Assembly (NCBI RefSeq): GCF_006345805.1
Contig: NC_042998.1
Location: 75,392,001-75,456,000, forward strand
Reading direction: 5' to 3'
Length of the DNA stretch: 64,000 nucleotides
Origin: Octopus sinensis
Taxonomy: Eukaryota
The position numbers and the translations under genes were made by a program. Below the pieces are notes generated by a model that was not told where the DNA came from, did not search any database, and worked only from the letters and a program-made list of their open reading frames with translations. Shown in pieces: positions 1 to 64,000 of the stretch; positions within the stretch are counted from its first letter, which is position 1; the number at the start of each line of letters is the position of its first letter.

Positions 1-162
1 CGTTTACGCTTGTCCTCTTGTGTCCTGCCAACAAGCCCGGACTTTTCTTTAACACCTTGTCAACTTTGGAAATTCCTTGATTCTTGATTTTTGTGATTAT
101 CTCCTCTTCTCATATAGAGCAGTTCTTACAGTTCTATATTTAAGAGATGAGGAATTATGTAC

Positions 163-285
163 ATTATTTACATTGTTTACATTTGACTGATATTTGAAGG
201 CTGGAGGGTATATCAGCCGAAACTTAGTGTTAACAACAAATAAGATGAGGACAAATATCTGTCAATTGTAAATAACGTAAATAAT
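163..285. mobile_element. Foldback remnant of a Penelope-type pLTR with a truncated hammerhead
   Basis: 163-196 (attatttacattgtttacatttgactgatatttg) is an imperfect inverted repeat of 252-285. The spacer holds tga-a-ggctg(10 nt)cagcc-gaaac, i.e. hammerhead stem II plus GAAA, but CUGA of the core is missing. Confidence 0.5.
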
Positions 286-763
286 AGAGCTGGTCCTCAT
301 TGCCATTTAGTAATAATGACGTGTCCTCTAAAGGAAGAAGTAGTTCTGATAAATCAGAAATTTAGGGTCTATAGTATTTGACATATCTGTGTTCCTTTAA
401 ATGCATTATGCACAATATGTGAAGCATAATTTTAAAATGAGTTCAAACCAAATCATATGCATTTAACAAATCACAGCAGCATGTAGGAAGGAATGAAAAC
501 TTCGTATGTTGGATAAAATAAGCACAACGGTATTTAGTCGACTTCATGTAGAGAACATAACAGGCACGTTGTGACCTGAACTTGGATTAGAACTACATCT
601 TACATGCTCTGAATCATTCGCACATATTCAGTTTGTATTTGCACATTTGATTTCCGTTTAAAACAGCAACGTATTCAATGAGATTCCATACATAACAGTA
701 ATAATTTCATTTCAGCGCACATATGAGCGCACGCAAATAGACACAGAGAGAGAGGGGGGAGAG

Positions 764-765
<2 letters not shown>

Positions 766-828
<63 letters not shown>

Positions 829-1033
829 CTTATGTTCTATTAGCTCGCCTGTTTTTCGTTTCTCTCACAAAAGTTGTCATGGAATATAATATCATTCATG
901 AGTGCGTACGTGTCAGCATATTTTCATTGGTGTGTATGTATGTGTATATAAGTATATTATATATTATAATCAATTTTACCTATACGCATGCGTGCCTAAC
1001 TATTCTCATAAATGTATATGTATTCATATGTGA

Positions 1034-1064
<31 letters not shown>

Positions 1065-1069
1065 CATAT

Positions 1070-1123
<54 letters not shown>

Positions 1124-1213
1124 TAGTAAGAGAGAGAGAGAGAGTATTGTATACACAAGTATATATATGCATACATAAACGCAGATATAAAAATGCTTAA
1201 AATATCCAATATC

Positions 1214-1305
<92 letters not shown>

Positions 1306-1410
1306 GTTATAGATATATAGAGAGATAGATAGACATATATATATGTATCTATGTCTATATCTATCTCTATATATATATCTATATGGGTGTGCGTGTATAT
1401 ATATATATGA
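766..1410. repeat. Cluster of (TA)n microsatellites
   Basis: Long pure TA runs at about 766-824, 1033-1125 and 1217-1300. Confidence 0.95.
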
Positions 1411-2018
1411 ACAGAAAGAGAGAATGCTATATATCAGGATATTAGATATGTGTGTTGTGAGTTTGCGCTCGTATGTACATATAGATATAAATATTATTTA
1501 CTGAAGCACATAAACATATAAGAGAGTATATATAGATATAATTTTGTCAATATTGCTTTTTTAATAAATACTGTATTTTTTCATGTCATTAAACATCAAA
1601 CAACTTAAGATTCTACCTTACTAATGTGTTGTCCTTTTTATGTGTTTACTTGTCTCTCGTTGTTGCCATATAAAATAGATTTTTAATCAACCAGTTTTTC
1701 ATGTTACCCTTTTCTGTTTCATTTCATTTTCTTTATATATCACAGCTACCATAATAACATCGAAATTAAGTTTATGTTGTTGGTAATATATTGAACTTGG
1801 AGTCGTTTTCGATTTTTGTGCCCAAGTTTCATTGTAAGGGGCTTAGTATTGCTTTAACAAACATCTGCAAAGTTTATCGCCTATTGTTTAATACGCAGCG
1901 TGTATATACATACACATATACATATATACGTATGTATGTATATATATATGTATATATATATATATATATATGCACATATATATATATACACCTACATACA
2001 CACGCCCATACACACACA

Positions 2019-2059
<41 letters not shown>

Positions 2060-2064
<5 letters not shown>

Positions 2065-3340
2065 TTGAAATTTATAGAAAAACAAAAGACGAAGATAGGT
2101 GTATAAACAACAAGCAGATGTATTAGTTTGGCGCTCGGGAAGGTGAGAAAGTCTTTCACATTTCGAGCTTACGCTGTTCAACAGAAAGGAACACGACGAA
2201 ATAAACAGAAGGAAAATAAAAACTGAAACTTTTGGAGTTACCGGTCAATCATGACAACTGGTTGGACACAGATAATTAGACAGGGGAGCTAGGAAGAAGG
2301 GGAGATAATAAATATTGGTGATCTAAAAACGAAGGCGCGCGTGCGTATGTGTATGTGAGAGTGCGTATGTGTATGTGAGAGTGTCTGCGTGTAGATAGGG
2401 GCTGGTGACTTTGATGTGTTGATGTGTGAGTGTGTGTGTGCGTCTGTAATGTGTGGGCGTGTGGATGATGGCGTGGGTGCTGGGAAGTGATCCGTGCTAG
2501 TGTGTGCGAGGCGGTGTGATATGATGTGGTGGTGTGGTACGGTATGGCAATGTTGGAGTGAGGGGATGTGAGTGTAGTGTGTGGGGGTAGGGTGGGGTAG
2601 GTGGGAGCAGTGGTGGCGCATGTTGGAGTGAGATGTGTGGGAGAGGATGGAGGGGGTATCACTGAAAGGGGAAGGTGGGTAGGAGTGAAGCGAGGAAGTA
2701 GGTATCAGATGAAGAGAGAGGAACGAGTCAGATGACGAGGAGATAGCGGGTTGAGCCCAAGTGGCCAAATGGTCGAAGAGAGAAGATACATTCTTGTTCA
2801 CGGCGAAGGTGCGAGACCGGATGGCCCCTATGCAAAGACAGTCCGAACACAGAGAGATGTTGTAATGAATGACCGGTAGACGGAAATAGCGCAAGACCGG
2901 GGTGTTATTGCCGAGTCTAATGTCTCGGAGGTGTCCCGCAAACCGGTCAGCCAACCGCCGTCCTGTTTGACCGACGAACAGAGAAGGACAGAATGAGAAG
3001 TAGATGCAGTAAATGACGTTGCGAGAAGTGCAGATAAAGGAGTCAGTGATATGATAGGGACGGTGATGGGTACCTGCGAGGTAGGGGCAAGTGCGACAGC
3101 GTGGACGGGAACAGGGGAACGAGCCAGGTGGGATTAGGAAGTCATGTATGTTGTGGGCTCGTTTGAAGGAGGGGTGGGGTAGGTTGGAGAAGATGGGCGA
3201 AGTGGAAGGGTCGGACTGGAGTCACCGGAAGGCTCGGAGAATGGTACATTGGAGGGTGAAGGGGTCGTAGGTGAGGGAAACGGAACACGGGTAACGGCGG
3301 GGTGGGGGTGGGGAGGTATAGTAGATGCACGGTCCACGTA
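2060..3340 (-). mobile_element. Penelope-like element 3' portion (GIY-YIG endonuclease remnant, CA-rich 3' region, pLTR with degenerate hammerhead)
   Basis: The minus strand reads ...CSRPRCRTCPY...SFICTSRNVIYCIY...LFVGQTGRRLADRFAGHLRDIR, a Cys linker followed by a GIY-YIG motif. A hammerhead-like ctttCTGTTGA..gc/gc..GAAA..aaag lies at 2153-2188. Confidence 0.85.
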
Positions 3341-3345
3341 ACTTG

Positions 3346-3390
<45 letters not shown>

Positions 3391-3395
3391 GCACA

Positions 3396-3965
3396 CTATG
3401 GTCATCCGACACTGTAGGGTTAATAGCAGAATGTGAGGCGGTTCAGAGATACTACACGAGGAAGATTGCATCAATGTAACAACTGAACTACTAGGAGAGA
3501 CTGAAAGAACTACGATTCTACTCCCTGGAGCGAAGACGGGAGAGGTACGCGTGATATATGTATAGAAGATACTGCAGGGGCTGGCACTAAACTTTGGAGT
3601 TGAATGTTACACCAGACCTCGAAATGGACGTCACTGCACTGTTCCAAAAGTCCCAGCTGTCTCATCTATGGCGAGGACCATGTATTGCAATAGCTTGGAA
3701 TTCAAGGGCCCACAGCTATTTAACTCCTTGCCAAAACATCTGAGGAATCTCCTAGGAGTGGGAGTAGATGTTTTCAAGAAGCAACTTGACATTTTACTAT
3801 CCATGATCCTACATGAACCAATATCAAGGGAGGAAGCTCAAAAGAGGACACCGATTTCGAACTTCATCCTTCACCAGAAGCCTAACTCATGGAATTGGTC
3901 AATTAAAAGGTGATTACAATGGCGGTGGAATCAGCCTGACTTCCATATAAGAACTACTTACAAAG
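3396..3965 (+). mobile_element. CR1-like LINE 3' fragment (decayed)
   Basis: Translates as ...VQRYYTRKI...ERLKELRFYSLERRRERY...GPQLFNSLPKHLRN...FKKQLD, the same C-terminal motifs as the LINE at 52.9-53.5 kb. In-frame stops present. Confidence 0.85.
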
Positions 3966-4137
3966 AAAAGGTACTATATATAAGTGAATATGTTCAAATA
4001 GCTTTTCAACTCTCAGAGCTATTTTACTAATTCTCCTTTTCCTTAGTTTTTGAAAGTATGTTTGTAAGTTAGGGACTTTTCTGATTGACTGAAATTGGAA
4101 TCAAGAAAGGATCATTGTCCTATGTGTTTGCATACAC

Positions 4138-4412
<275 letters not shown>

Positions 4413-4414
4413 AA

Positions 4415-5313
4415 ACGTATCATCTGATTAAAAGGATGAGCCTATATGAGCAGAAGACTATGCATGGATATGTCAGTAGAAAGCTCCGTAATGACAGTAA
4501 CATCAATCATCAAAGCAGTTTATCATGGACGAATAGCCGGATTACTATGTCATTCTTTGAAAGGTATCGTTAGCAATCCAGGAATAGGAAATGTCAACCA
4601 AGTACCTGATGCACAAAAGGGATAAATAGTCAGGAAAAGTGGTAAAATGTGACAACTGATGCAGACTTTGTGGAGTTCACACTGTAGATATCACCCACAC
4701 CATAAGCAGTTGTCCGAAAATGTCATCACGGTTTATCAACCGATGAGACATGATGTTGTAGCTAGGACATTCTATAATGAAATCTGTCGGAAATATAATC
4801 CCGAGGACAATGAAATAAGAACGTACAATATGGTACAAGTCATAGCCACTCAAGATAAAAAGGTATACTGGTGGAATGTACCAGTGAAGACCTCAATAAA
4901 ATCAAAACACAACAGACCTGATATAAAGATTTGGGATAGAGAAAAGAAATTGTGCACTGTTGTAGAAATTAGCTGCCCAGCAGATTTTAACATAAAGCTA
5001 AAGATCAGTGAAAAAGAGAACACCTATGCTGAACAATTGAGAAATTGAAGTCTCTCTATCCAGATTACAAGATTCGGTTTATATCTGTAATTATTGGGGC
5101 CCTGGGATATGTAACACCCTACCTAAATACCAATATTGATAATTAAGCTTCTCAGAACTAGAAAGATGGAAACTAATCCGAAGACTACAGATACAATCCA
5201 TCATTGGCACTGTAAAATCTGTAAATCCAGTTTATCATTATATTATATATGAGCATGTCTAGATATGGAACTATATGCATGTGAATACATACATAAAACA
5301 TACAAATCTGCAC

Positions 5314-5344
<31 letters not shown>

Positions 5345-5555
5345 CATACATACATACATACATACATACATACATACATACATACATACATACATGCATA
5401 CATACATACATACACATACTCACACACACACACACATGCATAATACCATGTTGTTGATGTTGAAATACCAATGAAGGAACCTTGAATCTAGGTTAGAAAA
5501 CGGTTATTTCTCTATTGGCAAGAAATCTTGAAGTAAACTTTATAATGACATACAT
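4415..5555 (+). mobile_element. R4/Dong-like non-LTR retrotransposon 3' part (zinc knuckle plus restriction-like endonuclease, 3' UTR)
   Basis: CRLCG...H..SSCP...RHDVVAR...WWNVPV...HNRPDIKIWD...VVEISCP...EKENTY...IIGALG matches the CCHC plus PD-(D/E)xK RLE domain. Frameshifted. Flanked by CATA repeats. Confidence 0.85.
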
Positions 5556-6944
5556 ATGTAGGTACATACATGTATACAAATTTACATTCATATGCACATG
5601 CATATATACTTTTAAGTAACAATATAGAGTGAATATGTCTTTATATATGCAGAGAGAGGAAAGTGGAAATCAGGGTAACGATTTAAAGGTATTACTACAA
5701 ATAATTTTCACAATTACATTCAAAAGATCTGACTTAAATGATTTAATTTTAATTATATTTATAAATGCATATTGTATCGCAGCTGGAAAGCAAGTTTATA
5801 TATTTAGTAAGGAATAAATTCGAATTCTTACGTAAAAATACTAAACTTCTAAAATATAATATTGAACAAACTTAAATACACACATAGTCATACGCACACG
5901 TGTGTGCACACGCACACACATACACACACATTTAAATGTACTACTATATACTTGTACACGCGCGCACTTATGTGTGTGTATTTGTGTATAAGTGGGTCTG
6001 TTTCTAAGTAGTATTCATTTATGACTTTCATGTAAATAAGGGCATCAATGTCAGATGATAATGGCTAGTTATAAATTGTATGATCTGAAAAAATTAATAT
6101 TTTCACTAGAATAAATTATTTTCTCCATTATTAACGAGTATTTTATTTATTTACATTAGTTTCCTCCTTTGTTTAAAATCTATCTTTACATAGAACTTGA
6201 ACAAAGTAAGATTGCACCGGAATAATTTGCCTAATGTATCCTCCATGTAAAGGTAATATTCTTGAATTCGTTGCCAGCGAAATAACAGGTTCATTATTTG
6301 CTAAGATAATTTCTTATAACTATAGTTTGATTTCGTTTAGAGTGTCGACCATTTTTAACGCTTCGTTGGTTTCTTGTTTAATCATAGATCAACTCTTTAA
6401 CTTGTAAATCTGTGATATTTTGTATTTACTAATTGAAATGCATTGTTTACGCACTCTGTTTTTTGATCAGCAATGTTAACGTCGATTTGTCTCTTTGATT
6501 CGTTTCTTCTGTATTACCGAATTTTCTGGGGCTTATTTTGGTGTTGGTGGGTGGCGGTTATCTAACACTTCGCTAGACGTGCAGAAAATCGCTTATATTA
6601 AAGGGGAAAATACATCATTCACGACCTGCTGACGATACGAATTCCCATCGACATATTTGGCAAATACAGCATTAGATCAAACGCTTGATAACATTGCGAA
6701 ATTCTTTCTCTATCACATTAAAAAGGCTATCATTATCTTGTGAATTAATATCGCTCGTCAAAAATATTTCATGACGCGGATTCGAAACTATCAGGTCCGC
6801 ATTTGAATATTCTGCTTCGAAAATATCATTATACAAACAATGAACTGGCTCAGATAATAGGCTATTCTCAGTGAATAATATGATGAAAGAAAGTGACTCT
6901 ACGCTCTTCTTCTCTTTTTTGCAAACTAATTTATTTCTTCAGTT

Positions 6945-7260
6945 GAAGGTGTGTGGCTAAGTGGTTCGGGCATTCGGCTCACGATCGTATGGGTTGTGAG
7001 TTCGATACCTACCGGCGTGTTGTGTCTTTTATTGTGACACTTTATTTTACGTTGCGCCACTCTACTTAGTTGATAAAAATAAGTAGTACCTGTATTTCAA
7101 ATGGTCAGCCTTGTAACATTCTGTGTGATGCTGAAGTCTCATTATGAGTACGCATGTGTGTGGAGTGCTCAGCCACTTGCACAAAATAATGTTACGAGAA
7201 AGCTGTTCAGTCGGCCGGTTCAAATGGAACCCACGTTTTTGTAACGGACAGAGTGCCATT
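6945..7260 (+). mobile_element. tRNA-derived SINE, family C (degenerate)
   Basis: A-box-like tggctaagtgg and B-box-like gagttcgatacc. The 3' part matches the reverse complement of 11700-11880. Confidence 0.65.
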
Positions 7261-8299
7261 TTGTTTTTCTTTTGATTGTCTCCTCAGAGCCTTGCATTGG
7301 CAGTTTTGGTTTTTTTTCTACAGAGTAGCGTCTTTTTACTCCTCTGTACACTGACCTGCCCGAAGTAATGTTACCAGTGGAGCAAAGTAATTTACCATAG
7401 CTATTTAGAACGATCATGCAGATTACAATGCTGCAGTTTCTTTGAACCTACACAACTCGTTTACGTTTAACTTGCGAGAACTAAGCGATTTTGATCTTTC
7501 CATAGTCATTGAAAATATGAACGGTTATTACAATTTACTTTCACGAGCCACCGCAGCTAAAATCAGAGTCACGATACATTGTAGTGGTACTCTACGAACT
7601 ATTGTAGAATAGTTTTGTAACCAATGGCGGCTTATGTGATTGCACACCATTCGTCGGATATTAGCATTTAGCTGCACACACACGGAAACAAACGAATTTT
7701 CTCAATTTTTGTATAGTGAAATTAATCACAATGCGCGTGATATACAAAATGATCTAGTATTAATTTCCAGATATAAAACTCTGCTCTCTCCCTCCATCCC
7801 TCTCTCTCTATCTATCTATCAATATATCTATCTCTTTCTCTTCCGCCTTCTCTTTCTCTCTCTCTCTATCTATTTATCTATCTATCTATCTCCCTCACAC
7901 ACACACACACAACACTTATTTAAACTTGCACTGGTAGTATTTCATAATTAATATATGAAGAACTGTTTCCATATGTCGCTTGAACTGTAATTTTTTCCCC
8001 CTCAACATATGATCTTATGTAAATATCAATATTTGTTGATCATCAATGTCATATAAAATTTAGAATTGTTATACCACCATAAAAGGAACAGATCTATAAG
8101 TTACAATTTGAAAACACAGAAATAACACTATGTATGTTGTAATTATAATCATTATGCATTTAATTGTCTTCACTGCAGAACCGATACGTCGTTTTATACC
8201 CTGCAGTCTAACGGATTGCTGACATCCACCAAAGTACACAATATATATGTGTATGCATGTATGTATCATGCGCGGGGACATAGAAATAATTGGACTGAA

Positions 8300-8890
8300 T
8301 ACCCGATCGCGCGGTTAAACCATTGGGAGTGAAGGACTCCTAGCCTTTGTTAGGGCATCCTTCTAGGAGAATGTAACTCGGGTAACTGGGATAACTCTGA
8401 CATAAGACCTGCGGCTCAGTGGTTACCGATGATGTTGACTTGTTCTTCTTTTCGGATTATGGCTGCTGTTGCTTAGTGAGTGGGATTGACTTTCCTCACT
8501 TAAAAAATCTTCTTGCACAGGCTTTTCACGATAAAAACATTGATTAAGCTTCGTGCAATGGCCATACTCGATAACGAGGGGCAGCCACCATATATATATA
8601 AGGTGTCCAGGTGTCGATTAGACCCAATATGTTCCTTACGAGCTAAAAGCGACCTAAGGACGAAGTTCCTCGTTCCCCTTTTTGACACACATGGACTGGT
8701 CTAAGAGAGGTAACCCGTCCTCGCTGACTATATCTCTATATATTTTTTAGTTGCTAACCGTAACGGATTACTGCCTCCTAGGGGTGAAGAACTATATGGC
8801 CTTCGGTTTTGAGTTTGACGAGTCGTCTATCGGGCTAAGCCTTTCATGGATGCGAAACCATTGGTCACTCTATGACCGGACATATACTTA
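8300..8890 (+). mobile_element. Probable RTE-related 5' UTR / non-autonomous element
   Basis: GC-enriched segment with tagggcatccttctaggagaatgtaactc, resembling a motif in RTE-clade 5' UTRs. No coding support. Confidence 0.35.
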
Positions 8891-9366
8891 ACTGCATATA
8901 AATACCTTACTGCTATATGCTTTAGAGTGTGCTTCTTTTTTCCTGATATGATACACTGACGGTATGTGTGTGTGTGTGTGTGTGTATGAACGCATTTATA
9001 TATACATGTGTGAGCGCAAATGTGTGGAAAATGTTAATGAGTACGAGTGAAAGGATGGGTGAGGGGGTGTACAACGAAAGTTCGTATGCATGCTCCCTTT
9101 CTGTGCCAGAAAACAGACAGTCTGTGTCAATTACTATAAACATGACAATTAACAGACTATATCGTATTTTATTCTCGGAACGCTACCACTGTTTCCATTA
9201 TGCCAGCAGATGGGTATTGTTATCATCGTTGCTATTAACACAAGTGTCATGGTCGTTATCACATAGACTGGCTTGGTCTCGAACTTCTGTGATCTGTTTC
9301 TGTATCTCTTACTATGCCCTTGCACTTGAAGATTTCGTTGATAACTTTCATAACGGCATGAGAATT

Positions 9367-9768
9367 TAACTGGCAGTTTTTTCTAGCGGTGTCATATGAA
9401 AATTGTCACCCATAATTATGACCCTAGTATCGATCTATTGCATTTCAATCTGTTTTAGGGTTAGGGTTAGGGGTGGGGGGAAGGGTATCTTTTTTTTCTT
9501 CACAAATGTAAATAAACCCAATCTGTTTCTTAAACGAGGGACATATTCATACGGCACAGAATGTTGTTTACCTCAATGGACATCATTGATTGGTTGAAAT
9601 TGTAGAAATTGAAGAAAAAAACAAATATCTTACAAACTATAGAATTTTCTCAATAAAGCCAAGAGAAAAAGATGTTTTATAAACACATTCAACCAGTATA
9701 CGAAGTTTAAAATTTTTTAGTTACCTAGAAATTATGTTAAAAACTGCCGTTCAAACCGAAAAGATCCT
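9367..9768. mobile_element. MITE-like element with an internal (TTAGGG)n-like stretch
   Basis: aactggcagttttt at the left is inverted to aaaaactgccgtt near the right end. ttagggttagggttagggg lies at about 9455-9473. Confidence 0.5.
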
Positions 9769-9920
9769 TTAACTCCAACCATTATCTTTTTTTTTTTTTT
9801 GCTAAATACCGAAGAGATTATTTTTTAAAAAATGTAATATAATTATTTAACAAGTAGCTATATAATTCTGGCAATAATTAGTCGAATGACGTGTATGTTT
9901 TATAAGGTGTAAAATGTAAT

Positions 9921-10344
9921 AAGGCGGCGAGCTGGCAGAAACGTTAGCACGCCGGGCGAAATGCGTAGCCGTATTTCGTCCGCCGTTACGTTCTGTGTCC
10001 AAATTCCGCCGAGGTTGACTTTGCCTTTCATCCTTTCGGGGTCGATTAAATAAGTACCAGTTACGCACTGGGGTCGATATAATCGACTTAATCCGTGTGT
10101 CTGTCCTTGTTTGTTCTCTCTGTGTTTGGCCCGTTGTGGGTAGTAAAGAAATAGGTAGTTCGTCTGTCTTTACGTTCTGAGTTCAAATTCCGCTGAGGTC
10201 GACTTTGCCTTTCATCCTTTCGGGGTCGATTAAATAAGTACCAGTTACGCACTGGCGTCGATATAATCGACTTAATCCGTTTGTCTGTCCTTGTTTGTTC
10301 CCTCTGTGTTTAGCTTAGCCCCTTGTGGGTAGTAAAGAAATAGG
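9921..10344 (+). mobile_element. tRNA-derived SINE, family A, with duplicated 3' two-thirds
   Basis: Head ggcggcgagctggcagaaacgttagc, B-box-like gttcaaattcc, core gcctttcatcctttcggggtcgataaattaagtaccag present twice. Many near-identical copies in the window. Confidence 0.9.
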
Positions 10345-10367
10345 TATAAAATGTTTTCTGCATTTTA

Positions 10368-10660
10368 GGAGCGGCTGTGTCGATCAAAGCCTTGTGAATG
10401 GATTTGGTAGACGGAAACTGAAAGAAGCCAGTCGTATATATGTGTGTATATGTTTGTGTGTCTGTATTTGCCCCACCCCACCCATCGCTTGACAACTGAT
10501 GTTGGTGTGTTCATGTCTACGTAACACAGCAGTTCGGCAAAAGAGATCGTACTAGACTTACAAAGAATAAGTCCTGAAGTTGATTTTTTCGATTCAAGGC
10601 GGTGTACCATCATGGCCGCAGTCAAATGACTGAAAAAGTAAAAGAATAAAAGAATAAAAT
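10368..10660 (+). mobile_element. tRNA-derived SINE, family B (internally deleted)
   Basis: Matches 24969-25372 (gatttggtagacggaaactgaaagaagcc...catggccgcagtcaaatgactgaaa). Confidence 0.85.
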
Positions 10661-10682
10661 AATTATATATATGTACGTGTGT

Positions 10683-11146
10683 TTGTGTGTAGGGTCAGTT
10701 GGGCACCGTCTGTGAGAATTGCACGATGTGGCAATTTACTCTGCCAAAAATTTGTAAACGACATGCTGTACAGCTTGACATTCGTACCGGAAGCTCCAAT
10801 ACAAACAGATGGTGAACACACAGAACAACAGCTGCCTTGCTGTGTCCCCAAAACATATACCGACAGAGATAAAAATCAAGCATCCAGTGAACAACATGGT
10901 GTTTGGAGTGATCACTAGTGATGGTGACTTTATGCCTCTATTCATCTTCCCACACAGCCTCAAAACCAACACGGAGGCCTACATCAAGTGCCTAGAGGGG
11001 GTAGTGGTACTCTGGGTCAAGAGGGTGGATGCTGGAAGATCGTATATCTTGCAACAAGACTCTGCACCATACCAAACAAGCAGGAAATCCCGTCAGACAA
11101 TTTCTGCGACCACATCACCCCTAACATTTGGCCACCTAACTCCCCG
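10683..11146 (+). mobile_element. Tc1/mariner-superfamily transposase fragment (pseudogene)
   Basis: KHPVNNMVFGVITSDG...YIKCLEGVV...YILQQDSAPYQTS, then a frameshifted WPPNSP: the catalytic-domain motifs of DD(E/D) transposases. Confidence 0.85.
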
Positions 11147-11699
11147 AGTTAGGCGAGTTTATCAAATATGTGTATGTATGTATACATATACATATATGCA
11201 TATATATATATGTGTGTGTGTGTGTGTGTATTATATTATTATTATTATGGCATATTATATTATATCATGTTATAAACTGTTGATTAAAAATTCTAATTCG
11301 TATCTTGGTAGACATAAGCATTCATTCAATTTTTTGTGCTATATTAAGCCTTACAATTTAATATAAAATTCCTATCAGTATTTAGTAACTTTTAGCCATT
11401 GATGAATGTTTTAAGTCTTGCGTTTACAGCAGTAATCTCTTACCTATTTGGGTGTTGTTTGTCTCTCGCTATTACTGATTTTGACCTTTTTTATCGTGGT
11501 TGTTAAAATGAACGATCGATTTTTAAGAATGTTTCACAGTTGCATGCAACATGTGTGTTTATGGCTCGTAGTTTTTTCTTTGCGTTCTTTAAAATTTCAT
11601 TTGCATCATTGTTTAATTAACACTAGAATAATGTTTCATTGTTTCATTTAAATTCTGTTCCGTACTCGTTAAGACAGACGTTCAAAGTATAATAGCTCA

Positions 11700-12089
11700 T
11701 GTGGAAAGCACTCCGTCGGTTACGACGACGAGGGTTCCGGTTGATCCGATCAACGGAACAGCCTGCTCGTGAAATTAACGTGTAAGTGGCTGAGCACTCC
11801 ACAGACACGTGTACCCTTAACGTAGTTCTCGGGGATATTCAGCGTGACACAGAGAGTGACAAGGCCGGCCCTTTGAAATACAGGTACAAAAGAAACACGA
11901 AGTAAGATTGAGAGAAAGTTGTGGTCAAGGAGTACAGCAGGGATCACCACCATCCCTGCCGGAGCCTCGTGGAGCTTTAGGTGTTTTCGCTCAATAAACA
12001 CTCACAACGCCCGGTCTGGGAATCGAAATCGCGATCCTACGACTGCGAGTCCGCTGCCCTAACTAACCACTGGGCCATTGCGCCTCCAC
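11700..12089 (-). mobile_element. tRNA-derived SINE, family C
   Basis: The minus strand starts gtggaggcgcaatggcccagtggttag... with B-box-like gatttcgattccc. Homologous to 24546-24853. Confidence 0.85.
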
Positions 12090-12129
12090 TCATATGCTCA
12101 CAATAGCTCATGTATGTTTGTTTCTATTA

Positions 12130-12900
12130 TGATAGTGAATTTTAGGTGCTAATCTTTTTCCAGATACGATAAATACGTTTCCTATGCGAGCCTGGTTGGT
12201 AAATGGAATACGTGTTAGCAAGTAGGTGTAATTTAGTTCTTAAGCTTCTTTAATGTTACTTGTATTTTAACCCGTTGTTTACTGACATTTGTATAATGTG
12301 CTATTTCTTGTGGCTTATAATACTGATAAACACTGAAGATCAGTTGGCTATATTTTGTTTATTCCTTTTATATACTTTTGTTTCTAAAACATTAGTCTGA
12401 TGTTTGTTACACCTTTTTATACATTTCAGTCGTCATAATGAGAATGTTTGGCAGTATCTTCCTTGTTCTATGCAGACTATACATATTTAGCATTCTATGT
12501 CGTTGTTCTTATGGAATGGAGCATTTGTTATGTGTTGTGGGCTCCGTTCTCTCATGTATCGAAGTTTTTATGCCTTCTAATACCTGGGAAGTGTTTAAAT
12601 ATTGTTTGGCACTACTAGGTGTCGAAAATATGATAACCTATGTACTTTTAGATTTAATGTTTTATGATGAAGTTTACGTAGTTGTTTGTATATTCGTTTC
12701 GATGTTTCCTGCTATTTTTAGATTCACCTATAACCTGCAATGGGAGGAATCTACTTTTATTATATATTTTGTTACATCATTTTATGTTCAAGTTTTTATG
12801 ATTTTGTATTTAATTGAATCTAAATGGAAAATTTTATTAGACACAGTACATTAGGATTTTAGTGGCATCATAATTATTGGGTTTGATGCAAGCAAGTTAG
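12130..12900 (-). mobile_element. Ancient LINE remnant (CR1/L2-like)
   Basis: Only weak, interrupted similarity to LINE ORF2 C-terminal sequence. Confidence 0.3.
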
Positions 12901-15619
12901 TGAGTTACAGTGAACTTGCAAAATATATATATACGCATGGCCATATTATTTTGCGTAAAAGAGATAATCCAATACTTGCACAAAACAATAACTACAACAG
13001 CATTTATGTGACTTATAGAGTCGTCATAAAGTGTTCAAATTCTGTTAAACATATTTCAGAGTTTCTCCATTTATGGATAACTAAAACTTACTTCTATATG
13101 AACGTTAGACTGTCTATAATTAAAAATAGTTCGTACCCTCTAAGTTATTATCCACTTAACTGAAGAGATTATATGGCAAATTCTTTAATTTTACAGCATA
13201 TACACTCCTAGTTGTATCGACTAAGTTCATATAAAATTCAACCTTCAGCTCAGTTGTCCCATCAAAATATTTTTCCTTCGATTTCTGAAATCCTTTTGTC
13301 ATGTTACGAATCATTGGTATACACGGCTACATTGGTATCTAGTTTAATCTCGTGCAAGTGGTGCCATACACAACTGAGTCTGGTGACGATGGAAAATGAT
13401 TTTTTTTTCACTGATTAAATTGTATTACGCTGTTGTTCAGATAAAAGTTAGTAAAATCAAACTATATATCACTTCATCTTATCTGTCATACACACACATT
13501 CTCTTTCTCTTTCTCTCTCTCCCCTCTTTCTTTCCTCTCTCTCCTCCTCTCCCTTTCCTCTCTTTTCTCTCTCTCTCCATCTCTCTCTTTTCTCTCTCTT
13601 ATATTGCTTCACGCTTGTATGAGACAACTGCTTGCGGAAGCTGATTGTGTACAGTCGACCTCGATGACCAGTGGTCACAGCAGTAAAGAAAAAAAACACA
13701 AATTCTTCAGGAAGAACAACTCAACCTTCAGTGAATAGCTTTAATCTTTTAAGAATTGAAGATCAATATAAAGTTTTAATCTTTCACCTAAATCATTCTC
13801 TTTGGTCTTTATTGTATTATTACTGAACATTTTTTCTATTACAAAACTCATATAAACTTTCATAAAACAAGGAAAACATTTTTATAAGTTTCATAACACG
13901 ATAGATCAAAAGATTTGCTCCTTCCAATAACACAAATGTTCAATCAATCGAAGAGAATAATGAAAAAACATTAAACATCTTATATATTCTTAAATGTTTT
14001 AAATTTCAATTTGAACTATAAACCTAAACAAAGATATATACAATGGAAAAACATTTCGAAACAATAGTATGTATATAGTAGGAAAAATCCATATCTGATC
14101 AATAGTAACCTTAAGTTCAACTCTACCCTTATTGAAAGTATACAAAAAGAGTATAAAATATAAAATTCATTAAAACGAAAGACAAAGAAATAGAGAAAGG
14201 GCGTGAAAAGAGAGACATTGCTTCCACTATCTCCTGCTATAACATACTATATTTGAATGTATATGCAAAACATCGATCTTGTTGTAACTCAAAACTTGGT
14301 TGCATAGAACAGCACGGTTCTAGATAAATATTTAATTGCAACAGCATTAACAAATCTATCAGTTTTTCAGAAAACATTAAAGCTTTAATAACATTAAAGG
14401 CAATCTATAACATTTAATATATAAACGATGAACGATATCAGTAAATTTCTCTTTATTGTCATCCTTTATTAGAAATTTTAGGATATAAATCAGCTCAAAT
14501 ATTTGAAACTTCAATTTTTTTTTGCCTTTATAAAGCTAAAAATGTTTGAATTATTATAATTCATTCATACATACTTAAATGCTGAAAAACGTAGCATCGT
14601 TAGTGGAATCCAACGTTTCGTACTAAAGAGTGAAGCTTTAAGGAAACAAGAGGAATATCTAAAATAGAGAAACAGGTTTGCAAGACTATACGTCTCTTTA
14701 GGTTCATCAACAAAGCATGCAGTTAAATATTGCGTCTTCCCTTGGCTGCTTAGCAGCTATGTTTCGATGTGAGTGAAAACTCTGGGAAAAAGAATTTTAC
14801 TTCATAAATATCTACCTTGGGTTCACATTCATATCTCAAGAATATCATTTAGGTTTACATAAGCATAGGCATATTTTTTTTTACTGTTACAGTAATTTTA
14901 AACGCATATAAATGTGACAATTTCATAAAATCTTAGAAATAATATAACCGATTAGTATATTTCAATAAATCAGCTCAATGCTTCATTAAAGTTTTATTAA
15001 TCATATTTCTTTACAATAATACTCGCAGAGTGATATTAACACAATTACTGATACACGATCTCAAAATAATTCTCTGTATTTTCAATTTCATAGGAAATCT
15101 ATCTCGGTTATGTCTTTAGCTGATATATTTTGCTTACATTTTAAATCTTAAAATATTACAGAATCAACTCATGAGACTTATGATGGTTGAAATGTAAATA
15201 TATTGTCACAAATATTGATAAGTATATTTATATTCATTGTATCACATACATAAAATACTCTGATAAATTTCAAGGAGACATTACATTTATGCAAGTCAGT
15301 ATTAAATTTTAGTTGATTGCTATGATTTATTCTCTAAATTCATTATGGGTATATTTAAAATCATATAAACTATTCAAAGCTAAATGTCTATCTTACTATT
15401 CTTAAGAAATGGTGCGAGCTGAGGTGGATCAAGTGATATGAAATTCAAAGATTTGACTCAACAGAAAATTTTAACTTGAAATTAACTTCTACATCAATAA
15501 TTCCTTTTAATGATTGATCAGTTTATCATTATTAACACACTCAAGTATATATTGCGTGCATAAATTTAATCTTCTTAAGATCTAGATAAGTTATGTGTTA
15601 TCAATCTCACACCCGCATT

Positions 15620-15825
15620 AGGCGGCGAGCTGGCAGAATCGTTTTCGCGTTGCGCAAAATACTTAGCGGGTCTTCGCCCATCTCTACGCTCGGAGTCCAT
15701 ATTCCGTCAAGGTCAACTTTGCCTTTCCTCCTTTCGGAGTCGATGAAATAAATACCAGTTGAGCACTGAGAGCGATGCAATCAACTCATCCCTCACCCGA
15801 ACTTGTGCCAAAATTTTAATCCAAT
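15620..15825 (+). mobile_element. SINE family A (diverged)
   Basis: ggcggcgagctggcagaatcg...tttgcctttcctcctttcggagtcgatgaaataaataccag. Confidence 0.8.
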
Positions 15826-18264
15826 ATCACCGCAGCACTGTTGAACAGAATTTGAACTTGGTGATGCCATGTGGATGACAACAATATCTTGTATATTGTT
15901 CTCCATTAACGTAACTATACGTAAGCCTTAAAGGGTAGGAAGAAAAATTGTTCTTTTAGCAAAATGTAAATATTTATCCATAGGTTAACTATGCGTGATT
16001 GTTCCGATAAAGAAAAACAGCATAATGCGAATGAGGCAAACCGTTCGAAATATGGTGATTAACTAAAGAATCACATCATTAAAATTTCTTGGCTTACTAC
16101 ATTAAATGTTATTGCTCACTTTATTAATTGTTTCGTTTCAGAGAATAGAGATAATGCATGCAAAGTGCTGTGTTAGACTCATTTAATTTTGCATTGATAA
16201 CATTTATTTAATATGTTAGTAGACCTTCATGTTTGCTCTGACCGATCAACTGTGAGCTCATATATATACGGTGTCATCCAGGAAACATCAAATGGAAATG
16301 GCACTTTCTAGATTGTATTCCAGTTTAATTAAACAATAACTATCAGAGAAGATATGTCTGAACAATACTAAACGTTTATTGTTATAAGATGAAGAATGAA
16401 AGCAGTGAGGTTTGTTTTTACATTCTGCCAACCAGAGATCAGCGGTAAGTTTAGAGTGTGACAATGTTTTATGGTACTTAGTGACATTTCTTTGTTTTCT
16501 AGGTTTCAATTCTCCTGAGGCCAATTTTGCCTTCACTCTTTCTAGGGTCAATAAAGTATCAGCTAAGTACTGAATTCAGTTTGATCCTCTAACCCCTAAC
16601 AACTGAATAATGTGTCGACTGTCCATCGCTTTTCATTAGAAAATTGGTAATTTATTAAATTGACAGTGTATGAGAGAGTGTTTATTTGTCACGTTTTATG
16701 AAGTTAGAAGCCATAGGTTTGTGAAATTTATAGAAACCATACGAGAGAACGAAGAAAAATACTGGAGAGGAACGATATGAATAGTTGAGCGTAGAAATAT
16801 AAATGCCGTTAGCTTCCAGCAAAATCTACGATAATTGTTGTCAAAATGAGATTTTACCGATCAAACAACAATAAAAAAAAACATAAACATACAAGATAAG
16901 GCTAATATTCTGGTCACTAATAACTTGTTTAATAATTTCTCACTTTAGAAATACTAAAATGTAAGGTCATTAGTTTGTTAATAATAGTGAAGTTGCAAAA
17001 CTTTTCATTTTAAATATGTTATGTTGTAAATCTTGATGGTGTGTTTTGTTATCAAGTCATTGTGATTTTAATACTGCTGATTTTTTTATTGCAGAATTCT
17101 TTACAATTAACTCATCAAAAAAAAAAAAAGATTTATGGACAAAAGTCAGTAGTTCATTAATCAATTTTTTTCAAAAATAAAAGTATGAGTATAAAGTGTC
17201 TCTTGTTAAATTTTGACTATTTGTTTTAATTTTATAGTATTTTTTTCAATTTTAGTTAAATATTTATTAAATATTTTCTGTCATGACCTTTCAGTTGATA
17301 GATGTCACCAAAAAGCTATCGTTCAACTATATAATTTAGCTGTAATCTATGGGTCGTAACTGAATGTAATCTGTAGAGTGAAAAATGAAGATATTTGTTT
17401 GACTTAATATAGTATTTAAAGATAGGAAGGTGACAATTTTTTTTAATTACACATTTAACAGCTATAGAATACGCGTGACATTATCCATAGTACTGTTCAG
17501 CGTTTCGGAAATCCTGGTATAGCAGCAGTCCTTGCGATATTTAGTTAAAATTTACCGACACTCTACGTTCAATTCCTGTGGTATATGACTTTCCCTTCCA
17601 TCTTTTTGAAGTCTATTAAGTATCTATAGAGTATTGGACTCTAGTTAATTAAGTTTTTCATCTATAGTCACTTAGGCATAACAAGGAATTTTCTCACTAA
17701 AATAAAGGGTCTAACTCCGGAAAACAGTTAGATTACAGATCCAATACGTAGTTAGTACAAACTAGCAATTTAAGAGATAAAGAACACTTTAGTCTTGCAG
17801 ATATTGATGAATCTGACGGCTATTGCTAAAAATACTTATGACTGATCGTAGGAGAGATAGTAGAAAAACAATATCCTAAAAAAAGTAAAATCTACATTGG
17901 CTATGGCTGTACTAAATCAATGGTGGTACAGGCGTTTGGATTATCAATATACCGCCAGAATCGGAATACAAACTTAGTAACAGCTCTGCAACAACTATAC
18001 AGATATGGTTAAAAAATGAAATTCGAGAGAGATATTAACTAGGGTCCGCAAAGAAGCAATGCTATAAAGAAGACCTATGATATAAGAAAGACTATTCAAG
18101 TAATAAACAAAACATATTTTCAAGATTTTGTGAAAATTACATTATGTCTTGTGTCCTTCTCTTTTTTAAAGATGCTTGGATGTCTTGCGATTTCGAGCTG
18201 CTGAAGTGTTCGTGTACTGGCTAGGAAAAGAACTGCTATGAATATTTAGAATGGCATTTAATAT

Positions 18265-18700
18265 TGGTTTCAATTTTTGGCACAAGATCAGCAAGTTTTG
18301 GGGAGGAATAAGTCGATTACATCCACCCCCAGTATACTACTAGTACTTATTTTATTGATCCCGAAATGATAAAAGACCAAGCTGACATCGGCGGAATTTG
18401 AACTCAGAATGTAAAGACCGACTAAATGCCGCGACGCATTTTGCCCGATGTGCTAACGATTCTGCCATTTCGCTGTCTTCAATGATAATTTCAAATTTTT
18501 GCACGAGGCCAGTAATTTTGAGGGAAGGGATTATAAGTCGATTACATCGACCCCAGTATGCAACTGGTATTTATTTCATCGATTCCCAAGAATGAAAAGC
18601 AAAATCGACCTCGGGAAATTTTGAACTTAGAATATAATTACGGACAAAATAACGCTAAGCATTTTGCCCGGCTTGCTAACGATTCAGCTAACTCACTGTC
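18265..18700 (-). mobile_element. Two tandem SINE family A copies
   Basis: Two successive reverse-complement units, each ending in ...gctaacgattc(t/a)gc. Confidence 0.75.
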
Positions 18701-19046
18701 TAAATGGCACCCAATATTGGTATTCCATATATTTTCCTATAACTGAGATATATTTCGTTAAATATATTAGCTAAACTTGCTGTAGTTTAGAAACAATGAA
18801 GTTTTGATTACCCAATGCATCATACAGATTATTTATGGTAATAAAAACCAATTCGACACTCGTAAGAGATTTTGAATGTAAGCAAATTTACGACAGAATT
18901 CAAAGGGAATTGAACGATTAGGAAAATATTAATTCAAGGAATCAACAGGAATCACCCAGTTTTAAACGTGACACTGGAAATTTTACAATTTGATATCCTG
19001 AAATTTGTGTATTTATTTCTCCTCGCATAATCATACACACAAACAC

Positions 19047-19430
19047 CGGCTGTGTGGTAAGAAGCTTACGAAGGCGGCGAGGTGGCAGAAACGTTAACTT
19101 GCCGGGCGAAGTGCTAACGGTATTTCGTCTGCCGTTAAATTTTAAGTTCAAATTCCACCGAGATCGACTTTGCCTTTCATCCTTTCGGGGTCGATAAATT
19201 AAGTACCAGTTACATACAACTGGGGTCGATGTAATCGACTTAATCCGTTTGTCTGTCCTTGTTTGTTCCCTCAATGTTTAGCCCCTTGTGGGCAATAAAG
19301 AATTAAGAAGCTTGCTTTCCAATCACATGGTCCCAGGTTCAGTCCCACAGCGTAGCACCAAATGTTTCTGCTACCATAGCCTCAGGGCGACCAAAACCCT
19401 GTGAATGGAAACCGAAAGATGTCTGCTGTG
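19047..19430 (+). mobile_element. SINE A (19072-19305) nested inside SINE B
   Basis: The SINE B head ggctgtgtggtaagaagctt is interrupted by a full SINE A and resumes at aagaagcttgctttccaatcacatgg. aagaagctt is duplicated on both sides. Confidence 0.8.
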
Positions 19431-20980
19431 TGTGTGTGTGTGTGTGTATGTGTGTGTGTTTGCGTGTATTACCAAGAACACTGTCATAGTATCTTACATA
19501 TTAATGGTGCATGACAAATTTTAAAAATTAGAACTCCCAAACCTTCGATTCTACACTGTTAACTGCAATGTTCTATGCCAGAGAAGTCCAAGGATCTGCG
19601 TTAATAATCTCATTGATATAGAATATGTCTTTCAATGCAATCGTTTGACTATATCATCTCTCCTAGTTTGTTTGTATAGAATTAATTACATTGAGTATAT
19701 ACTATACATAGTTTGTACAGTTGTATAAAGCCATGTTTCCCACTATATTTTTTTATTATAAAACTAAATGCTGGGTTGCAATATATCATTGTGTAAGTTT
19801 CATTATATAATGTTGTCATATACATCGACTAGGTATTGGAAGTTAGTGTAAAAAATATTAGTTATTTACACGAAGAAATCAATGTCCACAACATTCACAG
19901 TGAATTGAAATGCTTCATGATGAAGATCTTCACCATATTCATTAAATGATATGCCATACCTGTTCTCTTTAACTTTATATTTTCATGACTATAATCTTAC
20001 TATATATTGATATTCTAATAAAACGCTGGCCAGTATGTTTCAATATGTTGTTGAATATTATCACTTTAGTCAGCCTAAAGGAAAGTATTTACTCCAACTA
20101 ATCAATATTAACATATAATGAATTTTACCATTTATAGCGATTTATTCTAGGCTTGTAATATCTATTGACATGACAGCCATTCAATAACAATTCATTATAC
20201 CTGTCCCATATTCCCGCAGACATGTTGTTTGTTGTCTGAGGATTATTCAGATCTATTAATTTCGAAACTTAATAATCTTTCAGTTAAAATGGCCCACCTT
20301 TCTCTCAGCCTTTCATTACAAGTTTGTAGTGGGCCTTAACGGCAATCATTCTGACCTGTACAGTCAAATATGGTTGTTCCTGGTTTCAATTATCTCCCCC
20401 ATAATATTCATCCGTTTATACATTAAAGTCACGCATACTGTCATATTATCAATATCCACTCCCATACAGATGAAACCACTCTTATCTACTCCTCAATTCA
20501 TACGAATACAACGCCCATGTCATGCTAAAGATTCTCTTTAGTATAATCATGGCAATGCGGTCTCAATCCACTCGAAAACTATACGATCATTATTAATATC
20601 AAGGAAATGATATAAACTCTATTTCCTCTAGTTTTGCACAACAGCCCTTTAAATCATGCAAATTTTCTAGGAATGCTACAACTCAGAATTTCTGAATAAC
20701 TTTTGTAACTACCATGCATAAATAGTTGAAACTTCATCTCAAGCAGTAGCCTTTTCTGGTTCGTACAGTCAATATCTAAGTTTTGCTGAATTGATAACTT
20801 CCTACAAATCACGCAAGAGTGTTCTGTTTGCCCAATCTGGTACTTACGTTATGTACAAAAAGGATCCTTGAAAAACGAAAGCCATCCGCCTTATTAACAA
20901 ATATGCTATCTCATTGTATCTTTCGTTCTCTGTCTGTATGTCACTCTGTCTCTGTGTCTCTCTGTCTCTCTTAGCTAGTA

Positions 20981-21238
20981 TGTTGCGAGTGAAAGAATCT
21001 GTTTAATCGAGAATGTAAAAAAGGAGAAAGCAAAGTCTTCAGTGTGAGTATGTGGTTTGTGGGGTCAACCGCGTCCTCCGCTTCATTTTTTGTTAATCAC
21101 TCATTCTCATTTAATTGTATATATTATAATTGTTTGTTTATTCATACGTTTCGTCTCATTCGATACCCTGACCCCAACGTTTGTTTTGTCTGTCCCCGTA
21201 TTGTCCCCTCTTTTTCTCAACCTTATGTTGAATAAAGA

Positions 21239-21316
<78 letters not shown>

Positions 21317-21345
21317 CTCTATCTCTTTTATACATCACTACAACA
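20981..21345 (+). mobile_element. Probable solo LTR
   Basis: Begins TGTTG, ends CAACA, internal AATAAA at about 21231. No clear TSD. Confidence 0.45.
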
Positions 21346-21929
21346 AAAGTCGCTACTCCTCAGAAATCACTAGCTTCGTACTAGTTACACCAACTGTTTA
21401 TTTCAATGTATTAAATAGAACTCTTGCTATGAATACATTTTCATGATTATCTATCCCTCTGTTAATATGCTTTAAGCAAATTCATATTTTCATTATAGTT
21501 ATGAACTATGTACTTCTGTTATTGATATTACAATCTATTTCTCTATGTTTAATTCAAAAACATATTTGGAATATATTTCTTAGATTTAAGTAATTTGTCT
21601 GCTACAGAGAGAAAAGTCGTTAAACTTTTACCGGCATTGCAATTCCGTTCGTATAAATCTCGATTGATTTTTGTTTGTTTCTCTTTGTCGATCTGTATAC
21701 CACTAGGAATACCTTTCTTACGATTCTCACTTTTTATCATTCGTTAATAATAAGTCACGATTTTCATTTTAAATCTGTAGCTGCTAGAAAGAAAACGAGT
21801 TATATTTATTTCAATATGTACAAACAATTTCAATTTTATTTTTGTTTTTCCTCAGTCACTGTGTGTGCGTTTATTTACATATAAATGTTATATTCTTAGT
21901 GACCTTCTCAGATACGCAATCAGCAGTCG

Positions 21930-22645
21930 ACACAAAAGCCTCTCAGACGATACTGAACCGTGGAGATGTTTGCCAGCTGCAGCAAGAGTTGGACGGATTA
22001 CACAAGTGGGATGAGGACAATGACACGCAGTTTAATGCTGTAAAATTCCAAGGCCTGCGCAAGAAACAAAAGAAGCTGAGTGAAACGTAGACACGATACA
22101 CTGGCCCAAGAGGGATTATAATCCTTGAATCAAAATCAGAGCGTAAGCAGGGTATCAACATGAATAATGGGGCATCTTTCCAGGTGCATATTACTAAGTT
22201 GGCAAGCAAACGACTGCCCAGGCAGATCGTTAAAGTTTTTAAGGACCTGTGCCTTCAGGCGTTTAGACTAATCCTCTTAACTATGGTCACCACGCTATGT
22301 TAAATTACCGGCACAACTCCAAGCTGTCCAGCGAAACTGCACAAAGCCGATCGTCTCAATGCGACATGTCAGCTACTGAGAAATGTTGAACAACTTAAAA
22401 TTTTACACCCTAGGAAGAAGACGAGAAAGATATGCAGTCGTATACGTCTGAAAATCCCTGATAGGACTTATAACAAACTTTGGCATTAAAAGTTACATAA
22501 AAAGCAGAACTGGGCGTCACTGCATAGCGGCAAATTTTCAACATCGCCATCAAGATATAGGAACAGAAACTACAGCAGCTTCGGCTTCAAGAGCTCACAG
22601 TTCTTCAATATCCTCTCAAAAAGCCTGAGATTCCTACAATGGACA
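21930..22645 (+). mobile_element. CR1-like LINE 3' fragment (decayed)
   Basis: LQQELDGLHKWDEDNDTQFNAVKFQ...; ttttacaccctaggaagaagacgagaaagatatgca (approx. FYTLGRRRERYA). Many stops. Confidence 0.75.
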
Positions 22646-22649
22646 CTAA

Positions 22650-22700
<51 letters not shown>

Positions 22701-22763
22701 GCTGAAGTAAAGAATGAGTATATAGTACGTGTGGTTAATTGGCAAAAAAAATGACGATCCCCA

Positions 22764-22801
<38 letters not shown>

Positions 22802-22895
22802 AAAAATACAAGGTTATGAAAGATTTTAGAACATTTATAAATATCTATTTCATATCTTATCTACAATAACTATTGCCTAACCATTTTCTCACAGC

Positions 22896-22943
22896 GTCTC
22901 CGATGAAGGGATATATAAAATATCCCGGAAACTGATGTAAGAC
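22896..22943 (+). ncRNA. Type I hammerhead ribozyme-like motif (variant core)
   Basis: gtct-CCGATGA-a-gggatat(ataaa)atatccc-g-GAAAC-tgat-GTA-agac. Stems I and II pair perfectly. The core has C in place of U4. Confidence 0.6.
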
Positions 22944-23039
22944 CTATTTATAAATATTCTAAAATCTTTCACAACCTTGGATTTTTATCTCATTCTGAAT
23001 TTGTTTTATATATACACATGCTGATAAATGACCTACGTT

Positions 23040-23746
23040 GGACTCCTCATTCGCATAATCGTCCGGAATATCACCCGCAGAATTGATGTTTGCTAGAAAG
23101 ATCAGACCCGTCTTTGATAAGCTGATACCGAGTGAAAATATAAAAAAGGCGAACAAAAATACTTCAAAAGTTAGATGACAAAGTTTTTTTCTTAAACGTA
23201 TAGATATGAGAAAGAAAGCTAGAAGAGCAGTGTTATCAGTAAACAAATTGGAAAAAATGTTATTCCTAGTAAAAGGAGAAAATGTTGAACATAAAACACA
23301 TATCAATTAATTTAAGAAAAGATTCACAGAAAACACGGCCACGAGAAATGAAATCCCCATTAAAGTATTGTACGACACGTTTGACGTACCAACACCCAAA
23401 CAGCTTGACACTACACGTTCTAGCACCAGAGAACGGAAAAGAACGGAAACACGTAAGAGATAGTAAAACTCTGAGCGGGGTTCAATGCTCAAAAGGGGAG
23501 AAGTGAGGGGGAACTCATTTTAAAATAGGGAGATGCTGTAGAAGTATTCCGACCACTCCCCGAGTGACTAAAATTGAACTGACTCATTGTTATAAATTAA
23601 AGAATTGTGAGCGATTGGCAGTTCAGGTAGGTAAGCGGTTCACTGTGAGCCGTGATTGAGAGCGTTGAGTCTCGTGTAATAGTAATCGTATAACGTCGTG
23701 TAAGTACCTTCTTTCTCCCCCGTTTCATTATATTATATATCCAACA
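23040..23746 (+). mobile_element. Gypsy LTR retrotransposon 3' remnant (integrase C-terminus, PPT, 3' LTR 23534-23746)
   Basis: TPHS...SGISPAELMFARKIRPVFDKLIP is an integrase C-terminal motif. A purine tract aaaatagggaga precedes TGCTG...CCAACA. Confidence 0.75.
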
Positions 23747-23858
23747 CACAAACATATAAAATATAGTTTAGCTGTTTTTAGTCTTACATCGCATTTCTAA
23801 TACACACTGGGTTGAGCACACTCACATACATATAACACGCGCGCGTATATATATATAT

Positions 23859-24193
23859 TATATTAAATTAGAGACAAAACCACTATTATGCAAATCAAAC
23901 AAAGAAAGACTTAAGCCAATACATAAATTAATTTATATAATTTAGAAATGTAACAATCATTAATATCCACTACGATCGTTTCATATCTTCTTTCATCAAA
24001 TCTTTGTGTAGTAGACATTCAACCACCTGATGAATGTCTACTACACAAAGATTTGATGAAAGAAGATATGAAACGATCGTAGTGGATATTAATAATTGTT
24101 ACATTTCTAAATTATATAAATTAATTTATGTATTGGCTTAAGTCTTTCTTTGTTTGATTTGCATAATAGTGGTTTTGTCTCTAATTTAATATA
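23859..24193. repeat. Near-perfect inverted repeat (about 163-bp arms, 9-nt loop)
   Basis: 23859-24021 is the reverse complement of 24031-24193, with one substitution and one 1-nt indel seen. Loop accacctga. Confidence 0.95.
24023..24085 (+). ncRNA. Type I hammerhead ribozyme (Penelope-type, palindromic stem III)
   Basis: ccac-CTGATGA-atgtct(24 nt)agatat-GAAA-cgatcg-TA-gtgg. Canonical core, stems I and II paired, GUA cleavage triplet ending at 24081. Confidence 0.8.
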
Positions 24194-24296
24194 ATATAAT
24201 ATTTTACTATAAAATTGGATTCAATCCTAAATCTGATTGTTCCCTGTAAGTTTGGATTTATTTCCTAATATTATTATTATATATATATATATTTAT

Positions 24297-24331
<35 letters not shown>

Positions 24332-24338
24332 ATGTATT

Positions 24339-24394
<56 letters not shown>

Positions 24395-24395
<1 letters not shown>

Positions 24396-24510
24396 GGGAG
24401 AGTTCGCGAGAAACAAAAGACGAAGACAGGTGGTGTACATAACAAACAGATGTATTAGTATAACGCTCAGGAATAGAACGTCTTTTACGTTTCGAGCCTA
24501 CGCTCTTCTA
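24395..24510 (-). mobile_element. Penelope-type solo pLTR fragment (hammerhead truncated)
   Basis: Homologous to 2060-2190. The minus strand has gaagagcgtaggctcgaaacgtaaaaga without CUGA. Confidence 0.7.
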
Positions 24511-24545
24511 CATATATGTATATAAGTATATATATATATATATAT

Positions 24546-24851
24546 CACCGTGATCACCGTGACCGACCAGGCCATCAGATGTTGTTACACATCGCTGGTC
24601 ACAATGCGCTTCGCATTGTTTTAGCTTTCAAATGACGCCACCCCGCTGGCTAAGCGAGCAGGCCAACAGAAGAAAGAGTGAGAGAAAGTTGTGGCGAAAG
24701 AGTACAGCAGGGATCGCCACCACCCCCTGCCGGAGTCTCGTGGAGCTTTAGGTGTTTTCGCTCAATAAACACTCACAACGCCCGGTTGTGATCGAAACCG
24801 CGATCCTACGACTGCGAGTTCGCTGCCCTAACCACTAGGCCATTGCACCTC

Positions 24852-24853
<2 letters not shown>
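24546..24853 (-). mobile_element. tRNA-derived SINE, family C (alternative 3' tail)
   Basis: Head homologous to 11910-12089; tail differs. Confidence 0.85.
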
Positions 24854-24908
<55 letters not shown>

Positions 24909-24968
24909 TATTATATATATAATGTATATATATATATATAATGTATATATATATATATATATATATAT

Positions 24969-25372
24969 AGGCGCAGGAGTGGCTGTGTGGTAAGTAGCTT
25001 GCTAACCAACCACATGGTTCCGGGTTCAGTTCCACTGCGTGGCATCTTGGGCAAATGTCTTCTGCTATAGCCTCGGGCCGACCAATGCCTTGTGATTTGG
25101 TAGACGGAAACTGAAAGAAGCCTGTCGTATATATGTATATATATGTATATGTGTGTGTATATTTGTTTGTGTGTGTGTGTTTGTCTCCCTAGCATTGCTT
25201 GACAACCGATGCTGGTGTGTTTACGTCCTCGTCACTTAGCGGTTCGGCAAAAGAGACCGATAGAATAAGTACTGGGCTTATAAAGAATAAGTCCCGGGGT
25301 TGATTTGCTCGACTAAAGGTGGTGCTCCAGCATGGCCGCAGTCAAATGACTGAAACAAGTAAAAGAGAAAAC
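24969..25372 (+). mobile_element. tRNA-derived SINE, family B (full length)
   Basis: A box tggctgtgtgg, B box ggttcagttcc, CORE-like atcttgggcaaatgtctt, internal TA/TG microsatellite, tail aagtaaaagag. Confidence 0.9.
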
Positions 25373-25389
25373 AGAATATATATATAATG

Positions 25390-25489
<100 letters not shown>

Positions 25490-26231
25490 CATATAAGTAT
25501 AGAAATCCATTATATATATAATGGATTTATATATGTTGCTAGAGAGAAAAAGTTAGAGAGTCAATGAAAAAGATGGAGCGAAAAGCAGATGTTGGATACA
25601 TAGAATACATAGGCAAAATGCTTGAGTAGTAGATATCACTCTAGCTCTCATTTATAGATATATATATATATAGATATAGGAAATACGAAATTTGCATAGT
25701 GTTTTTATGATCAATATGTAAATTGAATTTAATTTTAGTTGTTTGTTGTGGGGAATTATTTGTAAATTAGTTCTTTCTACTCGAAAATTAGTCTTATTAC
25801 TGATTTCAGTATATGTCGTTTTCCGTTATTGGAAACAAAATCTCATTGCTGCGTTATTATTGACTGAACTAATAAGAACTTTACAATAAACACTCTGTTG
25901 TTTTTTTTCAATGGAAAATTTCTTCAGATGTTATTCACAATCATATATGAGCTGAATATAAAACAATAGCGTTGCCCTAAAACAAAATATATATTCTACA
26001 CAATTCCGCTGTACTAAACTGCGTTTTCTGAATTAAGATATATAATGAAATAAATAGTACATTACGAATAGACAAAAATACACTTCTGGTTTGTATCGAT
26101 CGATGCCTCTACACGTATCCTTAGCTCACAATTTACTTTCTCAATTTCCATACTCATCTACTTAATTTATACTTCTTTTATCTCACATACCTTAACACAT
26201 TTCCTTCAAATTAGCTTTCAGCCACTTGTGC

Positions 26232-26340
26232 CTTCTTCTTCTTCTTCTTCTTCTTCTTCTTCTTCTTCTTCTTCTTCTTCTTCTTCTTCTTCTTTTCTTC
26301 TTCTTCTTCTTTTCTTCTTCTTCTTCTTCTTCTTCTTCTT

Positions 26341-26374
<34 letters not shown>

Positions 26375-26575
26375 AACTACCACTACTAGTACTGCTGCTG
26401 CTGCTGCTCATACTACTGCTACTACAGTTGCTGCTGCAACAACAGCTACTACTACTACCACAATCACCAACATCACCACTTCTAGGACTATTACTACCAT
26501 CACCACCACTCCTACTACTACCACCACCACAACCACCACCACCACCACACTACTACTACTACTACTACTATTGTT
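26232..26575. repeat. Compound trinucleotide array (TTC)n-(TAC)n-(TGC)n-(CAC)n
   Basis: Direct reading. Confidence 0.95.
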
Positions 26576-26619
26576 ATTTCTTCCCTTTCTTCCTCTTCTA
26601 CTCAGCATTATTATCATTT

Positions 26620-27580
26620 TTACGTTAGAACGATTGGTTAGCACATTCGTTACAACATCAGACAAAAGTTTTCACGGTATTTGTTCCTGCTCTTTATATT
26701 CTGAGTTCAAATCGTACTGAAGTAAATATTATTTTTCACCCCTCCGAGAACAATAAAATAACATTCCACTCAAGTGCTGGCGTCCATGGTATCCGCTAAT
26801 CTATCCTCTTCCCGTCATTCAATAAAGATGCTGGCCTAATGATTTAATTATAAACATTCATTATTATCAGAAGGACAATGGATAGACAGTTGACTGACAA
26901 AATCGTAAGAGTGTCTGAAAATTTCTTTGCCGTAAGTCTTTCGATTCCTTACATGATAAATCAAAATCCAACCAAGGCCAATATTATTTTTCACTCCTCT
27001 GAGGTCGCTTCATTTGATGCAATAAACTAACCTCGCCCGTCAAAATTCCTGGTGTTGAACTAAATCATATGCAATTATTAGGATAGTGGGTTGAGATAAT
27101 CATTAGACTGTCTGACAAGTTGTCATGTACTGCTTGTCCTGGCTATTTTGTTACGAAATCACGGTCAGGTTAGTTCTGCTTTTCATCAATTTGAGGTCGA
27201 TAAAATGAGGTACCAGTCACGAACTGGAGTCTATGAATTTGTTTAAACCCCTCAAAATTGCGGGACTTATACTTGAGTTAGAAACCGTTTTCAATATCAA
27301 AGGCGCCATTTTGACCTTCTTTACGTTTTCAGTAGAAATTCCAAGGCCTACTTTGAATTTTATCTCTTCGGGGTCGATAAAATAAGTACCAGTTGAGGGC
27401 TGGGATCGATGTAATCGACTTACCACCACCCCCGAAGTTGTTCCAAATCTTTATGTTCTGCGTTCATATCACACCGCGGTCTACTTTGACTTACATTCAT
27501 CCAGGGTCGATAAGATATAGTACTGTTCATGTACTGTGTAGATGTAATAGACTAACACCCTCTCCTAAAACAATATAAAA
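26620..27580 (+). repeat. Degenerate tandem array of SINE A-derived units
   Basis: Recurring variants of gttcaaat...tttcatc...gtcgataaaataagtaccag at roughly 150-250 bp spacing. Confidence 0.6.
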
Positions 27581-27584
27581 ACGA

Positions 27585-27960
27585 CTTGTGGGAACGTTCA
27601 CAACTAGCCGGGGGAAGAAAAGTCTCTTTAGGGAGGTTATAGCTTTATAGTAGTAACTGTCTATGCCCTAACAAGAGCGAAGCGAGTGGATTTTTACAAG
27701 CGCCTAGAGGTCTTCCTATGAACGCTCTGCTCTTTATTTCTTGTTGGTGATTGGTAGCTGACTTGACCATATGCACGCTTGGACTGTGCAAGGCCAACTG
27801 ATAAGATAAGGGGTTCAAAGCTTCTCAAACATACTCAGACGAAAAAAGACGAAGACGGGCCAGCGAGGGTATATTCTTGTGATCACTCAACATTGATTAT
27901 TAAAGTCTCGAGTATCCCTGAAAAGAAAAGATTGTTACGACCTGAACGCCTTTCATCGCG
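27585..27960 (+). mobile_element. L1/Tx1-like AP-endonuclease fragment
   Basis: Reads ...IVVTVYALTRAKRVDFYKRLEVFL*TLCSLFLVGDW, containing APE motifs VYAP-like and GD(F/W)N-like. Confidence 0.55.
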
Positions 27961-27991
27961 CATATTCGCGATTAGAAACAATAAAATCAGT

Positions 27992-28889
27992 ACTATAAAT
28001 ATTACTATTACTAAAGAGAAACACTGTTAATAGTAATCGGGACATGTGTAGTTATTGTCTGACACAGTGGTAATAGTGGTGACAGCCTTGTCAGTGGTGA
28101 GAATGTTGATACTAACGATAACGGCGAGAGCAATAAATAAAATGATAAAGATAATGCATTTATGTGAATTGATTGAAACCTACTTCATCGTTAATGTATG
28201 ACAGAAAACAAGATAAACGTGACCAAATTGTAAAATAAGCAAGTAAGAAATATATTTACTTGAAGGATTATGTGATAGGTGCATGATAATAACATTTGTG
28301 TGCATCTTCCGCAATATTATTTTAAGGGTTTAACGAACACAGGCGATATCACGTAAGGATGTATATTTGGAATAGTAGCATTAGTTTACACCTGAAGGAC
28401 CAGCTACCATGGCTTTCATGGAATACCTTGGAAGCTGCTCGATGTTAGAATGGTCATGAAGCGAAGGATTAGCTTAGGATGAATTTGTATTTCGAGATAA
28501 TGGTCAGGATAATCTCGTAGAAAAGAGCCAGGTACTTTATTTCAGATTTGTAGATGATAGCAAGCTAATGTGACCATATGAGTATACAGAGAGAATTTAA
28601 AATCGTTCAGCTCACAAAGAAGTAAAACAAGAATATCAGCACCAAAAAGAACGAAAATAAAATAGAGGAAAATTATTCACAATAGTTTTAAGGACAAAGC
28701 CATATTTTGTTTTCAATTATTTAATCAATTTATAGATATAATTTATTTTTATGAAATCATATTTACCCAAGATACAAATAAACATGAAAATAACTATAAA
28801 TATTACTATTACTAAAGAGAAACACTGTTAATAGTAATCGGGACATGTGTAGTTATTGTCTGACACAGTGGTAATAGTGGTGACAGCCT
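27992..28889 (+). repeat. Perfect 97-bp direct repeat (27992-28088 and 28793-28889)
   Basis: actataaatattactattactaaagagaaacactg...ggtgacagcct is identical in both copies. Confidence 0.95.
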
Positions 28890-29055
28890 ATTATAACTCA
28901 AAATAACTCAATACAAACCGACCCTAAACATCTAAGTGTTTAGCAATATTAGTTATATAGTCGAACGTTTTATCTTACGCGAAATATAAATATCTAATAG
29001 ACACAGCTGAATACATTATGCGACAATGAGTTTAACCCCACTATTCCGAGATATG

Positions 29056-29185
29056 TAGGATGATTCAAAAGTCGCCATACATAAGAAGAATTTTTTTTTA
29101 TATAAAAAACAGTTTTTTTTTTATTTAACTGTTTCTTATAAAAATAATTTTTTCTTATGTATGGTGACTTTTGAATCACCCTGTA
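29056..29185. mobile_element. Short Tc1/mariner-type MITE
   Basis: About 32-bp TIRs aggatgattcaaaagtcgccatacataagaa / ttcttatgtatggtgacttttgaatcaccctg; the right end is followed by TA. Confidence 0.75.
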
Positions 29186-30540
29186 ATTCTTGTGGAAAAT
29201 GAACATTGCTCCTTAACTATCTGAAGCCTTTATAGGTATAAGAGTATAACCGATTGAATCAATAACAGTATCAGACGGGTAATTACTTAATCAACTCTAT
29301 CTAAATGAAATGAATTGTTACCTTCAAAATAATCTAGAATTTAAATTAATCGTATGATATTAAATATTTTAAGAACATTCTAATACACCCACCATATCGC
29401 CAAATACGCGTTTGTTACCTTGAATGATAATCATAATATCAAGGGACATTAATAAGTAGAAATGAGATATTATGCTCAATTAAAAGAACTGTTCATCCCT
29501 GAAGATATCGGCCTTTTCTCTTGAGGAACTAAATCAGTAATTATGATAAATCTGAGAAATTGTAATTAGGCAAAAACATTAGAACGTCTTACAATATTTC
29601 ATATTGTCCTCTTTACATTATAAATATAAGTTGCAGAGATGGCTTGCGTTCAGCTGCAGTCGATTAAATAAGCACTATTATATTATGATCGATGATTCAA
29701 TCAGCAATACCGCTTCTCCTTCCAAAGTTGATCATAAGTCTAATCTCAAGAAATCAATAATCATGACAAAGCATAAATTTAAAATATAGTTCAGGTTCGC
29801 TCTGGGAGGCTTACAAATTTAGAACAAGTGAATGCCAAGTATATTATTTGAATTTGAAAATAAAATCGATATATTAAAATCTCGAAGAAAATTTTGGTGA
29901 AATCGCTGATGACTTTGAAATGAAAAGTGAACTGATCAACGTTTGTTGCTTTAAATCAGAAATCATTATATCGATTGTTGTTAATCCGGATCTAAAATGG
30001 AAGGCAAATGGCTATACCGACATTGATCTAACAAAAGCCTACTCATTTCTCTTGGGATTTAGGTTCAGCATTGGCAACATTTGTCAGTAATCTTTCAAGG
30101 AACTAATCTTCGAAATCTTATAATTTTCTAAAGACGGAAATATAACAACAATGCATTTAAAATGAATTCTAACTACTGCGATTGTGAAGGATAAAAGGAA
30201 CTATGTTCACGTGGTTAGAATCCATTGCGTCACTTCTGGGGAATAGAAAACAATCCTCCTAAGATCACACAATAAAATTGAAAAACTGATTCTTTTTTTT
30301 GTTTTCCGCCCGTTTTAAATCTTCCTATAAAAGCCATTAATGTTACATTTTATTCGTTACATTTAACTCCATTATCTCTCTCTCTATCTCTCTCTCTCTC
30401 TCTCTTTCGTTTTCTCACTCTTTCTTTCTTTCTCTCTCTCTCTTTTTCTATCACCATTTTTCTTTCTGTCTTTCTGTAATTTCTTTCCATCTATCTCTCC
30501 TTTCACTCTATGTTTTTCTCCCTTTGTTTGTCTCTCACAA

Positions 30541-30593
<53 letters not shown>

Positions 30594-31275
30594 CCATCAT
30601 TTTCGAGAGCATTGGTTATTTTGCTTGCAAAGTTAATTCTGTATGATAATAGGTTTGGCAAATACATGACGCCATTAGTGACACTGACCATCGGAGTAAA
30701 TAGAAAGTATCACTTCTGCAACGTCGTTGTTTCTCTATCTGCTGTTACCTGGAATATCATCCGTTTACAAATATTACCCACCTTATAAATTTATTACCAT
30801 CCATGCAATCATCCTGGTTTCCAGCTATTTGCCATCCTGTTGATTATAATGATACTTATTATTGCTTTTATAAGCAATGAAAATTGTGGCAGGATTATCT
30901 GATGTTGGCCGCAATATTTCAGTAAAATATAATATTACAGCGAAAATATAAACCCTGGTATTTTGCAAGGTTTTTGTCTTCAACGACAATACTAAGAAGT
31001 GTCGCGCGCACACAGTATGTTATTAATCCTGTTTGATCTATAAATGGGTTTTTTCAGTCTTTCAACCGTATTCTGTGCTTTTATGAAACATATGTCAGAG
31101 CTGGTATGATAGTGTACAATCTGTGTCAGGATTGGCTTACATATTCCATTGCATTCTTCTGAGTAAAAACATATAATTAATATGTTCCACTAAGTTGCCT
31201 TATAAATTGGAATCAAAGATCGGAACTACTAATAATTGCATGGAAATAGCATATTCCATTGATAAATACATATAT

Positions 31276-31477
31276 TTCTTTATTGTCCAAAGGGGGCGAA
31301 GCATAGAGGGGACAAACAAAGACAGACAAAGGGATTAAGTGGATTGCATTCATCCCAGTGCGTAACTGGTACTTATTTAATCGACCCCGAAAGGATGAAG
31401 GGCAAAGTCGACCTCGGTAGACGAAATATCGCTAAGCATTTCGTCCGGCGCAGTAACTATTCTGCCACCTCGCCGAC
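31276..31477 (-). mobile_element. SINE family A (internally deleted)
   Basis: Reverse complement of the SINE A core and tail. Confidence 0.8.
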
Positions 31478-33857
31478 CATTAATAAATATAGCGTTATAT
31501 TCGGTAATTACTTGACTCTTGTTCTACATCTTTATTGGAGAGGAATCTTCACTAGATTTCACATGAGGAATGTGCTCTTTTTTTGTTTGTTTTTGCTTCG
31601 TTTGCTCTCAGGGAGATCTAGGATTTGTGGCTTTCGGAGAACCTTTAATGCTAGGGAAAAAACTGAGGTTGATGTCATGGAATTACATGGGAGAGAAAAG
31701 AAAATGTGGTTAACGTGATTGGTGTGTGTCATTCATATAAGCAAAGTATGAGTGACAGAAAGCAAAAGGATGAATGTTTAAATGATAGTGACACAAGATA
31801 AGGTTACTCTTTTGAAGGTTGCTAATGTAGTAGACTTAGAATAAGCAAAGTAAAAAGACCATATCTGTTGACCAGAGACAGGAGTGGATTGTTGTACAAA
31901 TTCATGCCTATTAGACAGGTGGCTTTGGTAGGGATCCTATCTGGAGTGTTTTTGTGTCTTGATAGCACTGCTCCAGATGTATGAGCATTATTCCCTTGCG
32001 AGTCTCACGTGAGATTTGTATAGGGTTAGTAACTATTGAGGTCTGAAATATATTCGTGCCAGTCTTTCAGATACAGCTATTTCTTTAATAAGTATGTAGA
32101 CGTTACCACCATCATTATTATCATTACCGCCATAGTTGTCGTAATAATCATCACCATCAGCACTGTGTTATATACTTAGAATAGATAGATAAATAAATAA
32201 AGCACACCTATCTCCCAAAAAGAATAGTGTCTCTGTGTTTCATCAAAAAATAAATCAATAGTTGTTTCACTATTTTATTTATATTAATGTATGAAGTTTA
32301 AGCCACTTTTCATTTGAAAATTTGTCTCTGGTGTGTTTTTAATACTACTAACCTTGTCTTTAGTTTTATCCGATATTTCATCACGATTTTGATTGTTTAA
32401 TTAGATTTATCACATTTATTTTTTCACATGATACATTATATTTTTTGTCTGATGTAAAATTTATATTTAAGTTTTTATATGTGAAATTGTCATCTGAAAA
32501 ATCTAATTCACACAATTACTCCCTGGATGCTTTTAAGTAACATGAAATGTTGTTCTTTGATAGTTTTTACATTGTAAAAACAAGCTGTGACAGTAGAATG
32601 CCGGACTAAATGATTTACTGTGTTTATTTTCACTATTTCTTTTCTGAGACTAAATCTAGTAGACTCTACCAAGCTTCTATAAATATGATCAAAAGTTCAT
32701 GAATGCTTCAAAATAACATCGTAGATTAACACAACGATAGATCATCTATACTGCAGTTTAGAATCTAAAAACCTATGTCTACATTTGCGCATGTATGCAT
32801 AAGTGTGTGTGTATTTGTGCGCGCGTGTGTGTTTAATCTTTCAGTTTTAGGTCAATTGACGTGTAGCTGCATGAAGAATGCCTCAAAGACTTGCTGTTAA
32901 CGAATTGTATCATACGAAAGAACCACATATGCAAAACTCTTTCTTAATCTTGATATATTATATAAAATAAAACCGTCAATAATTTTTAATTTTTGCCTTA
33001 CTGGTGACCTTTTATGATTTCAGCACACCAATTCAATAGCTCAAACTTTCATTTCAAAGAATAGATTAGCTTTTTTAGAGGCAGATAATACTTCTGCTAT
33101 GAAACTTAGCAACGACATTTGCGTACACTCTTTTTTAGGCAGTAAACCTACACTCATTATTATACCATGAATCTATAAACGGTGTATATTCCACTTTTAT
33201 TGTTTTTGCTTCCTCTGAACTTCAATACCATATCAATCCGACTATTCTGCCAATCTTCAGGTCTGGATTATATAAAACTATTTTGCTATTTACATCATCT
33301 ATAAAGACATGACAATCAAAATTATACAACTAAAAATCGTCGAAATAATTTTTTATTACTAGATGAAGAACAAAACTGAGGAATAAAAAATAATAATAAT
33401 AATAAAAATTAGAAAAATAAGAAAACGAAATAGAAATATTGACTTATCTTTTTTGAATTTCCCTCTTCGCGAATCATTCATGGCTTCCAACGTATAATCC
33501 AATCTTGAGAGCCCAGGTATAGAGGAGATAATTCTTATTAGCATTTAAGAGTTCTTAATATGTATTTACTATTTTATATATTTACCGTGTAAGGGAAGTA
33601 AGTGATAAAAAATAGAAGCCGGAAATCAATGTATGATGAGAATAGGCTAAATTTTACATGTTTAGTTTATTTTATTTATATGTCATTTTATTTATATTTT
33701 ATTTATTTTTATTATGTCTCCTAAACCTATATATATATATAACTTCAAGTTTAGATACTCGTGTTAACATAATATCGCTTCAAGTATTGCACGCTACAGC
33801 ATACGCAAGCAGACATCAACACAGGCCGTACCCTAGTCTGTAACTACTGACATTTTA

Positions 33858-34240
33858 CTTGCTACCTAATGAGGGACCTTGGTTATCAATAGCTGTAATC
33901 TAAAGAGCTATTTCACCCCATCTGATGGCAACGTAAACAATTACACGAGAATGACAGGCAAAAAATTTAAAGGAAGATATACAAAACACATGCGTTGCTT
34001 CTGTTAGAAGGATCGTTAAAATTCTATCTCTGTCCCGCTTCATCTGGCGACTTCAGACCAATTGACATGACATCCCCAACATCGAATGGAGTATCCTTGA
34101 TAGGGCTCCTCTTTATTCACCTTAATGGCCAAATCTGTGTCCTTGAGAAACACATACATTCCACTAACTTGCAATATCCATCAATGGGCAAAATAACGTA
34201 ATCAAACTCCACAGACTGTCTTATATAACCTACCCTACCA
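33858..34240 (+). mobile_element. Penelope-like GIY-YIG endonuclease remnant
   Basis: Across frameshifts: ...VI*RAI...SDGNVNNYTRMTGKKFKGRYTKH...SRFIWRL...NIEWSILDRAPLY...LEKH, matching the VIY..YxG.T..FK.R..H..IW.L..I.W.I pattern. Confidence 0.7.
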
Positions 34241-36401
34241 CGTTCATAGGCAGAACAAGAAAATTATGTTGCTGATTATACCAAATTGTAGCTTGCCATG
34301 AAATGGCGTCAGTATCCAACAAACATTCTGTCCGCAAGAAATTAAAGAAAATAGTAGCTTTTATACCATTACAGCCACAGGATAGCAACTGACCAGTACG
34401 AGCCCAAACACCAAACTTTCTAGTCTTTCCAAACATCTGACGAGGTGGACGCACCCTACGTGTCTACGAAATTTTAAGTAATGTAGAACTCAATCAAACT
34501 GTTACTAGTATAATTTAACATGAATCAAATGTGTTAAGTACAACAATCTTTACTTTGTTCACTCATTCATATGTGTGTAAAAGTGTGAATATATGTGTGC
34601 ATGTGTGCGCGCGTGTGTGTATGTCACCTACATAAAAGTTTCTTAAACTGAATTCACTGCATTATGATCAAGGTAAATCTCAGATTAGTATGAAATGTTT
34701 TGCTACAATAGCTGTAAGCACACCACTTCTCCATTGTGACTACATAATAAAATAGCCACCTAAGGAATACTACTGGCGCACGCTAAAGTAAAATTATCTA
34801 TAAGTATTGGCATACATTTGTATAACGGTGGTAATCCTTACAATTTGGAATATGTCATTACCCCTTGTGAACTAATGTCTATCGCCAACGTATTTGTAAC
34901 GTCTTCTTCACAATATCGAGGTCAAGTTATATCAATTCTTTAAAATAACCAAATCTGCAATATGTTCGACACCTGAGCTATATAGTCAAGAATTTATGAT
35001 ATCCTAAGTATATCATTCGCTAGAAGGCTTTGTATATTTTAAACATAAAGAAGATGTTTTTATATACGTAGATATTCTTATTATATGTATATAATTTTAG
35101 TATGCATCAATTCTTTATAAATATATATATTTTTTGGTCTTTAGCTGTGTTATCTCTGTGTTCTTGTGTTATCTTCATGCTTGATTATCTACGTTAATTG
35201 CGTACTTACCAACGACTAACAGGCAAAACAGATGAATAACCTCCATTGATATCTATATTAAGCGACTGCGTCTTGCTTCCAGGCATCTGCAATCATTCAC
35301 CAGGTGATGCATGTGATTCCGTGTAATCATCACATAAAGCAACATGCTGACATTAAACTAGCAGGGAGACGTCCTTAAATTGAAAAGTAACTGTAACTTA
35401 ACTACTTTCAGTTTATTTTAGGTTTTATAATGCTTGCTTTTACTCTTCTACACTTAAGGATTTTATATTTTTACCATCAAGTAGATCCATTCCAGTTTAT
35501 TTTATGATGTTTTCCGTGCTTCGTCGCCTGCATGGTGCTTTTTACATTCTTAATGTCGTCTCAAAGTTACATATTCTTACACTTAACACCACAGAATCCA
35601 GTTAATACTTGTTTTTATCACAATGTTTTAAATAACCCATAAACTTATGATTCTCTTTACTCCTGTTCGTTCCCAATTAATATCATACTTATAGCTGACA
35701 AAGATATCATGCTATTACAAACAGTATAGAAGAGAAGGGCAGCTCCCTTCAAAGATTCTTCTTCTAATCAGTCTATCTGTTAAAATGTCTCCTTCTGATG
35801 CTAAATATACACTCCAACGTCGCTTTCTACTTTTATCAGTCATCTAGTTTTTTCGAGACCTGAGTGAGCTTTAGGTGACATTGAATCACGTACTTTCAAT
35901 AATTGATTTAAGCTTTACGTAAATTTGTTCTTATATTTTGCAGTTCATGACCAATTTATAAATTATCAATCGATGTTACGTTCATTTCCACATCTTTCCG
36001 ATATCTTCTATAATAATCAAACATTAAACGTCTCTCATGTATGTTAGTATATTTTCTAGAATTTTCCCACCTAGATGTTTCTGCGTAAATAGTACGCGCG
36101 CAAATTTGAAGCAAAGGTTTGTTTCGGTTTAGTTTTCAATATCATGCAAACCCTCCCTTCAGTTAACTACAGTATTATATCTTCATTTGATACATACATA
36201 TCAAGTTATATAACTAAAGATTCATGAAGACTTGTAACCTCATTCTGCCAGTAATTATGGAAAAGATCTGGTAAGCAACATTCTACTTACCCGTTTTTTT
36301 TTTTTCACAACTGTTTTCAAGTAATTGCTTTTATTATGGCAAAACCCTTCTTGTTCACAGCATTTTAGGTGTAATTCGCTACTTGGACTATCCATTATGC
36401 T

Positions 36402-36745
36402 TTATTATTTCCCCTGCTTTAGTGAAGGCGGGGGTATTGTTTCAGTCGTGTTTGTTTGTCCGTGATCAAGATATCTCAAGAACCGCTGGATGGATTCGAA
36501 TGAAACTTGCAGGGATGTTTGGCCTCGTGTCTGGCACAAACTGATTATATTTGGGGATTGTTCTGGTACCGGAAAAGGGTTCTGGATTATTTTTCAGGTT
36601 TTTTTACTTAATTTTTGGGAGTGGTCGGGTTCGTCTTTAGCATTTTGGTTAATGAGAGCAGTCGAGTTTATTTCAGTTATTCTCATTTTAAAAATCATAT
36701 CCGGCTAATCACCTTGGTTTGCGCTCATTAAGTGCTCTTTTATTA
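36402..36745 (+). mobile_element. Helentron-associated (HINE/DINE-like) non-autonomous element
   Basis: T-rich start, subterminal hairpin ccctgcttt..gaaggcgggg, then tgtttgtttgtccgt..gatatctcaagaacc..ggattcgaatgaaactt, a layout typical of this class. Confidence 0.55.
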
Positions 36746-36812
36746 TTTACATCTTTCCTAAGTTTTTTTCCCCTAAATAACAAGTTTTCCTCAGCGATTG
36801 GCTGTCTTATAT

Positions 36813-36888
<76 letters not shown>

Positions 36889-37917
36889 TATATCTCTTTT
36901 TTTATCTTTGATTTGATTGAAGAGTTGAATTTGCTTCCTTTCTTTTTCACTTACGTAATAGCTATCTTCTAATTCACCTTTCTGATTTTTTTCATTAATT
37001 TAACTATTGTCATTCGTTAGGTCGCTAATCTTCATTAACGTTCACCTTTTCCTCCAAAGTACCTGATGATCTGTCTTTTGTCCTTTGATTTTATCTCCTT
37101 GGCACCCGGTTATATCTATAGGTTGGTGTCTCTAATGTTTTCACAGATCCCATCAGTCATGCAGTTCATTTTGTTTTAAATTGGCTCGATCCACTGTCCT
37201 CAAATTATCTGATATTATGTCCTTTTGTTCTATCGGCTTCTGCCTCATATTTTGCTAAGGTTTTTTAGTTGATTTTCAAGGCTGTCTATATCAAATGTTT
37301 TTTCTTCGTGTGTTCTTCTATTTTGCTCTTGTTTCAGCTGCGAGAGTTGCATTTTCCGGGTTAGCTATGATAGATTTATGCTCTTAATTCTCGATTCATG
37401 TAATTTTCTAATAATCATTCTTTTTGTTTCTTCCACTTTTATAGAAGTATCCTATAGTCTTGATACAGAAAAGTTTATCTGAAAGATGCTGCTCTTGATA
37501 TTACTTTTTTCAAATATTTTCCAGATGTTCAGAAATTTTCTGAAATTCTCGCTTTCTTGGTTCACTTCTTACATAAAAATTACATTAATAGATTGTTGAT
37601 CACCATTATTTTTTCTCCGCTTTGCGCATAACAATAACAACATAAAGAACGAGTCTGCACACTCCGACAGTTCGACTATTTTGCGGGAGTAACGGTTGAC
37701 ATGGTTACATGTAGCAATTCTCTGTTCTGATTTATTTGCTTTGTCTTGATTATTCTCCCTCTTTCAGATAATATTGTAGCCACTATAGCTTTGGTATAGC
37801 ACAGAACGATGGACCCGCGATTACTAAAACATGAGTATGAACTAAATACAAGGAACGAATGCAGAAATAAAAAATAGGACGATTTATATTGAAACCTATT
37901 ATTACCATTTTATTATT

Positions 37918-38480
37918 GGGGCGACAAGCGAGCAGAATGTTATTGTGTTGGGAAAATATTTAACGGCATTCTTTGAATCTCTCTGTCTTCTGATTACATA
38001 TCTCTTCCTAGTCAGGTTTGCCTTCCATCCATTCGGCGTCGATAAAATAAAGTGTCAAAGTAATGGGGCCGAATTAATCGACTAATATCTCGTCTAAAAT
38101 GCTATTCCTATGCTAAAATTTGAAACCATTACTATTACTCAACTATTTTGGTTGAGTGTCAAACAAAATGACTCCTGGCATTTGTTTCGGCGATTTACGA
38201 TCTGGCTTTAAATCCCTCCACGGTAATCTTCATCTTTCATTTTTCCAGACACGAGAGATTAAAGCACATAAGATAATATAATTAACTGTTGCTTTACTTC
38301 ACCAAAAATAATAGTTTTGTGTCTATTTTAGAAATTTGGTAGAACAACAAGTATTTTTTGTGTGTATGTGTTTGATAACTATGCTACTTACCTTCAGATT
38401 TTAAACCCACCCGGAGTCGATTTTAAGTGTCAAACTTTCGTTTTCAATAAAATGGGAACTAGTAGTCTACCCTTCAGTTA
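37918..38480 (+). repeat. Degenerate tandem SINE A units
   Basis: tttgccttccatccattcggcgtcgataaaataaag followed by more decayed units. Confidence 0.5.
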
Positions 38481-39349
38481 ATTCAGTATTAATAATGTTT
38501 TAACCTCTACTAAAGTGATACATATTTACCACGAGGCTAATGTAATGACGCAAAGAGTTTTCATGTTTAGAACAGTAATAAACGTTCTCGATATCTACTC
38601 GTGTTGTATTCTTTTGATATGGAAATAAATTACCTAGTAGAAGAAAACTCTGACCAAAGTCACCTAGTGCACTTATCTCATTAAAAAATGACCATATCCT
38701 TTAGAAAGAAATTAAAACATTTTTCATTTTATTTTCATTACTTCTACGTAAAGTATAAAAATATAGAGATTTACATTTCACTGTTATTTTTAACATAACA
38801 AACCACAAAAAAAATGATTTTATCTGTTATTCAAAATATTCCTGATGAGCTAAAGCAAATATAATGATTCTTATTGTTCTGAAAGATAAGACTGAATATT
38901 TACTTAGAATTCTGTTGTAGTTACTGACAAAAACAATCAAAGCCAACACTAACATTTTCAATACGTTAATCCGCTTTACACCGAGACCTAACAATGTACG
39001 AAACGAAACAGATTTTTTTGTTTCTTTGATTTTTTTACACGTTTCAGAAACAAAATCGATTTTTAGGAAGCAAAAAATGTTGTAAATTACTTTTAGCTTT
39101 GAAACATTTCATGAATAAATTCTGAAATACATAACTATAAAAGAAAATCTGTGAAAATTAAATTTTTAAGCTAATTCTATCTAAAAGATAAATTTCCCTT
39201 GGGAATAAATCTTTATGTATACTTTCATTTCCACTTATATTTTACTTTATTATGATTATTTCAATGTATACGTTCAAACATTCTTAACTAAAGTATCAAT
39301 ATGTCCATATAAAAACACATATAGATTTTGATATATGTGAAGTTGTCTT

Positions 39350-39407
<58 letters not shown>

Positions 39408-41157
39408 TATGTATATATGTATGTATGCATGTATGTACGTCTATGGATAGCTATATGTGACTGTAAGTAGATGCGCACGCGTGGGAATAAATGTAAAATG
39501 TAACATACACTCACAAATGTATTTATGCGTGTATAATTCTATGAAATGAAACAAAGAAACTACATATATTCTCAAACCATTGATAATTTTCTAAATATTG
39601 AAACATTAACCTTTAAATGCTATAATTCCTAGCAATTAACTATTCTAATTCAAACCAGTAAGATGTAGCAAATGACTTGAAAATTAAATTGTATAACAAA
39701 TTGCTTATCATGAGTGTAGTAGTTAACACAATTCCCGCCAAGCAATTGCCGTCATACAATCACCATGCAAACTATGACAATGAGGACTACATCATTTAGA
39801 ATCTGGTAAACTAGCTTGTCGATGTGAAATGAAAGAAATTAAAAGTATTATTCTGTTGATTCATTTACTTTTTATGCAGCAATATTAGAATTCTCTTCTA
39901 TCATATGTCTTTACAGCATAACTGATTCTTTGAAGCATAACAAGATCTGAAATATTTTGAAAAAGTGAAGAGGTGATAGAATATGTAAATACAGCTCCCA
40001 ATGGGAATACTTAAAACAGACAGAAAGAGAGAGAGAGGGAGAGGTGGGGATATGGATTGCCAATTAAATAAAATGCTGAAAGTTTCATACGGGTTCGAAT
40101 GTCAATATTTAGCACATCCAAATATCATAACATGCTACTGTAAATTAATTAAACACAAATAATATTTTCATTATTACTCTTATATTATTTCAAATCTAGC
40201 GTCTGAAAATGAATGAAATGTTTCTCTTTTTTATATATTTCTGTGCTTGAGTCACTACGTTGGCATCTTAATATAGCAAAGTGTTCACAGCATAATAATT
40301 CTTTTGAAAATGTGTTAAAAATTATTATTGATGGTGATGATTGTTTAAATGTAGTGTTGATAATATTAAACGTAAGGGACTGAAGTGAATTGTCAGACTA
40401 TACTTACCACAGATGAGATTTTGAACAAAATATTTCAATATAGGCTTCGATGATTATCTCTATAATGCTAAAACTATTAGAGTAGCTCCCCTTACGTTAA
40501 ACATATCTTGCTTCTTAAGAAAGGATTATATGCTTACAACTTGTAGTTTATAATAAGGTATAACTTAATATTATAAATAAGTGTCTTCCTTCTTACAGTA
40601 GATGGCTAGTAACCATTTAGAACTATGATATTATTATAATTACTATATTAAGAATTCTAGAATTCGTTTATGCGGATATGGAAGAGGCTGTGTGTTTAGC
40701 AGTCTTGTTTTGCTACAGCTTAATCTCGACTAGTATCTCAGTGTGTGGCACAGTAGGAATAGGTTTCTGCAATAGCTTCGTGTCAGTTTTAAAGCTTCGA
40801 GGTTGCTGTTTGTTACCTGGCAAAAATTCTAATCCTGCTGGATTCGTTATTGTTCTTTGGTATCATTCATTTTTGAATTCATTTTTGACTTAAGCTATCA
40901 CCCAATTTTAACCGTATTACTTGGCGCTCGGGCCTCGGAAATTCACACTTCAAACATTTAGGTGAATTTTCGTTCTCATTATAACGTTATCCGTTTTTCC
41001 GACAGTCTAGGAGTCTATAAAAAGATTTCTCACTCTCTACTTCTTTCTGTTTTTGCCAAAACCATTAAAAGACACATCAGTATAAAAAAAATTCCACTCA
41101 TAAAAACTAATCGGAAAGTACATTTGGTAAGTGTTTTAAAAAAGAATCAAATAAAAT

Positions 41158-41700
41158 CTCTTTTCCTTTTATTCTTGTACCTCATCCTCTCTTTGGACTA
41201 CGGCCATGCCGTGTCACCGCCTTGAAACGTTCAGTCGATTAAAACGACCTTCATCGTGTCTTAGGTCATGAATTATTTGAATTGGGTCTTGTTATGTCGA
41301 ACCGCTAGTTTATGAGGACTTTAACCCAACACTGGTTGTCAAGGAGCGAGACACAATAGCAAAAATCACACATACACACACAGATACAGAAACACATACA
41401 TACATACATGCATACATTTAGCTGAAATTTACAGAAAAACAAAATATGAAAGCAGGTGTATAAACAACATGCAGTTATATTAGTTTGATAGTCGGGAAGG
41501 TGTGAAAGTCGTTTACGTTTCGAGCCTACGCTTTTCAATAGAAAATAAACTGAGAGAGAATTCGGTGTGTTGCATTCCATCACTTGATAAATGCAAAAAA
41601 TAGATTTAAAAAAACGACGTAACGTATACTGAATGTAAAAATGAACGGGAGACAAACAGGTTCGTAATTCTTCATCAGTTATCGACCAATTGATAATATT
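41158..41700 (-). mobile_element. SINE B 3' fragment followed by a Penelope-type pLTR fragment
   Basis: 41158-41400 matches the SINE B tail. 41420-41550 is homologous to 2060-2190, with a degenerate hammerhead at about 41510-41545. Confidence 0.65.
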
Positions 41701-42429
41701 CAGTTTCGCACCTTTAACGATAATACTGAGTGCTTCCCAATTGGTGGTACCCGGAAAAAAGTTTTCTTGCGGAGAACTAGGGACAAGAGCAAACGTTTTG
41801 TTTGTTTGGGTTCGTTTGACCTGTCCCTAATTCTCAGCAAGAAAACCTTTTCCGGTGGGCACCGCCAACTGGTATATATATGTATATATATATATGCAAT
41901 GAAATTAAATCTGACTGAAACCGGTAATAGCCTCAAAGAATGGACATTGTCAATGCTAGTTTGGAAGAGAAATGACAGCACTAAATATGAAACACTCAAA
42001 AAATATTTAGAAATAATAGATACAATATTTGATATTAATAATTATCTAAGTAATGGGGTAAATTTGACTGATTACAAAATACCTCATTAATTTGTGAACA
42101 CCAATTAAATTGTTTTAGCAATGGCATTATATTCTTACGATGACACGGTATTACTGAGAATTAATTACCTTACTTACTTCAAACATATTCATATTTTGAC
42201 TCGCGGCTAAACTATATCTAATTAAGGATGTGCAAATGTAAAAGTGTTCATCGTCTTCTTCAATATATGAAGTAGCTTCAATAATAGAATCAGCAGAATT
42301 TTATATTTTCATTCAAAGCTAATGATGATGGCGATAATGGCGATTATGGTGATGATGAGAAGAAGAAGAAGAAGAAGAAGAAGAAGAAGAAGAAGAAGAA
42401 GAAGAAGAAGAAGAAGAAGAAGAAGAAGA

Positions 42430-45130
42430 AGCCAAAAGTTACAGAAATATGAGAACACAAGGATCTCTTGCATGAGGCGAAATCAAAGAACGCCTGATAC
42501 AAGAGATCGTTGCTTAAATCGCAAAATCCAACAGTATGAGGAACAAGATTCTTTGAAGAAAACAAACAGTTCGACTGCGACTCAAAAAGAAGTTATCAAG
42601 AACTAGGCAAAAATAAACAGAAATCAATGCAGCAATAGTAACGCAGTGAAAAATTTACAAAGAATGATAAAAACAAACAGTTTGCAGAATTGTTGAATGG
42701 ATTCTTCAAAGGTTCATATGGCTGTGAAGATAATTACTGATTAACAAAGCCTTAAGCGAAGGTTAGAAAAAGGGAAGGAAAGGTTTAAGCATGGATTGAC
42801 GTTCACGAAGCTTTTGACAGTAGTTCTTAAGTGTGTATCCTGGAAATAATATCCATGAGAAAGATAATGCCAATATTAAGAAGCTATATGTAGTATGCCA
42901 TGAGTTACAGTCAAACAATTTGGCAGAAAACGACAAAGGAGGTATCTATGAAAACTAAATCTACTTCAATTAGAAAAGGAATAATGTAAAAATATTCCTC
43001 ACTCTACCCTTTTTCTGTTGTCGCTAATACCTATAGCCAGCATTTTAAAAAGGGATGAACTTGACACAATACTATGGTGGGAATAGTCAGCTTTTGTTTT
43101 GCTTTGTTTTGTTTTGTTTTTGTATGTAGACGTCTTCATGCTGTACCTTGCAGATGATAAACAACTAGAAACACTATTAAAGAGGGCATATGAATTTACC
43201 AAAAAAAAAAACTGAAGAAAGTAGACTTCATTAAGAACATTAATATAATACTAAAGAAAGAAACTATGATAAAATAATCGTAAGTGAAACATACAAGTAT
43301 ACTTAGGAATAATACGCACATACACACAAATAAAAGATCTATTATATACGCATTAGATTAATACTAAAACCTGTGATAGATACAAAAGAAGGAGTAATGA
43401 ATATCAGTAATTTCCGTGTCACAGTAATAATTTAAATTTATAATATCTTCAATTGGACACCAAAGGAGGTAAGGCCACTAGATGTTCTCCGCTCCCTACT
43501 TGTTCCAAATAGATAAGAGAAGTGAATCATCAGAAATGAAACATTCTGGTATTGTGAGAGCGTGTAGCAAGTTGGCTTAGAAAGAATACAAAAGAAGATA
43601 TGATTATATAGCTACTAGGTATGTTATTTTTGGAGATTCTGTGAGAACTGCAGTGTTGAAAGGACATTGAAATGGTACGAGTATGAAGCAGAAGGTAAAA
43701 TCCCACAAAAGCTTAGACTCATTATTCTTGGTGACCCATGAAAAATGAGTGTAAGATTTTGTGGGATTTCACAATCTGTTGTGATTCAGTGGTTGAGGCT
43801 CGGAGACCAGACGTTATTGTAGTTGACAAAATGAAGAAAATCAAGATCATAGATATTGTCATACCTGGGGATGTACGAGTGGATGTTGAAGAACTGCAAA
43901 AGATAGAGAAGTACGTGACACTAAAAGATGAGACTGCACGAATGTGAGCAAAGTAACTGTAATCCTCAAAGTTGTCGGGACATTGGGAACAACCAGGTTT
44001 GAGAAATTTATTGGAGAAACTAAGATTGACATGAAAATAGAGCATGCTCAGAAAGCTGCTATATTGAGGAAAGCGAGGATTTTGCAATTGGTACTTGGAT
44101 GTTAAGTATCGTGGAAGAAGATCCGGTGAGACTCTTGACAACGAGTTGTCCGCTCTCGCAGAATTAGCTGGAGCAAATAAAATTGAGAACTCTGAGAAGT
44201 GATTAGAAAATTGTTAATAAAAATATAAAACATTGGAATACTGAATTAACTAAAGTAAAACAAAGACTTAGAAAAAGCAACATTAGGCGTAGAATATTTC
44301 AATGTGATAGGTTATCTCCATTCCTCTTTGTATTGGCCATGATACCGCTCAGTTTGATATTGCGAAAAGTTAAAATAGCTTACGATTTGGGAAAAGGATA
44401 TTGTCAGATAAATCATCTCCTTTTATGTATGATATAAAGATGTATGGGGAAATGGGAAACAGCTTGAAAGTCTTACAAATATTGTTCGCATTTTCTCAAA
44501 TGATGTAGGCGTGTAATTTTGGATAAGAAAATGCGCTATTTTAAAAAAGAAACGATGACGATTTGAAGTTAGCCAGGAAATTGAAATACTAAATGGTCAA
44601 ACAATGAAAGCAGTTGAGAAAAGACAATGGTATATGTATTTAGGGATACTGGAAGAAGATGAAATATTAGACGAAGAGACAAAACAAGTTAGCAGTAGGG
44701 AGTATACGGGGAGAGTGAGAAAAATATTACAGTCAAAGTTGAATTTAAAATATCGAATCAGTAAAGACAAGAGCACTACCGGTAATCAAATATGAAATTG
44801 GAATTGCTGACTGGACTAAAAACGACACACAGAACCTTTACAGAAAAACTAGAAACTTGTTGACAATGTGCGGAGCACATTACCTGTAAGCTAATATCAA
44901 CCAGTTATGCACGAAGAGACACAAGGGGGGAAGAGGCTTAATTGCTGTGAAAGAAAAAGCCTTCTAGAATTTTTACAGAACGGCACAGTGAATAAGGAGC
45001 TCCAGAAAACAGCGTTAGTAGGGACTGCTAGGATACTTAGTAAGGTTTTTGGCATCTAGCATTACTTGTTGTAGCCCCATGTTGAGAAATTTTCTTTCCA
45101 AAACTTTAATCTCTTGCGCATATATGAAAT
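42430..45130 (+). mobile_element. Rearranged R4/Dong-like retrotransposon remnants (RT and RLE pieces)
   Basis: WIDVHEAFDS; IRRRIFQCDRLSPFLFVLAMIPL (RT QGD.LSP motif); CKILWDFTI...RRPDVIVVD...IIDIVIPGD...KIEKY (RLE); terminal ELQKTALVGTARIL followed by aataataat. Preceded by (GAA)n at 42358-42430. Confidence 0.8.
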
Positions 45131-47421
45131 AATAATAGCAATAAATTCCCTCATGCAGGTACTGGCTCTCATGGCTTCTGATCTTAACTAATTGGAAGTG
45201 TTATCATGTATGTTTTGTATTGGTATAAAAGATGGCTACAGTAAATATTCTGCTAAGGACCGCATGTCAATTCCCTGATGTTAACCATTTGAGCTTGTGA
45301 CCTTAGTGGCTACGATATGTGCATCTGTGATCATAAGTAGTAGTATAGGAGTATCATAGCCATGTGTTGAGAGGAATTCTTTGGAGTTTGAATAATTCAC
45401 CTCTGGAAACACGGGTGTTTCGTTCATAAGTCTTAAACAAAATTTATTCAGGGACCTTTTGATCAGGGTGGATTATTTGACCTGAAGAAAATTCTAACTG
45501 GCCCCACCTCAAAGGTCATACATTGTTTGTCTTGATATGAGATTACCGTGTCGCGCAATATGTTTTTCACGCATGTACCTGGTGTGCTCTTATTAGACGA
45601 GTAGTCATGAGGAGTATACTGATGGCATGCACTGCTCTATCACATAATAATAACAATGGTTTCAACTTTTAGCACAAGGACAACAATTACATCGATCCCA
45701 GTACATGACTAGTAGCTGCCACATACTGGTACTTTATCAATCTTGAAAGACTGAAAGGCAAACTTGACCAAAGTATTCAAACATGATATTCCAGCGCTGC
45801 TCCAAGTTCGGCAAAATGTATTTGAAATCTTCGAGGTTACACATAAGAATCGGATCTGTAAGATAAAGGTAATTGGTTCTCTCGAAACAGAGGTAGTCGA
45901 TAGTTTGAATATTTGTCAGTCAGAACAAAGTGAACGGAGAACAAAATACATTGAAGGAAATATAAACAGGGACTATAATCCAGTAGCATTTTTTTCCTTC
46001 TGCAGATTTTGTCATACAGATGTTAAAAAAATACTACAAGTGAATTAAGATTTTCAGTCTAAGATCACTATGACTTATTTATGAAAGCAATAAACAGCTA
46101 TGTACTGAACTTCGCTTTATATGTGTATCTAAAAATCTTTATACGTTTTATATTCTATTTTTATATCATTGACGACAAGAAACATGTGCAACTTTTATGT
46201 CAATAATAATTAATGTTGGATGATTCACACCAGAAAAAAAATAAGATTAATGCCTTTGTAGTATAAGGTATCGAATCAAGATAACATTATAATTTGAGCT
46301 CAATGCGAGATTGCTCAAGTAAAATTTTGATAATATTCTTGTTAATATTTTTTGTGCTATTTAGATATTTTAATATTCAGGAGAATTATTGCAATTATTT
46401 TGCTCATGAAGTCTGACTGAAACTATTAACATGAAAATAATATTGTTCCGATTACAGAGTAGTAATCTCATATTACTTTTAATAACCAACATTAACTTTT
46501 ATTAGCTTAATGCATACAATCGTTATCACCTACACACAGAGACTAGCTTAGAGGACATTTAGAAGTTAATATGTATAATTTAAAAAGATTCACACTTAAA
46601 CGTGTTTCAGCCGTCCTCCAACACATTATTTCTTCTTACTATTCCTTCCGATATACTGCAGCAATACGTTTATATCTATTCCAATGACGTGCTGAAAATA
46701 TCAGTAAAATTTCCTTACAAATCACACCTTAAAAGCTTTAACATGTAAGGACATATTGAATAATGTCGTTTAGAAATATGACAGTATGAACACGTACGTA
46801 GAACCTTTCGTTTTTAAACCTGCTATTTTAGTAGTTGACCTGGATACGAAAACAAAAGCAAGAGCCATCCAGTACACACCCTCATACATCATTTATTACC
46901 TTTAAAAGAACGTCAAGTATTTGATTGGCAAAGATTCCTTGCACACTACAAGCACAAACAGACGAACTTTTTGTTCTTTCGATCCCTTCCATTGTTACTA
47001 CAATGACATGCTCTCCTCTAAAATAATAGCATGCACATTGCACGCAGCTAACACACTATATATCTAACTTCTACCCTTTATTCTTACTGTGTATCAAATC
47101 CAAAATCCTCACCACACCGTGTAGATTTGGCCTACAAATGTTCACATTCTGATCTCACCATACATTAAAAGCATCGACATAGACTAGTCACTTCTTTTGA
47201 CTGATGTAACCAGCTTCACAATTTATTTAGACAAAGGTCATTTCCTATTGAATAGAATAACCAAGCAACTCTACCAAACCAGAAACTAATTGATAATGTT
47301 TTTTTTTCTAAATATATGGAGAGAATGCACCACCTATTAGTATTTTTGTGCATTGCAACGTTTATATACTTTAAAATGCATTTGTTCTGGTGGCACAAGC
47401 AGCTTGAAAAGGTATACATAT

Positions 47422-48120
47422 AGGTGCAGGCGTGGCTGTGTGGTAAGAATTTTGCTTTAAGACCACATGGTTCCGGGTTCAGTCCCACTGCGTGACACCT
47501 TTGTTATGTGTCTTCTGTTGTAGCTTCGAGCCGACCACAGCTTTATGAGTGGATTTGGTAGACAGAAACTGAAAGAAACCCCGTCATATATGTATGTATG
47601 TGTGTGTATCCACATATATGTATGTACATATGTGTGTGTATGTGTTTGTCCCCACCTTAATAACTGGTTTTGGTTTGTTTACCTGCCTATAACTCAGCGG
47701 TTGAGCACAGAAACTGATATAATAAGTACTATGCTTTAAGAAAAATAAGTACTAGGGTTAATTTGTTCGACTAAACCCTTCTCGATGGTGCCCCAGCATG
47801 GCAGCAGTCAAGTGACTAAAATAAGTAAGAGATAAAAGATATGTATGCCATAAACCTATGTATACACACATAAAACAAAATATTAGTAATACTCTTACTC
47901 TTTTATTTGTTTCAGTCATATGACTGTGGCCATGCTGGAGCACCGCCTTTAGTCGCGCAAATCGACCCCAGGACTTATTCTTCGTAAGCCTGTACTTATT
48001 CTATCGGTCTCTTTTGCCGAACCGCTAAGTTACAGGGACGTAAACACACCAGCATCGGTTGTCAAGCGATATTGGGTGGACAAACACAGACACACAAACA
48101 TATACACACGCATATATATA

Positions 48121-48162
<42 letters not shown>

Positions 48163-48318
48163 TACGACGGGATTGTTTCAGTTTCCGTCTACTAAATCCA
48201 CTCAGAAGGCTTTGGTCGGTCCGAGGCAATAGTAGAAGACACTTGCCCAAGGTGCCACGTAGTGGGACTGAACCCGAAACCATTTGGTTGGTAAGCAAGC
48301 TACTTACCACACAGCCAC
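47422..48318. mobile_element. Two SINE B copies in tail-to-tail inverted orientation (47422-47838 +, 47893-48318 -)
   Basis: Both match 24969-25372. Confidence 0.9.
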
Positions 48319-48511
48319 ATAATATTTTCTTCATGATCAACCGCGAAAAACAAATAAGTTCTCAATGCATGCTGCAATGACACATATTCCTGGATAGAAT
48401 TCCGATTGAACAATAAGATTATTTTGAAATGTCAACAGTAATGTGACTTGTATGAAATCAATAGTGACCTATCCTATGATATTTTGTCTAAAAGCATTAC
48501 AAATACTTTAT

Positions 48512-48725
48512 GCAGTGAGTTGGCAGAATCGTTTACACGCCAGGTAAAATGCTAACGGCATTTTGTCCGTCTTCGTGTTCTGAGTTCCAATTCCACCGAA
48601 GTTGACGTTACATTTCATCCTTTCGAGGTCGATGAAATAAGTACCAGTTGGAAACTGAGAACGTTGTCCTCGACTTAGCCCTTCCCCGAAATAGCTGGCT
48701 TAGTGCTAAAATTTGAAACCAATAT
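48512..48725 (+). mobile_element. SINE family A (diverged)
   Basis: gagttggcagaatcg...tttcatcctttcgaggtcgatgaaataagtaccag. Confidence 0.8.
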
Positions 48726-48904
48726 TACAAAGACTTGTATGAAATAATGGTATATTGAATTCATTAATTTAAAACGTAAGTAAATGGCTATAGAGTACGA
48801 AAAGCATAAAAGCGATAAATGTTTAGTTTTATTAAAATCTTATGCCACATTTAAAGAGCACAAACAGAATAGTTAATATATATAATCCATTTTATATGAC
48901 TGAA

Positions 48905-49020
48905 TGAGGAGGAGGAGGAGGGGAGGAGGGGGGAGGGGAGGAGGGGGAGGAGGGGGAGGAGGAAGATGGGGGGAGGAGGAGGGGGAGGAGGGGGAGGATG
49001 ATGATGATGATGATGATGAT
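48905..49020. repeat. (GGA/GGG)n then (GAT)n low-complexity tract
   Basis: Direct reading; G-quadruplex-prone. Confidence 0.9.
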
Positions 49021-49382
49021 CGTCATTATTATCGTGAGGATTATAAACATGATGGCCATGATCAGAATCATTTCGACCAAAATGGTGATTTTTCACGAAT
49101 AATAAAAATAAAGTTTATGGTACGAGTGAGATGATGATTACCTTTGTGATGTAGTCGTTATATTTGTTACTATTGTTGCTGTTTAATCCTTGTCAGCTGC
49201 GATCTCGAAGAAGTCTATATACTCAAAGTCTTTCAAGTTGTGTCCATGTCTGTGTATCTGTTATATATCAAATGTAGTATTAGTTGTGTAAGACTACTAG
49301 GAGATCCAGCTACTTTACCAGATGGACCGTATATAATAGGTATTTCCAACAATTCAACATTGAAACCACCAGCTCATCAAAA

Positions 49383-49784
49383 TCTATTCGTAGACGTGGT
49401 GCCGGTGGGACGGTGTCACATGCGACGGGTAGGCCAAGCTCCAGCGGCGCGAGGCCGGCATGGCGTCAAATCGAAGGAAGACTGATCGGATGAGACCGAC
49501 AGCCCCCACCCCCCGCGGCTGTCATCGGACTCTCATTCGGTATGAGCACTGAAGTGGCCTAGTTTCCTGGACGGGACGCGAGGCCAGGAGCAAGCCGGAA
49601 AGGCAGGCACCTACGCCCCACCACCTCTTCTCCCCGGGCCGGCTGAAGCGGGCACCCGTGCAGTGCGAACGCGAGCTCAATGCACAGGGAGTTCCCGGTC
49701 TATTAGAGTGGAGCGGGGGCCACTTCGCCAGTAGCACCAGCGGCACAGGCTGGAGCTTCGCGTAACCCCAGATACTGCCACCAC
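49383..49784 (+). ncRNA. Unidentified GC-rich, highly structured RNA-like element
   Basis: About 65% GC by hand count. Nested helices 49404-49417/49771-49782, 49436-49445/49749-49758, 49485-49504/49517-49541, 49551-49559/~49718-49726 and 49564-49570/49584-49590. G-U pairs and UUCG/GGAAA loops favour the + strand. Confidence 0.55.
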
Positions 49785-50326
49785 TAGTAAAAGTAATTTA
49801 ATATGCATCATATATGTATAAATCAGTAAAACAATTCATTTCGTTCTCCATAAGGTGCCACTGCATGGCATCACGAGCAACTGTCTTCAAATAATACTAT
49901 TTCCGCCGTTAAAACGCACTTTTACTCTGCCTGCGATACCAATGACTCATTAATTGCTGTATATGCGAAATTTCGCTTTGTAATTGATTGTTAGAGGATA
50001 CTTCTTACCGATGACGCAGAAATCATATAATCTAGTAAGTTCTGCTGCTGCTACTGCCATTGCTACTGCTGCTGCTGCTGCTGTCGCTGGAAACTTTTCT
50101 CCCGCTACTGATACTTTCGTGCTTTTTTCGCTCTATACATCTTTACGAGATGCTTTCTCGAGACGAATGCCGTAGTACTGTGGCGTTCTTGAAATATATC
50201 CTCGTTAAGTAAGATACACAGATTATAATTCTGTACTAATACTGATTATTTATAATAATATATATATGCAAGCATATATGTATGCATGTATGTATGTATG
50301 TATAGCTAGCTAGCCAGCTAGCTAGC

Positions 50327-50375
<49 letters not shown>

Positions 50376-50503
50376 TGAGAGATGCGTAATGAGGGAGAGA
50401 GAGATAGGTTTTGTTTCTTTTATTTTTCATCGGCAAAATAAAATTTGCAAACTGACTTAAAGGGTGAGTTATATGCGTGTATATATATACATACACACAC
50501 ACG

Positions 50504-50579
<76 letters not shown>

Positions 50580-50584
<5 letters not shown>

Positions 50585-50750
50585 ATCCAAACAAGAAAGC
50601 ACAAAAAAACACAACAACGCGAGGACGTGGAACAAATATAGTATTATTGGACGCTCAGGAAAGAAGGAAAGAAGGAGGGTTTAACGTTTCGAGCGGAGCT
50701 CTTCGTCGGAAACATAGGAGAAGGAAAGATCCAGAGAAGGGAAGACACGA
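50580..50750 (-). mobile_element. Penelope-type solo pLTR with minimal hammerhead (50679-50713)
   Basis: Minus strand: gttt-CCGACGA-a-gagc(tcc)gctc-GAA-acgt-t-aaac. Confidence 0.7.
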
Positions 50751-50754
50751 GGTC

Positions 50755-50870
50755 GGTATCTATGAGATACCGCCACAATGGAAATAGCACCCTAAACCTG
50801 ACTCTCAAACCAGATTTTTAGAGTCAGGTTTTGGCTGCTTTTTCCAGCATGGTAATATCTCTTAGATACC
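50755..50870. mobile_element. Small foldback MITE
   Basis: About 51-bp imperfect TIRs ggtatct..gagata....aaacctgactct / agagtcaggttt....tatctc..agatacc around a 14-nt spacer. Confidence 0.65.
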
Positions 50871-50979
50871 CTAAATTATAATTTTAATAATAATTATTAC
50901 CTATGAAGGTTTTTATTCCCATGCTGGCCACTTGATAAGATCGATATTTAAATTAACGATCTTATCCTTATTTCTATAA

Positions 50980-51014
<35 letters not shown>

Positions 51015-51304
51015 TGTATGTATGTATGTATGTATGTATATGCGCGCGTGTGTTGGATGTGTGTGTAAAAATATATTACTTTGTTCGTGCGAATTTCTGC
51101 TTATATGATTGTGTTTACATCGCTTAAGACCGCTATTTTCGGGTATACCTCCTACCTCAACAGTCTGACTAATAGATGACAATCCATTAGATACTGAACA
51201 GTTATGCTGTCGTAAATGTTCCGGTGTAAAATATATTAGCTACTGACTTGCGAATACGAATATGTACAGCAGCAGAGTATCAATAAAAAAATTCATTGGT
51301 TGTA

Positions 51305-51715
51305 GTGGCGAGCTGGCAGAAACGTTAGCATGTCGGGCGAAATGCTTAGCGGTATTTCGTCTGCCATTACGTTCTGAGTTCAAATTCCGCCGAAGTCGAC
51401 TTTGCCTTTCATCCTTTCGGGGTCGATAAATTAAGTACCAGTTACGCACTGGGGTCGATATAATCGACTTAATCCGTCTGTCTCTCCTTGTTTGTCTCCT
51501 CTGTGTTTAGCCCGTTGACGGTAGTAAAGAAATAGGTATTTCGTCTGCCGCTACGTTCTGAGTTCAAATTCCGCTGTGGTCGACTTTGCCTTTCATCCTT
51601 TCGGAGTCGATTAAATAAGTACCAGTTACGCACTGGGGTCGATATAATCGACTTAATCCGTTTGTCTGCCTTTGTTTCCTCTCTGTGTTTAGCCACTTGT
51701 GGGTAGTAAAGAAAT
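51305..51715 (+). mobile_element. SINE family A with duplicated 3' two-thirds
   Basis: Same dimeric layout as 9921-10344. Confidence 0.9.
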
Positions 51716-52575
51716 ATGTATTTAGTTACATCCTGCTCTGGTTACTTAGATTCCATTTTTCAGGACTAGACACCTCTATTCTTTCACATCAGATGATTTC
51801 TCAGGGAGATTGCTGCAATTTATGGCGTTTTCCCAGCATATGCATATAAAGTTGGATGCACAAATAAACATTCGTTAGAAAGACTCGTTCCGTTACTAAC
51901 ATCTAATAAACACTAGTTCTGTACTGGAGCAGATTTAATCCACAATATCCCTATACTTGTATGTTTCAATGTTTGAGTTTGCTTGTAAGTTGGAGTTTAT
52001 ATTTAAGCACTACGCAAAAAGAAATAACGAGATGTAATGGAATAATTAGTAAAATACAGTTTATTTTAAAATATTTATTTACTGTTTCATTCATATATAT
52101 ATATATATATATAGAAAAAGATGCATTCATTGAAATATTTCTGTGATGAGGAACAAGTATGTTAATATAAGCATTTGTATACACATATAAATATATAGAC
52201 ATAATTACATACGATTATGAATACATATATATTATTATAAGAGAACTTTATAATTAACATATTGTTCTAAATATGCTGAAAGGAAATAGGCCTTTGATAA
52301 AATCAATTATATGATTTTGTTAAATATATAAATATCTTAAATATTAAATGAAAACAATAATGAAATTAAAATACTTGCTGATGTTAAAGCTATTAATCAA
52401 TTAAAATTATAGCATATAATTACTCTTTAGATTTGGTTCAATAATTAAAAACGGGATGATAATTCCATATTAATAAACTTATGTTAGTGGTAATACAATA
52501 ATTCAAATAATGGCATAAAGAGCAAACGGAAAATACACACTATAAGATTCGAATTTAGAGGTACTTTCTGGAAAT

Positions 52576-52702
<127 letters not shown>

Positions 52703-52726
52703 CATATGTATATATACATATATATA

Positions 52727-52820
<94 letters not shown>

Positions 52821-52946
52821 TGTATATATAGACTTAGATAAACTTAGATATGTTTCGACCAAAGATTGATCCAGGCCATGTCTCACTTAATAGCACCACC
52901 TGATAGGATTATTCGAATCATGTTTAAGTCAAGTTTTGTTTATGGT

Positions 52947-55900
52947 TCATTCAAGTAGTGAGTTCTTGTTGGGTGAGTTGTATCCAATTATGGGTGGCTT
53001 ATCTGGTATTCTTTGAAGGAATCTATCCAGACTCCGTTTAAAGTTGATGGGATCCTTTTCCTCTTTGATCTCTTTCGGGACAATGTTAAATAGGACAGGA
53101 CCTGTTGAGGAAAATAAATTATGTTGCAGTGTACATGTATGCTGTGATCTTGGATTGGGCAGGGGACGTATGACCCGTGGTCCCAGTCTTGGATGAACCT
53201 TGAAGCTGATGTTCAGGTCGTTTGGGCAAAGTTGGCGGTATATTCTCCACATCGTACAAATGATGTACCGCTCACGGCGACGCTGGAGAGAGTAAAGTTT
53301 CAAGGCTTTAAGGCGATCCCAACAATCGAGAGCAGCCATGCCTTCAATTCGTTTAGTGAGTGCCCTCTGGGGTGACTCAATCCTCGAGATGTTTTGTCTT
53401 GTATGGGGAGACCACAGTGGGCAGCAGTATTCGAGGTGTGGCCGCACAAAGGAAGAGAAAAATGGTATGATGACACCTTGTTCTCTGGACCGGAAAGTTC
53501 TTAAGATCCAGGAACTCATCCTACGAGCTATATCGACCTTCTTGTTGGTGTGTGCACTCCAACTGAGAATGTCATCAACAATTACACCCAGTTCTCTGAT
53601 ATTGTTAGAGGCCGTGAGCGGTTCCCCTGAAGGTATGAGAGTATGGCTGTTTTAGTGAGGAATTTCTTCCAAAATGCATCAGCTCAAATTTTTCCTCGTT
53701 CAGTTGCATTTTGTTTCTGTCTGCCCATTGACTCACAGCATATAGATCAGACTGGAGTTGAGTTCGGTCTGCTTCTTCATTGGAGCTTAGTGTCATCAGC
53801 AAATATTTTCACTTTGCAGTAATGTACGACACTGGAAAGGTCGTTTATATAAATTATGAAGAGTAGCGGACCCAAGACAGTACCCAGGGGGACACCGCTG
53901 GTGACTTTTGCTGGGCTTGAGTGGACTCCATCAACTACAACATGTTGTGTTCTATTCGCCAGGAAATACTTAATCCAGTGTAGAACTTTTCCACGGATTC
54001 CAACATTTGCCAATTTTGAGAGCAGGATATTATGGTCTACCCTGTCGAACGCTTAACTGAAGTCAAGATATATGACATCAGAGTTCGAACCTGTTCCCAA
54101 GGCTTTGAGTACATCTTCAATGTGGTGTAAGAGTTGTGTTAGACAGTCTCTGCCATAGCGAAAGCCATGCTGATTTGCATTTAGGAGTTTGTGAGTCTCC
54201 AGGAAGTCAGCTATCCTTGATCTTAACACTCTTTCAAACACTTTAATGATGTGGGAGGTGAGTGAGATTGGGCGATAGTTGACTTCGAGGGATCGGTTTC
54301 CCTGTTTGAAAACCGGGATGACTGACTGGGATAGAAACTGTTTCGGTATATAACCTGCGTCTAACGAATTTCTCCAGAGGTTGGTCAGAGGGACTGCAAG
54401 TTGGTGTCTACATTCCTTCAGGAGACTAGCGGGGAATCTATCAGGGCCTACAGGATAGTAGTATTTGACCTCATTTATTGCTGCTACGATGTCAGTGGTA
54501 GTGAAGGTTATGTCTGAGATTTTATGTTGGGAGTCAACTTCGTTCGCTTCTCTTACGTCAATATCAGTGGGAACACTAAAGACAGAGCAGTATTGTTTCT
54601 GCAGTATTTCTGCCATTTCTTTAGCATCGTGTTTGGGAATGCCGTTATCATCAATCAATGGCCCAATGGGTGAGACAGTGGTTCTATGCTTATTTGCATA
54701 AGAATAGAACACTTTTGGGTTCTGTTTGATGTTTTTGATTACCCACTGTTCCTCCACAGCTCTTTGATTTTCAATGGAGGTTTTCATGTCGGTCTGCAGA
54801 TGAAGTTTTTCCAGCTCTAACCTTTTCATTGTTGTTGAATGTGGATGTTGTGTGTGGGAATATTTTAATTGGTTGATTTTTTTGTTGAGTCTTTTCATGC
54901 GCCTGATGAGTGTTTTTTTCTTTTTAAGGAGCCGGTTTCTGTTTGTGTTAGTAGATTTCGTGGGAGCGTGTTTAGAGCATGTATAGATGACAATGTTTTC
55001 AAAGTGCTGCCATGCTGTCTCAATATGGGTGGAATTGAGAGTAAAAGACCAGTCGATGAAAGACAGATCCTTTCTGATTGCTCCCCAGTCCGCTTTATGG
55101 AAGTTTATGTTGTCAAATGGGTGCCATGGAGTGGGATTGGCTTTTATATGTCGGGAATTAAAATTGCAGAATACCATTTCGTGGTCTGAGAGGAGAGTTT
55201 TTTCAACTGAAATACTGTGAACGAAGCTAGAGTGATTGGTCAATACCAGATCGTTTTATCCTGTCTCGTTGGTTCGAGCACTAGATGAGTCAGGAAATAT
55301 TCATCCATTAGATTAAAGAGCAGTTCTGCTGCTGCTCTATCTGATGTAGAGCATTTGCCTAACTTCAGAGTATTTGTGAGCCAGTTCACATGAGCGAGGT
55401 TAAAATCACCCATCACTAGTATGTTTCCGGAGTGGTACTTCCGAAGGAAGGACTTGACTTTGCTAAGGCACTCTTCAAAGCACTTTAGAGGTGCTTGGGG
55501 AGGCATGTAAAGACCAACAATGATTATGTCCTTGGCCTTGCTAAATAGTGATACCGATTCACAGTAGCCATTGGAAAATATGTTCTCGGCATCAAGTGAA
55601 AAGGAGTCATGGATAAAGATGGCTGTCCCTCCCTTATTCCGGTCTGTGCGATCCGCACGAACAATGGTGAAATCTTTTATTTTCACCTCGGCGTCCATAT
55701 GGGTGTTGTTCAGGTGAGTCTTGGTAAGGATAAAGAAAGGGAAGCAATGTGCCGTTTCGGCAAGCCAACTCTCTATATATGGGATCTTCCATTTTTGGGC
55801 AATAATTGATGGGTTGATGCCATGTACATTTAACAGGAATGTCGAGGTAAGGGAAGCTTGATGTTTGCATTGTTCTAAGTTATGTTTTATGTTGTTCAGT

Positions 55901-55986
55901 GGTAACAATGTGGGTAGTTCTTGTATGGAGCTGTGTGTGTATGATTTTCTTGTTGGTAGTGGGTGTGTGGTCCTTGTGATTTGCAT
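52947..55986 (-). pseudogene. LINE ORF2 (AP endonuclease plus reverse transcriptase), disrupted
   Basis: APE motifs LNVHGI, LTKTHL, RADR...GGTAIFI, MGDFN, SDH. RT motifs NYRPISLTS, QHGFR, YLDFS*AFD (stop at 54053-54055), GVPLGTVLGPLLF, FADD. Frameshifts near 55243, 53790 and 53620. Confidence 0.95.
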
Positions 55987-56249
55987 AGGTGGTTGCTGAT
56001 AGTTCGTTGGATATCCTGGCTTAGGTCGGCCTTCATATTTTCTAGGTAAGTCAGTAAAAAAGAGTTACCTCTTTGATTTGCCACTTGGTCAGAGGATACA
56101 TATTTCATTTTGGTGTTATTTGGTATTATGGTTTTTTTCATGATTCTGTCTACGTTGTTTGATTGTAGGAGGAGAAACGTGGTTGTATTTTGTTCTTGTT
56201 GTTGTCGTAGATTTCCTCCGTTGCTGTTCATATTTATTTTGTGATCGTT

Positions 56250-56490
56250 TTGTGCCCTTCAGATGGTGGTGGTTGCATTCTGGGTTCAGGCACATCCTTG
56301 GTGACACAGAAGTTTGGTACAGTTTAGGATGGAAGAAGGTGCATCCATTGCCTTTTGTGCATCCATATTTGGGATCCAGACCATGGACTCTGTATTTAGG
56401 ACAGTATTTGGGTTGGAGGTGAGGGCAGTTTTTTTCTCGTTATACCATATGGACAGGTGCCCTTAACAAGTCTACGACATAAGGTAGGAC
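56250..56490 (-). pseudogene. LINE ORF1-like tandem CCCH zinc-finger region
   Basis: LCRRLVKGTCPYG..(frameshift)..CPHLQPKYCPKY...GCTKGNGCTFFHPKL...MCLNPECNHHHLKGT. Confidence 0.75.
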
Positions 56491-56881
56491 GGGAAAAAGC
56501 ACAGCGTCCATTGTTGTTGGTGTACTGGGGCCAAATCTACAGCTGCCTTGAGAATAGTAACGGCAGGGTGTTTTATGTGGGTGTAGTAGTGGTTTTTCTA
56601 TTCTGGCTGAAGTAGCAGTAGCAGAGTGTTGCTGTTGTTGTTGTTGCTGTTGCTGTAGCAGGTACTGGTTCCAATGTAGTGGCAGAATCAGGCTGTTGTT
56701 TTTGTGATAGTGGGTTCTGGCTTGCCAGAATGGGCGGAATTAGGTCAGATGTTTGTTGCTGGTTATCGGGTCGTTGAAGTGACCCCTGACCTGTTAGATT
56801 TGGGTCATTTGGTGCACTGCATTCATATGTATATATATATATATGTGTATATATATATATATATATGTGTATATATATATA

Positions 56882-56920
<39 letters not shown>

Positions 56921-56922
<2 letters not shown>

Positions 56923-57190
56923 TTACTTGCTTAAGGCAGTCCATCTTGACAGATGACGACGTCGTCTGTTTATCCTTAGGAGTTGTCTTGATGGCGTTCG
57001 CAGGCCCTCTCGTGGCTGAAAAGGCCGATCATGGAGGCACATGTCCGATTACACTGAGAGCAGCGAAGAGGGCTCCGACGAATATGAGCTCGTCTAGGAT
57101 ATTGCTGAAGGTTCCTTGAGCTGTCTCCGCCTTTCTTCGCGAAGTTAGTTCGCTCAACCTCAATATGCTGCGTACCAGTTTTAATTGCAT
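56921..57190 (-). mobile_element. RTE-clade LINE 3' end
   Basis: The minus frame reads LRCSQCNRTCASMIGLFSHERAC*, the terminal C2H2 finger of RTE/BovB-like elements, followed by a short 3' UTR and aagcaagtaag tail. Confidence 0.8.
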
Positions 57191-57236
57191 ATCATTTACA
57201 TATATATATGTGTATGTATGAGTGTGTGTGTGTATG

Positions 57237-57316
<80 letters not shown>

Positions 57317-60306
57317 CCGAGTTTCTTTTTCTGCTGAGTTTATAACAACCCTTTGCACCATCCTCATTAGATGTGCTTTATTCATGAAGACAAAACCTAT
57401 GAGATTGCTGTCTGGAAAAAACCCTAACTGTCGGTCAGCTTCAAAGCAGTTTCTGATAGCCTGCTGCTGCTGCTGCTGGGAGTATGCACTAGTCGTTTTA
57501 CATCACCCTTGTAATTGAATCTATGTTCTTCATAGCAAAGCCATTGAAATTGGGAACTTTGTACTATTGATCTCCACTGCTGTTGTACCTTCTGTGTTAT
57601 CAATAGTTAGTCTTTGATCTCAGGAATGGTTGTCATCGCTGCCAGAGAGGTGAAGCATTATGTTTGTCTGCAACGGTGAATATAGATAGTTCAGTAGTTT
57701 CCTAGTTCATGTGAGCACACGGTAGGCGTTCGATGGACGGTATTTGTAATGCCTACTGCAGCTGGTATTAGAGTTGCAGACGATGGAATTGAATATAGTC
57801 ATCATAGGACTATTAAAAGAAATGTAGTCAGCCACGAATTCGATGGACAGCTATACGCAACAATTAGTTGTGGGTGTGTGTGTGTTTATATACCAGTTAA
57901 AGATACCAAACTCTTAGGTATTGGCAATGTGCATTTTGATTTAGGCAATGTGTTACATGCTTTCAATTACGAAGGATGTAAACGTTACAGAAATATAGCT
58001 GGATGTTTGGATACTGGATTAGAAATCATTAAAATGCTATTTGTTCTGCATAGAAGAGCTATAGAAATTAAAATAGAATCAAAATTGAGATTTGAGTCAC
58101 AATAATATCGACTGACACCGCAGTAATTCTAATGACTGATCTATCTGCAACTCCCTGTAATTGAATGAGATAGTCTGAATTGCGCATTAATACAGTTGGT
58201 AAAAGGAAACGGACAGAAAAATAGTGGAATGGTACAGGCCTCTCATTCTTCAAATATGTTACTACAACGTTAATCCGTTTTCTTTCATGTGGACTCTACA
58301 GCACTTCACCGCTATTGTGTGTCACATTCAAATGACTGTTATTAGGACCGGTATCCTTCTATATTTCGGTGGAGGAGGGGATTATTCTTTGAATATGAAA
58401 CGAGTGAATAATCAAACTGCCTCCCACCTAACTACTCTTGTTCCTCATAATTACCAATTCGTAAACTATACCTAAACAATCAGCTGATTATTTTATCTTC
58501 GTCTAAGACATTGTAAATCAGACTTTTATATTACAATATTATATTTTGTTTAACCTAAACTCTGACTCCTATATCATGTTGTAATTTTGTAATTTATCAT
58601 TTATCTCTATTCTAAAATTTCTAAATTTCTAAAATTCAAATTAATTCTTAATGGAGTAATGGAATTATTTCCAACAATATTTATATTTCTTATTAATATT
58701 CCTTTGTAACTCTCAACTCAAATAATCTATTCATTTTTTTTATTTAGTTATTTATTTGAAAACTAAGAATATTGATTATAACAAAACCAGAACTTCAAAT
58801 GATAATAGAAACTTCATCTTTGGTCACTTCATGAATTCTAAACATTCTCAAATCAATGGAGAATACTCTGGGAAATAATCTATAATAAAGTTTCCTGTAA
58901 ACCGCATTTCATAAAAGCAATTCAACAACCATTTAGGAGATCACGCTGTACATAATTTTCAAATATCTGTATTGATGGAGAAAATATGAAAAAGAATCAG
59001 TAAAAGCATTTACTTCTCTCAGTTTTGAGATTTGTGTATAAAGAACAAAATTAGTTCAGGCACATTAATGGACTCTTTACAAATTCCAGCCGCTTTGACA
59101 TTAACCATAATAAAATGAATGTGACCGCTGTAAGTGTGTGTCCGACACAGAGAAAACCTCAAAATATAGAATCCAACACTTGTCTCTCAATAGTTCACTA
59201 TAATAAATAGCAGTAAGCTTACTAAAGTTTATTAATGATTACATCATGAATATTAGTTATGGTAGACACTCGAATAGAAGCACTCAGAATTACTAACAGT
59301 ATAATCTGTATATATACACAGAAATTATTTAATAACAAAGCCTATGATTCAATATCTATTTGAATGTACTTTCTTTTGAGTTAACAAACTGAAAATATAT
59401 CAACTTAGATTATTGGGCAATGCCATATTAGGTAAACAGAATCAATTTATGTCAAAGAATGATATCAATCATATGATTAAGGCACTACACTGCTCTTACT
59501 TAACGGCTTGCTTTGACATCTTCAGAATATTATATGTCCTTATGAACGTGTATCTGACATTGATTCGATTTCTTTCTATCATTTGCTATAAGTCGTTCGA
59601 GTACACCAATATTCTGGAAGATGTCGAACAAAAGCATGTTAACCTGCAACATATTGCGAAAATCTGTTTCACTAAATTTAGTATGAAATATATTTTATGA
59701 ACTTTCTCTACACGATGTGTATGTGTGATATGAGCATCTTACGTATCGTTCGTTCTTTCTTTATACCTCCTTACACACATCCTTACACTTCGTATGATAT
59801 TCATCATTAGTACTCATAATTCTTCTCGAGACTATTTTCTCTAATCTATATTGTATTATAAACAAAATCGTCGTCACAATCTCTACTTCATTCGTTTCAT
59901 CTGATAGTTATATGTTCATCTACTCTCTACTGTTACACTGCAATATTAACTAACTTTGGTCTTTCACGATTGTTTGGCGTACTCACGCTTCCATGTAGAA
60001 CATATATTTTATTATTGCTTTATTCTGGAGGAAGATGCTGTGTCTATGCATTTGGCAGGCTAACAGAGACCAGTAGAATCGATGTGGTTAATAGTTTTCT
60101 TGGTAGAAGAGTTTACGAAATTTAGTGGAAGTCAATAAGGAGATAAGATGATCGATCCAGGGGTTTTGGTAAATATTGCACTTAATGGTAGTTTCATCAT
60201 CTACGATATTTTGAAGCTAAATACATTAGGACAATAGGTGACAGAGTAAGTGGAGATCCCAGCCTTGGAAATGGAACTCGTTAGTGTTTCAGAAGTTGTG
60301 TCTATA

Positions 60307-60368
60307 CGTATGTATGTATGGATGTATGTATGTACGTATGTATGTATGTATGTACGTATGTATGTATG

Positions 60369-60402
<34 letters not shown>

Positions 60403-60470
60403 TGTATGTATGTATGTATGTATGTATGTATGTATGTATGTATGCATGTATGTATATATGTATATATATA
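60307..60470. repeat. (TATG)n microsatellite
   Basis: Direct reading. Confidence 0.95.
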
Positions 60471-60599
60471 CACGTTACCGCGGAAGGAAGGGAATGCTCT
60501 TATATAGGAGCCAGATCTCTTTTTTTTTTCTATAACAGACTAGCGAATCATTTAAATTCCTGTAGATATAGGGAAAATATATATTAGCCTAAGTAAACT

Positions 60600-61745
60600 A
60601 ATTTGATCAGCTAAAAACATAAACAATAGCTATTCTATCGACTGGGAACTAATTAGTACTGCTAAGCGTTATCGAGTAAGGGGAAACAGACGCGATCTAT
60701 GCGTAGAGAAGCTTTACCAAATGTTTACATCAAAACATATATTAATAAATACAAGACACGAACAAGCCCTTAGATCCTTGCACAAGTACGGTCGGACCTT
60801 TAAGAGGTATAAAGATAATTCTAGATGGCCAACGCCCCAGCAACAATTAGGCTTGATATAACAGCATAACCCCAAAATAAAAATATCTAATAACCATCAT
60901 CATTAATAAAAGCAAAACAAATACTCTACACAATGTACAACACAAATAATGAGCGGCTCAACCAAAAATATGAATATAAACGAACAAGAGCCCTTTATTA
61001 CAAGCACTGCACTCGAAATCAAAAAGACACACACAACCATTAATACGAACAAAGAGCCTCACAAAAATATCAACCTTAACCTATCTTAAGACCAAGCCGT
61101 AACTTCGGACAGCAGCTAGGGTGAAGTTGAGGTCAACAGGACATACCAATAAATATGAACACACCTCTACCTCCCACAGATCACTAACTTGCAAAAATTT
61201 ATTTCAATCATTTCATTTCGACGATGACCAAATGGACGGCCCCTGATGAAGCTGCACCGACAATATTGCAAGGTTGCATTTGCAACAAGGAGTAGTAGCT
61301 GAACAGAAACACCTGTAGGTCATTATGATATGATGTATATAACTATAAAATAAATTTTTGTGGATGTGCAAGTTTACATACTCTTTATTATTATTAATAT
61401 TAATAAACACTCCATACAATTTTTACTGTCCAGCGAAGGGAACACGGAATTGCTAATCGGAAGAATTCACGGAGTGGCTAACAACTAAATGTAGTCACAG
61501 ACGTTAGATACTGATCGTTGTGGTTAACCGTTAACTAGAACTTAACAGAAAGCTAATTCTGTATCCTCACTTATATATATAGTAATAATAACGATAAGGA
61601 GGACGAAGATTTTTATTTTTCACATCTATAATTTTATTTAACAGTTATCTACATCATCTTCACGGGACCTACACGTGTTTCAATTGCAGCAACTACACAC
61701 AGTTAGATATGCAACCAGGTGTCATTCGATGGGCCTCTGTTTATG
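60600..61745 (+). mobile_element. Decayed Penelope-like 3' region with two oppositely oriented hammerhead remnants
   Basis: DLCVEK-like GIY-YIG tail at about 60690. CTGATGA-agctgc...gtagct..GAAACacctGTAggtc at 61243-61321 (+). gaaacacgtgtaggtccc on the minus strand at 61664-61681. Confidence 0.5.
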
Positions 61746-62326
61746 TTCCGCCTTTCACAAGATATTAGCCAACCGTAAAGTACGGTAGCAAATATATATA
61801 TAATATTCTGCGCAGTAAAATTGATCCTAGAATCTCGCAGGTGCAAAAAGAACATTCGAGTGACTTGCTCTTCATTAGATGTGGAAATATTCTCATGGCG
61901 TATTTAGAAAATCTAATTTTATTAAAGACACTCAGTTTTCCAAACAGTAAACGAACATTATTTATCAATAGAAAAGAACGTCTGTTTGAGAAAATGGTAA
62001 ATTTAATTATATAAAAAAGCGGTGTTGCGTTGTTATTTATCTAAATAAATAGAAAAGAAGTTCTAAATAGAATCAAAAACCTTCGTCTTTGCAAAATTTT
62101 ATTCTATCATTATTCACATTATAATTCTCCAAACTATTAAATCAAAGTGAAGTATATTTGCCACCTAAATGTGGCTAACACTTAAGGGTTGATAATACCG
62201 TAGCTCGTAGCCCCGGGAAGACATCTCCCCCAGCTGGTTATTGACACACTTTCTGTGCTCTATAAGTATTTGCAAGGGGAAGTCATCTTTTCCATCTCCA
62301 GCCTGACGTGATACACACGGACACGA

Positions 62327-62362
62327 GTTTTTACGTTTCGAGCAAAGCTCTTCGTCAGAAAC
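62327..62362 (-). ncRNA. Minimal type I hammerhead ribozyme in a Penelope-type pLTR fragment
   Basis: Minus strand: gttt-CTGACGA-a-gagc(ttt)gctc-GAA-acgt-A-aaaac. Canonical core, palindromic stem III. Confidence 0.7.
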
Positions 62363-62499
62363 AGGAGATGGAGGAAAGTCCAAGAGAAAAGGAAGACGGG
62401 GGAAAAGATATCGCCAACGATCCACATGTGGTATATATATATACATACTGCTGTATGGTCGATATTTTGACATTTTGCGTTTAATATTTTGTTATGGGA

Positions 62500-63045
62500 A
62501 GGCGACGAGCTGGCAGAAAGGTTAGCACGCCGGGTGAAATGCTTTGTCGTATTTCGTCTGTCTTTACGTTGTAAGTTCAAATTCCGCGAGGCCGACTTTG
62601 CCTTTCATCCTTTTGGGGGTCGATAAATTAAGTACCAATTGCGTTCTGAGGTTGATCTAATAGACTGGCCCCTCCTCCAAAATTTCGGGCTTTGTGCCTA
62701 GAGTAGATATGAATATTTCCATATGGGAAGGCAGCGAGCTAGAAGAATCGTTAACACGCTGGACGGAAATCAAGTACCAGTTACGCACTGGGGTCGATGT
62801 AATCGACTTAATACCTATGTCTGTCCTTGTTTGTCCCCTCTGTGTTTAGCCCCTTGTGGGTAATAAAGAAATAGGTATTTCGCCCGTCGCTACGTTCTGA
62901 ATCGAAATTCCGCTGAAGTCGATGTTTGTCTTTCATTCTTCGGAGTCGATAAATTAAGTACCAGTGAAACACTGGGGTCGATGTAATCGACTATCCCCTT
63001 CCCCACAAATTCCAGGCCTTGTGCCTATAGTAGAAAAGAATATTT
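62500..63045 (+). mobile_element. Composite/tandem SINE family A copies
   Basis: Three partial units of the SINE A head, core and tail. Confidence 0.85.
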
Positions 63046-63721
63046 TTATTTGGAAGAAACTCAACGGGGTCAATTCTATAAACCTATATATTTAACTTAC
63101 AGACTGATGTATTAAATGCAGCTCGTAATAAATTCTAAGTAAACTGAAATTTCCTTCTGATCTGGAAGTTACTAAAAAAGAGGAAATGTGTTTTCAAGAA
63201 ATTAAAGGTTAAGTTTTACTTATATAAAATATCTTATGTCTAATTTTTTACCAATTGCATGTGTATTAGTAAAAATAAATCGAGTTATGGATAAACATTT
63301 TAAAGGGGCCAATTACATAAAGTAGAAAATAATGATTTTTACATATGGCGACTGAGTTATTCGTATTTGCCCGGGTTTAGTTTCTAAAGATCTATTTAGA
63401 GATCTGTCGGCTTCGGTACATTATACTATACTGACGAACTCAGCGTACTATAAAAGGTATATCCTGAGCCCACCTCACCTCGTCTACAAAGGTTATTATG
63501 TACCTTACCAAAGCATGTAAATTAACACAAAAATAAATTGTTTCTATCTTGAGTTATGAGGCCTCCTGCTTGTGTTTCGTTGATAATTGACATTATATGT
63601 TTTTGCTTCCTATCTTCAACTCAACTGGAAATTTTCTGAAATTGAAAATTTATTACAAATGGCGTTTAGTACACTAAAGTTTCAGTTACATAAACGCACA
63701 TACTGATACATATATCATAAA

Positions 63722-63773
63722 TGTGTGTGTGTATGTGTGTGTGTTTGTGTGTGTGTGTTTGTGTTGTGTGTGT

Positions 63774-63855
<82 letters not shown>
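63722..63855. repeat. (TG)n microsatellite
   Basis: Direct reading. Confidence 0.95.
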
Positions 63856-63856
<1 letters not shown>

Positions 63857-64000
63857 ATTTGTAGGTTGCTACTCTGAAATTAATTGGTATCGCTTCTTGC
63901 ATTCATATTAGCCGAGTGTATGTATTTGTGCGTGTGTGTGAGTTTGAAGTATATATGTATGTGTGTGCGTGTTTGAAGTCTGAGTGTGTGTGTGTGTAGA

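Follow-up and report, generated by a model that had tools for sequence, protein, structure and literature searches.

A GC-rich island in an octopus genome is probably an old remnant of the 3' non-coding region of an extinct R2-clade retroelement

According to the R2 literature (PMC3414825, PMC3774820, PMC13580325, PMC5035012, PMC13188248), R2 elements are co-transcribed with the 28S rRNA, their RNA is released by an HDV-like ribozyme, the R2 protein binds the 3' UTR, and insertion proceeds by target-primed reverse transcription. R2 3' UTRs also serve as gene insertion templates (PMC13580325). A derived form is the R2 SIDE, a short internally deleted element, with cases from Drosophila treated by Eickbush and Eickbush 2012 (PMC3414825). 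In Table S2 of PMC13188248, R2-1_OVu, R2-1_OSi and R2-1_ORu are Octopus R2s, and cephalopod R2s account for six rows; the table gives published Octopus R2 3' UTRs of 698 and 709 nt, one with the remark 'Seems too long'. Our search of the literature on octopus R2 and rDNA and on short internally deleted retrotransposons found neither the sequence family nor the ORF-less rDNA element described below, and one on telomerase RNA and 7SK in octopus and other molluscs yielded nothing about the family.

The genome considered here contains an intact R2 at the 28S site (L025:734-5315, G000:C18:17535734-17540315). Its 1311-aa ORF comprises a reverse transcriptase (RT) and three zinc-finger-like motifs, and the best PDB structures are R2 proteins (E 5e-158). 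The element is close to the published Octopus R2s; its 3' UTR of 514 nt is unlike their 700-nt UTRs, which match loci L084 and L102. Overall, the 3' UTRs of Octopus R2s have a high GC content and measure 500-710 nt. The R2 3'-terminal hairpin, GTGGGACC(A/G)CCCAC, has 58 matches versus 4 for a control. At 21 of 40 fetched loci the 28S target lies at most 90 nt downstream of it, a count that covers 40 of the 58 matches and includes L088, L117 and L118, which were judged chance matches and excluded from the terminal-hairpin profile. Loci L081-L120 represent several R2 lineages with 35-99% protein identity to the intact copy and one common 3'-terminal hairpin; many of these copies are situated outside the rDNA clusters, with a stub of the 28S target. 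This hairpin, which many octopus R2 lineages retain at their 3' ends, is a candidate element for protein binding.

In the rDNA cluster that carries the intact R2, the R2 site of the 28S gene is also occupied by an ORF-less element, 1.6-1.9 kb long, for which there are 17 or more near-full matches (copies L061-L078, for example L068:485-2271, G000:C18:17546186-17547972). The element contains an R2 ribozyme core about 330 nt from the 5' end as well as the R2 terminal hairpin. In 10 of 18 copies the 28S target follows, in four the 5' junction with the 28S was recognized by eye, C9332 bears tandem copies, and the best tblastn match to R2 has an E-value of 0.07. We regard this molluscan family as a candidate R2 SIDE; being without an ORF and placed at the R2 site, it would widen the range of R2 SIDEs past the cases from Drosophila in PMC3414825. 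Two further loci (L119:940-2070 and L121:2300-3560) hold GC-rich stretches with an R2 tail, in which versions of the terminal hairpin recur internally, the repeat unit of L121 being about 295 nt, and no ORF was found upstream of these stretches.

The locus of interest is an island at positions 49383-49784 of the window, that is, of the whole 64,000-nt stretch of DNA that was analysed. Probably, the island is an old and inert remnant of an extinct non-LTR element of the R2 clade, from its structured 3' non-coding region, read on the minus strand. The corresponding features are as follows.

49390-49783, minus strand: probable piece of an R2-clade element, truncated at both ends, from its 3' non-coding region (3' UTR or SIDE body) and aligned to 10 other loci.
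49689-49724, minus strand: putative module of the R2 3'-terminal hairpin type (GTGG..CCAC followed by TAATA..ACCGG), internal and degenerate, from a profile of L119 and L121 only.
49396-49423, minus strand: putative further copy of the module, more decayed and lacking 10 nt, in the alignment columns that hold the module matches of L004, L050, L038 and L051.

The GC content of the island is 63% with 36 CpG dinucleotides, both being maximal among the 400-nt stretches of the window, and the description as a GC- and CpG-rich island in the first-pass annotation is thereby borne out. Contamination or misassembly, which that annotation had considered, is excluded because an 899-nt contig of organism C crosses the island into both flanks. 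This contig differs from the island by 5 substitutions in 402 nt plus a 2-nt insertion and from the flanks by 5 substitutions in 495 nt; the resulting divergence (1.2% in the island vs 1.0% in the flanks, p 0.76) is a test of constraint with little power, being derived from one contig at 1% divergence. Organism D differs at 1 position in 597 nt, and the island occurs under at least three organism labels beyond the possible source. The window copy is older than the split of the sampled organisms, and no clear target-site duplication surrounds it. Phage sequences yielded two chance 40-nt matches, plasmids and viral contigs none, and metagenome contigs three short matches without extension.

The island does not resemble a gene for a protein. 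The earlier statement that it contains no convincing ORF holds, as Pfam gives no match in six frames and codon-position bias is absent among the paralogues (43 ungapped blocks). A coding origin was considered for the family, several of whose frames look protein-like by eye, but was rejected: codon bias is lacking, 24 of 36 gaps are 1 nt long, and Pfam matches 0 of 18 frames.

The island had been described as an orphan, which is correct for the window, where there is no second copy, and incorrect for the genome: 10 other loci hold fragments of the same family, 52-85% identical over aligned columns. The loci are fragments whose ends are scattered. L038, L051 and L004 run past position 49390, and L003 and L015 run past 49783; since paralogues thus continue beyond either end, the source measured 600 nt or more, of which the window copy, too, is only a part. 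No other copy in this assembly exceeds 88% identity, and the source lineage is presumably extinct in it. Genome searches found no complete family element, nor was a family copy found between both 28S flanks. At the 11 family loci with flanks of up to 4 kb, and in the window, tblastn gives no ORF match at R2 level; an RT match 2.4 kb from L005 has 25% identity, the level of unrelated LINEs. One locus, L057, was dropped from the family, as it matched only a 16-nt pattern. In L002 (1480-1765) the family fragment lies at the centre of a palindrome that has TTAATTAA on either side.

The family is tied to R2 by hallmarks on the sister fragments, for which profiles were built from non-family copies only and run over 142 kb (the 10 family loci plus the window). 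In L038, the terminal hairpin (E 3e-8) and the family match are separated by 40 nt, and the sequence between the family body and the R2 end is alignable. L004 (1237-1632) is a chimera that consists of 28S target, ribozyme core, a family fragment and then an inverted family fragment; the ribozyme core (E 1e-4) abuts the family match, and 45 nt of the 28S target (E 3e-14) come just before it. The 5' module of the ORF-less element is found inside L015 (E 7e-5) and L003 (E 0.002). The hallmarks of all four loci agree on the orientation, with the minus strand of the window as sense. Strong R2 hallmarks are present in only 4 of the 10 sister loci. Of the 11 fragments, the module profile of L119 and L121 matches six in this orientation (E 0.0009-0.23) and L002 in the opposite one (E 0.9), leaving four unmatched. 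Among 130 comparisons with R2-type UTRs and elements, L051 is colinear with four 3' UTRs of R2s and falls as far from the end as expected (z 2.7-3.4, reached by 1-3 of 100 shuffles), and L003 and L015 are colinear with the R2-tailed L119 (z 3.3 and 4.1).

The R2 origin of the island rests mostly on these sister fragments because the window copy is without a strong R2 match. Its module match at 49712-49689 is the best in the window (E 0.1; E 0.22 in 142 kb) and weak when taken alone, a chance match of like score being found at 41870; at 49396-49423 the module profile gives no match in the window copy itself. Against 13 R2-type UTRs and elements there is no significant alignment of the window copy (best z 1.3), and a profile of nine present R2 3' UTRs does not match it. 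The R2 terminal hairpin is missing, as the copy stops about 70 nt short of it, and the profile of the HDV-like ribozyme P3/L3 core finds no match in the island. Without the ribozyme and short of the terminal hairpin, the window copy is likely unable to move. The 28S target (TTAAGG/TAGCC) adjoins 1 of the 11 family loci, namely L004, and is absent at the window copy. We note that the ends of the island pair together over about 28 bp, which was counted against its being an R2 fragment. Of the earlier proposal of a ribozyme-bearing retroelement module, the retroelement is retained, as an R2-clade element, and the ribozyme is not: the island probably corresponds to the 3' non-coding part, with minus-strand sense.

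Compared with the described systems, the family is like an R2 3' UTR in being GC-rich, non-coding and several hundred nucleotides long, and in having the same terminal hairpin at its end, by way of L038. Unlike an R2 3' UTR, its body is unalignable to the present 3' UTRs, has no ORF upstream and is located outside the rDNA; the window copy lacks the terminal hairpin and there are repeated internal hairpin modules. The likeness to an R2 SIDE consists in the ribozyme core that is joined directly to a non-coding body in L004, and in a module that the family has in common with the ORF-less R2-site element of this genome. In contrast to an R2 SIDE, the two ends, the 5' ribozyme core (L004) and the R2 3' end (L038), never occur in one ORF-less copy, and none is placed between both 28S flanks. 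As for the HDV-like 5' ribozyme of R2 (PMC3774820), a putative core, recognized by sequence, adjoins the family in L004, whereas the core is absent in the island. In our view the odds are about even between two sources, an autonomous R2 with a long 3' UTR and a non-autonomous SIDE, of whose body the island would then be part.

In either case, the source RNA would have been co-transcribed with the 28S rRNA and freed by a 5' HDV-like ribozyme, and its 3' end may have been bound by the R2 protein, leading to target-primed reverse transcription. Pieces would then have been copied or captured outside the rDNA, possibly by internal priming or by capture at DNA breaks. As found, an eye-catching CpG island is thus explained as transposon debris, of little significance in itself. 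Of greater importance are the hairpin shared by the octopus R2 lineages and the ORF-less family at the R2 site. A more far-reaching and rather doubtful reading sees in the island a fossil from a class of octopus retroelements, so far undescribed, that have R2 tails and no ORF and are built of tandem copies of the R2 3'-recognition hairpin, and which would have been mobilised by the R2 protein and escaped from the rDNA, with L119, L121 and the 1.6-1.9 kb family as relatives. If true, R2 parasites would exist outside insects and carry natural arrays of the protein-binding element.

An alternative, to which we assign a small probability, is that a host or foreign RNA was captured by template jumping of the R2 reverse transcriptase, so that R2 ends flank a non-R2 body. 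Jumps of R2 onto U12 and tRNA are reported in PMC3414825, L004 is a rearranged chimera, and the family body is unmatched by the present R2 UTRs. However, the body itself contains internal R2 terminal hairpin modules, L038 passes from the body to the R2 end through alignable sequence, and DNA searches of the genome revealed no intact source gene.

The reading as an R2-clade fragment departs from that of the first-pass annotation, which had interpreted the island as a closed multi-branch RNA of the plus strand and a candidate novel functional RNA gene. The features concerned are as follows.

49436-49445 / 49749-49758, strand not applicable: 10-bp helix, all Watson-Crick.
49485-49541: long hairpin, kept partly in paralogues.
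49551-49559 / 49718-49726: 9-bp helix, specific to the window copy.
49594-49604: 3-bp hairpin with one compensatory change.
49316-49336, plus strand: TATA-like GTATATAA and a 9-mer of the kind that precedes the RNase MRP gene, both external to the element.

The named 10-bp and 9-bp helices, the 11-bp hairpin stem and the pairings of the ends do exist where they had been placed; the fold that they were thought to form is not special. The folding z-score is -0.46 on the plus strand and -0.04 on the minus strand, with 26 and 48 of 100 dinucleotide shuffles, respectively, as good, and ten windows of 120 nt range from -1.64 to +1.59, none being special; a live R2 3' UTR has a z-score of -2.24 vs -0.04 for the island. 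Among 2000 shuffles, 4.9% attain two Watson-Crick helices of at least 9 bp, 8.9% attain one of 10 bp, and 60% attain five of 7 bp. Closure into a multi-branch fold finds little support in pair probabilities of 0.08-0.12 for the terminal helices and 0.01 for the ggcgc hairpin; the 10-bp and 9-bp helices have about 0.5 and the long hairpin has 0.9-1.0. The argument from G-U pairs for the plus strand fails, as G-U-containing helices of at least 8 bp number 13 on the plus and 37 on the minus strand. Stable UUCG tetraloops are closed by C-G; the UUCG loop of the island, claimed to cap a hairpin, is closed by A-U, and half of this hairpin falls outside the family homology.

Paralogues give the helices no support. 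Of 191 scorable pair cells 104 differ from the window copy, and of these 39 still pair on the plus strand and 42 on the minus strand, while 65 break on the plus strand; since the helices were picked on the window copy, the comparison is biased against them and indicates lack of support rather than absence. Double changes number 11, five of which are one event, namely the pair of the 3-bp hairpin that is G-C in the window copy and A-T in 5 of 5 paralogues. The long hairpin has mixed pairs and mismatches across five paralogues, the 9-bp helix retains 4 of 8 scorable Watson-Crick pairs in L003, the sole paralogue with both arms, and RNAalifold on seven 5' fragments predicts seven pairs with no compensatory change. 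Both arms of the 10-bp helix never occur in one single paralogue; the 5' arm of L004 pairs with the 3' arm of the window copy over 12 contiguous base pairs on the minus strand. We infer that some helices of the island are real relics of the source RNA, for example the 10-bp helix, which is likely a real domain-closing helix. In general, helices chosen by eye in a sequence of 63% GC need shuffle and paralogue controls.

That the window copy is a live or domesticated plus-strand ncRNA gene under the upstream TATA, the other loci being pseudogenes, therefore seems very improbable. It is the longest copy with paired ends, is present under the organism labels mentioned above, shows the one compensatory change, and the TATA and 9-mer resemble those of RNase P and MRP genes. 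Against this, the paralogues run past both ends into R2 hallmarks, z-scores are near 0, most helices are lost in paralogues, with the majority of changed pair cells breaking on the plus strand, 1 of the 5 organism C substitutions in the island breaks a proposed pair, and constraint relative to the flanks is not seen. The spacing of TATA and 9-mer is 13 nt vs 15-16 in RNase P and MRP genes, hence 2-3 nt off, the first T4 on the plus strand is at 49920, 136 nt beyond the island, and the RNase P and MRP genes are elsewhere. The upstream TATA-like sequence and 9-mer are likely due to chance.

Least credible, and largely refuted, is an ancient rDNA spacer or rRNA expansion segment: the island is GC-rich like the local rDNA and rDNA fragments are widely dispersed (40 matches to 5.8S), but blastn against 90 kb of rDNA clusters gives no match (best E 0.23), the lone weak match of the family profile in the rDNA clusters (E 0.22) falls at the R2 site, inside a copy of the ORF-less 1.6-1.9 kb element, and not in the spacer, and the rRNA core is absent in eight loci of the family search.

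Known RNA families were likewise searched for. In keeping with the earlier failure to recognize a family, no Rfam model matches over the island at E-values up to 10, 7SK models included; none reaches the gathering threshold in the whole window, and none is found over the family parts of eight loci. Hammerhead, twister and group I motifs were not seen in by-eye inspection. RNase P (RF00009) and RNase MRP (RF00030) were rejected, as the window is absent among their 7 and 11 matches and the genes are found on other contigs. Telomerase RNA was rejected too: for a telomere repeat that we assume to be TTAGGG, the only template-like sequence is TAACCCC at 49763-49769, which is lost in L003 and L015.

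Several minor observations were made. Two RNase P RNA genes are found 8 kb apart on C26, and there is an RNase MRP gene with TATA and T-run (L007, L008, L045). L010 is a second, shorter type of RNase P RNA on the AT-rich contig C10215 and may derive from another organism. The ITS1 in L021 (340-1500) has about three tandem copies with a unit near 370 nt. Within the window, a broken LINE with endonuclease and RT matches is located at 52947-56064 (minus strand). Three further stretches, each with no matching Pfam family, have frames that look like remnants of a Penelope endonuclease (2289-3221, minus strand), a Tc1/mariner transposase (10779-11366, plus strand) and a restriction-like endonuclease (4653-5048, plus strand). 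At 50755-50870 of the window there is a 55-nt inverted repeat, 80% complementary, with a 6-nt loop.
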